In this document: positions 1 to 64,000 of the stretch, piece by piece
How the letters are laid out: each line of letters starts with the position of its first letter
Numbering within the stretch: the stretch's first letter is position 1
From: Candidatus Poribacteria bacterium
Lineage (GTDB): Bacteria > Poribacteria > WGA-4E > PCPOR2b
Assembly (NCBI GenBank): GCA_965215015.1
Contig: OZ244042.1
Coordinates: 5,536,001 to 5,600,000, forward strand
DNA length: 64,000 nucleotides
Direction of reading: 5' to 3'
Notes under the pieces: model-generated
Database searches by the model: none
Told to the model about the DNA's origin: nothing
The model's input: only the letters and a program-made list of their open reading frames with translations
Position numbers and translations under genes: made by a program

Positions 1-267
1 ATTGAAGAAGGGTTGACCGACAACATAGGCGCGAAACATGTGCTTCACTTTACCGAAAGCGTAGCGCATACCGGCGTGCTCGATGAGCGTACACTACCGA
101 TAAAAGCGGCAGGTTGGAGTTGGGCTGTTAAGAACGCAGGCATCGCAATCAAGGCAACCCTGAAAGGGAAAATCAAACCCCTGTTGCCCGGCTCACACCC
201 TTCGGTGACCGAGGTCCGGGATGTCCGGCGCATTCATAAGCAGTTGGAAGAGGGAAAAAGGAAGTAG
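1..267 (+). CDS. C-terminal end of a probable succinate dehydrogenase/fumarate reductase Fe-S subunit (starts before window)
   Basis: Frame open from base 1 (IEEGLTDNIGAKHVLHFTESVAHTGVLDE...). Directly precedes a CCG-domain subunit and fumC. Cys motifs lie outside the window. Confidence 0.55.
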   Translation: MEEGLTDNIGAKHVLHFTESVAHTGVLDERTLPIKAAGWSWAVKNAGIAIKATLKGKIKPLLPGSHPSVTEVRDVRRIHKQLEEGKRK

Positions 268-572
268 GGGGCTCGAGGAAGTTTACGATTCGGTTCACAC
301 GATGAGAAAGTGATGCTCAAATTTTGCTGAGCATACCTTTTGAGAATTGGAAACCACCTATCCGATTTACTGCTTTTCAGCACATCTGAAATTGCTGTCC
401 CATCAGACTGGAACGATTGCAGGTGCAAGCTTGGCGTCAGTTGGAAATCATTAAGACGAACGTATTGCTTAAGCTGTAAGGGGAAGCAAGGAAGAATTCG
501 CTGTCTGTTTTACGCATCACATATCACATATTAGGTTTCACGTTCTAATCACAATTGATACGGGAGGATGTA

Positions 573-1448
573 ATGAGAATTGCCTACTTCCCTGGCTGTG
601 TTGCCAAGGGAAATTGTCCAGAACTGAACCAATCCACTAAAAAGATTGCACCCTTACTCGGTATTGAGTTGGTCGAATTGACAGGTGCACCTTGCACCGG
701 CGCGGGCGTGCTTCAAGCGCAGAATCCGGTGCTTGCCGATACATACAACGCCAAGACCCTTGCGCTCGCGGAGGAACTGGACCTGCCGCTGATGACAATC
801 TGTTCGACCTGCATCGGCTGCCTACGTAAGAGCAATAAGAAACTGTCCGAGGACGAGGACTACCGGGCAGAGGTCAACGCAGTGCTCAAATCCGGTGGAC
901 ACGAGTACCATGGTGGTGTAGATGTCACTCACATTCTCTATGTCGTTATCAAGGAACTCGGTCTGGACAATCTACGCGGCATGGTCAAAAAGCCGCTGAC
1001 TGACTTGCGGATCGCACCGTTTTACGGCTGCTACATCTTGCGTCCTGCCAGCATCATGGGGATTGATGACCCTGACAATCCGACTTCGCTGGAACGCGTG
1101 ATTGAGGCGTTGGGTGGCACCCCAGTAGACTACTACGGCAAAACACGCTGTTGCGGTTTCCCCATCGGGCTTGAGAACGAAGAAGCGTCATTCAAAATGG
1201 CTGGAAAGCATATTGGCGAGGCAAAGGACAAAGGAGCAGATTGCATGGTAACGCCTTGCCCACTCTGCCACATGAACCTTGACCTCCAGCAGCCCGGCGT
1301 TAGTCGAGTGGTCGGACGCCCCCTGGATATGCCGGTGCTTCACCTGCCGCAGATGATCGGTTTGGCACTTGGCTTGCCCCCAAAAGAGTTGGGCCTCGGC
1401 AAACATATAATATCAGCCCAAAACGTGCTAGCAAAGTTAGGGACATAA
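573..1448 (+). CDS. CCG-domain protein (HdrB/SdhE-like), probable membrane-anchor subunit of a type-E succinate dehydrogenase
   Basis: YFPGC, CSTC, FYGC, RCCG and CPLC motifs (two CCG domains). GGGAGG RBS before ATG 573. TCA-cycle context. Confidence 0.85.
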   Translation: MRIAYFPGCVAKGNCPELNQSTKKIAPLLGIELVELTGAPCTGAGVLQAQNPVLADTYNAKTLALAEELDLPLMTICSTCIGCLRKSNKKLSEDEDYRAEVNAVLKSGGHEYHGGVDVTHILYVVIKELGLDNLRGMVKKPLTDLRIAPFYGCYILRPASIMGIDDPDNPTSLERVIEALGGTPVDYYGKTRCCGFPIGLENEEASFKMAGKHIGEAKDKGADCMVTPCPLCHMNLDLQQPGVSRVVGRPLDMPVLHLPQMIGLALGLPPKELGLGKHIISAQNVLAKLGT

Positions 1449-1520
1449 GCGGGTATTGTAAGGGCCTTCGCAAGATTATCAAACCGATTTGCAGCGAAAT
1501 TGGGCTTGAAGGAGAGGTAA

Positions 1521-2909
<1,389 letters not shown>

Positions 2910-2917
2910 CATTGCTA

Positions 2918-3177
2918 GTAGTAGGCATACTCCGTATGCCGTAAAGCGGCAAGGGTTGCCCCTACAGGGAATAAACCCAACGCAGGGGCAGGTTTTGTGC
3001 CTAACCAACCCACGGTCGGTGGAACGGAAAATACGGCAACCGTGTCCAACAAGGCTGTCATTGTAGGTGCCTGATGGTATATCGTGTGGCAACGAATCAC
3101 CGAGCTACCCCTTGCCCCCCTTATCTGTCTCCCCTTGACAGGGGGTTGGCCTTGAGCGTTCAACTGCGGAAGTCCTA
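2918..3177. repeat. Cluster of GTAG-type REP-like palindromes ending in TGCGGAAGTCCTA
   Basis: GTAGTAGGCATACTCCGTATGCC at 2918, GGCAAGGGTTGCCCCTAC and CCCCTTGACAGGGGG hairpins. Related copies near 14754 and 51290. Confidence 0.7.
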
Positions 3178-3222
3178 AAAGACATAATTCATCAATGGAA
3201 AATTCACATCGGAGGCAAAAGG

Positions 3223-5139
3223 ATGTTTAAAAAAATCTATGTACCTGTTGATAACTCGGACCATTCCGATGCGAGCGTCAATTTCGCTGTGGAGTTCGCT
3301 AAAAAATTTCAGTCACAACTCGTTGGTTCTCACGTTTATGCAGCGAAGATGCACGATGTTCGTTTCAAGCAGATGGAGTACACACTTCCCGAAGAATATC
3401 AAGATGAAGCTGAACTGGAGAAGCAGCGCCGCATTCATGACACCTTGATTACAATGGGGCTTCAGTTAATCTCCGATTCATACTTGGAGGTCATGAAGAA
3501 GAAATGCGCTGAAAATGACATTCCCTTTGAAGCCAAAATGCCTGAGGGCAAACACTTTATCAAGTTGGTAGAGGACATTCAGGCGAGCGATTACGACCTT
3601 GTAATTATGGGTGCCCTCGGTATGGGGGCGGTTAAGGATAGCCTGCTCGGTGGCGTCGTTGAGCGGGTTGTACGACGCATTCAGGCCGATACCCTTGTGG
3701 TCCGGAATATAGAGGAAATGCACGGACAGAAGGGGCATATTCTCGTCGGAATTGATGGGAGCCCCGAATCCTTCGGTGGACTGAAGACGGCAATACGGAT
3801 CGGCAAGGAGTTTGATAGACAGGTGGAAGCGGTTGGTGTCTATGACCCGTATCTTCACTACGTGGTGTTCAATTCGGTTGTCAGTGTCCTAACCGAGCGA
3901 GCCTCTAAAACTTTCCGATTCAAAGAGCAGGAGCAGTTGCACGAGGAGGTTATCGACACCGGGCTTGCCAAAATCTATCAATCCCATCTGGAGATTGCCC
4001 GAACCATCGCCAAGGAAGACCACAACTACGACCTCAAAATCACCTTGTTGGATGGCAAAGCGTTTGAGAAAATCCTGCAATACGCTCGAAAGACCGAACC
4101 GTGGATGCTAGTGTTGGGCAGAATCGGCGTCCACAGTGATCCCGATATGGACATCGGCAGCAACACCGAAAACTTATTGCGCCTAGCCCCGTGTAATGTG
4201 TTCTTGTCAAGCCAGCGGTATGTTCCAAAAGTTGATGTCAGAGCAGAGGAGACGGTGGTTTGGACACAGGAAGCCTTAGATCGGATGACAAAAGCACCGC
4301 CGCAGGTGCAAGGCATCGCACGCACCGCTGTCCACCGTTTTGCCATTGAACGCGGGCACTCTGTAATTACCGAGAGTGTTATTGAGCAAGCAATGGAGAC
4401 CTTTATGCCGGGACGTTCAGCGGAGCGGATGACCAAAGTTGCGAAAGAGATTGCAACGCAAACAGTGCTGGATTCCAACGCAATCAAGACCTACATCTGT
4501 GGCGATTGTGGCTATGCCGCCCGCGACCAACAACCCGTGAAATGTCCGGTCTGCGGTGTGGCTGGCGACCGATTTCAGATGGTTGATAAAGATTCTCTCC
4601 AGAGGGTTGCAGATCAGGAGGGCGGTGCCAGCGAGGAACAGACCTTCGACGGTGTCCGTCTCCAATGGTCAGATCGGGCGAAAAAAGCGTTGCGGAATGT
4701 TCCAAGGGGGTATATGCGGCGCAACGTCAAAGCGCGAATCGAAAAGTCAGCGCGTGTCCAGAAGATTGGTACAATCACCAACGAGTTTGCGATGCAGATT
4801 ATCAATGAGAGCATGGATCAGGCTTCCGCTGTCCGTGAAGACGCCCCTGAACTGAGAGCTGTCGCGCGGTCCCGCGAGTCCGCTGAGACCTCCCAAGGGG
4901 AAACGTTTGAAAGTTCGCTTGAATGGACGCCAGATGCCCGTGAACGGTTGAACCTCGTGCCCGCTGGATTCATGCGAAACATTACACAATCCCGTGTCGA
5001 GCAACGAGCAAAGGAAGCCAACCTCACGACAATCAGCCTAGATTTCGCAGCGCAGGTGATTGAGGAAGGACGGAGTTTAGACAATGAGGTGCTTGGGACA
5101 TATTACCAGCAGGACGGAGAGGTAGATGAGGGAAAATGA
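3223..5139 (+). CDS. Multidomain protein: two USP domains, PCP_red-like domain, rubredoxin-like CxxC/CxxC, two more PCP_red-like domains
   Basis: USP starts KKIYVPVDNS and HILVGIDGS. W(T/S)xxAxxxL/MxxxP...R...E..A....IT repeats at 4261, 4666 and 4924. YICGDCGY...CPVCG. Confidence 0.85.
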   Translation: MFKKIYVPVDNSDHSDASVNFAVEFAKKFQSQLVGSHVYAAKMHDVRFKQMEYTLPEEYQDEAELEKQRRIHDTLITMGLQLISDSYLEVMKKKCAENDIPFEAKMPEGKHFIKLVEDIQASDYDLVIMGALGMGAVKDSLLGGVVERVVRRIQADTLVVRNIEEMHGQKGHILVGIDGSPESFGGLKTAIRIGKEFDRQVEAVGVYDPYLHYVVFNSVVSVLTERASKTFRFKEQEQLHEEVIDTGLAKIYQSHLEIARTIAKEDHNYDLKITLLDGKAFEKILQYARKTEPWMLVLGRIGVHSDPDMDIGSNTENLLRLAPCNVFLSSQRYVPKVDVRAEETVVWTQEALDRMTKAPPQVQGIARTAVHRFAIERGHSVITESVIEQAMETFMPGRSAERMTKVAKEIATQTVLDSNAIKTYICGDCGYAARDQQPVKCPVCGVAGDRFQMVDKDSLQRVADQEGGASEEQTFDGVRLQWSDRAKKALRNVPRGYMRRNVKARIEKSARVQKIGTITNEFAMQIINESMDQASAVREDAPELRAVARSRESAETSQGETFESSLEWTPDARERLNLVPAGFMRNITQSRVEQRAKEANLTTISLDFAAQVIEEGRSLDNEVLGTYYQQDGEVDEGK

Positions 5140-5290
5140 TGTGCAGACTGAGGAATAGGGGTTAGGACGGAATCTGCCTACGATTATTAATTATATGTTG
5201 AGTGATGGAGTTGAAACGGGAGAAGAGTAACGGCACCTACAGTAGCCCGAACCAAGGAGGCTAAAGTTAAGTTTAAGTCTTTTATTGTGA

Positions 5291-5320
5291 TTGATAAACT
5301 CAACCTGCTAGCTATATGAT
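5291..5320 (+). promoter_or_regulatory. Putative sigma70 promoter of the R-M cassette
   Basis: TTGATA-18 nt-TATGAT, then AGGAGG RBS. Confidence 0.45.
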
Positions 5321-5340
5321 AAATCAGGAGGCGGGAAATA

Positions 5341-6147
5341 ATGCTTGAACTGAACACGCTTTACTGTGGAGATGCTTTCGAGTTACTCAAAAAAGTCAAG
5401 GATGAATCGGTCGATTTGATTGTATGTGATGGACCGTATGGCACAACACAGAATGAATGGGATAAGATATCTTCAATCCAAGAATTTAATCTTAAATTAA
5501 TCAAATGTTTCACACCTAAGTTGAAAGATGGAGGGGCTTTGTATCTGTTTGGCAAGCCTAACTGCATTGACTTTATAGATTACCGCCCATTTTTGAACCT
5601 ACGCTCAAAAATTGTCTGGTATCAACCGAGTCGCCTTGCCCAAGGACGAATCAAATACACCAACAACTATGACATAATATGCTATTTCATTAAGGGCAAA
5701 CGCCCACGATGTTATAATCTAGATGCAATCAGAGTAGCACAGCTTGTTGAGTTGGAGCATCGGCGCCGTTGTGAACGAGTGCCTTCCGTGTTAAATGGCA
5801 AATTTGGAAAGACAAAGTTTAACAAAGAGGGTAAAAATCCGGGAGATGTTTGGGGCGATATAAAACAGCTTACTTATAAATCAAAAGAGTTAGTTCATAG
5901 AAAAGCTCTCAATACTATTCAGAAACCTGAAAAGTTAATGGAAAGGATTGTTTTAGCCAGTTCATCTCCAGGAGATTTAGTCTTAGATCCTTTTGCAGGG
6001 GTCAGCACGTGCCCAGTTGTGTGCAAGAGAAACAGTCGCAATTTTATCGCTTTTGAGATTGAACCAACTTTTGTTCACGCAGGTACAAAGAGACTTCACG
6101 AGCTTGATAACGATCAACAGGGGGTTTTGTTTGCTGATGGCGAGTGA
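5341..6147 (+). CDS. Beta-class N4/N6 amino DNA methyltransferase
   Basis: Catalytic motif variant CDGPY near the N-terminus, QKPEKL, and LVLDPFAG SAM-binding motif near the C-terminus. Confidence 0.9.
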   Translation: MLELNTLYCGDAFELLKKVKDESVDLIVCDGPYGTTQNEWDKISSIQEFNLKLIKCFTPKLKDGGALYLFGKPNCIDFIDYRPFLNLRSKIVWYQPSRLAQGRIKYTNNYDIICYFIKGKRPRCYNLDAIRVAQLVELEHRRRCERVPSVLNGKFGKTKFNKEGKNPGDVWGDIKQLTYKSKELVHRKALNTIQKPEKLMERIVLASSSPGDLVLDPFAGVSTCPVVCKRNSRNFIAFEIEPTFVHAGTKRLHELDNDQQGVLFADGE

Positions 6148-6637
6148 AATATATCGCAAAATCATTGAACTTGTGTTGAAGGCTGCAGAATTAGCAAGGA
6201 CTGTAGGAATTCATAATATTTTACAACCAGGACTCGTCAAGGAGATGATTATTGCTGAGATCCTTAGCCATGAACTGATCACCTCAAAGCAAGACGCGGA
6301 TGCCCGTTCTCCAGATAACCCTACAATTCTGTATGAATACCTATCATGCAAGGAAGGTGGTTCCGGCCAGTTTGATAGAATGTTTAAGCATCCGCCGGAA
6401 AAGCGCCAAGAATCTTTGAATAGAATTTGGAGAAACAATAAAGTCTACTTTGCTGTGTTCTATGCAGCCAATCAAACGAAAGTGAAAGTGATTTTTGAGC
6501 TTGAACCAGAAAGTGTTGTCACAGAAACGGAACGACAACTTGACCGTAGCCGAAATGAAATTTCTCACGTTGGGTTTCGAGAGCGATGGGCACGAGAAAA
6601 TGGGAAAATTGTTTACGAAGATACGGAGCAGCCTTAA
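6137..6637 (+). CDS. PvuII-like type II restriction endonuclease
   Basis: 166 aa, overlapping the MTase stop. Colinear resemblance to R.PvuII from recall: GIHNILQ~GINDIFQ, DA..YEYLS~DA..YELKS, YFAVF..IFELEP~IFAIY..IYRLEP, ENGKIVY~EHGTKIY. Confidence 0.7.
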   Translation: MASEIYRKIIELVLKAAELARTVGIHNILQPGLVKEMIIAEILSHELITSKQDADARSPDNPTILYEYLSCKEGGSGQFDRMFKHPPEKRQESLNRIWRNNKVYFAVFYAANQTKVKVIFELEPESVVTETERQLDRSRNEISHVGFRERWARENGKIVYEDTEQP

Positions 6638-6917
6638 ATGTGTTGGGAGAAGTCAATGCGAGGCATTGACATAACGAACACGGTAACCGTATAGAACTAA
6701 TAGCCGAAATTCCAGAGCAGTGCGTCAATCTGGTATAAGATAAAATACACAGCAACCGATCTTACGCTGAATTTTGCTTCTATCTGCTCATCACCTTGGT
6801 GTTTATCGGGTATAGTATCTCCAATTACCCTTTGTATTTAAACAGGTACTTAAGAAAAATGAATTATCCAGCGTATATCCAAGCCGGGTGTGTGTCAATT
6901 TAGATCGGAGTTTGTCA

Positions 6918-7769
6918 ATGTCCCCCAGAAATCCTTTACATTTTGCAGAAATCCTTGTGTGTCTAGATGACTCAAGCTATTCTCAGGCAGCGGTCGAATA
7001 TGCCACGCAAATCGCTCTTGAACATAAAGCCTCACTAACAGGCATCGGAGTAATTGATCTGCCGGGTATCCAACGTGCAAGTGGGCCCGCGCCAATTGGA
7101 GCGATGCACTACGATCGACTTGCTGACCAGCAACACTTTCAAGAGACGCGGGAGGTAGTCAATGGGGTCCTTAAAGACTTTGGGAACACCTGTCAGGAGA
7201 AAGGGATCCACCACTCCATCCATTCAGAGATGGGCAGCCCATTTCGGGAAATTATTGAAGAATCAAGATTCCACGATTTTATTATAATTGGGCAGAAGAC
7301 CTTTTTTCGGTACAACGTCAAACGTGAACCGGGTAACACCTTGGATCGAATTCTTCATAACGGGTTGACTGCGGTCCTTGCAGTCCCCGATTCTGTCAGA
7401 CCGATTAAAAAAGTGCTCGTCGCTTATGATAACAGCGTCCAAGTTACCAAAGCAATTCATATGTTTCTCCTGCTTCACATCTGGAATCAGTGCCATATCA
7501 CCCTCCTGAATGTGAACAATAATGCAAGTCGTGGCATACAGTTGCTCGGTAGGCTCAGCGATTACTTCAATAGATATGGGGTGCAGCCAGAAAAGGTCCA
7601 ATTGAGAGGCAAGGTAGATGAAGCGATTCTGTCCTACATCCGAGAACATGAAATCGATCTGCTCGTCATGGGAGCGTATGGGAAACGAAGCGTGTCGGAG
7701 TTCGTCTTCGGCAGTGTAACCAAATCCTTGGTGGCGCAGGCGGGCATTCCGTTGTTTATCTATCATTAA
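6918..7769 (+). CDS. Tandem-domain universal stress protein
   Basis: EILVCLDDS and KKVLVAYDNS starts. LLVMGAYG...GSVT ATP-binding motif. Confidence 0.92.
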   Translation: MSPRNPLHFAEILVCLDDSSYSQAAVEYATQIALEHKASLTGIGVIDLPGIQRASGPAPIGAMHYDRLADQQHFQETREVVNGVLKDFGNTCQEKGIHHSIHSEMGSPFREIIEESRFHDFIIIGQKTFFRYNVKREPGNTLDRILHNGLTAVLAVPDSVRPIKKVLVAYDNSVQVTKAIHMFLLLHIWNQCHITLLNVNNNASRGIQLLGRLSDYFNRYGVQPEKVQLRGKVDEAILSYIREHEIDLLVMGAYGKRSVSEFVFGSVTKSLVAQAGIPLFIYH

Positions 7770-7778
7770 TCAAAACTT

Positions 7779-8672
7779 ATGAAAACTTACAAAGACCTCC
7801 CCGCCGATGGCGGTTCTAACATCGTTGGACAAGTGACCCAGCAAGTCAATCGCTTACAAAAACGACTTGCGTCTGTCCGCCACACTCTTGCCATCATGAG
7901 CGGAAAGGGTGGGGTGGGTAAAAGTGCGATTACGGCAAACCTCGCTTCGGCTCTTGGATTGCGCGGACACAATGTTGGCGTAGTTGACGCTGACATCAAT
8001 GGCCCCTCAATTGCCAAAATGATGGGGGTGAGAGGATGCCAAATTGATTATGGTGCCGATGGCGTTAAGCCTGCCCTCAGTCCACTTGGGGTCAAGGTAA
8101 TGTCGATGGATTTGTTCCTCAAGGATGACGAAACCCCTGTTCTGTGGGAAGCCCAAACGCAGAAGGATGCCTTTACCTGGCGGGGGACGATGGAGATGAC
8201 CGCCCTCCGCGAATTCCTCTCTGATACTGAATGGGGAACGCTTGATTATTTGCTGGTCGATCTCCCGCCCGGCACAGACCGTTTGCCGAACCTCGTCGGC
8301 CTCCTGCCGGATCTTGGCGGCACGGTTGTTGTCACAATCCCTTCTGGGGTTTCGCAGCTTATCGTCAAAAAATCGTTGACGATGGCAAAGAAATTACTCA
8401 ACGCACCGGTAATCGGCATCGTCGAAAATATGGCAGCTTACGTCTGCGCCGATTGTGGCAAAACTGAAGATCTGTTCCCATCGGGGCACACGGAGGAGAT
8501 GGCGCGTCAATTTGACATTTCTCTACTCGGCAAAATCCCTTTCGATCCGCGAATTTCTATCGCTGCGGATGAGGGTAGTGCGTTTGTTGATCGATACCGA
8601 GATACTCCCACAGGACAAGCATTTTTCGGCATCACAGATGAAATTCGGATGTTCTTTGAACGGAAAATGTAA
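7779..8672 (+). CDS. Mrp/NBP35 (ApbC) Fe-S cluster carrier ATPase
   Basis: Deviant Walker A GKGGVGKS, DADINGPS, WRG, DLPPGT, ENM..YVCADC. Confidence 0.95.
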   Translation: MKTYKDLPADGGSNIVGQVTQQVNRLQKRLASVRHTLAIMSGKGGVGKSAITANLASALGLRGHNVGVVDADINGPSIAKMMGVRGCQIDYGADGVKPALSPLGVKVMSMDLFLKDDETPVLWEAQTQKDAFTWRGTMEMTALREFLSDTEWGTLDYLLVDLPPGTDRLPNLVGLLPDLGGTVVVTIPSGVSQLIVKKSLTMAKKLLNAPVIGIVENMAAYVCADCGKTEDLFPSGHTEEMARQFDISLLGKIPFDPRISIAADEGSAFVDRYRDTPTGQAFFGITDEIRMFFERKM

Positions 8673-8692
8673 CATATAAACGGAGTGAATCA

Positions 8693-9193
8693 ATGAAATT
8701 CTTATGCCTTGAATGTAACACAGCGATGGAGTTTAGGGAAACAGCGACGCCGGATCAAGGCTCGTTGACGGCTATCTTCGAGTGCCCAGATTGTTTTGCT
8801 GAATTCGCAATGCACATGAACCCGTGGGAAACTCAGATGCTAAAATCCCTTGATGTGCAACTCGGTGGTAAAAGCGAAGCGGCGCAGCCGATGCGGATGG
8901 TACGTTCCTTCTTAACTCAAAAGAACCCAGACAATCTGATCTCCGAAGCACCGCCGGTATCCGCCGAAGGCGGCGGGAAATGCCCGTTCACATTGGTTGT
9001 AGCGGAAGCATTTCAAGAGCCGGAGGCGACCGGGCCGGTATGGACACCAGAAGCGTTAGCGCGTTTGGAGCGCGTGCCTAGTTTCGTCCGTTCGATGGCG
9101 CAGAACAGCATCGAAGAATTCGCCCGTGAGAATGGACACACCGAAATCACTACCGAGGTGATGGAGGCCGCACGGGGTAATTTTGGGATGTAG
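8693..9193 (+). CDS. Zn-ribbon plus PCP_red-like domain protein
   Basis: CLEC...CPDC, GKCPF, and C-terminal WTPEALARLERVPSFVRSMAQNSIEEFARENGHTEITTEVM. Confidence 0.8.
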   Translation: MKFLCLECNTAMEFRETATPDQGSLTAIFECPDCFAEFAMHMNPWETQMLKSLDVQLGGKSEAAQPMRMVRSFLTQKNPDNLISEAPPVSAEGGGKCPFTLVVAEAFQEPEATGPVWTPEALARLERVPSFVRSMAQNSIEEFARENGHTEITTEVMEAARGNFGM

Positions 9194-9205
9194 GGGTCCA
9201 TTACA

Positions 9206-10657
9206 GTGAAAACGGAAGATATTCATCGCACACAAACATCAATAGATTTATCATCGTACCCTATTTCACTATCAGCTATATCGACGAAGATTGCCAAAAA
9301 AAATGGGGGGCGGAAGCGACCTAAACGTGAGGCACATCAACCCGACCTATTCGTCCATCAATTGATGGACAATGTTCGGAAAATTGTGAATCCGTTTGGG
9401 GAGGAGGTTGTGCGGATTGATGGGGATATTCCTGTGGAATTACCTGTTAATGATGGCGATCAATTTCTGTTTATTAGCTACGATCAGACTCATCTCACTC
9501 ACGGATTGCACAAGTATCCTGCTAAATTTTTTCCCGAATTACCGCGTTGGTTAATCAAACGGTATTCTCAAGAAAACGATATGATACTCGATCCGTTTTC
9601 GGGGAGCGGGACGACAAATGTTGAGGCACTCTTACTGAACCGAAACTCTGTCGGTATTGATGTCGATCCATTTTCTCGCTTTATCTCAACTGTCAAGGTA
9701 ACACCCTTAGCTGAAAAGGAACTCATCGAAGCTCAAGAATCTCTGTTTAATGCCGTAGAAGGCTACCAACCCACTCTGGTATCAGAATTGGATATACCGT
9801 CCTTCCCTTACAGGGATAATTGGTTCAACAGAGAAATAATTTTAGAATTGGCTTACTTAAAAAAGATTATTGAGTCCCTTGATAAGAGTAAGCATGTTAA
9901 AGACTTCTTCAGAGTCTGTTTCTCCTCGATTATCCGTTCAGTATCCAACGCCGATGATAATTGCACGAGAACTGTAATTCGGAAGGTGCTGAACAAACAG
10001 GTCAATCCCTCCGATGCCCTGAAGAAATTTGTGGAAACGGTGCTAGTCAAAGTTCCCAAAATGATAGAATTTTCTCAAAACGTACCACAAGATATAACCG
10101 TAAATTTTCCAGAAAACATGGACGCACGGAATATTAAGTACGATGCGGGGACTTTTGACTTGGTTCTTACTTCGCCGCCGTATGTGAATGCAGTCGATTA
10201 TCCGAGAACCCATCAATTAGAGCTCTATTGGTTAGGGTTTGCCGATGGACCTTTAACGCCCTTAAAGAAAAAGCATGTCGGTACTGAAAGTGTTTCATCA
10301 CAGGATTATCGGACCTGCCATCAGATTGATGTGGCAGCGGCGGATAGTGTCATCGAGAAGATTTTTGAAAAGGACCCAAGACGCGCGTATATCGCTTTCA
10401 AATACTTAGACGATATGCAGAGAAATCTGTCTGAAGTTTATTCGGTATTACGCGATGGAGGACGATACATTATTGTCGTAGGCAATAACCGAATCCGTGG
10501 TCAGCTATTTGAAAGCTGGAAGTATCTGATGACCCTGGCAGAAAATATCGGATTTGATATTGAAAGCTATTTTGGATCAGAGATTATCAAACATTTCATT
10601 AAAGTACCCAGAGAGGAACAAATCAACACAGACTGGATTCTGGTACTCAGAAAATGA
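9206..10657 (+). CDS. Alpha-class amino (probably N4-cytosine) DNA methyltransferase, no adjacent endonuclease
   Basis: HKYPAKF, LDPFSGSGTT, later TSPPY. Start position uncertain. Confidence 0.9.
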   Translation: MKTEDIHRTQTSIDLSSYPISLSAISTKIAKKNGGRKRPKREAHQPDLFVHQLMDNVRKIVNPFGEEVVRIDGDIPVELPVNDGDQFLFISYDQTHLTHGLHKYPAKFFPELPRWLIKRYSQENDMILDPFSGSGTTNVEALLLNRNSVGIDVDPFSRFISTVKVTPLAEKELIEAQESLFNAVEGYQPTLVSELDIPSFPYRDNWFNREIILELAYLKKIIESLDKSKHVKDFFRVCFSSIIRSVSNADDNCTRTVIRKVLNKQVNPSDALKKFVETVLVKVPKMIEFSQNVPQDITVNFPENMDARNIKYDAGTFDLVLTSPPYVNAVDYPRTHQLELYWLGFADGPLTPLKKKHVGTESVSSQDYRTCHQIDVAAADSVIEKIFEKDPRRAYIAFKYLDDMQRNLSEVYSVLRDGGRYIIVVGNNRIRGQLFESWKYLMTLAENIGFDIESYFGSEIIKHFIKVPREEQINTDWILVLRK

Positions 10658-10702
10658 AGCAGAGGCATGTAGATTTCCTTACGTTTTACGTTCTACCTAT
10701 TC

Positions 10703-11194
10703 ATGCGCCCAGTTGTTGAACTTTTCATCCGTTGGATACACCTCATCGCTGCAATCGTTTGGGTTGGCGGAATCTTTTTTTCTGTTAGCGTTGCGACACC
10801 GATTCTGAGGCAGCATTTTCATCTCCTTGAAAGTGTCCAACACGCTTCTGTTATTCGGAATCGCCTGCGGCATATTATCCGTTTCACAATCCACATTCTC
10901 CTGATCACCGGTGCGATGAACCTGTTCATCGTCGGACTGAACACACAGATGCACTTTTCGCGAGGCTATGTCGTTGCGTTTATCGTAAAACTTGCCTGTG
11001 TCGGGCTGATGACTCTATTCCATAGCCTTCATATCGCCGTGTTCAATCGGAGGTTGGAATCCGCGGTGGCAAGCCCGAATTTTGACGATTTAGAGGTTTC
11101 TAAGTTGCAAAGAAGAGTAGACCTATTCGGAATTTTTACGATACTTGCTGGCCTTGTTGTGTTTGTGTTAGCTTTGAGTTTGAGGGTCGCTTGA
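10703..11194 (+). CDS. CopD/DUF4149-like four-helix membrane protein
   Basis: RWIHLIAAIVWVGG, LITG, and four hydrophobic segments, three of them containing His. Confidence 0.7.
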   Translation: MRPVVELFIRWIHLIAAIVWVGGIFFSVSVATPILRQHFHLLESVQHASVIRNRLRHIIRFTIHILLITGAMNLFIVGLNTQMHFSRGYVVAFIVKLACVGLMTLFHSLHIAVFNRRLESAVASPNFDDLEVSKLQRRVDLFGIFTILAGLVVFVLALSLRVA

Positions 11195-11229
11195 TAAACG
11201 GAGAAAAGCATTATTAGGAAAGTAGACAG

Positions 11230-12531
11230 ATGGAAACGAAAGTCCAAGCCGTCTCATGGAATATCACACGGCTATGCAATCTCAAATGTATACACTGCTA
11301 TCTCCCCGCTGGATTTGTGGATACCAACGAATTTCCGAGCGGGTATTATCGCGATTCGGAGTTGACCCAATCCCAGTGTTTCCGCGTGATTGATGAGATT
11401 GCTGAAATCAATCCCAACATCCTTTTGATTCTCACAGGTGGCGAACCGTTGCTGCGTCCTGACATTTTGAAAATCTCAGATTACGCAGCTCGAACCGGGT
11501 TCTTAGTGGTGATGGGCACAAACGGCGTCCTGCTGAACGATGAAACGGTCCAGAGGATGAGCGATCACGGTGTTGCTGGTGCAGGCATCAGTTTGGATGC
11601 TGTGGATCCAGTCAATCACGACCAGTTTCGAGGAATGGAAGGGGCTTGGGAAGGCACGATGAACGGTGTCGAAGCTCTCAGGCGGGCAAACCTTGATTTC
11701 CTCGTCCAGACCTCTGTGACGCGTTGGAATTACGATGAGATTCCACAAATCGTTGATTTTGCCTATGAGCTCGGTGCGAAGGTGTTCAACCTCTATTTTC
11801 TCGTAAGAACCGGTAGAGGGAAAACAGTGATGGACATCACCCCTGCTCAATATGAGCGTATGCTCTCGACACTTTTTGAGTTGCAGGCGAAATATCGTGG
11901 CAAAATGCTCGTCGCAGCGAAGTGTGCACCACACTACAAGCGGGTCATCTATGAACAACAATCGGATTCGCCCTTTCTACAAGCCTATCCGAGCGGTACG
12001 TGTCCCTGTGGTATCTATTATTGCCGCATCACGCCTGAAGGTGATTTAACACCTTGCCCGTATATGCAGGTGAGCGTCGGCAATCTGAAGACAGAAAGTT
12101 TTGCGACCCTCTGGAATCAATCTAAAGTTTTTCAAGAGCTACGAGATCGGAAATTGTTGGAGGGTAAGTGTGGCACCTGCGAATTTCGAGACGTTTGCGG
12201 TGGTTGTCGCGCCCGCGCCTACGCGCTCACCGATAACTATCTCGCCGAAGATCCGTCCTGCGAATACCAACCGGGGCAGGCCGGAGGTCAAAACGTTCGG
12301 TTCGAGCAAACGACTCCCTTTGCGGCTGAAACTGACTACGAGCTACAATGGACAGATGCTGCACAACAAAGATTGCAGCGTGTTCCCTCCTTCGCACGAG
12401 GGATGGTCACTAAAAGCGTCGAAAAATACGCCCGTGAACACGGTTACAGTGAAATTACGCCGGAAATCATGAAAGCGGTCAAGAATCGGTTTGATAAAAC
12501 GGGAATCCCGTCTTTCACGCCTCGGCGGTAA
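11230..12531 (+). CDS. Radical SAM/SPASM enzyme (AhbD/NirJ-like) with C-terminal PCP_red-like domain
   Basis: CNLKCIHCY, TGGEPL, CAPHY, SPASM cysteines CPCG..PCPY..CGTCEFRDVCGGCRARA..DPSC, and tail WTDAAQQRLQRVPSFARGMV. Confidence 0.9.
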   Translation: METKVQAVSWNITRLCNLKCIHCYLPAGFVDTNEFPSGYYRDSELTQSQCFRVIDEIAEINPNILLILTGGEPLLRPDILKISDYAARTGFLVVMGTNGVLLNDETVQRMSDHGVAGAGISLDAVDPVNHDQFRGMEGAWEGTMNGVEALRRANLDFLVQTSVTRWNYDEIPQIVDFAYELGAKVFNLYFLVRTGRGKTVMDITPAQYERMLSTLFELQAKYRGKMLVAAKCAPHYKRVIYEQQSDSPFLQAYPSGTCPCGIYYCRITPEGDLTPCPYMQVSVGNLKTESFATLWNQSKVFQELRDRKLLEGKCGTCEFRDVCGGCRARAYALTDNYLAEDPSCEYQPGQAGGQNVRFEQTTPFAAETDYELQWTDAAQQRLQRVPSFARGMVTKSVEKYAREHGYSEITPEIMKAVKNRFDKTGIPSFTPRR

Positions 12532-12648
12532 AATATGGCTGATATATTTTCAGTACTTTTGCGTAAATCCTTATCTGTTCAGGGGTTCAAGAGTTGATCC
12601 ACGTTACACATCACGCATAATATCCGCACATTTGAGGAGAAAAAAATA

Positions 12649-13062
12649 ATGAACAGTGAAAACAAAGTAGAAGAACGATTATCCGCGGTTGAGGACCGGT
12701 TGAATCGTTTGGAAGATTTACTAATCGGTATTAGTCAGAAATTAGATCAGAAACCCCAACCGACCGCAGTTGACGAGGAAAAAGGGGAAGCACTCAAAGG
12801 TTGGGTGACTGATTACGTTTCAATGCGCTTGCAGCAGCTTGTGCCGGAAACGTGCGAACATCCCCATGCAGCTAAGGCGCAAGAAGGTCCATTCTTGGGT
12901 AACACCTCAATCCGTTGCACGGAGGAAGTCGTCCACCGCGTCAAACGCATCCCCATCCCATTTGTTCGGGAAATGGTTGTTCAGCGGGTCGCTGACAACG
13001 CCCAGCGTGCGAATGTGGAGGTAGTCGAGATTGACTTTTTTGAGAAAGCAGCAACTTTTTGA
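12649..13062 (+). CDS. Coiled-coil protein with divergent C-terminal PCP_red-like domain
   Basis: N-terminal heptads (VEERLSAVEDRLNRLEDLL) and CTEEVVHRVKRIPIPFVREMV...EIDFFEKA. GAGGAG RBS. Confidence 0.7.
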   Translation: MNSENKVEERLSAVEDRLNRLEDLLIGISQKLDQKPQPTAVDEEKGEALKGWVTDYVSMRLQQLVPETCEHPHAAKAQEGPFLGNTSIRCTEEVVHRVKRIPIPFVREMVVQRVADNAQRANVEVVEIDFFEKAATF

Positions 13063-13149
13063 CAATGCAAAGCAACGGAGGAGTTTCCTCTGCCACACTT
13101 CCACTGGGAGGATTTTTTAACATCTCCTCTCTGAGATGATTCCAATCCC

Positions 13150-13644
13150 ATGCCAACATACCCACTCCATAAAAATCAACAGAAAGCCTATCAAGTCTTG
13201 GCTACTCGCATTGATTCTAGGTCTGAGCACGGGACAATTTGCCTTGTCGGAGATTTTCAGTCCGGCAAAACGAACTTAGTCAAACATCTACTCAACGAGA
13301 AATTTGGCAACTCCACAGATTATTACGTAAACTTGAATCTGTATCTGCTTGATGAATTAAACAAACAGCGTGCATCAATCGCTTATGCTGGCGCAAAAGC
13401 AAAAATACACCTCCTGATACAAATCGCTATTGAAGACTTGCTAGAAAGACATTTCCAAACGCGCAATCTTCTCGTCCTTGATGCAATTGAAATAATATAT
13501 TCCTACGAGCTCAATCTTGTTGCGATTGCCGATCGCTTCACCCACAATGGTAAGTGCTGCATCATCTGCGTCCCTCAAAGCAAAAAGCAAAATTACTACT
13601 TTGACTTTAGCTGGGAACTTGCAGAGGCAATCCGAATTGACTGA
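13150..13644 (+). CDS. Small P-loop protein, BrxF-like
   Basis: LVGDFQSGKT Walker A, YVNLNLYL, LLVLDAIEII. Size and motif order resemble BREX-3 BrxF. Confidence 0.6.
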   Translation: MPTYPLHKNQQKAYQVLATRIDSRSEHGTICLVGDFQSGKTNLVKHLLNEKFGNSTDYYVNLNLYLLDELNKQRASIAYAGAKAKIHLLIQIAIEDLLERHFQTRNLLVLDAIEIIYSYELNLVAIADRFTHNGKCCIICVPQSKKQNYYFDFSWELAEAIRID

Positions 13645-13754
13645 AAATGGAATTGAGAGTGTTTGTGCGGCTGCCGTCAAGGCCCGATAGAGTCCCTTCT
13701 ATCTAATCTCCCGAGTCTCTTTACCTATTTGCACATTTCTTTCTGACTTTGGTG

Positions 13755-13783
13755 TTGACTGAAATTGCGGCATGTGATATAGT
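13755..13783 (+). promoter_or_regulatory. Putative sigma70 promoter of the TPR gene
   Basis: TTGACT-17 nt-TATAGT. Confidence 0.5.
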
Positions 13784-13955
13784 TGTTTAGTGATGTTATA
13801 ATTGATAACCTTCCTTGATATTGAGGGGGCTTGGCAGCGCGAATACAATCCAAGTAAGCTCCAAAGATTGGAGATAAACTGCAAATGATTGTATGCTCGC
13901 GAGTGCTAACACCAAGCTCACACAACCTACCTATACCACCAGATTGGAAAGATTC

Positions 13956-14468
13956 ATGAGTAAGCGAGCTGAAATCGCTAACGACCGAGCCATTAAATAT
14001 TGGGAACAGAATCGCTTTGACGAGGCTATTGCTCAATGGGAACAAATCGTTCGTAAAGATCCGAATCTTGCGGAGATACACTATAACCTTGGAAATGCTT
14101 ACATGTACCAAGACAACATTGAAAGGGCAATCGAAGCATTTAAGCGGGCACTGTCTATCGATCCTGCCCTGCCTGAAGCGTACAACAAGTTGGGGATCAT
14201 CTGTTACAAGCAAGGTAATGTAGAACTAGCGTGCGCCTGTTGGAAGCAGGCATTAAAGATTAATCCGGACTTTGAAGAAGTGCACCACAATATGGGATTA
14301 ATCCAAAATACCCCTCAGTTTGACGTGGATGACGAAATACCTGCACACCAGCATGCAACAGAGGATGATGCAAAAGATGATAAAAACGCAAGTATTGAGG
14401 ATGACAACGAGCTACCCACATGGAGAAACCGAATTCGCCAAGGTTGGGGAGCGTTCCGAAGAAAATAA
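13956..14468 (+). CDS. TPR-repeat protein with acidic tail
   Basis: AEIHYNLGNAY, PEAYNKLG and ALKINP repeats. Alternative start at 13893. Confidence 0.9.
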   Translation: MSKRAEIANDRAIKYWEQNRFDEAIAQWEQIVRKDPNLAEIHYNLGNAYMYQDNIERAIEAFKRALSIDPALPEAYNKLGIICYKQGNVELACACWKQALKINPDFEEVHHNMGLIQNTPQFDVDDEIPAHQHATEDDAKDDKNASIEDDNELPTWRNRIRQGWGAFRRK

Positions 14469-14650
14469 AGCCGTTTCCATGATAGGGAAATGATTAAAAC
14501 AAGATCTACCGATCTGGATCGATTTTCTGAATGAGGCGGCGTAATTTTTTATCTAGTTCTGTTATCTGAAACTGTACAGGCAAGCTTCTAAATCTCGTTG
14601 ATGAAATCATGAGTCAATTGTTGGTATATAAAAATAAAACCCTTCATTGA

Positions 14651-14900
14651 TAGGACTTACGCAGTTCGTTCAAACCCTCGTAGTTCGATGATGAATCACC
14701 GGCAATACAACTCACGCTGCCCGATGAATCGGGCGGTGACTGTGAATCCCAAAGTAGTAGGCACGCTCCGCGCGCCCTCCCCCTGCTTGTGGGGGGTGAG
14801 GGTTCTTAGCAAGGGAAGGGGGTACGGCATACAGCATATGCCGACTCCCTTAAAGACGCGTAATGAACGCGTTAGGACAAACTCAAGTGCATAACTCCTA
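14651..14900. mobile_element. MITE-like element bounded by TAGGACTTACGCA / TGCATAACTCCTA, carrying REP palindromes
   Basis: 13-nt imperfect terminal inverted repeats (11/13). Internal GCCCGATGAATCGGGC and GTAGTAGGCAC hairpins. Confidence 0.6.
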
Positions 14901-14921
14901 ATTGAATTTGTTCAGCCCAAT

Positions 14922-14953
14922 AAAAAAAGCTCCCAATCGCTTGGGAGCTTTTT
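14922..14953. terminator. Bidirectional intrinsic terminator
   Basis: AAAAAAAGCTCCCAA-TCGC-TTGGGAGCTTTTT downstream of the cold-shock gene. Confidence 0.85.
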
Positions 14954-14996
14954 CCCCGGTTTCATTTTCTATATAGTATTGTCAGCTTTATCAATC

Positions 14997-15197
14997 TCAA
15001 AGCCTTCTGACTTCTTCGGCCTGAAGCCCTTTTTGTCCTTCCACGACGTTGAATTCAACCTCTTGCCCTTCATCAAGGGTTTTGAAGCCAGTTCCTTCGA
15101 TGTTGGAATAGTGGACGAAGACATCTTGCCCTTCATCGGTTACGATAAACCCGTAACCTTTCTGATCGCTGAACCATTTCACTCGACCTGTTGCCAT
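14997..15197 (-). CDS. Cold-shock protein
   Basis: [18 protein letters not shown]...DVFVHYS. AGGAGG RBS. Confidence 0.97.
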
Positions 15198-15357
15198 CGG
15201 TGTGTACCTCCTTTCCTGAAGATTCAAAACTGCAAATGAAAATCAAGTCTTAGCGCTAAGAGGTACAAAATACAGCATACAGCCGGGGAAATGCTTCCAT
15301 TTGAACCTAACATCACTTTTTGAACTTTCTTTAATCCATTGTACAGTTGCGAATACA

Positions 15358-15386
15358 ATTATACTTGATTCAAAACAGGAATGCAA
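15358..15386 (-). promoter_or_regulatory. Putative sigma70 promoter of the csp gene (implies a ~155 nt 5' UTR)
   Basis: Minus strand TTGCAT-17 nt-TATAAT. Confidence 0.6.
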
Positions 15387-15515
15387 GGAAGAATTCTGAT
15401 GGCGATGAAAGTATTCGACAGTAGATCCAATCTTGAATTTGCACGGCGCGATAAACTTTTCGGTTCCATATCCCTCATTTTTTTGCTAGGAAGTCTTTAT
15501 CCGCTCTAGTTGTAC

Positions 15516-16277
15516 CTAATGTTGTAGCGTTTGGGAAATGAAAAGCCGAGTACGTTCATTCTGAGGGGTATCGAAGAAAGCCTCCGGTGCTGCCTCCTCG
15601 ACAATTGCTCCTTCATCGATGAAGATAATCCGATCCGCCACCTCACGGGCAAACCCCATCTCATGTGTAACAACCAGCATCGTCATGCCAGACGCGGCTA
15701 ACTCACGCATCACATCCAAAACTTCGTTAATCATCTCAGGGTCAAGGGCACTTGTCGGCTCGTCGAACAGCATAATTTTGGGCTGCATTGCCAAAGCTCT
15801 TGCAATTGCGACACGCTGTTGTTGTCCTCCCGAAATCTGGGCGGGAAATTTGTGAGCATGTTCTTTAATGCCGACCCGCTCTAATAACCCTAAAGCCTCC
15901 GATTCTGCCTCACTTTTTGTCATCTTCTTCACCCAGATAGGACTTAACGTGACATTTTGCAGGACAGTTAGGTGGGGAAACAGGTTGAACTGCTGGAACA
16001 CCATGCCGACCTCTTGGCGGATACGTTCTATATTACGGAGATCATCACTGAGTTCGATACCATCAACGATGATGCGCCCCCTTTGGTGCACCTCCAGACG
16101 GTTTATCGTACGGATGAGTGTGGACTTGCCCGACCCCGAAGGGCCGCATATCACAACCTTTTCTCCTTTTTTGAATGTGGTAGTAATTCCTTTAAGTACA
16201 TGGAAATCATCGAACCATTTATGGACATCCTCACAGATAATAATTGAATCCTCCAGACTATTTTCAAGGTTAGCCAC
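15516..16277 (-). CDS. aapP: General L-amino acid ABC transporter ATPase
   Basis: [25 protein letters not shown]. Operon context. Confidence 0.92.
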
Positions 16278-16321
16278 TGCTTTATCTCTCCCTTCCTAGT
16301 ATACGCGAGGCAATCTCGTTC

Positions 16322-17512
16322 CTACCCGACTCCCAGTGCTCCTTCAATCTTCTGACTCATATATGACATTGAGTAACTAAAAACAAAATAGACCATTGCA
16401 GCGAATAGGTATACCTCAGCTTGTAGTCCCAACCAGTCAGGATTTGCAATAACCGTTTTGGCTATACCCAATAGATCAAGCAGCCCGATGACAGCGACTA
16501 ACGATGTATCCTTAAAGAGACTGATGAACTGCCCGACAATTGCCGGGATAACAGAGCGAAGTGCCTGCGGTAGAATGATCAGTAACATGGTAAGTGGATA
16601 GTTGAGGCCCAGCGCATGGGCAGCCTCATACTGTCCTTTTGGAAGTGATTGAAGTCCTCCACGGACATTTTCTGCCATGTAAGCCGCTGAAAAAAGGGTA
16701 ATACCGAGCATCGCCCGTAAGATTTTGTCAATGCGAAAATCGGGCAGAAAAATCGGGACCATGATCTGTGCCATGAACAGAATTGTTACCAAAGGCACCC
16801 CCCGTACTGTCTCGATATACGCTGTCGAAACCCATTTAATCGTAGGGAGATTGCTCCGCCGGCCGAGGGCTAAAAGAACTCCGAGTGGAAAAGAGACAAC
16901 GATACCCACAGCTGCTAGGATAAGTGTCAGGAGAAGCCCCCCCCAGTTACTTGTAAAAACAGTAGGCAGACCACCGAACCCGTGCAGCCATATCATCGTC
17001 CAAGGAAATGATAACAACCAACCGCCCAGAACCCAAAAGCGTAGCCCTCTTCTGCCGCGTCCCAGAAAAAGGGAGGCGGCCAGCAACACTACCCCCCCCA
17101 AAAGACCAAATCTACTCGACAAAGGTGCAGGGCAAAAGGCTAGGATAATTCCAATTCCCCCTCCAACCCCCCCGATAACAAGGGCAAGTCGGAGGGCTAA
17201 CCCTCCCCAGATTCCGGCACTCAATCCCGTCAGGACACCCAAAGTATAAATTACAACCCATACACGCCATATCTCCGCTCTCGGATAAGCACCAACTAGA
17301 AAAATTTGCAGGTTGGCGGGTATAACGTTCCAGTTTGCCTCCGTGAATCCCCAAGTCAAAATACCCTTAAAAACAATGTACAAAAATCCAACAGCTAAAA
17401 CGGTGAGAAGCGTGTTATACCAAGTGTTAAAAAGGTGCTCCTTCAACCACCGTAATATACCCTTTGATTCAATTGGCGGTTTAATCGCTTGATTAGGTTC
17501 TTGTGCTTTCAC
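16322..17512 (-). CDS. aapM: Amino acid ABC transporter permease
   Basis: RGVPL, AENVRGGLQ, GQYEAA, FKDTSL. Confidence 0.9.
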   Translation of the reverse strand: MKAQEPNQAIKPPIESKGILRWLKEHLFNTWYNTLLTVLAVGFLYIVFKGILTWGFTEANWNVIPANLQIFLVGAYPRAEIWRVWVVIYTLGVLTGLSAGIWGGLALRLALVIGGVGGGIGIILAFCPAPLSSRFGLLGGVVLLAASLFLGRGRRGLRFWVLGGWLLSFPWTMIWLHGFGGLPTVFTSNWGGLLLTLILAAVGIVVSFPLGVLLALGRRSNLPTIKWVSTAYIETVRGVPLVTILFMAQIMVPIFLPDFRIDKILRAMLGITLFSAAYMAENVRGGLQSLPKGQYEAAHALGLNYPLTMLLIILPQALRSVIPAIVGQFISLFKDTSLVAVIGLLDLLGIAKTVIANPDWLGLQAEVYLFAAMVYFVFSYSMSYMSQKIEGALGVG

Positions 17513-17527
17513 GTGCTTCTTTTCCTC

Positions 17528-18712
17528 TCATCGTCCGATCCGATTAATCCGGCGATTGTACCAATTCATATACGCCGATGTTGTCAAGCTGATGCACAGG
17601 TAGCTCATCATGATCATTGCAAAAATAGGGATGGATTGTCCGGTTTGATTCATCATTGTGTTGCCGACGTTAAACAGATCTGGGAAGCCGATTGCGACAG
17701 CTAAACTGGAGTTTTTGGTGAGATTCAGGTACTGACTGGTGAGGGGCGGCGCGATCACGCGCAAAGCTTGGGGTAGAATAACCAACCTCAGCGTTTGAAA
17801 TTCACTCAGACCTATTGCCTTAGCTGCTTCCTGTTGTCCCTTCGCCACGGACTGTATACCACTTCTCACTACTTCGGCGATGAAAGCCCCGGTATAAATT
17901 ACAAGCCCAATTAAAAGGGCAGCAAATTCCGGAGACAGATATATGCCTCCGACGAAGTTAAATCCCTTCAAAGCCGGCAACTCCCAAGTAAACGGCTTCC
18001 CTGGTGTCAGAAACCAGCCCAAAATAGCTGCCAACAGAAACGCCGGCAGTGCCCACTTTGCAGCGAACCCGGGCTGTTCCATCTGTCGAAGCGTCCTCAG
18101 TCGTACGAGATAGAGAGCCAGTGCAAAAATGAATCCTACAGCGAGGTAGCCGAGCCAAATCTTCACACCCGATGTGGGTTGCGGTGAGGGAAGATATACC
18201 CCTCGTTGATTAATGAATACACTTCCGAAGAATGTGAAACTCTTCCGTACCGAGGGAAGCTGAAGAATTACCGCAGTATACCAAAACAAAATCTGTAGTA
18301 GGAGCGGGATATTGCGGAAACATTCGACGTAAATAGCTGCTATATTTCTGACCAGCCAATTGCTTGATAGCCGAGCGATGCCAACAACAAGTCCCAAGAT
18401 TGTGGCGCATACAATCCCTATGATGCTAACCCTTATGGTGTTTACCACGCCCACCCAAAACGCCCTTAGATAGGTATTTGAAGGCTCATAAGCGATCCCT
18501 TCAGCTATCCCAAACCCGGCTTCATCCTTAAGAAAACTGAGATTTAAAGTCAAGCCAAGACCGCGCAATCCTTTCAACATATTTGTGTAGAAAATGCCAG
18601 CCAATAGGATGACTCCAATAAGGAAGATGACCTGGAACAGCACACGCAGGACACGAATATCCCGCCAGAAAGGTATTTTATCTGAAGCACTTTTGGGTGA
18701 GTTGTTTTTCAT
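17528..18712 (-). CDS. aapQ: Amino acid ABC transporter permease
   Basis: FRNIPLLLQ, AEVVRSGI, YLNLTKNSSLA. Confidence 0.9.
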   Translation of the reverse strand: MKNNSPKSASDKIPFWRDIRVLRVLFQVIFLIGVILLAGIFYTNMLKGLRGLGLTLNLSFLKDEAGFGIAEGIAYEPSNTYLRAFWVGVVNTIRVSIIGIVCATILGLVVGIARLSSNWLVRNIAAIYVECFRNIPLLLQILFWYTAVILQLPSVRKSFTFFGSVFINQRGVYLPSPQPTSGVKIWLGYLAVGFIFALALYLVRLRTLRQMEQPGFAAKWALPAFLLAAILGWFLTPGKPFTWELPALKGFNFVGGIYLSPEFAALLIGLVIYTGAFIAEVVRSGIQSVAKGQQEAAKAIGLSEFQTLRLVILPQALRVIAPPLTSQYLNLTKNSSLAVAIGFPDLFNVGNTMMNQTGQSIPIFAMIMMSYLCISLTTSAYMNWYNRRINRIGR

Positions 18713-18890
18713 AGTGTTGTACGGCTTTAACGATTACGCTTTTGTATTGTGTGTTGTTAATCATTGATTTTGCGTATTCGCAGGTTAATTACCTAAATAT
18801 TCGTCCAAAATTATATCTCCATTGAAGGGCAAAACTCATTCCAACCTGTCCAAAGAAATGGAGGTAATCGCGCTGCATTCGTGAAATTGG

Positions 18891-19907
18891 TTAACGAAAC
18901 GGCATTGCGTACAGCAAGCCCCCTTGAGTCCAAGGCTTATTTATACCGCGCGGCAGACCAATGGGGGTAAGGTTACGTTCAAAAATTTCACCATAGTTGC
19001 CGACGGTAGCGATAACCTGACGCGCCCAATCTTTCGACAGACCGAGTTTCCCGCCCATATCGCCGGTTTCGCCCAAGAAGCGTCCAATCTCTGGGTTTTT
19101 GGATTTATAAGTACTAACATTCGATTGAGCAATTCCGTGCTCCTCGGCGAAGAACGTGGCATAAACAACCCAGCTAACGACATCGTTCCATTTGTTATCT
19201 CCATGGATAGTGACGGGTCCCAACGGTTCCTTTGAAATAGTCACATCAAGAATAACATGTGCCTCTGGATTCTTTAAGACGTTGCGACGGGCAGCCAGCT
19301 GCGATTTATCACTTGTAACGACATCACAACGCTCCTGCTCGTAACTGTTGTAAAGGGTATCAATCTCCTCAAAAACAACCGGGTTAAAATCTACCCCTAA
19401 AGCTCGCATTGTATCCGCTAGGTTTAGCTCAGTCGTGCTGCCTGCGGTGACACAGATACTCGCGCCTGCCAACTCCTCTAAGGAAGTGATGCCGTGCGCT
19501 TTACGTAGCATGAATCCTTGGCCATCGTAAAAGGTAGGCGGGGCGAAGTCAGCACCCACCTGGGTGTCTCGAGTAAGCGTCCAGGTAGTGTTTCTTATTA
19601 AGACATCTATCTCACCTGTCTGAAGGGCGGGAAAACGTTCCGGTGCCTTCAACGGCACGAATTCAACCTTATCTGGATCGCCGAAAATAGCGGCAGCAAT
19701 TGCCCGACAATAATCCACGTCGAAACCACTCCATGTGCCATCTTGGCTGAGGAAGCTGAAGCCGGGCAAACCGCCGTATACCCCACAAACTAGCCTCCCC
19801 CTATTTTTTACTTTATCCAACACACTGTCCTGACTCCTTGTCAGTGATGGTACTATCAGTGTAACAGCTAGAACAAATACTAAAGTGCTAATCCAAAACC
19901 TACGCAT
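18891..19907 (-). CDS. aapJ: Amino acid ABC transporter substrate-binding protein
   Basis: Signal peptide, GFDVDYCRAIAAA, RNTTWT, ISKEPLGP, VGNYGEIFERN. Confidence 0.92.
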   Translation of the reverse strand: MRRFWISTLVFVLAVTLIVPSLTRSQDSVLDKVKNRGRLVCGVYGGLPGFSFLSQDGTWSGFDVDYCRAIAAAIFGDPDKVEFVPLKAPERFPALQTGEIDVLIRNTTWTLTRDTQVGADFAPPTFYDGQGFMLRKAHGITSLEELAGASICVTAGSTTELNLADTMRALGVDFNPVVFEEIDTLYNSYEQERCDVVTSDKSQLAARRNVLKNPEAHVILDVTISKEPLGPVTIHGDNKWNDVVSWVVYATFFAEEHGIAQSNVSTYKSKNPEIGRFLGETGDMGGKLGLSKDWARQVIATVGNYGEIFERNLTPIGLPRGINKPWTQGGLLYAMPFR

Positions 19908-20236
19908 TAAAATCCTCCTTTTTAGTGCTTTTTAGTGTAGGCACGAACCATACGCCCCTACCATCAGAAACTCGGAAAGCCTGAAATAGCTTAAATTCGA
20001 CGAAAATTCTAACACAATTGTAGGGAGCTGTCAATCAATCCGCTACCAAAGGAGAGAGTGAGAGGCTCCTACAAGTCAAGCTATCAACGCCGAGGCACCA
20101 CAGGTCAGTTTTTCGTGCCGTTCTCTGTGGAATTATGGTATAATGAGCAATTATTCCACCGAGCAAAACGCTGAGAAACGTGCTGCTGCTGAAGGTACAA
20201 AAATTCACTATACATCGCTTCCACGGGGTCTACCTC

Positions 20237-21985
20237 ATGTCATTTGATAGCCTAGCTTTACATCTTGTAACGGATGAACTCCGTCATACAATTCTAAATG
20301 GTACCATTCGGCATATTGAACAGTTGAACTCTCACAGCATTGTACTGAAAATCTCTCAGTCAACCACAACTCACTTTTTGCTGATCTCGACTCATTCTGT
20401 TCATGCCCGTGCACACCTGATAGAACGCCCGCCGAAAGGACAAGCCAGATCCCATTTTGCAGACTTCCTGATGAAGCACGTTATACGGGGACAACTCACA
20501 GCAGTCGAGCAGGTTGGCTTGGATCGAGTTCTAAAGCTCACCATCGCACCCACTTCCGATGTCCTCGAAACGTCCCCCAAATCGATTATCGCAGAAGTTA
20601 TGGGCAAGCACAGCAATATCATCCTCGTAGATGAAGCGAGCGGCAATATCCTCGAAAGTATCAAGCATATCGACGAAACGATGAGCCGCTATCGTGAGGT
20701 ATTGCCCGGTCTAGCTTATACCCCACCGCCGCAACAAGATAAATGGCATCCACTCAAGCTAGACCAAGAAACCTTTATTTCGCTTGTTGAAGATCGGGAG
20801 ATTGGTTGGCGATTTCTGTTTAACCAAATCGATGGCTTGAGCCCAACCCTTGCCAAAGAGATTATCGCTCGTGTCGATAATCAATCTACCCTAGCGGACC
20901 TGTGGGAGGCATATCAGCAGGTTGTAGGGTGCTTCCAGTCCTCCCACAGCCGCCCCCAAGTACTTATTGAAGCAAACGATCGGGGTAAACAGTCCCAATC
21001 GGAAAGCAACAACTTGGAGGAGGGAGATAAAGTTGTCGCTGTCGCTGCGCTCAAACTTGCACAATTTCCACACACTGAGAGTCGGTTTTTTGAAACGATG
21101 AGCAAAGCACTCGCCGCCTACTACGATGCAGTTATTCACGATGAGACGATGCAATCTGATCGGAATGGATTGCGTCAAGTTTTGGACAAGATGAGCGGGG
21201 CATTGGTTCGGAAACAGGTGTCGCTACGACAGGATTTGGCGAATGCGGAGCAGGCTGAAGATTATCGGATCAAAGGTGAACTCCTCACTGCGAATTTACA
21301 CCATACCAAACGAGGACAAGCAGTTATCGAGGTACAAAACTACTACAGTCCAGATTTAAGTGTCTTGCCAATTAAACTTGATCCGCAACTCAGTCCGTCA
21401 GAAAACGCCCAACAATACTTCAAGAGATACACCAAAGCAAAACGCGGAATTTCGGTCATCCATCAGTTGATTGCTGATAATGAGGCAGAGCAAGAGGTAT
21501 TACAGGCTTATACCTCAGAAGTAGAGGCGGCAAAGGGGTTGAAGGAACTTCGAGCGATTCAGTCTGAGTTTGTAAAAAAAGGTTGGATAAAAGAAACCAA
21601 ACGTCAGTCCAAGCAGACCGAATCCGCTGGCGCATTTCGGAAATATACCTCGCCTGATGGTTTTCAGATTTACGTTGGGCGCAACAGCAAGGAAAATGAC
21701 CTACTCCTCCGCCGAATTGCTTCAAGTCGAGATATGTGGTTACATGCAAAGCAGATTCACGGTTCACATGTTATCATTCGCAATCCCGAAAACAAGCCGG
21801 GTATCCCAATGCCAACGTTGCTAAAGGCGGCCCAGATTGCAGCGTTCTTTAGTAAAGCGCAACACTCCAGCTATGTCCCGGTTGATTATACATGGTTTCG
21901 GTATGTCGTCAAACCGAAGGGCACCGCCGCAGGCTTCGTGACTTACACCCACGAAAAGACATTGTATATTGAACCAAGCGTGTAA
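20237..21985 (+). CDS. rqcH: NFACT/FbpA family ribosome quality-control protein RqcH
   Basis: MSFD start, EVMGKHSNIIL, ENAQQYF, VGRNSKEND, WLHAKQIHGSHV. Confidence 0.93.
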   Translation: MSFDSLALHLVTDELRHTILNGTIRHIEQLNSHSIVLKISQSTTTHFLLISTHSVHARAHLIERPPKGQARSHFADFLMKHVIRGQLTAVEQVGLDRVLKLTIAPTSDVLETSPKSIIAEVMGKHSNIILVDEASGNILESIKHIDETMSRYREVLPGLAYTPPPQQDKWHPLKLDQETFISLVEDREIGWRFLFNQIDGLSPTLAKEIIARVDNQSTLADLWEAYQQVVGCFQSSHSRPQVLIEANDRGKQSQSESNNLEEGDKVVAVAALKLAQFPHTESRFFETMSKALAAYYDAVIHDETMQSDRNGLRQVLDKMSGALVRKQVSLRQDLANAEQAEDYRIKGELLTANLHHTKRGQAVIEVQNYYSPDLSVLPIKLDPQLSPSENAQQYFKRYTKAKRGISVIHQLIADNEAEQEVLQAYTSEVEAAKGLKELRAIQSEFVKKGWIKETKRQSKQTESAGAFRKYTSPDGFQIYVGRNSKENDLLLRRIASSRDMWLHAKQIHGSHVIIRNPENKPGIPMPTLLKAAQIAAFFSKAQHSSYVPVDYTWFRYVVKPKGTAAGFVTYTHEKTLYIEPSV

Positions 21986-22043
21986 GGCAAAGCAACCTGC
22001 CCGCTTGGTGCGTTTGACTCATTACATTTAATGGATACGCGCA

Positions 22044-23855
22044 TCAAATCTTGAAAATCTCACCCAAACGTCCCCCCAGTATACGCCCCGCAGTAACTAG
22101 ACACGCTATCAGGATAAACATCCCCACAACCCCCAATGCACAGGCAATATACGCCCCACCAACCGGGCGTTGTGAGAGATTCCAAATGGCTTTGGTAATT
22201 GGGTTATACTGGTCCCGCATAGCCAGAATTAAGCTGTCGGACACTTCCAACATAGAGAATGAGAATACGAGGATTGAGCCGGCGATGATATTGGCGATCA
22301 CAAGGGGCAGCGTAATCTTATACAGCGTCCGTGCTGAGCTTGCGCCGAGATTCTGTGATGCCTCTTCCAATGTAACACTCGTCTGCTGAAGCCCTGCATA
22401 AATTGATCGGAGCATATACGGCAAACGCCGCACCGCATAACTAATAATTAGCAGAACAATGGGGTTTTGTCGGGGATCTAAGATGGATACCATGGACTGG
22501 GGTAAGTGCCGGAGTAAAAGCGTTGTATCCGCGAAACTACCCACATAGCCAAACGCGAGCGCGACACCGGGAAGGGCTAAGGGTAACATGGCGATGGCAT
22601 CGAGGACGTTCTTGAAGGGAATCCGCTTGCGGGTTAGAAGGTATGCGAGGCTGATACCGAGGAGGAGCGCAAGCAGTGTGCTAAATACGCTGTAGAATAA
22701 ACTATTCTTGATACTTAGTAACGTATCTTCCAGCTTACTTTCATGGCTAAAAACCTCTGAATAATGGTTCAGCGTATAGCTCTGAGGCAGCACACTCAGC
22801 CGCCACTGACTCGCATCAGGAGTTAGTGAGGTCAGGACAATACTGATATGCGGCAACAACGCCATGAATATAATAGCTCCTACAAAAAGATAGATGATGA
22901 TACACATCCAACGATTTGCTTGAATCTCACGTGAACCAACATGCCCACGTCCAAGCATTTCGTAACGTCCGGTGCCCGTCCAACGCTTAGAGATATAGAA
23001 TGCAAGGGCTGTCAGCACTACAATCAAGACGACGAGTGCGTACCCCATTGGATTGACGTTGGCATCGGTAACTTGGCGAAAAATCCGTACAGCGATAACT
23101 TCGTTGTAGTTGAAGATTAACGGTGTACCTAGATCGGTGAATGCCCAAATGAACACTAGGATGGCACCTGCGAAATATCCGGGGAGCATCAGCGGGAGTG
23201 TCACTGTCCGGAAAAGCGTCAAGCGCGATGCCCCCATGTTTTCCGCTGCCTCTTCCAGGCTTGGGTCTACATTTGCCAGCACCGCAACGACGTTGAGATA
23301 CATAATCGGATAGAGGTGCAGGGTTGACAGTAGTATCACTCCCCAAAAGCCGCTCCCAAACCAATCAATCGGTTCTGCCAAATCGATAAGCCCAATCTTG
23401 TTCAGGAAGATGTTTACGCTACCGTACAGACCGAAAAGCTGCTTCATGCCGATTGCCCCAACGAAAGGCGGCATAATAATCGGAATCAGGATAATCCCTT
23501 GTAAGATATTACGTCCGGGGAAGCGATAGCGGGTGAGGAAATAGGCAAGGGGCAAGGTTATAAGCGTTGTTGTTAGTGTCACTACAACGCCCATATTGAA
23601 GCTATTAACGACCAGTTCACGGATGCTTTCATCCGTAACCATTAGCTTGAAATACGCAAAACTCAGATGGCCGTTAATCCAGAAAGATTCTTTGAAAATG
23701 TACAGGAGTGGATATATCAGAAAGATAAGGAAAAAGAAAATAATCGGTAGGAGGAGCAGCAAGACAGAGGGCGTTAAATCGTATTTCCTTAGCATAGCCA
23801 TTTGAGGGGGCGTGTGGCGAGACTTCCTACCTACCATAAGCCCCCCCACCTGCAC
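22044..23855 (-). CDS. Fe3+/thiamine-type ABC transporter permease (FbpB-like, two permease domains)
   Basis: Two EAA loops (LEEAAENMGAS, LEEASQNLGAS) and many TM helices. Start uncertain (23795-23855). Confidence 0.9.
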   Translation of the reverse strand: MQVGGLMVGRKSRHTPPQMAMLRKYDLTPSVLLLLLPIIFFFLIFLIYPLLYIFKESFWINGHLSFAYFKLMVTDESIRELVVNSFNMGVVVTLTTTLITLPLAYFLTRYRFPGRNILQGIILIPIIMPPFVGAIGMKQLFGLYGSVNIFLNKIGLIDLAEPIDWFGSGFWGVILLSTLHLYPIMYLNVVAVLANVDPSLEEAAENMGASRLTLFRTVTLPLMLPGYFAGAILVFIWAFTDLGTPLIFNYNEVIAVRIFRQVTDANVNPMGYALVVLIVVLTALAFYISKRWTGTGRYEMLGRGHVGSREIQANRWMCIIIYLFVGAIIFMALLPHISIVLTSLTPDASQWRLSVLPQSYTLNHYSEVFSHESKLEDTLLSIKNSLFYSVFSTLLALLLGISLAYLLTRKRIPFKNVLDAIAMLPLALPGVALAFGYVGSFADTTLLLRHLPQSMVSILDPRQNPIVLLIISYAVRRLPYMLRSIYAGLQQTSVTLEEASQNLGASSARTLYKITLPLVIANIIAGSILVFSFSMLEVSDSLILAMRDQYNPITKAIWNLSQRPVGGAYIACALGVVGMFILIACLVTAGRILGGRLGEIFKI

Positions 23856-25345
23856 TAATCACCAATCTTTTTCGCCATGGCGAGATTAGGAGGAAACCCA
23901 CACATGAGTTCTCGAGGTTTGAAATTTGGCGAGAAATCGTACAGCCCGTAGTGAAGCAGCCCATCATTTTTAACAACCTTATCTTCAACAGAGTCGAAAA
24001 CGAGGCCTTGCAGATATTCATTCTTGTTCCCAATCCGTTGCGCGTGCATGTTGCGCCGTTTTATAGTATTCACAGCTTTCTGAAGTTCGGGTGGAATCGG
24101 CTGCTGATTTTGGCGCATCTCCAGATATGTCCGCATCACATGCCAACGCTTGGGACCCCCGTTATAAAAAGTATAATACGCCCAGTGATATGGCTGCAAG
24201 TCTTGTTTAAGATTGAGCTCGGTTTTGAGAGCTTTGGCATTTTTCCTGTAAAAATCCAGACATTCGTCGAAACGATAGGTCTTATCACGCTTTATGTGGT
24301 AGGCTGCCAAGAAAGCACCAATGTGAGGGGCTTTCAGCAGATTCGTGTAATATTTCCCAGTCGGATTTTTTTGCCGATCGTAGGTGCCCGCTAGCTCTTC
24401 TTCTAATCGAGGTAGATAATCATTCCAGGTGAGCTGCTCCGTCGTTTCCCATCTCTTTCCAAGGCTGAGAAACTCAAAAAAGGGAGAATATGCTGGCATA
24501 CTTGGATCTAAAATGTGACGAATCAAGTTGGGTAAGACCACCAGATTATTCTGAGCAATGCCAATATCATCTTTCCCAGTTTCAGTCTGACTGGGACCAA
24601 CTACGATTTCATTGAAGTGGGTCTCAATTTCAAAAATCTTCAATAGCAGCAATGGATCTATGTCGGCAACCCGACCAGCAATCAGCGCGAATGGGAAATA
24701 GCGCCGCGCCTCAAATAATACGTGTTCTAATGCCTTTGGACTATATCCCGGCACACTTAATCCTTTTTGGTATACCAGTTCATTTGCGGTGATTCCATAT
24801 ACTTCCTGCTCAGTTTTCCGATTGAAGTTACTATAAATTCGATAGGCTTGTTTGATCGCCGGCAGAATCAATTGGTCAAAAATCCTCCGGTGATCATCCT
24901 GCAGCACTACGTCGTAAATGATGGGAAGTTGTTGCGGATCGTCTTGATCATATCCATCGAGTTGGAGTTGAATCAGTTTCTCCTCCATCGTTTTACCGGA
25001 GGTTGTAAGTGTTTCCAAAACACCATATGTTACGGCGTCCTGGACTTTCTTCCCCTGTATCAAGGTCAAGACAATAGTATGATTTTTTGTCAGGTAGTAC
25101 CAGAACGTATCTTTCTGCTTCACCCCAAGATGAACTAGAAATCCACAAAGTGTTAAAAAAGACAGGAGACAAATCACCAGAGTGGCTCGCATAACAATCC
25201 GAAACAGAAACTTCCCTAGCGCGGTGAGTGGAGTTTCCGAAATGTACGGTGGGAGAATTTTATTCAATCGTTCATTTATTTCGTGCTGTTCAGAGAAATG
25301 GGGCTTAACGGGGTAGGATTCCAATTTCTTCGGTAATAAGTCCAT
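23855..25345 (-). CDS. Membrane-anchored protein with a divergent lytic-transglycosylase (SLT)-like domain
   Basis: One TM helix. IDPLLLLKIFEIETHF, DIGIAQ and YTFYNGGP match the SLT motif order (ES, GLMQ, AYNAG). Confidence 0.6.
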   Translation of the reverse strand: MDLLPKKLESYPVKPHFSEQHEINERLNKILPPYISETPLTALGKFLFRIVMRATLVICLLSFLTLCGFLVHLGVKQKDTFWYYLTKNHTIVLTLIQGKKVQDAVTYGVLETLTTSGKTMEEKLIQLQLDGYDQDDPQQLPIIYDVVLQDDHRRIFDQLILPAIKQAYRIYSNFNRKTEQEVYGITANELVYQKGLSVPGYSPKALEHVLFEARRYFPFALIAGRVADIDPLLLLKIFEIETHFNEIVVGPSQTETGKDDIGIAQNNLVVLPNLIRHILDPSMPAYSPFFEFLSLGKRWETTEQLTWNDYLPRLEEELAGTYDRQKNPTGKYYTNLLKAPHIGAFLAAYHIKRDKTYRFDECLDFYRKNAKALKTELNLKQDLQPYHWAYYTFYNGGPKRWHVMRTYLEMRQNQQPIPPELQKAVNTIKRRNMHAQRIGNKNEYLQGLVFDSVEDKVVKNDGLLHYGLYDFSPNFKPRELMCGFPPNLAMAKKIGD

Positions 25346-25495
25346 GGTTCTCCAGATTATAAAGTAAAGGTGAGGGGTTCAAAACCGGCTAGTATTCCAT
25401 CATCAACTCCTTGAAAGCTCGGTAGTATGCCTTCAGCCTTACATGAAACGTGAAAACAGGGCTTACGTTTCACATTTTTGGTTTCTTAGGGGAGG

Positions 25496-27637
25496 TTAAG
25501 CCGTACTACTGAAGAAATATTCTAACTGCTCAAGTGGGGTATCTAACTGCATGGGCATCAATTCGTTAATAAGTGAACGAAGTTGATTTTCACGTCCGGG
25601 GACGCTCTGAAGTTGCAGGTTTTGCGTGTTTAAGTATTTCTTCAGTTGTTCGATGAGGAAGGTCTGCAATCCTTTTCCAGATTCGTGCAATTGTGCTGGC
25701 AGCAATGCGGGAACGTTAATTCCGCTAATAAAGATTTCAATCAATTCCAGTTGGTAGTCAATTTGTTCGGTGATTTGCTCATATTTCTCAAGTGCAGACT
25801 CGCGCACCTTATCATTGAACCCTGCGACATCACGATGGACAAATTCCGTATAAGCAGTATTCCAACTGTTTTCATTGAATTGCTCGTTATCGGTACAAAA
25901 TTTTTCCAACCTATTCATTATCTTCATTAGCCGGTCCGATAGAGAAATCTTGATCTCACCATGAAGGGTAGTGGCAAGTTGAGCAAGTGCTCTAATAAAT
26001 GCAAGTTCAAATTCCTTATAATTTTCATCCGATTCCCGTTGCATCAGTTCAATTAGTTGGTTAGAAATAGGGCGTAAGTTGGAAAACTCCTTCAAATGAA
26101 GCTGTACTAAAATGTAAGCGGATTTTGCTAGACTAAAAGCAACATCAAGAGCGGAGTCTCTCGCTTGCTTTTGAATATCATGGACAATTTTCTGAATCCC
26201 CAAGAGCCGCTCGTAAAAGCTGATTTGTTTTTCTGTTTTGTCAAGGGTGTAGGTGCGGGGATTCGGAACTTCAAACGCTTTCTGCGTCAAAATCTCACGT
26301 CTGTCATTGATTTTACGGCGGCGTTGTTTATCTTCGGCATCCTCCAGGGCTTGTGAAAGCGATTGGACGGATTCTTGAAGCGAATCGATCTGGGTATGGA
26401 TGGGTGGATAGTGGTTGTAGCGGAAATCTGTTGTAATGTCCCGAATGTCTTCTAGCAACTCGACGAGGATCTCTCCATACGCCTGATCTTCGAGAGGCGA
26501 GTATACCTTTTCTTCTTGCTCTGCCTCTGCTTCTTCATCTAATAGCCTTTGCACAAATTGATAGAGATATTCAAGTTGATGCTCTTGTAGCAAGGTTGTC
26601 TCTGTATAGGACCAGAGTTTATCCATCAAAATTGCACAACCATCAATAACTGCTCCCCGATCTAGACTCAGTGCTGCAAGACTGATGTGCATCAAGTCCT
26701 CCTCAATTTCTGAGAAATGTGCTTCAAAAACAAAGGCTAGCATTTCATACATCTCATCCGGTATGGGTTCAGGGCGACTTTTATCGACAGTTAAACGCTG
26801 ACCAGAGTGCCCTCTACGCGTACGTTGACGTGTCTTTGTGATAATTAAGGGCTGCATTTCATCTTCGTGCAAGCCGGCAGACCGGCGTCTAGAAGTTCTT
26901 TGGTTATATAGATTGAGGGCATCCTGATAGTGGTAGAGCAGCTCTTCACTCCCTAGTTCAATCAGTAACGATTCGATTGTGCTTTTCGGATCAACGGCAA
27001 TACCTTCTTGGGCGAGTAATCGATTTGACAAGGCGGCAAACCCGTCGGCTCCTAAATTCCGAAAGGGGCGCAGCAAATATGCCCGTTGATCATCAATACA
27101 AATTTTATGTCGTCCAAGCAAAAAAAACTGATTTGTCTGCTTCTGATCACTATCAAACCAAATCTCTAGCGGATAGGTTTTATTATAAACTTGGAAATTG
27201 ATAGATTTGGTGTTGAGCTGATCAAACAACTCTTGGCTGACGTGAGCCAAATCATTGGCATCAATAAGGATGGCAGAAGCATCGTTGTTCGTATAAAAAT
27301 TGACTTCAACGATCCGGTCTTCCGGAAGGAGATGCCGTCGTTCGATGATATGTGTTCCCGTTGCATTTTCATTCGTAATTGCAATCCGCGGAATGTCATA
27401 CGCATCGTAGTAGTAATAAGATTTCCAACTGAAGGTGCGTCGTCTCATTTTCTCAAATAACTGATACGACAAGCGGCCTTTAACCTGCTGTTTGCGTCGT
27501 GTTTCTTTGCCCTCATAGATGGCCATTTTCTCAGTAGTTTCGTGCGGCTGCAGACTGAGTTGTGGAAGCGTTGAAGTCTTTCTCTTGCCGGACAGGCGGT
27601 CTAGTGTATCCGCAATATATTCACTCCAAGTTGCCAT
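25496..27637 (-). CDS. Hypothetical 713-aa protein, largely helical/coiled-coil
   Basis: Long ORF with AAGGAG RBS. No recognised motif. Confidence 0.8.
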   Translation of the reverse strand: MATWSEYIADTLDRLSGKRKTSTLPQLSLQPHETTEKMAIYEGKETRRKQQVKGRLSYQLFEKMRRRTFSWKSYYYYDAYDIPRIAITNENATGTHIIERRHLLPEDRIVEVNFYTNNDASAILIDANDLAHVSQELFDQLNTKSINFQVYNKTYPLEIWFDSDQKQTNQFFLLGRHKICIDDQRAYLLRPFRNLGADGFAALSNRLLAQEGIAVDPKSTIESLLIELGSEELLYHYQDALNLYNQRTSRRRSAGLHEDEMQPLIITKTRQRTRRGHSGQRLTVDKSRPEPIPDEMYEMLAFVFEAHFSEIEEDLMHISLAALSLDRGAVIDGCAILMDKLWSYTETTLLQEHQLEYLYQFVQRLLDEEAEAEQEEKVYSPLEDQAYGEILVELLEDIRDITTDFRYNHYPPIHTQIDSLQESVQSLSQALEDAEDKQRRRKINDRREILTQKAFEVPNPRTYTLDKTEKQISFYERLLGIQKIVHDIQKQARDSALDVAFSLAKSAYILVQLHLKEFSNLRPISNQLIELMQRESDENYKEFELAFIRALAQLATTLHGEIKISLSDRLMKIMNRLEKFCTDNEQFNENSWNTAYTEFVHRDVAGFNDKVRESALEKYEQITEQIDYQLELIEIFISGINVPALLPAQLHESGKGLQTFLIEQLKKYLNTQNLQLQSVPGRENQLRSLINELMPMQLDTPLEQLEYFFSSTA

Positions 27638-27888
27638 GTTATCTCCTTAAAATTCTAGCGTATGATGACAGATTATCTTGAGATAAGATTAGCTGATAGC
27701 CAACGTACCTTCATTGGTCTAATTGCAGTCAATAGTCCACTATATCAAACACTTTTACTGAAATAGTTGTTTCATTTTCAATCGATATAGTGTATAATTT
27801 CTACCGAGGTTTTCAATTCATAACCACAAATTTATTTGAGCATCTTACCTCTTATTAAAGTAAATAATTTATTATAGCACAACTTGGT

Positions 27889-28866
27889 ATGAAAGAAAAG
27901 AAGAATTTAGCGACAATGGATAATCCCCAGCAAATAACTCCTAAGTCTATAGCAGAAACAGCTCAACTGACCTTAGAATCTCTTAAAAAGGTGTTGTCAG
28001 AGTTGAACCTGTTGGGAGAAGACTTTGAGAAATCTGACGGTTTTGTGGATCAGATTGAACATTTGGTTGCAGCCCCTCTAGGGTTTGATATATTCCAGAG
28101 AAAGATCGTGCGCCTCATTGACAATCTCAAAGTAATCACCGAGCGCGCAGTCGAAAATCATCGGTATCTCGCTGGCACTATCGAAGATACGTACGGACAG
28201 ACGACACAACTCCAAAATATAATTGGTGAAACCCATGCTAGTATTGACGCGCGCTTCAAATTCTGGCTGCACTCCTTTCAGACAGGGAATCAACGTGAAG
28301 AACAGAAATCTCGCGAGCTTACAAACTTTTCGGAGTTTCTCAGCTTACTCGCTGAAAAGCAGGTTCGCTATGCTTACTTTTTAGCATCGTTCAAATCAAA
28401 GCCGCTTCTCATTTGCCGGCATCCCCCCCTGGATGCTAATTCACAAAACAATGTAACTTATTCCCTTTCCTCTTATGTCGCGCCGCCAACCGGATCATTT
28501 CGTATCCTAAAAAGGGCGTGGAATAAACTCTTCAAATCCCCTAATAAAAGTGTATTACATCTGTTTCACGATTCGCGCCCCAAGTCATTACTCGGTACAT
28601 TCAAAGGGCGTTCGCCGGTATTGATTAGACCGTACTCCCCCCATCAACATAGTGAACTAAATCAACTCCCCAAAATTATCTATGATTTCATCAACCTCTA
28701 CGGTATATCCGGCTGCATTCACGTTCACTTGTTGAAGCGGGAGGATCAGTGTGCTATTTTCACAACGCAGCGACATGTTGAGTTTGAGGGGAGTTCCGTT
28801 CAGTTAGCTGGCACAGACTACCCTGGCGAATCACTGAAAGATTGTCACCAGCTAATCATTGAATAA
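27889..28866 (+). CDS. Hypothetical 325-aa protein
   Basis: Long ORF divergent from the 713-aa gene, with a helical N-terminal half. Confidence 0.75.
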   Translation: MKEKKNLATMDNPQQITPKSIAETAQLTLESLKKVLSELNLLGEDFEKSDGFVDQIEHLVAAPLGFDIFQRKIVRLIDNLKVITERAVENHRYLAGTIEDTYGQTTQLQNIIGETHASIDARFKFWLHSFQTGNQREEQKSRELTNFSEFLSLLAEKQVRYAYFLASFKSKPLLICRHPPLDANSQNNVTYSLSSYVAPPTGSFRILKRAWNKLFKSPNKSVLHLFHDSRPKSLLGTFKGRSPVLIRPYSPHQHSELNQLPKIIYDFINLYGISGCIHVHLLKREDQCAIFTTQRHVEFEGSSVQLAGTDYPGESLKDCHQLIIE

Positions 28867-29243
28867 CCTAAGTTGCTAGGTTCTGTGAACATTTGAAAGA
28901 TTGAACGAATTTTGACACAGTTAGGACAATTTTGGGCTTCTGTCGGTCGATTTGCCAAAATCGAAAATCCCTAGAACATTGCGCTATAGTCTAGACTCAT
29001 TACGCCCGGATTATCGTGCGACAGGCCGGGTATTTTGTCGAGATACGAATCTCGACCGACAGATTGAGCAATAGCACAATCCCGATTTATTGAGGCTGGG
29101 GTCAATCTATAGGTCAGGTAAGGTGCCTGACCTTATGTCAATCCGCTATCGGTTGGACGAGGAAGTCCAACCTACGAATTGTCGCCATTTTACAGCTTGC
29201 TAATTAGGGGTAGCAAAATGTCAACACACCCTAGCAATTTAGG
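28867..29243. mobile_element. MITE-like element with 28-nt imperfect terminal inverted repeats enclosing REP hairpins
   Basis: Left end CCTAAGTTGCTAGGTTCTGTGAACATTT vs reverse complement of right end CCTAAATTGCTAGGGTGTGTTGACATTT (23/28). Confidence 0.65.
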
Positions 29244-29287
29244 TCTAAATAATATAAACAGTACAAACCTATGCAAGTATTTAAGCG

Positions 29288-29316
29288 TTGACAACCCTGA
29301 TCAGATTTGATATGCT
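29288..29316 (+). promoter_or_regulatory. Putative sigma70 promoter of the Mo-hydroxylase operon
   Basis: TTGACA-17 nt-TATGCT. Confidence 0.65.
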
Positions 29317-29395
29317 TTAACCACGTCAAACTACATTCAGGGTCAACTATTGACGAGGCGCGGGATGCCCCGTACCTTACAGGGAGGTCATAACA

Positions 29396-30274
29396 TTGAG
29401 GAATTTCGAGTTTTTTGAACCTACAACAATTGAGGAAGCGTCATCGCTGCTGACACAGCACAACGGCAAAGCGGAGCTTTTAGCCGGCGGAACAGATCTC
29501 ATTATAGAAATGAAAGCACGGACGGCGATGCCTGAGTACGTTATCGGCTTAGAAAAAATTCCCGGATTAGCCTGTATTGACTATGATGAAGAGAGGGGGC
29601 TGCGAATCGGTGCGCTGACGAAGATGCGTACGCTGGAAAAAGATCCAATAATCTGTGAACGCTATACTGCCCTTGCTGAAGGAGCCGGTGAGGTTGGAGG
29701 TATTCAAATTCGCCACCTCGCAACAATAGGAGGTAACATTAGTCATGGTTCCCCCGCTGCGGATACGGCAGCACCCCTGTTAGCACTTGGCGCACAGGTT
29801 AAAATCGCGAGTGCTGATGGCGAGCGTACGGTGCCCATTGAGACGTTCTATTTAGGTCCGGGGCAAACCGTATTAAAAACCGGCGAGATTGTCACAGCAT
29901 TTGAATGCCCACCCCGCGGGGCGGATGAAGGCTCGCAGTACATCAAGCAAAAAATTAGAGAAGTGATGGATCTTGCCTTTGTCGGTGTGGCGTCCTCTGC
30001 AAAATCCGATAACGGCACCGTATCAGATGTCAAGATTGGACTTGCCGCTGTCGCGCCTACACCTCTTCGAGCTACCGAGGCCGAAGCCATTATCAATGGA
30101 AATGCTCTGACAGCGGAGTTGTTAGAACAAGCGGCTACGGCTGCTTCAGCGCAATCAAGCCCTATTTCAGATTTGCGGTGTTCGGCCGAATATCGTCGAG
30201 AAATGGTTAGTGTTTTAACCCGGCGGACACTGCAAGCTGCAGCCGCTCGTGCACAGAGCCAACCGGCAGGTTAA
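29396..30274 (+). CDS. Xanthine dehydrogenase family FAD subunit (CoxM-like)
   Basis: LAGGTDL, ATIGGN, SPAAD, PISDLR. Confidence 0.93.
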   Translation: MRNFEFFEPTTIEEASSLLTQHNGKAELLAGGTDLIIEMKARTAMPEYVIGLEKIPGLACIDYDEERGLRIGALTKMRTLEKDPIICERYTALAEGAGEVGGIQIRHLATIGGNISHGSPAADTAAPLLALGAQVKIASADGERTVPIETFYLGPGQTVLKTGEIVTAFECPPRGADEGSQYIKQKIREVMDLAFVGVASSAKSDNGTVSDVKIGLAAVAPTPLRATEAEAIINGNALTAELLEQAATAASAQSSPISDLRCSAEYRREMVSVLTRRTLQAAAARAQSQPAG

Positions 30275-30377
30275 GTTCAGCGAAATCCTGATTTATCGGA
30301 CGCACAGAAATTTAGAACGTCATATTCATTTTAGAATCATTCCCGAGCTCCATTTGAAGAACAGAAAGGATAATTCA

Positions 30378-30854
30378 ATGAAGAAACATCCAGTGAGTTT
30401 AACGGTCAACACTGATACATACGATTTGTTGATTGAACCGAGAAAGACATTGTTGGCGACCCTTCGCGATACGATCGGTTTAACGGGTACAAAAGAAGGC
30501 TGCAGTACCGGCGATTGTGGCGCGTGCACAGTCATTGTAGACGGAAAAGCGGTGACCTCTTGTATGATGCTTGGTGTCAGTGCCAATGGCAAGGAAATCA
30601 CAACTGTAGAAGGACTCGCCAGCCGAGATCAACTGCACCCCATCCAGCAAGCGTTCATGGACAAAGGGGGATACCAATGTGGCTTCTGCACGCCGGGATT
30701 CATTGTGGCGTCCAAAGCATACCTTGATGAAAACCCAAATGCAACAGAAACAGAGATAAGGCATGCACTTGGCAATAACATCTGTCGATGCACAGGGTAC
30801 ACGAAAATCATTGAAGCCGTGATGAGTGCAGCAGAAGCCATGCGTAAGGCGTGA
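30378..30854 (+). CDS. Xanthine dehydrogenase family 2Fe-2S subunit (CoxS-like)
   Basis: GCSTGDCGACT, QCGFCTPG, NICRCTGY. Confidence 0.95.
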   Translation: MKKHPVSLTVNTDTYDLLIEPRKTLLATLRDTIGLTGTKEGCSTGDCGACTVIVDGKAVTSCMMLGVSANGKEITTVEGLASRDQLHPIQQAFMDKGGYQCGFCTPGFIVASKAYLDENPNATETEIRHALGNNICRCTGYTKIIEAVMSAAEAMRKA

Positions 30855-30939
30855 TGGCCACTGCGTGTTGAGGTCAAGACTTTAACCTTTATGTTTTACG
30901 CATCACGTCTCACGTTCCATTCCAAAAAGGAGATTTTTC

Positions 30940-33237
30940 ATGTCAGAATATGCAGTTTTGGGCAAAAGAGTACCGCGAGTTGATGCCCTCGAAAAAGTCA
31001 CGGGTGCGGCACAGTATGGAGGGGATGTTCACCTACCCGGTATGGTTCATGGGAAATTTATTCGCAGCAAACACCCGCACGCAAAGATCCTGAATATTGA
31101 TACAAGCGAAGCTGAAAAGCTGCCCGGTGTGCGGGCTATCATCACCCAAGAGGATGTCGAGAGTGGACGACGGGTGTTTGCTTCTGACAAAGTCCTATAT
31201 CTCGGTGAACCGATTGCAGCCGTTGCGGCAACAGATCCGGATATCGCAGAAGAAGCTGCGGATCTGATCCAGATCGATTACGAAGTGCTCCCCGCTGTTC
31301 AGGATGTGATGGAAGCTATTCAACCTAACGCGCCACGTCTGCACAGCGATGATACAAAAGACGGCCCCGCCCGTCGAGCGATTAAAGCCGACTTAAGAAA
31401 GCTTGAACGGGACAAATCGCAAGACCACAGTGCAGAGATTGCCGAGTTAAACGCACAGTTGGCAGGGATTGAAGAGGATATCTATTACAATATCTCCGCT
31501 GAAACGCATTCTGCGAGCGGTGATGTAGAACAAGGCTTCGCCGAATCGGATCTGGTTGTGGAAGATACATATGTCATCCCACGGGTACATCAGACCTACA
31601 TGGAGCCACACGTTTCCGTCGCTGATGTCGATTCCACTGGAAAGGTGACAGTGTGGGCAAGCACCCAGGGACCCTTCGCTATCCGATCCGGCATAGCGGG
31701 CACACTTGGCATTCCGCTCAATCAGATTAACGTCATCCCGACGACGATGGGCGGTGGATTTGGTGGACGTTTCGGCGTTGTGCTCACGCATGTGCCCGCT
31801 GTTCTCCTCTCTCAGAAGACAGGCCGTCCGGTAAAGATTCAAATGACCCGCGAGGAGGAGTTTACCGATGGACGGCCGGCACCGGGCTGTGTGATTAAGT
31901 TAAAGACCGGCGTGAAGAACGATGGCACCATCCTCGCCCGCGAAGGGCTGGCTTTTTGGGATTCCGGCTCCGTATCGGGTGCCTCAATCGGCAGTACCAT
32001 CCGCCTGCGTGGCGTCTATAAATTCCCACATCTAAAGGTTGATGCGTATGGCGTCTACACAAACAAGTCTGGCACCGCCGCCTATCGCGCGCCGGGAACA
32101 CCGCAAGTGGCGTTTGCTGGCGAATCTCAGCTTGACAAGATAGCCCGTAAACTCAACCTAGATCCGGTTGAATTTCGCCTCAAAAATATGCGGGCCGAGG
32201 GTGATCCGGTGCCTGCGGGCCCGAAAGAGCCCAAAGTCGGTTACAAAGAAACCCTGCAAGCGGTCGCGGATGCGGTGGATTGGAAGAATCGCACGAAGGG
32301 ACCGAACCAAGGTTGGGGCGTAGCAATCGGTGATTGGACAAATGGTTGTGGGCCGGGCGGGATGTTCGTCTCTATCCACGAAGATGGAAGCGCGCGAATC
32401 TTCCACGGTTCGATAGACATCACCGGCACAGATACCGCCCTCGCCCAAATTGTCGCCGAGATTTTGACGCTTCCCTATGAGGAAGTTACAATCTCACGGG
32501 GCGACACCGATTCAGCACCCTATGCCACCGGCTCCGGTGGCAGTGTTGTCACCTTCACAATGGGCAATACCGCCAAGCTCGCTGCAGAGGATACACGAAA
32601 ACGCCTCCTTGAGCTCGCCGCCGAACGGTTAAACACCGAGGTTGAATCCCTTGAACTCAAAGATGGAAAGGTTTCAACTATCGTGGGCGATCCACCGAAG
32701 TCAATTGGGTTCGGCGAATTGGCTGCATACAGTCTCTCAACAACGGGTGGTCCTATCGTCGGTAAAGGTTCCTTTGCACGAAAACCTTCAACACCCGCCC
32801 TTGCAGCACAAATCGCTAAGGTCGAGATTGATCCAGAGACCGGCAGAATCAAGGTGCTAAAAATGGCGTCCTCACAGGATGTCGGCTTTGCCATTAACCC
32901 GATGGCAGTCGAAGGTCAGATTGAGGGCGGCACGGTGCAAGGCTACGCTTGGGCGACTATGGAGGAGATGCAGTATGATGAGAAGGGCAACGTGAATCCG
33001 GGCTTCGTCGATTATCGTGTGCCGACCTCCGCGGATCTTCCCACCGTTGAGTCCGTTATTGTTGAAGTGGAGGCACCCGATGGGCCATTCGGCGCGAAGG
33101 GGGTCGGTGAACCGCCAATCACCCCAACGTTGGCAACCATGGCAAATGCTGTCACCGACGCGGTTGGTATCCGGATTACTGAACTTCCAATGAAACCGGA
33201 GAAGGTTGTCGCTGCGTTGCATGACAACGGGCAGTAG
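30940..33237 (+). CDS. Xanthine dehydrogenase family molybdopterin subunit
   Basis: GGGFGGR, AYRAPG, GQIEGG, GAKGVGE. Confidence 0.95.
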   Translation: MSEYAVLGKRVPRVDALEKVTGAAQYGGDVHLPGMVHGKFIRSKHPHAKILNIDTSEAEKLPGVRAIITQEDVESGRRVFASDKVLYLGEPIAAVAATDPDIAEEAADLIQIDYEVLPAVQDVMEAIQPNAPRLHSDDTKDGPARRAIKADLRKLERDKSQDHSAEIAELNAQLAGIEEDIYYNISAETHSASGDVEQGFAESDLVVEDTYVIPRVHQTYMEPHVSVADVDSTGKVTVWASTQGPFAIRSGIAGTLGIPLNQINVIPTTMGGGFGGRFGVVLTHVPAVLLSQKTGRPVKIQMTREEEFTDGRPAPGCVIKLKTGVKNDGTILAREGLAFWDSGSVSGASIGSTIRLRGVYKFPHLKVDAYGVYTNKSGTAAYRAPGTPQVAFAGESQLDKIARKLNLDPVEFRLKNMRAEGDPVPAGPKEPKVGYKETLQAVADAVDWKNRTKGPNQGWGVAIGDWTNGCGPGGMFVSIHEDGSARIFHGSIDITGTDTALAQIVAEILTLPYEEVTISRGDTDSAPYATGSGGSVVTFTMGNTAKLAAEDTRKRLLELAAERLNTEVESLELKDGKVSTIVGDPPKSIGFGELAAYSLSTTGGPIVGKGSFARKPSTPALAAQIAKVEIDPETGRIKVLKMASSQDVGFAINPMAVEGQIEGGTVQGYAWATMEEMQYDEKGNVNPGFVDYRVPTSADLPTVESVIVEVEAPDGPFGAKGVGEPPITPTLATMANAVTDAVGIRITELPMKPEKVVAALHDNGQ

Positions 33238-33252
33238 AAACAGAAACGATTC

Positions 33253-33296
33253 ACCGGTAGGGGCTCGGCATGGCCAGTCTCTACCGGTTTTTTTTT
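33253..33296 (+). terminator. Intrinsic terminator
   Basis: ACCGGTAG...CTACCGGT stem followed by a T run. Confidence 0.8.
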
Positions 33297-33302
33297 GGGC
33301 AT

Positions 33303-33652
33303 TCATTTCCTTTGGGGAATGCAGATTTGCGTCCTCTACCCGCCGAAACTACCTTGCTCGCAACCTACCCCAATCCATTTAACCCGGAAACTTGAATTCC
33401 CTATCACCTTGCCCATGCTGCCAATGTAATGCTTACAATTTACAATACAAAAAGCGTGGTGGCCAGTTAGAGCTTGGGCATCAGATGGCAGGCTATTATA
33501 CAGATTGGATCAAGGCGGCGTATTGGAATGGACCCAGCAACTTAGGAGTGGGAAGGGGTGTCTATTTCTATCAGTTGCTGATTGAAAACTGTCAGTCGGA
33601 AACTGGAGCGGAGAGTTCCTCTGCCACACAAAAAATGGTCATCCTAAAGTAG
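33303..33652 (+). pseudogene. Decayed C-terminal sorting (FlgD-Ig/T9SS-A-like) domain
   Basis: PAETTLLATYPNPFNPET*IPYHLA with TGA at 33393 in place of Trp. Frameshift near 33460, then LELGHQMAGYY..AAYWNG..GVYFYQL..TQKMVILK. Confidence 0.8.
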
Positions 33653-33675
33653 GGAGATAGTTGGGCATTTATCCT

Positions 33676-35703
33676 TTAGTAGGATTGTTCGTCACGTAAC
33701 ACACGGCGCATAATTTTGTTGGAAGCGGTTCGGGGCAGGGCCTCGACAACGATAACATCGTGAATCCGAAAGAGCGGATTGAGATGATTTCGGATCGCTG
33801 ACTGTAGGGAAGCGGTCAGCGAACCGGTATCGGCTCCCGGCAAAAGTACGGCATAAATGACCAGCTGGCTGGGACCGCTGTCAGGCGGAGATACGGCAAT
33901 CGCTGCGACTTCTCGAATGCCGCTCACGGAATTGAGGACTCCCTCAATCTCCGTCGAACTGACTTTGATGCCGCCGAGATTCATTGTGTCATCCACGCGC
34001 CCGTGGATACGGTAGTAACCGTCAGCCAACCGTTCCACCCCATCCCCATGACGACGGAGAAGTACCCCCTTCGGGGTTTGGGGAGTTCCCTCAAAATATA
34101 CTTCGTGGTGGTCTTTATTTAATAACTCGGTAGAAAGTCCAATGGAAGGCGGTATCACAAAAACCTCTCCGTTGTTGCTCGATTGACCCTCCTCATCGCA
34201 GATGGCTATATCCAGTCCCAAGGCGGGTGTTGTAAACGTCGCCGGGGCGGCAGGTTGAACAGTTGTGCCGGTGAGATAACCACCGCCTATCTCGGTGCCG
34301 CCGCAATACTCGATAATCGGACGATATCCCGCCAAGGACATCAGAAACAGCATATCTTCCGAGTTAGAACACTCACCTGTGGAGCTGAAGGCTTTGATCG
34401 CGTGCCAATCAAGCCCTTTCATACAGGCCGTGTTTTTCCAACCTCTCACCAGACTTGGCACGACGCCGAGCATTGTAACGCGAGCGTTCTGCACAAACTC
34501 GCCAAATTCCCTTTCCGTCGGGGCACCATCGTATAACGCAATCGTCGCCTGATTGATTAAACTAGCGTAGATGAGCCAGGGCCCCATCATCCATCCAAGG
34601 TTTGTGGGCCAAGCCAGCACGTCTCCCTGCTGAATATCGTGATGCAGGCACGCATCCGCGGCACATTTAATGGGCGTAGTTTGCGTCCACGGAATCGCTT
34701 TGGGTTCTCCCGTTGTGCCCGAAGAAAACAGAATATTCGTGTGGTCATGTGGATCACAGCCAATTGCATCAAACCGATCGCTATCGCTGAGAAACTCTTC
34801 CCAAGTCAAATCGCCGTTTCGCAATTTAATCGGAGAGTCCTCTCCACGGCAGAGCACAATCGCTTTTGGTGCTTTCGCATCAACGACCTTCGCATATAAC
34901 GGCAACTGTCTCCCAGCGCGGCGGATATAGTCCTGAGTGAAAATCCCTTTCGCATTCGTGATGTGCAGACGCGTCTGAATCTCATCCGGCGCGAAACTAT
35001 CGGCGATCGAAATCACGGCACCACCTGCTTTGATGATGCCCAGATAGATGGGGACCGATTCAGCGTGCATCGGCATATTAATAGCGATAGCATCGCCCTG
35101 CTGGAAACCGGCATCCGCCAATCCATTGGCAACCCGATCAGTAAGTGCCTTGAGCTCACCGTAAGTCATTGTTGAAAGCGTCAAACCTTCTGACTGAAAC
35201 ACAATCGCGGTGGCATCACTTGGCGCATTAAAACAGCTCTCGACGATGTTAAGCTGTGCTTCCACGAGCCACTTAGGAAACTCAATTCCCTTAGACAGAT
35301 CAACTACCTCGCTGAATTCCTGACGGAATTGAATCCCAAGCCGCTCAATCATCAACTTCCAAAAATCGGATCGATGGTGTGTCGACCATGAATGGAGAGC
35401 CTCGTAAGAATCGAGATTGAGTTCTCTCATCACCGCCGCAATGTTTGTTTTTTGAACCTCAGCTTCAGCCGGAAACCAGGCGGGGGCAGCCACGCCCCCC
35501 CAGTTGGCAAAAACGGTATCGTAGAGGAGCTGATGAAGCGCGAATGGATGGTCAGGGGTTAAAATGGTTTGCGAGATTTCTACCCAACAGGCTGCGGCTG
35601 GGAGTGATGCAAGTAATGGATTGATACGCTTTAGCAGGTGCTCCGATGTCAGTTGGTCCAATCCACATTCGGTGAGGTTTTCACGCGTCAATTGCTTTGC
35701 CAT
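33676..35703 (-). CDS. Acyl-CoA synthetase (acetate-CoA ligase-like AMP-binding enzyme)
   Basis: FSSGTTGEPK, EYCGGTE, GRVDD, LPRTASNKIMRR. Confidence 0.92.
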   Translation of the reverse strand: MAKQLTRENLTECGLDQLTSEHLLKRINPLLASLPAAACWVEISQTILTPDHPFALHQLLYDTVFANWGGVAAPAWFPAEAEVQKTNIAAVMRELNLDSYEALHSWSTHHRSDFWKLMIERLGIQFRQEFSEVVDLSKGIEFPKWLVEAQLNIVESCFNAPSDATAIVFQSEGLTLSTMTYGELKALTDRVANGLADAGFQQGDAIAINMPMHAESVPIYLGIIKAGGAVISIADSFAPDEIQTRLHITNAKGIFTQDYIRRAGRQLPLYAKVVDAKAPKAIVLCRGEDSPIKLRNGDLTWEEFLSDSDRFDAIGCDPHDHTNILFSSGTTGEPKAIPWTQTTPIKCAADACLHHDIQQGDVLAWPTNLGWMMGPWLIYASLINQATIALYDGAPTEREFGEFVQNARVTMLGVVPSLVRGWKNTACMKGLDWHAIKAFSSTGECSNSEDMLFLMSLAGYRPIIEYCGGTEIGGGYLTGTTVQPAAPATFTTPALGLDIAICDEEGQSSNNGEVFVIPPSIGLSTELLNKDHHEVYFEGTPQTPKGVLLRRHGDGVERLADGYYRIHGRVDDTMNLGGIKVSSTEIEGVLNSVSGIREVAAIAVSPPDSGPSQLVIYAVLLPGADTGSLTASLQSAIRNHLNPLFRIHDVIVVEALPRTASNKIMRRVLRDEQSY

Positions 35704-35811
35704 TAAAGGTGACCTCCTGTAAATCGCTAACGCCAACATTTTAGCAGAAAGTCGAGGTGAAAGCAACAAAATGCCGAAAACTAAATGCCCTACCCTGCCT
35801 TTTGAATCGTC

Positions 35812-35840
35812 TTGACAGCATTTCTACAACCAAGTAAAAT
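35812..35840 (+). promoter_or_regulatory. Putative sigma70 promoter of the PglZ-domain gene
   Basis: TTGACA-17 nt-TAAAAT. Confidence 0.65.
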
Positions 35841-35893
35841 ATGCAAAGTGTATCTTGGCTTTTGCACAATTCCCACCGAGGCGTATCGGAATC

Positions 35894-38305
35894 ATGCTCA
35901 CTGACAGATCAGAAGATTGGGTTGACAGTTCTTGGATTGGAAACTATTTGACAGATTCAGTCCCTACCGCGGGTCCCTGGCTCTTCATCCATGATACGTC
36001 GTGTATCTTCCCAACGCTTCATGTTTTAAAATTCTCCAACCGCGAATACGAAGTCATCTTTTTCGAGGGCGACCTGCGGATACGGCAGAGTTTGGAGCGT
36101 TACAAAGATAACCCGGAGGCGTTTGCTGCGTGTATTGTCTCTTGCCAACGGCATGAGATAAATCTGCAAATTCTTGACTACATTGTGCGGAGTCAATCTG
36201 TTGAGGTAACGCCGCAATCAATTCTAGAATTTGCCCAGCCGGGGTACAGTTGGCCCCATTCAGTCAACCAATTGTGCGGCGATGATTTTTGGACGCTTTT
36301 TGAACGGCTTCAAGCATACCGCCTAAACTATCCCCGCTCTATGACGCCCGCTGAAGCAACGAACCTTCTGCTTTCGACTCAACTGGATATCGATTTGCGA
36401 GCCAACCTATCGGTCCGGGAAGCCATAGAGATATGGCAGCAGATGGAAAGAGATACAGATTTAATTGGGTGGGGAGAGAAATATCCTCGATTGTTTCAAT
36501 CGTTAAATCTCAAGGTTCGTGCCGCACTGCCTCTGATGGACAAGCTGGAGGGTGATGCAGATTTTGTTCATTTTCTCTGGACTTCGTACTCATTGGCGCA
36601 GCATAATAAGGATTACGACCTCTTCCTTCCTGAAATCTTCGGAAATACGATTTGGAAGAAGTATGGGAATACCCCACCGGAGGAGATATGGAACGCTTGT
36701 CCTCAACTGATCCGAAGTGATCCGGAACGGGTCATGGACCAGATTAGGCAGACAGAAATCTGGTTGACCCAAGACCAACAGCGGCTTGAACTCTTCCAGC
36801 GGTGGGTAGGGGTTGATGCTTCCAATCTAAGCAAAACGGTGGAATATCTAAAAAAAGAGATTCTTTTTTGCGTTCCGGTGCATGAAGCCTTGCGCCTGCT
36901 TGCTGCACGGTTCTGTCGTTTTCCTGAATCGTTGGATGCGGTTGACATACACGAAATTATTGAAAACATTCAGCGACGCCATCTGTTTAAGGGGAATACC
37001 GCAAACTATCTGCGTATTAAAGATACGTTCCGGACATTTGCCGATCTGGTTGCGTTGAATCAGTTAATCGCAAAGGTAGAACGCAAGAGTTGGTTAGTTG
37101 AGGAAGATCGGAAGGGAACACAAAATCAGGTTGCTTTAAATCCCGATGAAATCAGGGATGTAGAGGACTGGGGGGAAAATGTGTATCCGGCACACCTCTC
37201 AAAGCTGGAGTTGATGGCGGCCGAGCTGGAACAACTGAACCTCCAGTGTGATTTTTTGCCTAATCCTGTGATTGATCAGATTTTAGGGCGCGTCAAGGGA
37301 TTGATAGATGAATATAACATAAAATTCGCCCAACGGATTGCAACCGCCTTCCCTGTGTGGACAGCCTCAAATAGAGATCAGCCGCTGCTGACTGTCGACT
37401 TCTTGGAGCTGCTTTTTTTGCCCCGTTATCAGCAATACCTCAGCGACAGGTCCCAGTCCGCTTACATCTTCATGTTCGATGGGATGAGGTGGGATACTTG
37501 GGAGACAATCAAACCGAAGGTATTGGGTACGTTTCAAGGACGACTTGCCCTCGACGGTGTTTTTCCGTTGGTTTCGCTTTTGCCTTCGACGACGGGACAT
37601 AACAAATACGCCATTTTTACGGGAGAGCTTCCGAGCGAGGAGGCGGACAACGATTGGCAGAGTGGGCTGGTATCTGCTTTTCAAAAACATGGTATCTATG
37701 GCGCACGATGGATAAGCGCCAGCGGAAACAATCAGGCGGAGATCCTTGCTCTCATTGAGGCAGATGATGTTCCTGTCAAGGTTTTCAATTTTACGTTCAT
37801 TGATCAGAAACTTCAGCAGGGGACGCAAAACCTGTCCACGGTTTATGAGGAGATTAAGGTCAACTTTGACCTCTTGGTCCAGCCGTATCTTGATCGAATT
37901 CCGAGTGATTCACTTATATTCCTGGTTTCCGATCGCGGTTTTATTGAATCTACAGAGTATCAGGAGCTTTCGGCGGACGCCTTTCAAATGCCCTCTGGCA
38001 CCTTGCACCATCAACGCTACCTTGGCTTATCAAGTCCCCCTCCCCGGACAAATTTAGCGGATTTTGTCTTTTTCAGTGCGAACCAAATCGGCTTACAACC
38101 TACCGAGGATACATCGCATTATGGGTTTGCGACGGGACGTACGCAGATCCTGCCTTCTACCGATATGCAACCCCAAAACCGCTTTGTGCCGCTTGAACGG
38201 TCCCGTTATGTGCACGGTGGCATCTCCATACAGGAGATGATTATACCGTGTGTGGTTTTTGTACCGACAGCAAAAGGGCAGTTGGAAATCTTCCTACCAC
38301 AATGA
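35894..38305 (+). CDS. PglZ-domain protein (alkaline phosphatase superfamily)
   Basis: C-terminal FDGMRWD, LLPSTT..AIFTG, VSDRGF, YVHGGISIQEMIIP. Confidence 0.8.
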   Translation: MLTDRSEDWVDSSWIGNYLTDSVPTAGPWLFIHDTSCIFPTLHVLKFSNREYEVIFFEGDLRIRQSLERYKDNPEAFAACIVSCQRHEINLQILDYIVRSQSVEVTPQSILEFAQPGYSWPHSVNQLCGDDFWTLFERLQAYRLNYPRSMTPAEATNLLLSTQLDIDLRANLSVREAIEIWQQMERDTDLIGWGEKYPRLFQSLNLKVRAALPLMDKLEGDADFVHFLWTSYSLAQHNKDYDLFLPEIFGNTIWKKYGNTPPEEIWNACPQLIRSDPERVMDQIRQTEIWLTQDQQRLELFQRWVGVDASNLSKTVEYLKKEILFCVPVHEALRLLAARFCRFPESLDAVDIHEIIENIQRRHLFKGNTANYLRIKDTFRTFADLVALNQLIAKVERKSWLVEEDRKGTQNQVALNPDEIRDVEDWGENVYPAHLSKLELMAAELEQLNLQCDFLPNPVIDQILGRVKGLIDEYNIKFAQRIATAFPVWTASNRDQPLLTVDFLELLFLPRYQQYLSDRSQSAYIFMFDGMRWDTWETIKPKVLGTFQGRLALDGVFPLVSLLPSTTGHNKYAIFTGELPSEEADNDWQSGLVSAFQKHGIYGARWISASGNNQAEILALIEADDVPVKVFNFTFIDQKLQQGTQNLSTVYEEIKVNFDLLVQPYLDRIPSDSLIFLVSDRGFIESTEYQELSADAFQMPSGTLHHQRYLGLSSPPPRTNLADFVFFSANQIGLQPTEDTSHYGFATGRTQILPSTDMQPQNRFVPLERSRYVHGGISIQEMIIPCVVFVPTAKGQLEIFLPQ

Positions 38306-38333
38306 ACACGATGCGCTCATGGAGGATATGAAT

Positions 38334-39500
38334 ATGGACATCTTAAGTATTTGGGCATACATTTGGGATGTTATTGATGAAGACATTGATTCTCTCATTT
38401 CGACCCTCAAGAACGAAATTGGCTTGAACACACTGGGTGTTGCGACATGTTATCATAGCGTCGATCACTTGCGCCTTCATCGTTTGGAGAACAACTTTTA
38501 TAGTTCGCAGGCGGCGATCTATTTTCAACCGGATCGATCTCTGTATAGAAACACCCGAATTGAACCGCCTGTGTCGCCACTGGCGGAAAAAATCAACCCG
38601 CTGCGGAGCATCTCCGACGGGTGTGAGCGGCACAGCATGAAACTCTCATCATGGACGGTGTGCCTTCACAATTCAACGATTGGACGAAATCATCCAGAGG
38701 TGGCGCAGCGTGATATCTTTGGCAATCCGTGCTGGCATGCCCTCTGTCCTGCAAATGAAGATGTACGCGAGTATATGCGGGCACTTGTGACGGACTTGAC
38801 GACAAACTACAATTTCGCCACCGTCGAGTTGGAGTCATGTGATTATCAAGGGGGGCGTCATCACCACGGGCATGAGAAGATTGGCATCCCCCTCGGAGAA
38901 ACAGATCGCCTCCTGCTTGGGCTATGCTTCTGCGGAAGTTGTCGCAAGCGTGGAAGGGCGGAAGGGATTGATGTTACCGCTCTTGCAAACGGCGTGAGAT
39001 CGGAGTTGGCAGCCAGTTTTGAGTCCGGGAATCCGATCCAGATTGGGTTTGATGAATTTTGTGATAAAGTCCCTGAAACACCTGCATATCTCAAAATGCG
39101 CGAATCCACTGTCAGTTCGCTCATTGCAGAGATTAAATCCGTTTCCAAAGCCTCAATTTCATCAATGGCGATGGGAGATCGGCGATATTCGGGTCTCAAC
39201 ACGGACCGGGTCCGGGACATTGCCGATTGGTTCGAGATTCTGTGCTACACACCGTCAAGGGAGAGCGTTGAAACGTCTGTAGAAAACGCCACAGCGTTGA
39301 TGAACGGAGAGGTGGATCGGGTCTGGGTTGGCGTCTGTGCATATCCGCCAGCAAGCCCAAACGCCGAGACACTTGCCGCAAATGTCAAAGCGGTAGCAGG
39401 ACTCGGCGTCCGTGCGGTATCTTTCTACAACTACGGGATTATGCCCAAACGTAACCTGCAATGGGTCAAGGCTGCAATTGAAAGCATTGAGCGATTATAG
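38334..39500 (+). CDS. Hypothetical TIM-barrel protein, glycoside-hydrolase-like
   Basis: CYHS, SWTVCLHN, LCPAN, HHHGHEK, CFCGSC, FYNYG. GGAGG RBS. Confidence 0.6.
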   Translation: MDILSIWAYIWDVIDEDIDSLISTLKNEIGLNTLGVATCYHSVDHLRLHRLENNFYSSQAAIYFQPDRSLYRNTRIEPPVSPLAEKINPLRSISDGCERHSMKLSSWTVCLHNSTIGRNHPEVAQRDIFGNPCWHALCPANEDVREYMRALVTDLTTNYNFATVELESCDYQGGRHHHGHEKIGIPLGETDRLLLGLCFCGSCRKRGRAEGIDVTALANGVRSELAASFESGNPIQIGFDEFCDKVPETPAYLKMRESTVSSLIAEIKSVSKASISSMAMGDRRYSGLNTDRVRDIADWFEILCYTPSRESVETSVENATALMNGEVDRVWVGVCAYPPASPNAETLAANVKAVAGLGVRAVSFYNYGIMPKRNLQWVKAAIESIERL

Positions 39501-39527
39501 TTGTCACATTTTACAGGAGGTTACCGT

Positions 39528-40277
39528 ATGAGATTTGAGGGAAGAGTTGCGCTAGTGACGGGTGCCAGTCGTGGCATTGGCAGGGCAACGGCGATAAAGC
39601 TAGCCAGCGAGGGTGCCGATGTTGCGGTGCATTATGTGAGATCGGCGAAGCCGGCAGAAGTGGTTTGCGAGGAGGTCCATGCGCTTGGACGACGTGCAAT
39701 TGCCCTTCAGGCTGACATTGCAGACCGTGCCGCGGTCAACGAAATGGTCGCACAGTCTACAGCGGCACTCGGTTCCATCGAGCTACTTGTGAATAACGCC
39801 GGCGATGTCGGCAATATGGATTTTGATCAACTTACGCCCGAACACTGGGATCAGATTATTGGAATTAATTTGACGGGCCCCTTCAACGTCATCTGGGCGG
39901 TTAAGGACGGGATGGTGCAGCAGCAGTTTGGGCGGATTGTCAATGTCTCATCAATCGCGGCGTTGGCTCCGCGCCCCAATCAGTTCGCCTATGCAGCGGC
40001 AAAAGCAGGTGTAATCTCCTTCACAAAGTCTGCCTGCGACCCATTAGCCTCGCATAACATCCGGATAAACTCACTTGCCCCCGGTGCCATAGATACGGAT
40101 ATGATTCACGAGATCTCGCCGGAGATGCTTGAACATCTGCGTTCAACCACGCCGCTGCAACGTTTGGGTACGCCCGAAGAGATGGCAAATGTCATCGCGT
40201 TCCTGCTCAGCGAAGACGCCAGTTATATGACCGGCGCGACCATCATCGCTAGCGGGGGACGGGTGCTGTTCCCGTAA
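39528..40277 (+). CDS. Short-chain dehydrogenase/reductase
   Basis: TGASRGIG, NNAG, YAAAK. Confidence 0.95.
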   Translation: MRFEGRVALVTGASRGIGRATAIKLASEGADVAVHYVRSAKPAEVVCEEVHALGRRAIALQADIADRAAVNEMVAQSTAALGSIELLVNNAGDVGNMDFDQLTPEHWDQIIGINLTGPFNVIWAVKDGMVQQQFGRIVNVSSIAALAPRPNQFAYAAAKAGVISFTKSACDPLASHNIRINSLAPGAIDTDMIHEISPEMLEHLRSTTPLQRLGTPEEMANVIAFLLSEDASYMTGATIIASGGRVLFP

Positions 40278-40300
40278 AGTATGGATCAATTCCGCATAGT

Positions 40301-40446
40301 TAGGTTCTGTTGACAATTGGCTTATAGATAGATGGAGTGAAACCCAACGCCACCCCCGTAGGTCGGGCATCTTGCCCGGTCCAATACCGGCGGGTAGCCT
40401 GTAGGTCGAGATTCATATCTCGACACCCAAATGTTAACATGCTCTA
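40301..40446. mobile_element. Second member of the TGTTGACA-ended MITE-like family, with internal GTAG REPs
   Basis: TAGGTTCTGTTGACAATTGG...CCAAATGTTAACATGCTCTA. Internal GTAGGTCGAGATTCATATCTCGACA matches 29036-29060 inverted (23/25). Confidence 0.55.
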
Positions 40447-40447
40447 G

Positions 40448-41638
40448 TTACCAGCTAGCGATGAAACCTTCAACATCAAAATTGCCGGGTTCCTCTTCAA
40501 AAAAGTATCGCATCGGTCCAGACTGGAAGCCGGGAACGAAAAGCTCTTCTTCCGCTTGGAGCTTGGAATCGAGGACCTCGAACCGTTGCCAGAGGAGGTC
40601 TGCCTCCTCCTTTGAAAAACGGTCAGCGAATTGTGGGCCCCAGTTGATGCTTATCGAGTGCGGACTGGAGGCGCGTCTACGAACCTCCGGCGGCAGCTTG
40701 TCTAAGTCAGGACTTTTCAATATATGAATGTGATAGGCTGCCTTGGAGAGGTATATAGCTAGCACCATTTTACCCTTCTCGCCTGCACCGGGCTGGAGTG
40801 CTTTGACCGCTTCGCTGTATGCTTTGGCGTCCTTTTTCAGGATCGCCCCCAATGCTGCTTCCGTGAGGTCTTGCATCCGGTTGCTTGCCCGCGTCCAATC
40901 CTCAAAAGTCTGTCGTGCCATCGGGGAAAGAAACTGTGTAAAGTTTAAGTCTGGATAATACGGGAAAATCGTGTGGCCTCCGTGGATTGTTCGGCGCAGC
41001 TTGGTACTGTAGTTGCTGCCCCAATGCAGAATGTAGTTAGAATACACTACGCCATCACCACCTTTCAATTCGACAGGGATGCCGCCCGGCAAAGGAACAC
41101 GGGGATTCTTGAGTAGCTGGCGGTTTTCCTCTTCGGTGTTGAGGCGGCGGTGGCTACCGGGTACCACCCAAAGCACGTCATCGTCGTAGAGCGGAATGTT
41201 CCATTGGACATACTTGGGTCCGTTTTCTAAAAAATCCGCTTGCAGACTCGCCATAGGTGCCATATCGATGGGATGGACATCGCGATGCCAGTGGGCCGGG
41301 CCGTGATCGCGTTGTGGGCTGCACATCAACATCATCCCGGCAATTCCCGTTTGTTCGGGCACGCTCGACAGTTGACAAGCAACCCCCAAGGTATTGTCGT
41401 GCATCCATGTCTCAACAGCGTTGGCGGTTTCTTCGTCAATGAGGTTCTCGAAGTGTACCAGCCGTGGTTGTGCGCCGGTCTCCCACACACTCGGACTGCT
41501 TTCCTGTGCCCATATCTCCTTTTGACGTTCAACGAGCACTTCAAAGCTGGCACGTACATCGTCCAGTTGTTCTGAGGGAATAACCTCCCGTAGGATGATA
41601 TAACCGTCGTCTCGCAATTGTTGTGGATTGACCTTCAT
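40448..41638 (-). CDS. PhyH-family Fe(II)/2-oxoglutarate dioxygenase with C-terminal extension
   Basis: DGYIIL, WHRD, VVPGSH, ILHWG. Confidence 0.88.
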   Translation of the reverse strand: MKVNPQQLRDDGYIILREVIPSEQLDDVRASFEVLVERQKEIWAQESSPSVWETGAQPRLVHFENLIDEETANAVETWMHDNTLGVACQLSSVPEQTGIAGMMLMCSPQRDHGPAHWHRDVHPIDMAPMASLQADFLENGPKYVQWNIPLYDDDVLWVVPGSHRRLNTEEENRQLLKNPRVPLPGGIPVELKGGDGVVYSNYILHWGSNYSTKLRRTIHGGHTIFPYYPDLNFTQFLSPMARQTFEDWTRASNRMQDLTEAALGAILKKDAKAYSEAVKALQPGAGEKGKMVLAIYLSKAAYHIHILKSPDLDKLPPEVRRRASSPHSISINWGPQFADRFSKEEADLLWQRFEVLDSKLQAEEELFVPGFQSGPMRYFFEEEPGNFDVEGFIASW

Positions 41639-41812
41639 CGCTTCTCTCCTGTTAAATAGGTCTTAACGGATAATAGAGTGGTGCTGCTAAGTCCCGATAC
41701 TTCATCGGCGGCAACCAGTCCTTAGTACTGTCGAGAATTGTTTATCGGCACCCGAAGAAAAAGAACCGATTATCCGCGGGTGCTCCTATTCCGTGCACAG
41801 GGGCAGGTCTCA

Positions 41813-42715
41813 TTAAGAAACGGTGGCGTTGGTCAACCCAAGTTCAGCGATACATTTCCTCAATGCTGTTTGTTGTTCGACAGTCAGAGGAGATCCGGGG
41901 GGTCTGGGATGACCACAGTCGATCCCCAGCCGTTCACTGAGAGTTGCCTTGAGAAGGGCGTGAAACCCACCGCCACACGCAAATACTCTGTCTGCTGCCT
42001 CACAAGCCCTGTCTTGGGCAGCTTCCGCCCGCTCCAAATCTCTAGCTCGGTAGGCGTTCCAAATCTCCACCCAAAGTTCGGGAGCCATGTTTGGGGGGCC
42101 GTCTACGCAGCCTGTGGCACCGATCGTCAGAGCCGGCAGCATTAATCGACTGTTTCCGATTAAGCAGAAGAGTCCCATCTTAGCAAAAGCGCGAACATTA
42201 CCAAATGTCGCCGCAGAATGCTTCAGGCCAGCCAACTGCGGCACTCCGTCCTGAATTTTCCGCATCAAAGCAGGGGTAATTTCAACGCCAGTGGCACCGG
42301 GCAAATTGTAGACAAACAGAGGCAGATCAGCCGCAGCCCCCACGATTCGGTAGTGCTCGACAATTTCCGCGTCGTCGCGCCCATAGAAAAAGGGTGGCAC
42401 ACAGCAGATTGCCTCAACACCAGCCTTGGCAGCATGTTCTGCCATCTTGGCAGCCCGTACGGTCGTTGGTGCACCGACGTGCATGATGTTCTTTATTCTG
42501 CCGTTGGACTGGTCTGCCACAATCTCCGCGATCCGGTTGTTCTCTTCGTCGTCCAACAGAACGCTTTCTCCAGTACCTCCAGCTACCCAGAAGCCGTGGA
42601 CACCCGCTTGGATGTTAAATTCGATCACTTTGCGAAAAGCCACTTCATTTAACTTTCCTTCAGGTGTCATTGGGGTAATGATCGCAGGAAATATACCGTG
42701 AAATTCAGTTTTCAT
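41813..42715 (-). CDS. DHDPS/N-acetylneuraminate lyase family aldolase
   Basis: PAIITP, GGTGE, YNLP, GLKHS. Confidence 0.92.
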   Translation of the reverse strand: MKTEFHGIFPAIITPMTPEGKLNEVAFRKVIEFNIQAGVHGFWVAGGTGESVLLDDEENNRIAEIVADQSNGRIKNIMHVGAPTTVRAAKMAEHAAKAGVEAICCVPPFFYGRDDAEIVEHYRIVGAAADLPLFVYNLPGATGVEITPALMRKIQDGVPQLAGLKHSAATFGNVRAFAKMGLFCLIGNSRLMLPALTIGATGCVDGPPNMAPELWVEIWNAYRARDLERAEAAQDRACEAADRVFACGGGFHALLKATLSERLGIDCGHPRPPGSPLTVEQQTALRKCIAELGLTNATVS

Positions 42716-42979
42716 AGCTACTCCTCCTAAGTCATAAGTGATGATAAAATAGACTAGATTTTGCCCTGAATGGGCGTATCTCTAATTCTTTCAGACAAGT
42801 CTCATTATATTTTGTAACACGGATTTCTACGAGTCCTTTTCCGCTGACCGCCAGCGAGGTCAGGAATGGGGTATGCTGAATGCGCCATTGGTCTCGGATG
42901 GTCACCTCTCTCCACCAGATGCACCGGGTGGGGACGAGTGGGATGACGCGCTTTTCAAATCTTTAGTATCAGCGGAGTA

Positions 42980-44170
42980 TCATTGACGTGGGAAGAAGGT
43001 ATCGATTCCAGCTTCGACATCATCGATTGGATGACCGTGCTGTTGTTCATAACTAGCGTGTATGTCGCGCTCAGTTTTGGTAAGATCGGTCAACGGGAAG
43101 GTCAAGGTGGCTCGACTCTGTTTGGCAGATTCGCTCATGGCGATGTTCATTTCCTGATCTTGCCGTCCAAGCTGTGCGCCGTACTCCGGTTCGGTGTTGT
43201 GGAGGACCGCATTCGCGAGACTCAACAGTTCATCGGCGACCGGGACCTGCCCTTCGGTGAGCGCGTAGTTCCTTAGCGGGTTCTCCCATGTAATCAGTTG
43301 GTCAGGAAGTTCCAATTCGATCTTCTCAACTACCTCCGTCCCATCCACATCAACTGTCGTGCGTTTCGGTTGATAACCGATGCTTTTCGCGCCGTTCTCC
43401 AAATCTTCGGGCGGTACAACGTGGATTTTTTCGCCTACAATTGTGCCCTTGCTGCCATCAATCTGCGAGATACCGCCCTGCCCGCGTCCCAATGAGCGGG
43501 CATGAATAACATTGGAATAAACCATCAGGGCGGTTGCATTGTTGTCAAACTCTAGGAAGCCAAATGTCCAGTTATCGCTTGTGTGGTGACGTTTCATGCG
43601 ATCGATGATTGGGATGATCGGCGTGGATTGGGTAATGCCGAGTATCGATTTCGGTTCTCCATTCGCACGCAGCCGAAGCATACTCATGCCGTGATAACCG
43701 CCTTCGTAGAAGATTCGGTAAATTCGCCCCACTTCGCCTATCACACCTGAATCGATCACAGCGGATAGAAAACGTTCTCGCGGCGCACGGTAGTAATTTT
43801 CTGCCACCTCCAGCTTGACGTTGTTTTTTGTTGCCGCCGCAATCATGAGATCCGTCATCGGCAACGTCACGGCGATTGGCGTTTCGACGATGATATGTAC
43901 ACCGGCATCTGCCATAAAACAAGCGATGGCGTGGTGAGCGATTCCGGGCACAGTGATAGCCACGGCATCCAGTTTTTCATGTGTCACCAAATCTCGGACG
44001 TTGGTGTAGGGGTTCGCACCGTACTGCTTGGCGTACTGTTGAGCGGTCGCTTGATCTATGTCACAGATTGCGACGAGATTGTAAACATCTTTCAGCTTGG
44101 CAATCACAGGAAGATGTGCTTGCCCCCCGCGTCTACCTGCGCCAATCAACGCGATATTGAGTTTTAACAT
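42980..44170 (-). CDS. Gfo/Idh/MocA oxidoreductase
   Basis: IGAGRRG, VAICD, VETP, AENY. Confidence 0.9.
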   Translation of the reverse strand: MLKLNIALIGAGRRGGQAHLPVIAKLKDVYNLVAICDIDQATAQQYAKQYGANPYTNVRDLVTHEKLDAVAITVPGIAHHAIACFMADAGVHIIVETPIAVTLPMTDLMIAAATKNNVKLEVAENYYRAPRERFLSAVIDSGVIGEVGRIYRIFYEGGYHGMSMLRLRANGEPKSILGITQSTPIIPIIDRMKRHHTSDNWTFGFLEFDNNATALMVYSNVIHARSLGRGQGGISQIDGSKGTIVGEKIHVVPPEDLENGAKSIGYQPKRTTVDVDGTEVVEKIELELPDQLITWENPLRNYALTEGQVPVADELLSLANAVLHNTEPEYGAQLGRQDQEMNIAMSESAKQSRATLTFPLTDLTKTERDIHASYEQQHGHPIDDVEAGIDTFFPRQ

Positions 44171-44248
44171 TTGTGGGTTCCTTGTCGTTCCTTTGTTATC
44201 ATTGTTAATCACAACGGGAGTTAGAACCTTAAAGCAAATTGGATTCTT

Positions 44249-45064
44249 TTAATCATCAAATAGTGTTAACTGATTTGAGCCAATGACTCGCGGGATAATC
44301 CCACCTTCGTCTACTCCGCCCAGTTGGTTGATGTTTTCCTTAATGGTCGGTAAACAGTACTCTTGCATTTGCTCTCGAATTTGTACACCATTGAAGCGTA
44401 AGACCCTCCAGCCGGCTGTCTTTATGTTGTTATCACGCACATTGTCTTCAGCAGCACGCTCCGGGCTAGCGTGCCAACTATCACCATCGGTTTCTATGTC
44501 AATATTTCCCCTGGCACAATAGATTGCGAAGTCTAAGAAATAATCATGTTCCTTAGCTTTAATCAACTCTTGGCGTTCAGCTAAGAGTTGTAATCGCTTA
44601 AATTCTGCCCATAGCCGATCTTCCAAGGGACTTTCATCGTACAGGTCATTGATTTCGACAGCATTGATAAACTTATGCCAAGTGGTAGGAATGAAGATAA
44701 TTCTCCGAAAGTGCCGACTCAAGATCGGTTTGGGAAGTCGCTGCAACGGTTGCAGAAAAAGCTGGTAATAACGGTGATTACGTTTCTTATCAGGGAAGTT
44801 GTCCGGAAACAGTTCCCAACGGTAGACTTTACGGATGTCAAGCACCCGTGCGTAGTAGTTGACAGCATGGGATTCATGACCAAAAACCCGAGTCAGGTAG
44901 AATGCTAGCCACTGTGGTGGCCAACGTTTCTCTAACCGTTTATGAGCAATGCTAATGGGAATCCGATACCAGTGCTGGTCCCGAGCTATGGCAAAATCAG
45001 AGGAGTTATTAATAATTGCGACCAGTACCTCTCCACGGTTATCTGTTGATTCCCTTGAACGCAT
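44249..45064 (-). CDS. DUF559 (Vsr-like PD-(D/E)xK) endonuclease with N-terminal WYRIP domain
   Basis: ESPLEDRLW, YFLDFAI, IETDGDSWH, GWRVLRF. Confidence 0.85.
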   Translation of the reverse strand: MRSRESTDNRGEVLVAIINNSSDFAIARDQHWYRIPISIAHKRLEKRWPPQWLAFYLTRVFGHESHAVNYYARVLDIRKVYRWELFPDNFPDKKRNHRYYQLFLQPLQRLPKPILSRHFRRIIFIPTTWHKFINAVEINDLYDESPLEDRLWAEFKRLQLLAERQELIKAKEHDYFLDFAIYCARGNIDIETDGDSWHASPERAAEDNVRDNNIKTAGWRVLRFNGVQIREQMQEYCLPTIKENINQLGGVDEGGIIPRVIGSNQLTLFDD

Positions 45065-45085
45065 GTAATCTCTCGTTTGTCATGT

Positions 45086-45487
45086 TCAGAAATAGCCTCC
45101 GTTCAGTACGCTTCCTTCATCTGGATCCGTATCGGCTAGAACGCCCTCTATGTGAGACACCAGGCGAGCAAATACCTCTGGTGAAAATGGATTCTCACTG
45201 AGATATCTCGCATATCCCTCACGGATTCGTTGTCTGCCTTGATATGTTGCATAGTGACGCCTTACCTGTGAACCAACTCTTTTAGCTTTTCGCAGCAGGA
45301 GCACTTCGTCAATATCGGTTGGTACGGTACTGATAGGAGTCATGTCAAGCCATTCACAAAGAAGATAATATTTCGCCCCAGGTACTGCTGTTTTTACATC
45401 GTGTGCGGTTGCTGATGCCTCTTGAAACATTGTCTTATCGAGATTCGTTTTACACTTTTACACTAAGGGCGGTGTTGGTAATGCCAT
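45086..45487 (-). pseudogene. Internally deleted Bpu10I-family restriction endonuclease
   Basis: Reads MALPTPPLV*KCKTNLDKTMFQEASATAHDVK...LCEWLDMTP: the N-terminus joins directly to the catalytic C-terminal part. Confidence 0.75.
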
Positions 45488-46725
45488 GATTCTTTTGCCT
45501 CTGACGGTACAAATTGCGGCGAAGGTGCGATATCCTGTACGCGCGAGAGTGCATCTTCGAGATACTTACGCCTATCTGCTGGTACCGTTTGCCGCGCCAT
45601 CGAGAGCACCTCCTCCCCAATTTTCCGGGCACGACTAATGATAAGAGTGGGAACGAGGGGTGTTATGCCTCTAGGAATGAAGTGTAGTATGTCTTCTTTG
45701 ATAGTATTGCCGAATTTGTTCTGGAATTTGCGCTCTTGTTGTAGAATCGTTCGGATACCAACAACATCTTCGGCAAGTCGGCGTAAAATAGTACCGTTGA
45801 AAAAGGCGGTTCTATGAACATTTGACTCTCTACCTACAACAAAAACCACTCTTGCAGTATCGCGACAAACCCGTACCAACTCAGATAGTCATAAGCTCAT
45901 ATCAATGCAGTACTGTACAACCGTTAGAAATCGATTCTGTCGGAACTTACGGTTTGCGCCAATTTCAGACTTTGCTGATACGAGCGGCTTCCAGCCTAGC
46001 ATCTCAACCGCAGCGCGGTAATTGTGATGGTAATTAAATACGTTAATGTAAGGTGGGGAAGTAAGGACGAAATCAATAACACTATCATCTAGCGGTAGAT
46101 ATCTTGCATCTCCCAATGATACGGAAATCGTTTTTGTGGCTTGTGGCAAAGTTTCAATGAGGAAACGGAGTTCGTTCCATTTTGACCAAAAGAATTCTGT
46201 TGAAATGCTACAATCTCTCAAATCTAATTTTACGATTAAGGCTTCAACCAAAGCTTTAACATCGGGTGTTTTTAGTTGAATCAAATTAGAAATAAGCGGT
46301 GTGATAAATATGCCATTGTTAGAATTTACACCGTTTGGTTCAAAGAGCGGAAGTCCCAGAGGAATGAACTTTGATAAGTAACTATCCGTCCTTGAAATCA
46401 AAGAATTCCGTTCTCTTCTGCTGTAACTAGCAAATGTGTAAACCTTGGACAATAATTCAGCAGCAGGATTCACTTCATAACCAAATGCCTCGTGACCTAG
46501 GTGAGCAGCCTCCACTAGCACTGTGCCGCTACCAACAAAGGGGTCAAGAACTACATCATCCTTATCGGCATAGTTTTCAAGGATAGCTTGGACGAACTGG
46601 GGCGAGAACTGTCCACGCCAAGCGAGGAGATTTGATCGCTTCTTGTCATCGATATCCAGATGGGCTCGATCCAAGGGCTGATCAAACGGCACAGAACTCT
46701 TTAACTCTGATGCAAGTATAGTCAA
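45463..46725 (-). pseudogene. Alpha-class amino DNA methyltransferase with in-frame stop
   Basis: WRGQFSPQ, LDPFVGSGT, TSPPY. TGA at 45889-45891, after which the same frame continues LSELVRVC...VVGRES. Confidence 0.85.
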
Positions 46726-46816
46726 TCGTCATCTCCAATTTCTGCGTTTTCTATTCTCATTCTGCCTCAGCTAACCCATCTGAGCTATGATTTTTATCAG
46801 ATCCTAGGCTTCACAT

Positions 46817-46972
46817 TCATAACAAGCAGAAAGGCACAGTAGTTATTACCTTGTCATCTGCTGAGTTCATGGGAATATAACCTTTCACACAGAAAACTTC
46901 ATACCCTGCATCGTGAAGAGCACCAACAACAGTGTTCGAGCCACATTGGTCAGCGAAGAATCTCAATCCCAT
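46817..46972 (-). pseudogene. Truncated DUF5615 PIN-like toxin
   Basis: MGLRFFADQCGSNTVVGALHDAGYEV...SADDKVI, then premature end. Start overlaps the antitoxin stop (TAATG). Confidence 0.7.
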
Positions 46973-47196
46973 TAAGCTGCTACCTTAAATTCTGCTAACT
47001 CCCGTGCATAATCGAGACATGCTAGAATTTGTGTTTTCTGTAGCTCTAGAAACTCGGCAATAATCTGCTCTGTGGTCTGATCTGCCGCCAGCTATCCAAG
47101 GATAAGACTTACGGGGATTCTTGTGTTCTTAATACGCGGCTTGCCCCGTAGTATATCAGGCGTACTAACGATACAATCTCACCAGTTGGTTTTCGT
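46972..47196 (-). pseudogene. DUF433 antitoxin pseudogene
   Basis: KTNW*DCIVSTPDILRGKPRIKNTRIPVSLILG*LAA...ILACLDYA. Two internal stops and ACG at the start. Confidence 0.85.
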
Positions 47197-47585
47197 ATTT
47201 CCTTTAATACCTCTCCCTTTTTATCAATCTAACAAAAAAAGTTCAGTTGTCTCCTTCTCAGACGAGCACGGCGCGAGAGGACGATAAAACGTCTGCCCCA
47301 AAACCTACCGGCAAGAGGACTGACGGATTATTGTTAACGTTTTTAGGGCATCTCGTGTAACTAGCCTATACCAAGGAAAAACACTATAACCATAATAACC
47401 ACAAGCCGTTTCATCACAATTCCTCTGCAAATGTAGTCAGCAGTCCCCTATCACACCAACTAAAGAAGAAGCAGATTGGTTTTCCTATAATGCTAAAGGT
47501 TAGAAAATGGAAGAGGACTAGGAAGAAGCCAAGGAAGGACCATCCAGACGATATTTTACAGTGAGAATGGCTATACTCATGTCCG

Positions 47586-48017
47586 CTATTCAGGCATGTT
47601 AATGACCACATACTGCTGATCGACGGATACGGAGTAGGTCTCGGCGGTGTACGGTCCCTTTTGCAGCCCTGAGGTCACCGTAGCCCCGTCCTCTACCTCT
47701 ACCGGGTACTTTCTAACACGTTTCTGCGCTGGGTTCCACCACGACTGTCCTGTTTTGATATCAAACTCCCAACCGTGCCAAACACAGCGTAGGATCTCGC
47801 CTTTGCGGGTATATTTATATTCACCCGGCACATTGGACTCAAGAAGCCCTGTCAGACGTCCCTCGCATAGGGGAGCTCCCTGATGGGGACAGATGTTCCG
47901 CACAGCATAAAACTCGCCATTAATATTAAAAATGCCGAGTGACCGTCCTTCAAGTTCAATGATTTTGCGTTCACCCGGCGGGATTTCGTCTACGGTTGCA
48001 ACTACATGTTTTGCCAT
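47586..48017 (-). CDS. Rieske [2Fe-2S] ferredoxin
   Basis: CPHQG and CVWHGW. Confidence 0.93.
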   Translation of the reverse strand: MAKHVVATVDEIPPGERKIIELEGRSLGIFNINGEFYAVRNICPHQGAPLCEGRLTGLLESNVPGEYKYTRKGEILRCVWHGWEFDIKTGQSWWNPAQKRVRKYPVEVEDGATVTSGLQKGPYTAETYSVSVDQQYVVINMPE

Positions 48018-48132
48018 AGGATTCTATTGTATTGCATGGAATGTAGTAGGAGGGTTCAGGGGTTCGGGGCTCACGAAACCCCTTTGTTTTTTTCTTCATG
48101 AACCCCTGAACGGTTTGTTGATTTGCAAACTT

Positions 48133-49194
48133 CTACAATTTATACAGTTCACGCGCATTATCTGCCATAATCCGCCGCCTTGCGTCCGGTGCCAGACTCG
48201 TCGGGAAAGCGCGGTCGGGAGCATCGAAATCCCAATGCGGATAATCGGTTGCGAACATCAGTCTCTCTCGTGCGTTGAGCTGCTCTAGTAACAGGTCAAA
48301 ATACTCGCGCTTAGGAGGTTCTTCCACCGGCTGCGAACTAAGCCAAAAATGCTCCTTCATATACTCTGATGGGAGCCGTTTCAGATCCGGGACCTCCTCT
48401 TTCAATTTTTTCCAACTCTGATCGAGCCGCCACATCAACGGTGGGAACCAAGCAAAGCCCCCCTCAATCAAGACAAACTTGAGTGTGGGGAAGCGTTCAA
48501 AAACACCTTCACAAACGAGGCTAATCACCTGCGTCTGGAATGCTTGTGGCATACCGCCGTGGTCCTCGATATAGTATGAGGGCGAACCTGCGCCGGTAAT
48601 CGGACCGGCACCGACACCACCGAAGTGGATGCCGATCGGGAGATTGTAGCGCGTCGCGGCTTCGTACATTTTCCAATACTTCCGCCGTCCCAAGGGTTCG
48701 TCCGTGCGTACAATCAATAGTACCTGCACAAAGTTCGGATCTTCACCACGCCGATGGATCTCCTCCGCTGCCAATTCCCCATCTTCATAAGGAACGACAA
48801 TTGATGCCTTCAGGCGTGGTTCAGGTGTCGTCCATTCTTCGACCTGCCAATCGTTGATTGCCCGTGCGATCGCCGCAACGTACTCCAAATTGAGTCCGCT
48901 GCCGCCCATCAATGGATTCAGAATCCCGTATTCCATGTCCCAAGCGTCGAGCAATTGCTCCTGCATAAAAGCAAGGTCTGCACCCGGCGCAAGCCCGGAT
49001 GGGGGCCAGGCGTCGTGCCGAGCTGCATGGGGCATCCCCCGCGGATAGCTAGATCCGGCGTGGCCGCGCCCACCTATCATCGCCTGATGTTTGCGCCAGC
49101 GTTCAGAAAGGTAGGGGTGCAGGGATTCTGACGATGGGAGATTGTTGTGAATATCGGTGTCAATGACAGGAACTTTTTCCCGTGTACTTTTCAT
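48133..49194 (-). CDS. Amidohydrolase_2-fold protein, putative dinuclear oxygenase subunit
   Basis: IDTDIH, IHFGG, IEGG, FATDYPHWD. Confidence 0.88.
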   Translation of the reverse strand: MKSTREKVPVIDTDIHNNLPSSESLHPYLSERWRKHQAMIGGRGHAGSSYPRGMPHAARHDAWPPSGLAPGADLAFMQEQLLDAWDMEYGILNPLMGGSGLNLEYVAAIARAINDWQVEEWTTPEPRLKASIVVPYEDGELAAEEIHRRGEDPNFVQVLLIVRTDEPLGRRKYWKMYEAATRYNLPIGIHFGGVGAGPITGAGSPSYYIEDHGGMPQAFQTQVISLVCEGVFERFPTLKFVLIEGGFAWFPPLMWRLDQSWKKLKEEVPDLKRLPSEYMKEHFWLSSQPVEEPPKREYFDLLLEQLNARERLMFATDYPHWDFDAPDRAFPTSLAPDARRRIMADNARELYKL

Positions 49195-49287
49195 CTGGGT
49201 TTCCTCCTTATTTAAAGGTGAGTTTCTGGATTTTCAGACTTAAGTTGATGGATTGGAACAGGATTTACAAGGTAATCCTGATACATT

Positions 49288-50388
49288 TCACAGTTGATAA
49301 AACTCCCGCGCATTTTCCGCTAGGATTTTCTTCATTAGTGACTCTGGTAGTCCCATCGGCAAAGCCTCCTCTGGGGAATCAAATTGCCAATGTGGGTAGT
49401 CGGTTGAAAACATCAGCATGTCGTCCGAATCAAGTTGACCAATCATCCGAAGGAGCTGCTTCGGATCTGGTGGTGTGTCCATTGGCTGAAGCGTAAAACG
49501 GAGGTGTTCGCGCATATAGTCCGACGGTAGCCGTTTAATCCACGGTGTAATGTGGCGCAGGCCTCTCCATTCCTTATCGATTCGCCACATGACCGACGGT
49601 AGCCATGTAAAACCACCTTCGATTAAGGCAACTCGCAGATCTGGAAAACGATCGAATGCGCCCTCTGTAACCAAGCTGATGACTTGGGCTTGGAAAATCT
49701 GTCCGGCACCGGCGTATTCCTCTAAATAGGTCGAAAACCAACCGCTTGGACTTGGAGGGATGCCCGCAGCCCCACCGTAATGGATGCCAACGACAAGATT
49801 ATGGCGGACTGCAGCCTCGAAAATTGGGTCATAGTGTCGCTTGCCGTAGGGCATCAGGGAGCGTACTGGCAACAGAACCTGTACAAATCCGGGATGGTCG
49901 CCCATGCGTTCAATTTCTTGCGCTGCTGATAATGGGTTCTGGCTCGAAACAACTAGTGAGGCACGTAAACGCGGCTCTGGATCAAGCCAATGTTCGACCT
50001 GCCAGTCATTGGTCGCGGTAGCGAGTGCTGCTGCCAAATATTCATTATGGACGGTTTGCACCCAATACGCACAGTTCAGGATGCCGTAATCCGCCTCCCA
50101 GAAATCGAGGGTCTGCTTTCGCAGCAGCTCCAAATCTGATCCCGGCGGTCCGTCTGAAGGTTTCGTGTCTGGAAGTGCTGACGTCGGTGCGCCCCCTGGG
50201 TAGTCCCCCATTTCAGGTCCCCCGAACCCGGAGGTGCTGCAATACTCAACCCAAAAGTCCGGCAGGTATGGGTAAAGGGTTCCCAGCGACGGTACGCGAT
50301 TATGGATATCACAGTCAATCAATGGAAGGTCTGACCGAATAAAGCTCGGTTTTGTATCCCATGTCTCCACGGTTTTCTCCTTAAACAA
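49288..50388 (-). CDS. Amidohydrolase_2-fold protein, paralogous partner subunit
   Basis: IDCDIH, IHYGG, IEGG, FSTDYPHWQ. Confidence 0.88.
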   Translation of the reverse strand: MFKEKTVETWDTKPSFIRSDLPLIDCDIHNRVPSLGTLYPYLPDFWVEYCSTSGFGGPEMGDYPGGAPTSALPDTKPSDGPPGSDLELLRKQTLDFWEADYGILNCAYWVQTVHNEYLAAALATATNDWQVEHWLDPEPRLRASLVVSSQNPLSAAQEIERMGDHPGFVQVLLPVRSLMPYGKRHYDPIFEAAVRHNLVVGIHYGGAAGIPPSPSGWFSTYLEEYAGAGQIFQAQVISLVTEGAFDRFPDLRVALIEGGFTWLPSVMWRIDKEWRGLRHITPWIKRLPSDYMREHLRFTLQPMDTPPDPKQLLRMIGQLDSDDMLMFSTDYPHWQFDSPEEALPMGLPESLMKKILAENAREFYQL

Positions 50389-50405
50389 TTATAGCGTCTT
50401 TTATT

Positions 50406-50434
50406 AGGATACACGCCTAGCATCTTTTTGTCAA
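50406..50434 (-). promoter_or_regulatory. Putative sigma70 promoter of the amidohydrolase-Rieske operon
   Basis: Minus strand TTGACA-17 nt-TATCCT. Confidence 0.6.
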
Positions 50435-50528
50435 TAGGAAGTTTCGCTGCATGGGTGGTTTGAATTATTTTCTAATGGAAGCAGCCAGACTAACAACTCC
50501 CCTACACAACCACATCCGGGTATAGAAA

Positions 50529-50558
50529 TTGACAACTTTTAATCCTCTGTGTTATCAT
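50529..50558 (+). promoter_or_regulatory. Putative sigma70 promoter of the UDG gene
   Basis: TTGACA-18 nt-TATCAT with an extended TG. Confidence 0.55.
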
Positions 50559-50584
50559 TCGTCCTACATTTATTTAGAGGAGGG

Positions 50585-51223
50585 ATGGAAATGACCGAAG
50601 TTTTTGAGAAAATGGAAGCACTCAAAGCCCAAGCGGTCGTCTGCACCGACTGCGGATTAGCGGAAACCCGGTTGAACGTTGTTTTTGGTAACGGCGATCC
50701 TACCTCCAAACTCGTTATTGTCGCTGAGGGGCCATCAGCAACGGATGAACATACGCTCATCCCATTTTCGGGTCCGTCGGGGGTTCTGCTAGACGAGATG
50801 CTTCATACGAACGACTTAGACCGTGACGACATCTGGATAACAAATGTAATCAGATGTCGTGCCGCTGTCCGAGAGGGACACGTAATAAAAAACCGCCCGC
50901 CGAAAGCCGCAGAGATTAGGGCGTGCTCAAAATGGCTCGACGGAGAGCTCACTTTGATTAGTCCCTCGGTCATCGTATGTATGGGAAGCCCTGCTGCGAA
51001 TACGCTCATCCACAAAGGCTTTCGCATGACCGAGGAGCGAGGTCAATGGTTCACAGATACACTTTACGCCCCATTTGTTTTAGCAACCTATAATCCTGCA
51101 TTTGTATTGAGACAGGACGGTGAAGCGTATACGCGTGCCCGGCAGGCTCTGATTGATGATATTGCCGCAGCGAAGCATAAAGTATCAGAAACCCCTGACT
51201 CCCCGAAGTTGACGCTGTTCTAG
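50585..51223 (+). CDS. Family-4-like uracil-DNA glycosylase (4Fe-4S)
   Basis: CTDCGL, VFGNG, AEGPS, PFSGPSG, TNVIRC, NRPP..EIRAC. Confidence 0.88.
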   Translation: MEMTEVFEKMEALKAQAVVCTDCGLAETRLNVVFGNGDPTSKLVIVAEGPSATDEHTLIPFSGPSGVLLDEMLHTNDLDRDDIWITNVIRCRAAVREGHVIKNRPPKAAEIRACSKWLDGELTLISPSVIVCMGSPAANTLIHKGFRMTEERGQWFTDTLYAPFVLATYNPAFVLRQDGEAYTRARQALIDDIAAAKHKVSETPDSPKLTLF

Positions 51224-51407
51224 ATTCGACTAATACTGAACAATCCCATTTCGGTCATGTAAAGAATGAGTGCAACAGAAGCCCTAGGGCCTTGCCTCGC
51301 CCCTGCTTGCGGGGGGACTGAGGGGGGTACGAAATGGAGAACCGTTTCCACAACCCAATCCGACCTGTACAGATCCGGAGGCAGATTTAGAAGAACCGAT
51401 CTACTCC

Positions 51408-52343
51408 TCAGACCAGTGGATTCAGGGTTAAACCGATATCCCGCAAAATGCTCTTTTTCACCTTGCAGACCATCGTGTATGCTGGATCATAGACATTGCC
51501 CATATCGTACTCCACACACTGACCGAGCAGGATATGGGGTGAGTTTCCTTCCAGACCGAGTTCATTCAGCCAACGGACCATTTCTGTCGTCGCGTGTTGC
51601 ACAGCCTGGTCCAAGGGGCGTGCATTTCCAGCCGTTAGGATATAGTCGTCATTTTCCGCTCGGGGCCAACCGACCTCTTTGCCTTTGATTACGTTGACCG
51701 TAAACTGCACATCAAACGAGATCTCAATCCCGGTACCAACAATCTCGCCATCACCTTGTACAGCGTGTCCGTCCCCGATGTGAAACAGAGCACCATCCAC
51801 AAAGACGGGCAGGTAAACGGTAACGCCTTCACAAAAACCGCGGTAGTCCATGTTCCCGCCGTGCGTTGAGGAGGTCGCCGTGGAGATTGCTTGTCTACGC
51901 GGCGGGGCGACCCCAAAACACCCCGTCATTGGCTCTAGAGGTAACGTGAGCCTACCGAGGCTCGTTTCCGGCGAAACGAGGGTCGCTGTCCATTTGTCTA
52001 GATCGATTTCCCAGTCTCCCCTGCCGTTCTCTGGCAGATCAGACGCGACATACTGTGCATCTAAAACGTGTGGGGCGATTACTGTCGAGGTTCGCCCCAT
52101 CTTGCGATTGGGCACTAGGCGATCAAAGTGAACGACAAGTGTATCCCCCGGTGCCGCGCCATTGATATAAAAAGGGCCCGTCTGCGGATTCCCTCCTTCA
52201 GTGACCTGTTCCCCGGCAGCATCAACACCACCGGCATCAACGGTTGTTGTTACGACGGTATCACCGCTGTCGATATGGAGCACCGGTTCGTGTGCCCCGA
52301 TTGCGATGTGGTAAATAGTTGGTTTAAAGTGATGTGTTGCCAT
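51408..52343 (-). CDS. Acetamidase/formamidase family protein
   Basis: NPQTGPFYINGAAPGD, HGGNMD, GDGHAVQGDGE. Confidence 0.93.
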   Translation of the reverse strand: MATHHFKPTIYHIAIGAHEPVLHIDSGDTVVTTTVDAGGVDAAGEQVTEGGNPQTGPFYINGAAPGDTLVVHFDRLVPNRKMGRTSTVIAPHVLDAQYVASDLPENGRGDWEIDLDKWTATLVSPETSLGRLTLPLEPMTGCFGVAPPRRQAISTATSSTHGGNMDYRGFCEGVTVYLPVFVDGALFHIGDGHAVQGDGEIVGTGIEISFDVQFTVNVIKGKEVGWPRAENDDYILTAGNARPLDQAVQHATTEMVRWLNELGLEGNSPHILLGQCVEYDMGNVYDPAYTMVCKVKKSILRDIGLTLNPLV

Positions 52344-53413
52344 AAATCTCTCCTCTATTATCCATATTTTAGCCAATTATCGAAAAGCGGACTATCCTAG
52401 GTCTGGTAGTTGTGGAGATAACAAGGCTGCCGCGAAGAAACAACAAAGTGCCCGTCCCATTCTTGTTCTTTCATCCACCCTTGAGTGATGAGCACTCAGA
52501 TTACCTTGTGTCCTTATGACATGAGCGAGTAATTTATCCTGTCCCTTAAAATTGTTATATTGATTAATAGCTTGGTCCAGGTTTCCATGGGAATATGCGC
52601 TTGGCATCAAAAGTTCTTCAAGCCATTTGCGTAGCTCAACAGGGAGATTTGTATCAATATTAAAGATTCTGCTGAAGCGCTCTCTAAACACTGGATCGTC
52701 CCCCGTTGCTTTTAAAGCAATATTTCTAATTTCCGGGTGGGTGTTAATGTCTCGAAGTTGAGAAATCTGCGTTTTCAACGTGCGATTTTCTCCAATTTTG
52801 TTACGGATTACGTCGTTGAGCGATAGAATTTCACTATCTTTATTCGAGAGTCTCTCATCCCATGCGCTTATGCTTTCAGCTATTGGACGAAGACGGTCAA
52901 TCTCTTCCTGAAGTTTTGAATTTACTTCATCTTTTTGTCTACCTCCGGCCTGGAGTGATTCAATCTCGTCCTCTTTGGTCGAGATTATGTCCTTCATTTT
53001 TGATACGGTGTCCTTAAGATAATCAATTTTTTCCTGCCATTGCCGTTTTTGCTCATCTTCTTGTGGATTAGCGAATGATGACGATGAAGTCAGATCGCCA
53101 GCAAACTCTTTTATGAGGGCGTAGTACGTGCTAATGTCCCGAGGATAAAACCAACATCGACGAGCCGGGTCCCATCTTGCCCGTCTAATCCTTCCTGGCC
53201 GAAGTTTCTGCTCGGGCGGAATGAACAACAGATATTCTGTTTCTGTCTCAGTTATTTTTATTTCCTTCGAGTTTCCTTGCATTTTCTTATTCTCCTTTTA
53301 TAGATAAGTTTGAAGTGATGTGTTGTTGTAAGTTCTTCCTCATGAGAGATGAAACATACTCTCAGCCACAATTTCCCTTCTTATCCATATTTTAACCAGT
53401 TATCGAAAAGCGG
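52323..53413. repeat. Imperfect direct repeats flanking the inserted gene
   Basis: 52358-52390 matches 53381-53413 (31/33). 52323-52339 matches 53309-53325 (16/17). Confidence 0.85.
52392..53282 (-). CDS. Hypothetical coiled-coil protein, apparently inserted
   Basis: ARWDPARRCW N-terminal motif and central heptads. Flanked by duplicated neighbouring gene ends. Confidence 0.75.
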   Translation of the reverse strand: MQGNSKEIKITETETEYLLFIPPEQKLRPGRIRRARWDPARRCWFYPRDISTYYALIKEFAGDLTSSSSFANPQEDEQKRQWQEKIDYLKDTVSKMKDIISTKEDEIESLQAGGRQKDEVNSKLQEEIDRLRPIAESISAWDERLSNKDSEILSLNDVIRNKIGENRTLKTQISQLRDINTHPEIRNIALKATGDDPVFRERFSRIFNIDTNLPVELRKWLEELLMPSAYSHGNLDQAINQYNNFKGQDKLLAHVIRTQGNLSAHHSRVDERTRMGRALCCFFAAALLSPQLPDLG

Positions 53414-54172
53414 TTTGATTCGTGGGGTGAGACTTTCGAGGAACGCTGGATCATTTAGCCACTCCTGACTCGTAGGGCTATCTGGGTTCGGTGGCTCCCC
53501 TTCGGGCGGTGCAACTACAAGCGCGTAATGCAGTGTTTGGCGAATCGCGCCGGACCTATTATACCCTTTGTGGAGAAGGCTGGAGTTGTAGAAAACAATA
53601 TCGCCCGCCTTCAATTGAACAGCCCTCTGATTGGGCATGTCGGCTTTGGGCGAATTTTGTAGGATATATCGCTCGGTGTCAGTGATTTCCCGTCGGTGGC
53701 TGCCGGGGACAATCGTGAGGGTTTCATCGTCGTATAACGCGCCATTCAGTTGGACGCCGTTCCTGAGTTTTACAATCAACTGTTCGCGTGGCACTTCGCC
53801 ATCTCTTGCGGAATCTCGATGCCAGTTGATGTGATACGGCTTCCGTTCCGGACTGACCAACAGTGTGCACAGATGATAGCGTAACCGCGTCCCGATTAGG
53901 CTTTCGATGACATCCAAAATCTGGGGATGTCCAAGCGATTCGACGAGGGCTGCTTCTCTGATGCTTGGATGGAAGATGTGATTTACGCCCCAGATGTCAT
54001 CTTGTTCGCTGTCAACGTAGCGCAAGTATTCATGCACCTTTTCGACGCGGCATTTGTGTAGGATGGAGTCTACAGCAGCTCGATATGTTTCGACAACCGT
54101 TTGAGATAATACGCCTCTGCGGATAACGTAACCCTCTTGAAGGAATGATTCTATTTCAGAACGACTGAGCAT
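53381..54172 (-). CDS. PhyH-family dioxygenase
   Basis: EGYVI, WHRD, IVPGSH, LLHKG. Confidence 0.9.
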   Translation of the reverse strand: MLSRSEIESFLQEGYVIRRGVLSQTVVETYRAAVDSILHKCRVEKVHEYLRYVDSEQDDIWGVNHIFHPSIREAALVESLGHPQILDVIESLIGTRLRYHLCTLLVSPERKPYHINWHRDSARDGEVPREQLIVKLRNGVQLNGALYDDETLTIVPGSHRREITDTERYILQNSPKADMPNQRAVQLKAGDIVFYNSSLLHKGYNRSGAIRQTLHYALVVAPPEGEPPNPDSPTSQEWLNDPAFLESLTPRIKPLFDNWLKYG

Positions 54173-54386
54173 ATTGCCCTCTTTTGTATATTAAACCTTT
54201 GGTGCCAGTTGGCGAGGATATGATTTCCACATCGTTCAAGCGTTCATTGATTCATTAGTTCATTGCGCCATGATGAGAAAACGGGAGAACGAGACGGCTT
54301 CATATCCCGTTTTCCGGTCTTCACGTTTCACTCTCGGTCGTTGACCGGAGAGCGTCCCAACAGTTGCAAACTAGCATCATTGGTTA

Positions 54387-55127
54387 TTAATTTCCCCGAA
54401 CAATGTGCCGATCTTCGTAGCCGCCACGTGGGAATCGTTCTAGGGACAGATCGCCGGGGATATAGTGCCAAGCGGTGCTGTAGCGTGGGCGGTTACTGCG
54501 ATTCTCGTAAGTTCCGTGGAGAAGGTTCGCTGAGAAAAAGACCACCGTGCCCCCGGGCACCTCTAAATCGACAGCTTTCGATTCATCCACTTCTGTCCAA
54601 CTTCCGTGTGTCCCTAGATTCCGATGATGTTCTACAATCGCTTGGGACAGATGACTTTTCGGAACGATTCTCAAGCAGCCGTTCTCACGATCTGCGTCTT
54701 GAAGGTAAATGCCACAACTGACAATTCGGTTTGTGGTGGTGCCGAAGTAGAAATTGTCCTGATGCCAGTGTACCGAGGTGCCGCCATTCGGCAGCTTGGG
54801 AAAGAACTTGGTGCCGAATACATCAATATCGGTACCGACGAGCGTTTGGACTCGGTCAAGGATTTCCGTCTCTTGAGCGAGATCCAGTACCTTCGGCTCA
54901 ACAACGCACACGCCCTGAATTTTGTGTAAAAATCCCGGAATCGGTTTGTGGTCCTCACTGAATTCAAAGGTCCAGTGTGGGCTATCAACTGGGAGGGTGT
55001 GGCTCCGCTCAACTAGTTCATCAAAGAGCTCCTGATAGGCTTTAAGTTTTTCGCCGTGGATTAAATTTTCAAAAACCAAGTATCCTTCTTCGTGAAATTG
55101 CTGCACCTGTTTGTCTGTTAATTGCAT
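54387..55127 (-). CDS. PhyH-family dioxygenase
   Basis: EGYLV, WHQD, ENGCL, LLHGT..NRS. Confidence 0.92.
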   Translation of the reverse strand: MQLTDKQVQQFHEEGYLVFENLIHGEKLKAYQELFDELVERSHTLPVDSPHWTFEFSEDHKPIPGFLHKIQGVCVVEPKVLDLAQETEILDRVQTLVGTDIDVFGTKFFPKLPNGGTSVHWHQDNFYFGTTTNRIVSCGIYLQDADRENGCLRIVPKSHLSQAIVEHHRNLGTHGSWTEVDESKAVDLEVPGGTVVFFSANLLHGTYENRSNRPRYSTAWHYIPGDLSLERFPRGGYEDRHIVRGN

Positions 55128-55173
55128 TGATAGATTCCCCTATTCCTGTGTTTGAGATAAAAATCTTTATCCT

Positions 55174-56553
55174 CTACTGACTTCCCCAAAAAGTCAGATA
55201 CGGTTGATTTTCCAACTCCCGTAGCAAGAGCAGTCCAAGCTCTCGTGCGTGGTAATCTCCCCACATTGACGATTCACCACACGGAATAACCTTACCTTCC
55301 GGGATATAGTCCCAACCGTTTGGACGATGATAGATTGAATGCAGGATTAAGCCCTGATGTTCGTCAGACTCCGAAAGATACGGTTCAGAAAAAAGTGTGG
55401 CGGCGACCGTTAATCCCGCCTGATAGTAACGTTTCCCGGCTGCCTGCTCCCCCTGTTTTTTGAGATAATTCCCTAATCGGATTAATCCCTGCGCGGTGAT
55501 GGCGGCTGCGGAGCTATCGACAGGTTCAACATCGTTGAATGGATCTGCGGGCTGTTGGAGGTAAGAACCTAACTGGGGTAGTCCCGGTGCCCCGGTGTCC
55601 CAATACGGGATGCCGTCTGCGGCTGTGTTCTCAATATAAAAATCGGAGGTTGCTTTGGCGGCTTTCAGTATATGAGCAGTTGCCCCTATCTTCTCACCGT
55701 ACGGGGTGAGGTCATCGTCTGTTAATGTCCCGAAAAATTCAAGCTGCTCAGCGTAGCCGGTGATGATCCACGCGAGTCCCCGCGTCCATGTTGTAAATGG
55801 TGAGTATCCCTGTTGCGTGCTCGGACAGCGGTAGTTACCATCGTTCATGTTAAAGATTGATTCGTGCGCGACGCGGCCACGTACGTCAAACGCATCGCGT
55901 CCTTCACCGTAGTAGACGTTGTAGGTTGCGGTCGTCTCGGAGTGGTACAACAGTCGCTCCAGTAAAGCGATTGGCTGGTCATTTTCGCCCATCAGCACAT
56001 GCCCTAAGCTATGTCCCAACGCCAATGTTCGCAACGAGCGGAGGGTGTCCGCAAAGAGTGAATGGGGCCCATTGAAAGAGGGAATGTAACCTTTCCCATC
56101 TCTTACCTTTGACCAGCGACTCGCCTGCACCGCCGCCGACACCTTCAGCGCAAGTTCATAGAAATGGAGTTCCCAATCGTTGTATGGAATGCGCCCTTCA
56201 AGGATCATGCGCCGCAAATTGCCGTAGGTTGAGACGTTGTTGAATCCGTGGTCGTGTACGCCAATATGTGTCAGATGGGGTGCCATCTTTTCGACCGTGT
56301 TTTTCCTCCCAATTTCGAGGAACTGCTCATCATCTGTTGCGTCGAATTGCAGCAGGGCGGAACCAAATTGAAATCCCTGCGTCCACTCTGTCCACCCTCG
56401 TGTGGTATATTGACCGGCGACAGTGAACACCGGCGTACCTTTTGCGGGGAGCCATGTGTCTTCGATTACCAGAATCTTCTTTCCCGAAAGCTCAAACAGA
56501 TGCTCAAGTTTCGGTTTGAGTTGTTCGAGGGTAATTGAATCGTTAATCTGCAT
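55174..56553 (-). CDS. GH88-like unsaturated glucuronyl hydrolase
   Basis: EWTQGF, HDHGF, TWTRGLAW, DSSAAAI, WGDYH. Confidence 0.85.
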   Translation of the reverse strand: MQINDSITLEQLKPKLEHLFELSGKKILVIEDTWLPAKGTPVFTVAGQYTTRGWTEWTQGFQFGSALLQFDATDDEQFLEIGRKNTVEKMAPHLTHIGVHDHGFNNVSTYGNLRRMILEGRIPYNDWELHFYELALKVSAAVQASRWSKVRDGKGYIPSFNGPHSLFADTLRSLRTLALGHSLGHVLMGENDQPIALLERLLYHSETTATYNVYYGEGRDAFDVRGRVAHESIFNMNDGNYRCPSTQQGYSPFTTWTRGLAWIITGYAEQLEFFGTLTDDDLTPYGEKIGATAHILKAAKATSDFYIENTAADGIPYWDTGAPGLPQLGSYLQQPADPFNDVEPVDSSAAAITAQGLIRLGNYLKKQGEQAAGKRYYQAGLTVAATLFSEPYLSESDEHQGLILHSIYHRPNGWDYIPEGKVIPCGESSMWGDYHARELGLLLLRELENQPYLTFWGSQ

Positions 56554-56599
56554 AGTGATTGTGTGTCCTATAGGAACGTGCGAGCAATCTGATAAAAAT

Positions 56600-57370
56600 T
56601 TAACCCGTTTTCACACCCTCCGATGCTGAATCAGCACTCTCCCTCTGACGGAGGACCTCGTACAGCAGGACGCCTGCGGCGACCGAAACGTTGAGCGATG
56701 GAACATGCCCGAACATCGGGAGGTGGATTAGTAAATCGCATTTCTCCTTAACGAGACGACGGAGCCCCTCTGCCTCATTACCGAGGACAAGGCAAATCTG
56801 GCCGGTCAAATCTGCCTCTGTATAGGGCGTAGATGCTGTCTGATCCGCGCCGATGACCCAGACGCCAGCCTCCTTGAGGGTATCAATTGTTCGGGCAAGG
56901 TTGGTCACTTGAGCAATCGGTACATACTCAGAGCTGCCCGCCGAGGTTTTGTGTGCAGCGGTTGTAATACCAGCAGCTCTATCTTTCGGAAGGATTAGCC
57001 CGTCGGCATTGACGGCATCTGCTGTGCGGATAATTGCACCGAGATTCCGGGGATCCTGAACCTGATCGAGCATGATGAATAGAGGGAAGTGATTCGAGTT
57101 TTGTGTGTCCGTGAGGAGGCTTGGAAGGTCGATATAACTGACAGGACTGACAAGGGCGATAACTCCTTGATGCGGGACTTCGGTTTCTATCGGATCTAAT
57201 TCCCGACGGGGTGTGAAATCACAACGGATACCGTTTTTCTCAGCGATGGCGCGGATTTGCCGTAGGCGCGGGTGGTTATTTCCTTGTGCGATCAGAATCC
57301 GTTCGATTTCACGGTTGCCGCGGCGTAGGAGTTCCAGCACTGAATTTCGACCAACAATTTTATCTTGCAT
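56600..57370 (-). CDS. rlmB: 23S rRNA Gm2251 methyltransferase
   Basis: HQGV, DPRNLGAIIRT, LGNEAEG, SLNVSVA. Confidence 0.93.
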   Translation of the reverse strand: MQDKIVGRNSVLELLRRGNREIERILIAQGNNHPRLRQIRAIAEKNGIRCDFTPRRELDPIETEVPHQGVIALVSPVSYIDLPSLLTDTQNSNHFPLFIMLDQVQDPRNLGAIIRTADAVNADGLILPKDRAAGITTAAHKTSAGSSEYVPIAQVTNLARTIDTLKEAGVWVIGADQTASTPYTEADLTGQICLVLGNEAEGLRRLVKEKCDLLIHLPMFGHVPSLNVSVAAGVLLYEVLRQRESADSASEGVKTG

Positions 57371-57667
57371 ATCTTTTTATGGGGGAATACCCTATCCAAA
57401 CTTGGCTACTGGCACCAAACGTTCAACAGCAAAGCTCTTGTGGTGGGGTTTGATACGCTCAATTTCATGAAGTGTATCCGCTGAACAGGTGTTACCTCTA
57501 TATTAAAACTCGATAAACTCCATCGGATAATGACTCATATCCAACTGTTCTTCCTCCATATTGACTCTGATTCTCCATTCCTGCACGTCAATGCATCGAA
57601 TTAAATAAAGTCCAACAATGACGCTCTTCTATGTCCATATCTTTTTTAATTCTGTCTATGCTAATCC

Positions 57668-59365
57668 CTATCCAGTGACAGCCCCTTCAGACGCTGAAGA
57701 TACGAGACGTGCATATTTCGCCATCACGCCGCGGGTGTAGCGTGGTGCTGGAGGCGTCCATTCGTCGAGTCGCGCTCGGATCTCTGCGTCCGAAAGCTCA
57801 ACGTCGATCCGGAGTGCCTCGGCATCAATCACGACAGTGTCGCCGTCACGTAATATCGCAATTGGTCCACCGTGCGCCGCTTCCGGTGCAACATGGCAAA
57901 TCATAAAGCCGTGCGTGGCACCAGAGAACCTGCCATCGGTTAAGAGAGCGACATCTTCACCTAACCCAGCTCCGACGATTGCGGCGGTGACACCGAGCAT
58001 TTCTCGCATCCCTGGACCACCGGCGGGGCCTTCATAGCGGATGACAACCACATCACCCGGTTGGATGGTTCCGTTCTTAATCGCTGCGAAGGTGTCCTCC
58101 TCGCGTTCAAAGATGCGGGCTGGCCCTCTATGCAGTGTCCTGTCATGCCCGGCTAGCTTAATGACACAGCCGTCGGGGGCGAGGTTACCTTTAAGGATTG
58201 CAAACCCACCCGTCGGTTTGATCGGCTTTGACACGGGGCGGACGACCTCCTGTCCTTCTGTTTCAACAGCATTGGCGGCTGCTTCGCCGATGGTTTGTCC
58301 CGTTACGGTAAGTTCGTCGGCGTGGAGGCGTCGGGCTTCCAGGAGCCGTTTGGCGACGAGTTGAATGCCGCCCGCTTGATGCAGGTCTGCGGCGACAAAA
58401 CGACCGCCGGGCCTGAGGTCTACAAAGATTGGTGTCTTTGACCGAATCTCTTCAAAGTCGTCGATTGTCAATGGAATATTGGCTTCGTGTGCAATTGCGA
58501 GCAGGTGGAGGACGCCATTCGTCGAACCGCCGGTTGTCGCCACCGAGGATATTGCATTTTCGAGCGACCGTTGGGTAATAATCTGGCTGGGGCGTCGGTC
58601 AGCAGCCAGCATTTCCATAACCAATTGGCCCGCCTGGAATGCGACCTCATCTTTATTTTTATTTACTGCCGGAACGCTGCCGCTCCCCATCGGTGCCATC
58701 CCAAGAATCTCAACGGCAGTTGCCATTGTATTGGCGGTATATTGGCCGCCGCAAGCCCCCGGACCGGGACAACCCTTGCTAATGAGGTCATCGAGTTCTT
58801 CGATAGTGATTTTGCCTGCAGCGTGCACTCCTACCGCCTCGAAAACTTCCATGATTGTTACATCTTCGTCCCGAAAACGGCCAGGCATGATCGATCCGCC
58901 GTAAAGCGTCAATGAGGGTATATCTAAACGGGCAAGTGCCATCACCGTTCCGGGAACGGTTTTGTCGCAGCCACAAAGCGTAACAACCGCATCGAACATA
59001 TTGCCGCGACAAACGAGTTCAATGGAATCCGCAATTACCTCCCGACTAATGAGTGAGGCCTTCATTCCTTCGGTGCCCATTGTAATTCCATCTGAAATAC
59101 TGACGGTATTAAATTCGAGCGGTGTGCCCCCGGCCGCCCGGATGCCTTCCTTTACTTTTGCAGCAAGACGGCGGAGGTGGTAGTTGCAAGGTCCAATTTC
59201 AATCCATGTGTTGGCGACCCCCACGATTGGCTTATCCAGATCTTCAGGTTTTAGTCCATCGTCGCCGAACATCAACATGGCGCGAGCTGCTGCTCGATCC
59301 GGACCATCAGTAATTGCGTAACTTTGACGTTTGAGTGCGTTTCTCATACTTCTTGCGTCTCCCAT
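57668..59365 (-). CDS. ilvD: Dihydroxy-acid dehydratase
   Basis: [32 protein letters not shown]. Alternative start at 59347. Confidence 0.97.
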
Positions 59366-59424
59366 TCTTTGCTGTTCTAATCAATCATATTCAACAAAAT
59401 TCCCACAATTTGTCTACATCACAA

Positions 59425-60645
59425 CTAATTGCTCGATTTTTGAAATTCACAGTAGCTCTGATACCGAAACTTCGAGAGGTCTCCTTTTTTTAGGGACGCT
59501 TTCACCGCACAACCTTCCTCACGAATATGTGTACAAGGATTTTTCATACAACATTCTCGGAGTGAATTTATCTCTGAAAAATAGCGGTCCATCAAGCGAG
59601 ACTCAATGTCCCAAAAGTGTAACTCGCGAAGCCCCGGCGTATCAGCGATAAAACCGCCGAAATCTAAGCTGTAAAGTTGGGTTGCAACAGTCGTGTGCCT
59701 TCCGCCCTTTCGCGGATTCACTTTGTTCGTTTTCAATTTCAAACCGGGTTGAACCACATTCAGGAGCGAAGATTTCCCAACGCCCGACAATCCAGAGAGC
59801 GCGGAAATCTTCCCTTTCATCCACGCTTTTAAATCCTCGATTCCCTCACCGGTCGTTGTACTCGTGATGATTGCCCGGTAACCGATTTTCTCGTAAAGTG
59901 CTGCCATCGAATTGACTTCTGAGCGGTCTTTGAGTATGTCAATTTTATTGAAACAGACAAGTGGCTCAATCCCTGACGCCTCGGCGATAACGAGGAATCT
60001 ATCCAGCATTCGCTGCCAGATCGGTGGCTCTTTTACGGAAGAAACGATGACGAGTCCATCGAGATTCGGAATGAGAACAACCCTTTTAGACTGTGTTCCC
60101 CTTCGTTTGTACTGACCCGTGCGCCGCATAACAGCTGCGATGACACCATACCTTTCATCAATCATCTGAACTTTGACTCGATCGCCCACATAGACCTGCT
60201 GATTTTTGCTAAACGCATCTCGTTTTCCCCGCAGCGAGCATTGATATCGATTTAGATCGCACTGCACAATGTAAATGCCGTTGCTTGCACGCATCACGAT
60301 GCCTTCGGGAAGTCCGACCAATTTTTCGTTATTGAAGAGGTAGCCCGTCTGTCTTAGAAGTTCTTCGTCCGATATAATTCGTGCGGCTTTGATGGCACTA
60401 AGACGTCTGACACGGTCTTTGACAAGCATTTTCTCTGATTTGAGCAGCAATGCGACAACGACCGGTTTGTCATCGTCGTTGTCAAGGGCATTCTCCGCAT
60501 CCCGAATCGCTGGATTCATACTAAGATAAACCTTGCGATAGGTGACGCGCTCCCGCCAATCAAAAGCCGAGTAATCGCCTTCGACAATTTTTTGCGCTTC
60601 GATTAAAATTGTGCCTACGTAAACGGACATTGCCATAGTTTTCAT
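59425..60645 (-). CDS. rsgA: Ribosome small subunit-dependent GTPase A with N-terminal extension
   Basis: VGDRV, NKID, GLSGVGKSS, GRHTT, DTPG, CxHxxExxC. Confidence 0.93.
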   Translation of the reverse strand: MKTMAMSVYVGTILIEAQKIVEGDYSAFDWRERVTYRKVYLSMNPAIRDAENALDNDDDKPVVVALLLKSEKMLVKDRVRRLSAIKAARIISDEELLRQTGYLFNNEKLVGLPEGIVMRASNGIYIVQCDLNRYQCSLRGKRDAFSKNQQVYVGDRVKVQMIDERYGVIAAVMRRTGQYKRRGTQSKRVVLIPNLDGLVIVSSVKEPPIWQRMLDRFLVIAEASGIEPLVCFNKIDILKDRSEVNSMAALYEKIGYRAIITSTTTGEGIEDLKAWMKGKISALSGLSGVGKSSLLNVVQPGLKLKTNKVNPRKGGRHTTVATQLYSLDFGGFIADTPGLRELHFWDIESRLMDRYFSEINSLRECCMKNPCTHIREEGCAVKASLKKGDLSKFRYQSYCEFQKSSN

Positions 60646-60925
60646 CGTCGCAGGACACCGTTCTCAACGCCCGATGAATCGGGCAATTACAATCTGAGGA
60701 GCGTATCCTGTATCTGTTCAATGATATTGAGTCGTTCTCTTAGATCTGGACAACTCCCAAAAAAAGAGATTACGACATCAACCAAGGGGCCTCAACTGCG
60801 AGTTTGAGTGGGTCAGTGGTGAAGTGTTGGGTTTCAGGGGGAGATTGAGGGAGCTGTTTCACACCCATTTTTTCAGGCGTTCCCGTTCAACCTAACCTAC
60901 ACGCTAAATCCCCTTTATATCCGCT

Positions 60926-61393
60926 TCATAGCCGCCTCACGCGAAACAGGGGTTGATCAAACTCAACAGTTGTTGTATCTTCAACGAGAATTTCAAGAAT
61001 CTCGCAAGGGAAATCCGGTTTGACTTCGTTAAAAATTTTCATCGCTTCAATCAAGCACAAAGTATCATCTTCGGATACAACGCTTCCAACTTCCACATAA
61101 GGTGCAGCTTCCGGCGATTGTGACAGATAAAACAGTCCTACCATTGGTGACCGTATGAGGTCTCCCACCTCCGATGACGGTTGTACCTCAGACGACTCCC
61201 CTTGTTCCGCGCCTGGTAGGGGCACCGTGTCGCTTGGCTGCGCAAACGCGACAGGCACAGGCTCACTGCCTCGCCGAACCTTCAAGGTAATACCAGCCTC
61301 ACGCAGAAGAACCTCCGTCAAATCCCGCTCTTCCATGACGTCGCAGACTTGTTGCAGGAGCTCTATAGCGGATGGCGATTTTTCTCTTGACAT
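60926..61393 (-). CDS. accB: Biotin carboxyl carrier protein
   Basis: SPMVG and IEAMKIFNE. Confidence 0.96.
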   Translation of the reverse strand: MSREKSPSAIELLQQVCDVMEERDLTEVLLREAGITLKVRRGSEPVPVAFAQPSDTVPLPGAEQGESSEVQPSSEVGDLIRSPMVGLFYLSQSPEAAPYVEVGSVVSEDDTLCLIEAMKIFNEVKPDFPCEILEILVEDTTTVEFDQPLFRVRRL

Positions 61394-61396
61394 TGA

Positions 61397-61954
61397 TTAG
61401 ACCCTCTCTACATATGTTCCTGTACGGGTATCCACCTTGATTGTCGTACCATTTTTGACAAATAAGGGTACTTGGACGACCCCACCTGTTTCCAGCGTTG
61501 CTGGCTTTGACCCGCCACTAGCAGTATCGCCGCGTAAGCCGGGGTCTGTGTCAACAATTTTAAGTTCGACAAATGTCGGTAATTCGATTGTCACTGGGGT
61601 ATTTTGGTCAACTTTGACCCGGATTGTTTCTCCTTCCTTGAGAAACTTCATTCCATCGTTCATGAGATTTTCCGGTAGCCCGTGTTGCTCAAAAGTTTCG
61701 TTGTCCATGAAGTACAATAGTGTTCCATCACTATACATATATTGCATATCACGTTCTTCAAGGCGAACGGTTTCAATCGTGTCTTTTGAACGAAAGGTCC
61801 GATCGATAACTGCTCCGTCGGCGACCCGCTTGAGTTTAGTACGAGCAAATGCACCCCCTTTGCCGGGCTTAACATGTTGACAAGCGGTGATAGTATACAT
61901 AACGTTATCGAGTCGGATAACTAAACCGTTTCGTAAGTCATTGAGTGCTGCCAT
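61397..61954 (-). CDS. efp: Elongation factor P
   Basis: HVKPGKGGAF, GDTASGGSKPATLETG, VPLFV. Confidence 0.98.
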   Translation of the reverse strand: MAALNDLRNGLVIRLDNVMYTITACQHVKPGKGGAFARTKLKRVADGAVIDRTFRSKDTIETVRLEERDMQYMYSDGTLLYFMDNETFEQHGLPENLMNDGMKFLKEGETIRVKVDQNTPVTIELPTFVELKIVDTDPGLRGDTASGGSKPATLETGGVVQVPLFVKNGTTIKVDTRTGTYVERV

Positions 61955-62026
61955 AAAATTCTCCTTTTTCTACTTTTCAGAAATAGGTTTCCAAACTTTT
62001 CTCTTATTGGATTCTCCTTAAATCTA

Positions 62027-62467
62027 TCAAGCTGATTGTTGCAAAATCTGAATCATCGCGTCCAATGCCAACTCATAACCATGCGCCCCAAATCCACAAA
62101 TTACGCCGACAGCGATAGGGGAAATGTAAGAATGCTGGCGAAAAGATTCTCGGGTGTGCACATTGGAGAGATGGATCTCAACAACAGGAAGATTAATCGC
62201 AGACAGGGCATCCCGGATTGCAACGCTTGTATGCGTGTAAGCGGCAGGATTGATGATGACACCATCCGCCCAATCGATATTATCCCCAATGGATGAGACA
62301 ATTTCACCTTCGGAATTTGCCTGAAAGATTTTGAGATTAACACCCCGTCCCGAACAGATTTTGATCAGGTGTAAATTGATGTCTTCTAGCGTCTGGCTGC
62401 CGTAAATTTCTGGCTGTCGTCTTCCCAATAGTTGGAGGTTGGGGCCGTGAATCAATAAGATGTTCAT
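62027..62467 (-). CDS. aroQ: Type II 3-dehydroquinate dehydratase
   Basis: HGPNL..LGRRQPEIYG, INPAAYTHTS, EIHLSN. Confidence 0.97.
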   Translation of the reverse strand: MNILLIHGPNLQLLGRRQPEIYGSQTLEDINLHLIKICSGRGVNLKIFQANSEGEIVSSIGDNIDWADGVIINPAAYTHTSVAIRDALSAINLPVVEIHLSNVHTRESFRQHSYISPIAVGVICGFGAHGYELALDAMIQILQQSA

Positions 62468-62471
62468 ATAG

Positions 62472-63011
62472 TCAATTCTTCTTTACATCCGCTCGTCTCG
62501 AGAGGAGGCTCTGTTGGAATATCTCTACAATTTTATCTGTGACTGCTCTGATTGATAGGCCTGTGGTTGGAATATCGTGATCGGCGCGAGCGTAAAAGGG
62601 GCGACGTTCTATAAGCATTTGCTCAATTTTGCCCAATGGATTGGGGTCTTGCAGCAACGGCCGGTGCGTTTCACTCCCAACGCGCCGCCAGATCTCCTCT
62701 GGCGTTGCTGTCAAACAGAAGACAATGCCGTTGCGCTTGAGCATCTCCAAATTTGATTCTCGAAGGACAACCCCGCCGCCCGTTGAGATTACATGATTCT
62801 CTAAATTTGCCGCCTTGCGAATAGCTGCGCCCTCTAAATCCCTGAAGTGTGCTTCTCCATACCGAGCGAAGATGTCAGGGATAGCCATCCCGCTATCCTC
62901 TCCTATTATATCGTCCGTATCGATTATCGACATCCCCAGACGCTGGGCGAGTTTCTGCCCGACTGAGGTTTTGCCAGTTCCCATGAAACCAACCAAGACG
63001 ATATTTGGCAC
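62472..63011 (-). CDS. aroK: Shikimate kinase
   Basis: GFMGTGKT, FRDLE, STGGG, RPLL. GTG start after GGGGAG. Confidence 0.95.
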   Translation of the reverse strand: MPNIVLVGFMGTGKTSVGQKLAQRLGMSIIDTDDIIGEDSGMAIPDIFARYGEAHFRDLEGAAIRKAANLENHVISTGGGVVLRESNLEMLKRNGIVFCLTATPEEIWRRVGSETHRPLLQDPNPLGKIEQMLIERRPFYARADHDIPTTGLSIRAVTDKIVEIFQQSLLSRRADVKKN

Positions 63012-63154
63012 GAATTCTCCCCACCCCGTAAGGGTATTAGTATACATATATTCTAACCAATTGTAAAGCAATTCTTTGCCCGGTATGGAAGGCTATATCG
63101 CCGTTAATCAGATTGGCGATTCGGCTTTAGGAATGCCATCTTTCACGCAGCAAA

Positions 63155-64000
63155 TTACATTGACTGAAAGAAGTCAGCCAAGTCCTTGCCGTGTGTCCTT
63201 GCATTGACCTGTTTATCGAGTTTGATAATCTGTCCGTTTTTGTCGATGACAACCGTTATACGACTGCTCAAACCGTCTGGTTTGTCCGTCGCGCCGAAAA
63301 GCAAACTAATGTGGCGTCCTGTATCCACAAGCAATGGAAAGTTAAGGTTATTCTGTTCAGCAAACTCCTTGTGAGATGCTGCATCTTGTACGCTAATTGC
63401 GAAGACTTGCGTATCATGTTCGGCAAATACACTCGACTCATCCCGGAGCGAGCAGACCTCTGCCGTTCAGCCGCCGGTGAAATCTTTGGGATAGAAGGCT
63501 AGCACAACGTTCTTTTTCCCTTTGAAGCTGCTGAGTTGATAGGTGTTACCGTCCTGATCAGAAGCGATGAAGTCTGGTGAAGGTTGCCCGACCTGAATTG
63601 GGCCCGGAATGTTTTCCTTGATTAGCTTGACGAGATCTTCGCCATGCGTTTCCGTGTTTACGGCTCGATCTATAACACGAATATATCCCGCCTTGTCAAT
63701 AACAAAGGTTGATCGATTGGAAGCCTGAAACTTTTCCATAATGCCGCTATAGATTTTGCTGACCACAAATTCCGTGTCGGCGAGTAGAGGGAACCCAAAC
63801 TTCTCCTCCTCTTGGAATTTTTTATGAGAGGCTTCATCATCAACGCTGACCCCCAAAAGGACCGTATCTGTCGCCTGAATTTGGCTCAACTCATCCCGGA
63901 GCGAGCGGAGTTCTGTCGTTCAGCCGCCAGTGAAGTCTTTGGGGTAAAATGCCAAAACGACATTCTTTTTTCCTAGATAATCGCGTAGGCTATGAGCGAT
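63155..64000 (-). CDS. Tandem-domain BCP/PrxQ-type peroxiredoxin, putative double selenoprotein (5' end outside window)
   Basis: One frame across two TGA codons (63920-63922, 63467-63469), each in FYPKDFTGG-U-T, the peroxidatic Cys position. Prx-like sequence continues after each, to TAA at 63155. Confidence 0.9.

What the first reader, a model, noticed from the sequence alone, without database searches (positions are those of the whole stretch)
3223..13062. Candidate undescribed system: six PCP_red-like modules on four proteins with an Mrp ATPase, USPs and an AhbD-like radical SAM enzyme
Seen: a ~45-aa motif (W-T-x-x-A-x-x-R-L-x-x-V-P-x-F-x-R...E-x-x-A...I-T) occurs three times in the tandem-USP/rubredoxin protein (4261, 4666, 4924). 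It occurs once each in the Zn-ribbon protein (9041), the radical SAM tail (12349) and, divergently, the 137-aa protein (12916). All are co-oriented with an Mrp/NBP35 ATPase, a second USP and a His-containing 4-TM protein. Known: the motif resembles the C-terminal domain of dark protochlorophyllide reductase BchB/ChlB, whose partner BchL belongs to the same SIMIBI ATPase class as Mrp. No photosynthesis genes are in the window. Inference: the domain is a reusable docking tag that assembles these proteins, possibly on the Mrp ATPase, into a stress-linked Fe-S/tetrapyrrole cofactor maturation machine.
Basis: partly seen in the sequence, partly recalled or inferred. Interest (0 to 1): 0.88.

Follow-up and report, generated by a model that had tools for sequence, protein, structure and literature searches.

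The report
Heme-synthase system tied to cytochrome oxidase
A conserved and apparently undescribed gene set, whose proteins all carry the same small 45-residue module, sits beside the cytochrome c oxidase and heme A genes in many bacteria and probably makes and handles heme without oxygen.

Summary
Pfam finds PCP_red (PF08369) three times in the tandem-USP/rubredoxin protein and once each in the Zn-ribbon protein and the radical SAM tail. The 137-aa protein carries a divergent sixth copy (hhalign 91%). These six are the only PCP_red matches in the 5.94-Mb genome, so there is no BchB.

The cluster lies 6-17 kb downstream of the genome's only A-type cytochrome c oxidase operon (COX2-COX1-CtaA-CtaB-COX3-COX4-SCO1). 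The same link recurs in three deep clades of the radical SAM tree, with different gene orders. Of 22 metagenome loci of at least 10 kb that hold the Mrp gene, 16 also hold COX or heme A genes.

The radical SAM enzyme is the genome's only AhbD-like protein. It has AhbD's exact auxiliary-cluster motif but scores below the equivalog cut-off. HemF, true HemN and canonical ChdC were not found.

Best reading: an oxygen-independent AhbD-type heme b synthase with a dedicated Mrp-like ATPase and PCP_red-tagged Cys4/USP partners, feeding terminal-oxidase biogenesis. The two DNA methylase genes are insertions. I found no description in print.

The parts
3223..5139 (+). Tandem USP, PCP_red, rubredoxin-like Cys4, PCP_red, PCP_red protein (638 aa)
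   Evidence: Pfam Usp 123.5 bits, PCP_red in 3 stretches, RUBY_RBDX 26.3 bits against a cut-off of 26.5. The four Cys are kept in 88-100% of 16 full-length orthologues. Identity to 22 Poribacteria loci is 85-97%.
4261..4392 (+). PCP_red module 1
   Evidence: 43.8 bits, over the cut-off.
4492..4575 (+). Rubredoxin-like CxxC...CxxC domain (residues 424-451)
4666..4788 (+). PCP_red module 2
   Evidence: 33.7 bits.
4924..5046 (+). PCP_red module 3
   Evidence: 36.9 bits.
5341..6637 (+). Inserted low-GC cassette: an N6/N4 DNA methyltransferase (5341-6147) and an unknown ORF (5993-6637). Not part of the system.
   Evidence: Pfam N6_N4_Mtase 121.6 bits. Not matched in any of the 24 Poribacteria loci. 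GC is 0.41 against 0.51 for the neighbouring gene, and the flanks align to a locus without the insert.
6888..7769 (+). Second tandem USP protein (293 aa)
   Evidence: Pfam Usp 96.2 bits. Conserved in close Poribacteria only. Other lineages have a PQQ-type propeller or a GNAT gene at this position.
7779..8672 (+). Dedicated Mrp/NBP35-like P-loop ATPase paralogue
   Evidence: PF10609 253.6 bits. The ApbC and MrpORP equivalogs score below their cut-offs. A housekeeping Mrp lies elsewhere, beside an IscS-like gene. Walker A is invariant. CxxC is present here but lost in some orthologues.
8693..9193 (+). Zn-ribbon, linker with Cys-Pro-Phe motif, PCP_red protein (166 aa)
   Evidence: The four ribbon Cys and C97-P98-F99 are invariant in 14 aligned orthologues, and the motif is kept in 16 of 17. 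The start overlaps the Mrp stop in several lineages.
9206..10657 (+). Inserted DNA methyltransferase gene. Not part of the system.
   Evidence: Pfam N6_N4_Mtase 78.4 bits. Present in 7 of 24 Poribacteria loci. About 1.43 kb is inserted relative to L001, with GC 0.42.
10703..11194 (+). 4-TM His-rich membrane protein, CopD/HemJ/DUF2269-like
   Evidence: CopD 28.3 bits and UPF0093 25.6 bits, both below their cut-offs. Found only in the Poribacteria lineage.
11230..12531 (+). AhbD-type radical SAM/SPASM enzyme with a PCP_red tail (433 aa)
   Evidence: TIGR04545 326.8 bits (cut-off 500) and NirJ2 305.5 bits. It is the only AhbD-like gene in the genome. The CX3CX2C motif and C314/C317/C323/C326/C344 are invariant.
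12349..12483 (+). PCP_red module of the radical SAM tail
   Evidence: 65.5 bits. It aligns to ChlB 455-507 of 511 in 2xdq_B.
12649..13062 (+). p137: coiled-coil N-terminus, a conserved WVTDYVSMRLQQLVPETC block and a divergent PCP_red tail
   Evidence: Pfam 17.4 bits. hhalign 91.4%. Soil loci L034 and L035 have orthologues at 55-58% identity next to their radical SAM gene.
555..2909 (+). Context: a CCG-domain (HdrB/SdhE-like) protein and class II fumarase. They lie between the oxidase operon and the cluster.
   Evidence: SdhA- and SdhB-like genes lie just upstream of the window.

Best explanation
This is a real, widely conserved multi-protein system, and I found no description of it. Its common currency is the PCP_red module.

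Core parts: (1) an AhbD-type radical SAM/SPASM enzyme with one to three PCP_red modules on its tail; (2) a dedicated Mrp/NBP35-like ATPase paralogue; (3) a small Zn-ribbon/Cys-Pro-Phe/PCP_red protein, translationally coupled to Mrp; (4) a tandem-USP protein carrying one to six PCP_red modules and a rubredoxin-like Cys4 centre. Poribacteria add a CopD/HemJ-like 4-TM protein and p137.

Shown: the system is genomically attached to terminal-oxidase and heme A biogenesis genes.

Inferred mechanism:
- The radical SAM enzyme performs the oxygen-independent last step of heme b synthesis, turning coproheme into heme b as AhbD does. The heme goes on to CtaB, CtaA and cytochrome c oxidase when oxygen or peroxide is too scarce for a ChdC-type enzyme.
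- The Mrp paralogue loads or ATP-gates the enzyme's [4Fe-4S] clusters.
- The Cys4 domains on the PCP_red proteins give or take the electrons that AhbD chemistry needs.
- PCP_red is the shared module that brings these proteins together.
- The nucleotide-binding USP domains tie activity to energy or oxygen stress.
For: Clustering. All six PCP_red matches of the genome lie in this 9-kb stretch. In the Poribacteria phylum, 136 of 151 genomes have matches, nearly always 5 or 6 per genome.

Conservation.
- Of 24 Poribacteria loci, 24 keep Mrp next to ZnPCP and 22 keep USP-PCP3, 4TM, rSAM-PCP and p137.
- Of 81 further loci (80 metagenome loci and one alphaproteobacterial MAG), 46 hold Mrp, 25 hold USP-PCP and 28 hold ZnPCP.
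- USP-PCP_red relatives number 327 representative clusters at E<=1e-30. Sources name them only 'universal stress protein'. They come from Manganitrophus, Nitrospinota, Mariprofundaceae, Thiodiazotropha, Sedimenticola, Thiolapillus and Gallionella.

Oxidase link.
- In this genome COX2, COX1, CtaA, CtaB, COX3 (two), COX4 and SCO1 lie 3-11 kb upstream of the window on the same strand. This is the only COX1 hit.
- Of 34 loci of at least 10 kb, 16 hold COX or heme A genes, and all 16 are among the 22 that hold Mrp.
- The link occurs in three deep, starred clades of the radical SAM tree, with different gene orders.
- Other clades have cytochrome c, bd-like oxidase, EB_dh heme domains or ACIII ActD as neighbours.
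- In L020 the cluster is followed by a DUF420 (CtaM-type) gene and a ChdC-like gene.
- I paired printed coordinates by hand for 60 Poribacteria genomes. In 59 of them the ZnPCP gene lies 9-22 kb from CtaA.

AhbD reading.
- The two best NCBIfam models are AhbD and NirJ2.
- The auxiliary motif CX2CX5CX2CX17C, given for AhbD in PMC10114771 (passages), is matched exactly by invariant Cys.
- The only other hit of the AhbD model in the genome is MoaA.
- HemY/CgoX and ferrochelatase are present. There is no HemF. The best HemN-like hit scores 175 bits against a cut-off of 325. The ChdC equivalog scores 40-43 bits against 253.
- Reviews state that AhbD does this step in some coproporphyrin-pathway organisms (passages) and that AhbD needs an electron acceptor.

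Mrp as a dedicated partner. It is a second paralogue; the housekeeping one sits beside an IscS-like gene. The Mrp stop and ZnPCP start overlap in L083, L089, L090, L097 and L098.
Against: - The radical SAM scores 327 bits, under the AhbD equivalog cut-off of 500. No activity is known for this clade.
- A divergent ChdC-like gene is present in families f1-f4 (60-67 bits, C-terminal half only). It may already do the step, so the gap-filling argument is not clean.
- The system is not needed for heme A oxidases. In families f4 and f5, 9 of 9 genomes have CtaA but only 1 of 9 has PCP_red.
- Of 34 loci of at least 10 kb, 12 have the radical SAM without Mrp.
- In five genomes of genus g8 the radical SAM gene lies far from the ZnPCP/CtaA cluster.
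- Mrp orthologues of the soil type-A clade (L053, L055, L063, L064) and L073 lack the CxxC motif. This argues against a universal Fe-S carrier role.
- Nothing here shows that PCP_red binds a protein, or what it binds.
- Kin share gene order, so counts within Poribacteria are not independent.
Confidence: 0.45

Rival explanations
1. PCP_red modules are small tetrapyrrole-binding units that hold or buffer heme or coproheme. They are not protein-docking tags. The USP protein with 1-6 copies and the Zn-ribbon protein would then hold coproheme or heme and hand it between the ferrochelatase, the radical SAM enzyme and CtaB/CtaA. This can coexist with the AhbD reading.
For: Copy number varies from 1 to 6 like beads on a string. 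A Cys-Pro-Phe motif just before the module is kept in 16 of 17 ZnPCP proteins. It resembles Cys-Pro heme regulatory motifs; that resemblance is recalled, not tested. In BchB the module sits on a tetrapyrrole enzyme. Every neighbourhood is rich in heme proteins.
Against: The BchB helix that covers the pigment is at about residues 400-415, not in the PCP_red tail at 475-531 (passages). No invariant His or Cys lies inside the module: the invariant positions are W, A, P and A. No binding data exist.
Confidence: 0.2
2. The radical SAM enzyme does a different tetrapyrrole reaction that serves the oxidase. Examples would be an oxygen-independent step towards heme O or heme A, or another heme derivative. 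It would not decarboxylate coproheme.
For: It falls below the AhbD equivalog cut-off and forms its own clade with a tail that AhbD lacks. It lies beside CtaA and CtaB in several lineages. A ChdC-like gene that could make heme b is also present.
Against: It has the exact AhbD auxiliary-cluster motif, and its best models are the two AhbD-type families. CtaA and CtaB are present and look complete. Anammox-type relatives carry the same enzyme with three tails.
Confidence: 0.13
3. The set is mainly a regulatory or stress module, with USP proteins and an ATPase, that is co-regulated with the respiratory chain under hypoxia. It would control oxidase assembly or activity, not cofactor synthesis. The radical SAM would be a separate passenger.
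For: There are two tandem-USP proteins. In five g8 genomes the radical SAM gene is elsewhere while ZnPCP stays near CtaA. Some Mrp orthologues lack the Fe-S motif. Named carriers include sulfur, iron and manganese oxidisers; that many of these live at low oxygen is my recollection.
Against: The radical SAM shares the PCP_red module with the other proteins, and every PCP_red copy in the genome lies in this cluster. The radical SAM is adjacent to Mrp or ZnPCP in many metagenome loci: 46 of 81 loci hold both. No DNA-binding or signalling domain is present.
Confidence: 0.1
4. The radical SAM/SPASM enzyme is a protein maturase. It would modify a Cys of the PCP_red proteins or of an oxidase subunit, as SPASM enzymes do with peptides, and PCP_red would be its recognition element.
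For: A SPASM domain is present, and many SPASM peptide maturases appear among the weaker matches. The Cys-Pro-Phe motif lies next to the module in ZnPCP. The module is present on both the enzyme and the candidate substrates.
Against: The tetrapyrrole enzymes (AhbD, NirJ2, TIGR04053, NirJ, AhbC) score far above the peptide maturases. Type-A loci have no ZnPCP yet keep the enzyme. No short precursor peptide genes were seen.
Confidence: 0.05

Closest known systems
AhbD (heme b synthase; NCBIfam TIGR04545 and the NirJ2 family TIGR04055)
   Same: Radical SAM CX3CX2C motif, SPASM domain and the exact auxiliary motif CX2CX5CX2CX17C. It is the best-scoring model, matched over its whole length (2-339 of 339). 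AhbD is known to serve coproporphyrin-pathway organisms that lack the rest of the AHB pathway (passages).
   Different: It scores 327 bits against a cut-off of 500. It carries one to three C-terminal PCP_red modules that the 339-position model lacks. It sits with a dedicated Mrp and USP/Cys4 partners next to an aerobic oxidase operon.
C-terminal PCP_red domain of DPOR subunit BchB/ChlB, and the stand-alone domains solved by NMR (2L09 Asr4154, 2KRU)
   Same: The same Pfam family, with clear sequence matches: profile E 1e-13 to 2xdq_B residues 460-507 and to 2l09_A.
   Different: There is no Oxidored_nitro domain and no DPOR in the genome. The module is repeated and spread over four proteins. 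I could not find its role in BchB in the texts I could read.
Mrp/NBP35/ApbC/NUBPL Fe-S cluster carrier ATPases (NCBIfam also names MrpORP)
   Same: PF10609 at 253.6 bits, an invariant Walker A, and CxxC present in the window's copy.
   Different: It is a second paralogue. It is below the ApbC (176 against 348) and MrpORP (258 against 450) cut-offs. It has its own conserved N-terminus. CxxC is deleted in one clade.
Cytochrome c oxidase assembly and heme A factors (CtaA, CtaB, SCO1, CtaM/DUF420, the CopD domain of CtiP)
   Same: They share the gene neighbourhood. A CopD-type membrane protein has a precedent in oxidase assembly (passage in PMC9145763). CtaM/DUF420 is needed for active oxidase (passage in PMC8239418).
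   Different: None of the system's proteins belongs to these families. The 4-TM protein is below the CopD and HemJ cut-offs. The review of assembly proteins (PMC9145763) does not contain the terms radical SAM, universal stress, Mrp, heme synthase or HemQ.
ChdC/HemQ (peroxide-dependent coproheme decarboxylase)
   Same: It would catalyse the same net step. A divergent ChdC-like gene is linked to the same supercluster in relatives.
   Different: An unrelated fold and chemistry, and oxygen or peroxide dependent (passages).

Membership tests
PCP_red (PF08369) | Match to the Pfam model at or above the gathering score (32.5 bits) | tested here: met
   Five modules are over the cut-off in the six-frame search (43.8, 33.7, 36.9, 71.6 and 65.5 bits). 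Whole-protein scores are 94.5, 69.1 and 61.2 bits.
PCP_red (PF08369), sixth copy in p137 | Match at or above the gathering score | tested here: not met
   17.4-19 bits. Profile-profile comparison gives 91.4% probability, E 9e-7. It is a divergent relative with Cys in place of the Trp.
DPOR subunit B (BchB/ChlB) | Nitrogenase-like Oxidored_nitro core, and the equivalog score | tested here: not met
   Only the last 55-60 positions of the BchB models match, at 46-54 bits against cut-offs of 490-509. There is no other PCP_red frame in the genome.
AhbD heme b synthase | Radical SAM CX3CX2C cluster motif | tested here: met
   C16, C20 and C23 are invariant in 12 aligned sequences.
AhbD heme b synthase | C-terminal auxiliary motif CX2CX5CX2CX17C (as given in PMC10114771; passage seen) | tested here: met
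   C314, C317, C323, C326 and C344 are invariant. I counted the spacing on the translation.
AhbD heme b synthase | NCBIfam equivalog cut-off (500 bits) | tested here: not met
   326.8 bits for TIGR04545 and 305.5 bits for NirJ2.
AhbD heme b synthase | Converts coproheme to heme b | not testable with these tools
   Needs an enzyme assay.
Mrp/NBP35/ApbC Fe-S carrier | P-loop ATPase fold of PF10609 with Walker A | tested here: met
   253.6 bits. S41-S49 are invariant.
Mrp/NBP35/ApbC Fe-S carrier | C-terminal CxxC that bridges a [4Fe-4S] cluster (feature recalled) | tested here: inconclusive
   The motif is present in the window's protein and in 11 other rows. It is absent in 5 of the 17 aligned orthologues (L053, L055, L063, L064, L073).
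Mrp/NBP35/ApbC Fe-S carrier | NCBIfam ApbC or MrpORP equivalog cut-offs | tested here: not met
   175.8 against 348, and 258.1 against 450.
Universal stress protein | Pfam Usp above the cut-off, as a tandem pair | tested here: met
   123.5 bits and 96.2 bits, two stretches each.
Rubredoxin-like Cys4 domain | Model score and four Cys | tested here: inconclusive
   RUBY_RBDX scores 26.3 bits against a cut-off of 26.5. The four Cys are kept in 88-100% of 16 orthologues. The bound metal is unknown.
CopD / HemJ (UPF0093) | Pfam gathering scores | tested here: not met
   28.3 against 32.1, and 25.6 against 34.2. It is the only HemJ-model hit in the genome, at 26.3 bits.

The most novel reading that the evidence does not exclude
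PCP_red is a general, portable docking tag that plugs proteins into SIMIBI-class Fe-S ATPases: BchL in DPOR and this Mrp paralogue here. The tagged proteins (an AhbD-type heme synthase, Cys4 redox carriers and a USP scaffold) would then assemble on demand into an ATP-gated heme-making and heme-delivering complex dedicated to terminal oxidases in low-oxygen bacteria. This would also give a function to the unexplained C-terminal tail of BchB/ChlB and to the orphan PCP_red proteins whose structures were solved without a function.
Probability: 0.2. Interest if true: 0.85.

Novelty: new variant of a known kind. Interest (0 to 1): 0.72.

Why it matters
How heme b is finished and handed to heme O and heme A synthases and to oxidases at low oxygen is poorly understood outside a few model organisms. 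The reviews I read treat AhbD in coproporphyrin-pathway organisms only as a bioinformatic observation.

This locus offers a concrete, testable package found in several bacterial phyla: Poribacteria, Nitrospirota, Nitrospinota and several classes of Pseudomonadota, with anammox-type relatives of the radical SAM enzyme. It contains a distinct AhbD clade with built-in PCP_red tails, its own Mrp-type ATPase, and USP/Cys4 partners that share the tail module. In several deep lineages it is wired next to the aa3 oxidase and heme A genes.

It also gives the first functional context for a Pfam domain known only as the tail of BchB. And it gives a large family now annotated only as 'universal stress protein' a specific hypothesis.

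Tried and rejected

I tried it once more after more than twenty other calls, as that message allowed. It was then reported as switched off, and I stopped. No fold or complex evidence exists in this report. The protein-atlas search did not hold the two sequences and could not read new ones.

Role of the tail in BchB. The DPOR structure papers were not held. Passages in PMC13474568, bioRxiv 10.1101/2025.02.17.634645, PMC4071322 and PMC12022308 place the pigment-covering helix at about 400-415. They say nothing about the extreme C-terminal domain.

Expression. No RNA holder was listed, and read laying was not used.

Signals in the DNA. Rfam gave no match in the window. The promoter and terminator scans gave fewer sites than the shuffles and were not used.

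Literature. Searches for 'PCP_red' (6 unrelated papers), 'PF08369' (3 trait or algal surveys), radical SAM + ctaB + universal stress protein + cytochrome c oxidase + Mrp (1 unrelated paper), Poribacteria + heme + oxidase + radical SAM and anammox + AhbD (none) found no description of this system. Gene-neighbourhood tables of PMC8239418 and PMC9145763, if they exist there, could mention these neighbours.

Considered and dropped:
- The 4-TM protein as the missing protoporphyrinogen or coproporphyrinogen oxidase. A HemY/CgoX-type gene is present.
- The methylases as parts of the system. They are variable low-GC insertions.
- The cluster's Mrp as the cell's general Fe-S carrier. A better-scoring copy lies beside an IscS-like gene.
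- A strict complementary pattern between ChdC and the radical SAM. Families f1-f3 have both a divergent ChdC-like gene and the radical SAM.

My first ORF clustering was spoiled by shadow ORFs in high-GC contigs. I replaced it with a GC3-filtered one. Even so, gene counts from clusters are lower bounds, and the tblastn counts are the ones used. Only 3 of the 24 close Poribacteria loci (L001, L020, L024) went into the clustering and the tree. L103 did not enter the tree.

Full report

Pfam finds PCP_red (PF08369) three times in the 638-aa protein at 3223-5139. It finds it once in the 166-aa protein at 8693-9193 and once in the tail of the 433-aa radical SAM/SPASM protein at 11230-12531. All of these are far above the gathering score. 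In the 137-aa protein at 12649-13062 the match is weak (17.4 bits, E 0.005).

A six-frame search of the whole 5.94-Mb genome finds exactly these six places and nothing else. The modules are therefore clustered far beyond chance, and the genome has no BchB/ChlB. The window's six modules align with each other around a W-T-x-x-A-x-x-R-L...P-x-F-x-R...E...A pattern. The sixth, divergent copy is supported by a profile-profile comparison (91.4%, E 9e-7).

- a tandem USP at 6888-7769;
- an Mrp/NBP35-type ATPase at 7779-8672;
- a 4-TM protein with sub-threshold CopD/UPF0093 matches at 10703-11194;
- an AhbD/NirJ2-like radical SAM enzyme.

THE ORGANISM AND CONSERVATION AMONG ITS KIN

Relatives of the Zn-ribbon protein come from Candidatus Poribacteria MAGs, plus one Dongiaceae MAG. 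In 24 Poribacteria loci, Mrp and ZnPCP are adjacent in all 24. USP-PCP3, the 4-TM gene, rSAM-PCP and p137 are present in the same order in 22.

The second methylase is present in 7 of the 24 loci and the first in none. Both are low-GC (0.41-0.42 against 0.51) and are inserted into short intergenic spacers. They are passengers, not parts of the system.

Across the phylum, 136 of 151 genomes searched have PCP_red, almost always 5 or 6 matches each. By family the counts are 134 of 135 in f1-f3, 0 of 4 in f4, 1 of 5 in f5 and 0 of 6 in f6-f9.

THE SYSTEM EXISTS WELL OUTSIDE PORIBACTERIA

Homologues of the radical SAM enzyme with the PCP_red tail reach about 50% identity in other lineages. They include 629-aa forms that one source names 'nirJ 3' of Brocadiaceae, and these carry three PCP_red modules in the tail.

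A metagenome scan with that alignment returned 80 loci. Counting these 80 loci and the Dongiaceae locus (81 in all) by tblastn, 46 hold the Mrp gene, 25 the USP-PCP protein and 28 a ZnPCP with its Zn-ribbon.

Two main gene orders occur: USP-PCP3, rSAM, Mrp; and (USP-PCP3, GNAT) Mrp, ZnPCP, rSAM.

The USP-PCP_red protein family is large. It has 3612 representative clusters at E<=0.001 and 327 at E<=1e-30. Family members carry 1 to 6 PCP_red modules, before or after the USP pair, often with one or two rubredoxin-like domains. The sources call them only 'universal stress protein'. Named carriers include Candidatus Manganitrophus, Nitrospinota, Mariprofundaceae, Candidatus Thiodiazotropha, Sedimenticola, Thiolapillus, Gallionella and Burkholderiales.

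THE DECISIVE CONTEXT: TERMINAL OXIDASES AND HEME

I clustered the neighbouring ORFs of the loci and named cluster representatives with Pfam. The recurring neighbours are COX1, COX2, COX3, COX4_pro, a UbiA-type heme O synthase and COX15-CtaA.

In the window's own genome the only COX1 hit lies just upstream of the window. The order there is COX2, COX1, CtaA, CtaB (heme o synthase, 270.6 bits against a cut-off of 210), two COX3-like genes, COX4 and SCO1/SenC. SdhA, SdhB, a CCG-domain protein and fumarase follow, and then the PCP_red cluster. All are on the + strand.

Of 34 loci of at least 10 kb, 16 hold COX or heme A genes. All 16 are among the 22 that hold Mrp. Most of the six Mrp loci without COX genes have less than 2.7 kb of flank on the side where the operon would lie.

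On a tree of 79 radical SAM sequences, the oxidase neighbourhood occurs in three deep, well-supported clades with different gene orders: Poribacteria, soil type A and soil type B. It is therefore not one inherited arrangement.

Other clades have other respiratory heme proteins as neighbours:
- a cytochrome c, divergent to the radical SAM gene, in the marine low-GC clade;
- a bd-type oxidase subunit I-like protein with cytochrome c and an EB_dh heme domain;
- ACIII ActD.

In locus L020 the cluster is followed by a DUF420 gene and a Chlor_dismutase (ChdC-like) gene. DUF420 is the family of CtaM, which is needed for active aa3 oxidase (passage in PMC8239418; title and listing of PMC4958251). The same DUF420 and ChdC-like pair exists in the window's genome at 1.85 Mb.

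I paired printed coordinates by hand for 60 Poribacteria genomes, not for all that were printed. In 59 the ZnPCP frame lies 9-22 kb from CtaA; in one (G062) it lies 223 kb away.

WHAT THE RADICAL SAM ENZYME MOST LIKELY DOES

Its best NCBIfam models are AhbD (326.8 bits, model positions 2-339 of 339) and NirJ2 (305.5 bits). NirJ, AhbC and the peptide maturases score well below, but it stays under the 500-bit equivalog cut-offs.

It has the CX3CX2C motif. It also has, with exact spacing, the auxiliary-cluster motif CX2CX5CX2CX17C that a review gives for AhbD, as against CX2CX5CX20-21C for NirJ (passages of PMC10114771; invariant Cys).

It is the only AhbD-like gene in the genome. The second hit of the model is MoaA.

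For the rest of the heme pathway, the genome has:
- a HemY/CgoX-type oxidase (331 bits) and a ferrochelatase;
- no HemF;
- only a HemN-like protein under the cut-off (175 against 325);
- only a divergent ChdC-like protein that matches the C-terminal half of the Pfam model and scores 40-43 bits against 253 for the ChdC equivalog.

Reviews state that the last step of the coproporphyrin pathway is done by AhbD in some organisms. They also state that AhbD occurs in coproporphyrin-pathway prokaryotes that lack the rest of the AHB pathway (passages of PMC7242693 and PMC13564367).

An AhbD-type, oxygen-independent heme b synthase placed next to heme O synthase, heme A synthase and the oxidase makes a coherent pathway block. 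This assignment is an inference; no activity is known for this clade.

THE PARTNERS

Mrp. It is a second paralogue. A better-scoring copy lies beside an IscS-like cysteine desulfurase. The cluster's copy has an invariant Walker A and its own conserved N-terminus. It has the CxxC motif in the window. The motif is deleted in four type-A soil orthologues and lost in L073. A pure Fe-S carrier role therefore cannot hold for all members, and an ATP-driven assembly or gating role is equally possible.

ZnPCP. It has four invariant ribbon Cys and an invariant Cys-Pro-Phe just before the module (16 of 17 and 14 of 14 sequences). Its start overlaps the Mrp stop in L083, L089, L090, L097 and L098. One singleton 341-aa protein joins an Mrp domain to the first half of ZnPCP. 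This is weak evidence and may be an assembly error.

USP protein. The rubredoxin-like Cys4 of the USP protein is kept in 88-100% of 16 orthologues. AhbD chemistry needs an electron donor for SAM cleavage and an acceptor for the leftover electron (passage). The two Cys4 domains are therefore natural candidates, and PCP_red a natural candidate for the piece that brings them to the enzyme.

RESULTS THAT CUT AGAINST THE READING

- The system is not required for heme A oxidases. Families f4 and f5 have CtaA in 9 of 9 genomes but PCP_red in 1 of 9.
- Family f5 has a canonical full-length ChdC (190-195 bits). Families f1-f4 have only the divergent half-match (58-67 bits). Families f1-f3 thus have both a ChdC-like gene and the radical SAM, and the phyletic pattern is only loosely complementary.
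- In the four f4 genomes the ChdC-like gene lies within 3 kb of CtaA. This supports the idea that a heme b synthase belongs in this supercluster. It also shows that the ChdC-like protein may be the main enzyme.
- Twelve of 34 long loci have the radical SAM without Mrp.
- In five g8 genomes the radical SAM gene lies far from the ZnPCP/CtaA region.
- Counts inside one phylum are not independent.

COMPARISON WITH WHAT IS KNOWN

The nearest known things are:
- AhbD: same chemistry motifs, but below the cut-off, with extra tails and partners;
- the BchB/ChlB tail and two orphan PCP_red NMR structures, 2L09 and 2KRU: same domain, no stated function in what I could read;
- Mrp/NBP35/ApbC carriers;
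- the oxidase assembly factors in the neighbourhood.

A review of bacterial oxidase assembly proteins contains none of the terms radical SAM, universal stress, Mrp, heme synthase or HemQ. It does describe a CopD-type domain in an assembly factor, which is a precedent for the 4-TM protein.

Five literature searches found no description of this gene set. Supplements were closed.

VERDICT

The finding is real, and it is more interesting than a repeat curiosity. It is a conserved, multi-phylum system, described nowhere I could find, that shares one small module across four to five proteins and is tied to heme and terminal-oxidase biogenesis.

My confidence in each step:
- the system is real and conserved: very high;
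- the link to heme and terminal-oxidase biogenesis: about 0.75;
- AhbD-type heme b synthesis as the catalytic step: about 0.55;
- PCP_red as a docking module and Mrp as cluster loader: about 0.4 each, untested.

Noticed in passing
window 5341-6637 and 9206-10657; L106:2905-3828: Three DNA methyltransferase genes (two N6_N4 type, one D12 type) are inserted in the same orientation into short spacers of respiratory operons. Two have low GC (0.41-0.42); the GC of the D12 gene was not measured. They are variably present among Poribacteria: the second in 7 of 24 loci, the first in none. Other loci show different large gaps after the USP-PCP3 gene, which suggests an insertion hot spot.
   Followed up: partly
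L106:13220-16000 and window 1-2909: A non-classical succinate dehydrogenase set (SdhA, SdhB, a CCG-domain subunit) and class II fumarase lie between the oxidase operon and the PCP_red cluster, all co-oriented.
   Followed up: partly
G000:C1:1850842-1852225 (L107): A DUF420 (CtaM-type) gene sits directly upstream of a divergent ChdC-like gene. In relatives (L020, L024) this pair lies a few genes after p137. In the four family-f4 genomes, which lack PCP_red, the ChdC-like gene lies within 3 kb of CtaA.
   Followed up: partly
L053, L055, L063, L064, L073 (Mrp orthologues): The Mrp-like ATPase of one soil clade has an 11-residue deletion that removes the CxxC motif. L073 has no Cys there.
   Followed up: partly
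G069, G076, G095, G099, G114 (listing): In genus g8 of the phylum the radical SAM-PCP_red gene lies hundreds of kb to several Mb from the ZnPCP/CtaA region, so the cluster is split there.
   Followed up: no
window 13150-14468: A 164-aa P-loop protein (weak AAA_14/Roc matches) and a 191-aa TPR protein follow p137. They are conserved only in close Poribacteria relatives.
   Followed up: no
P0442: A single 341-aa protein from one contig joins an Mrp domain to the first half of a ZnPCP (87% identity over 48% of the query). It is either a true fusion or a frameshift or assembly error.
   Followed up: no
L106:10282-10884: The first of the two COX3-like genes also gives a weak DUF420 match (33.9 bits) in the six-frame search.
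   Followed up: no
P0297: One USP-PCP_red relative has an N-terminal stretch with a sub-threshold PNPOx-like match (23.8 bits against 28.1). This is a flavin- or heme-binding barrel family by recollection.
   Followed up: no
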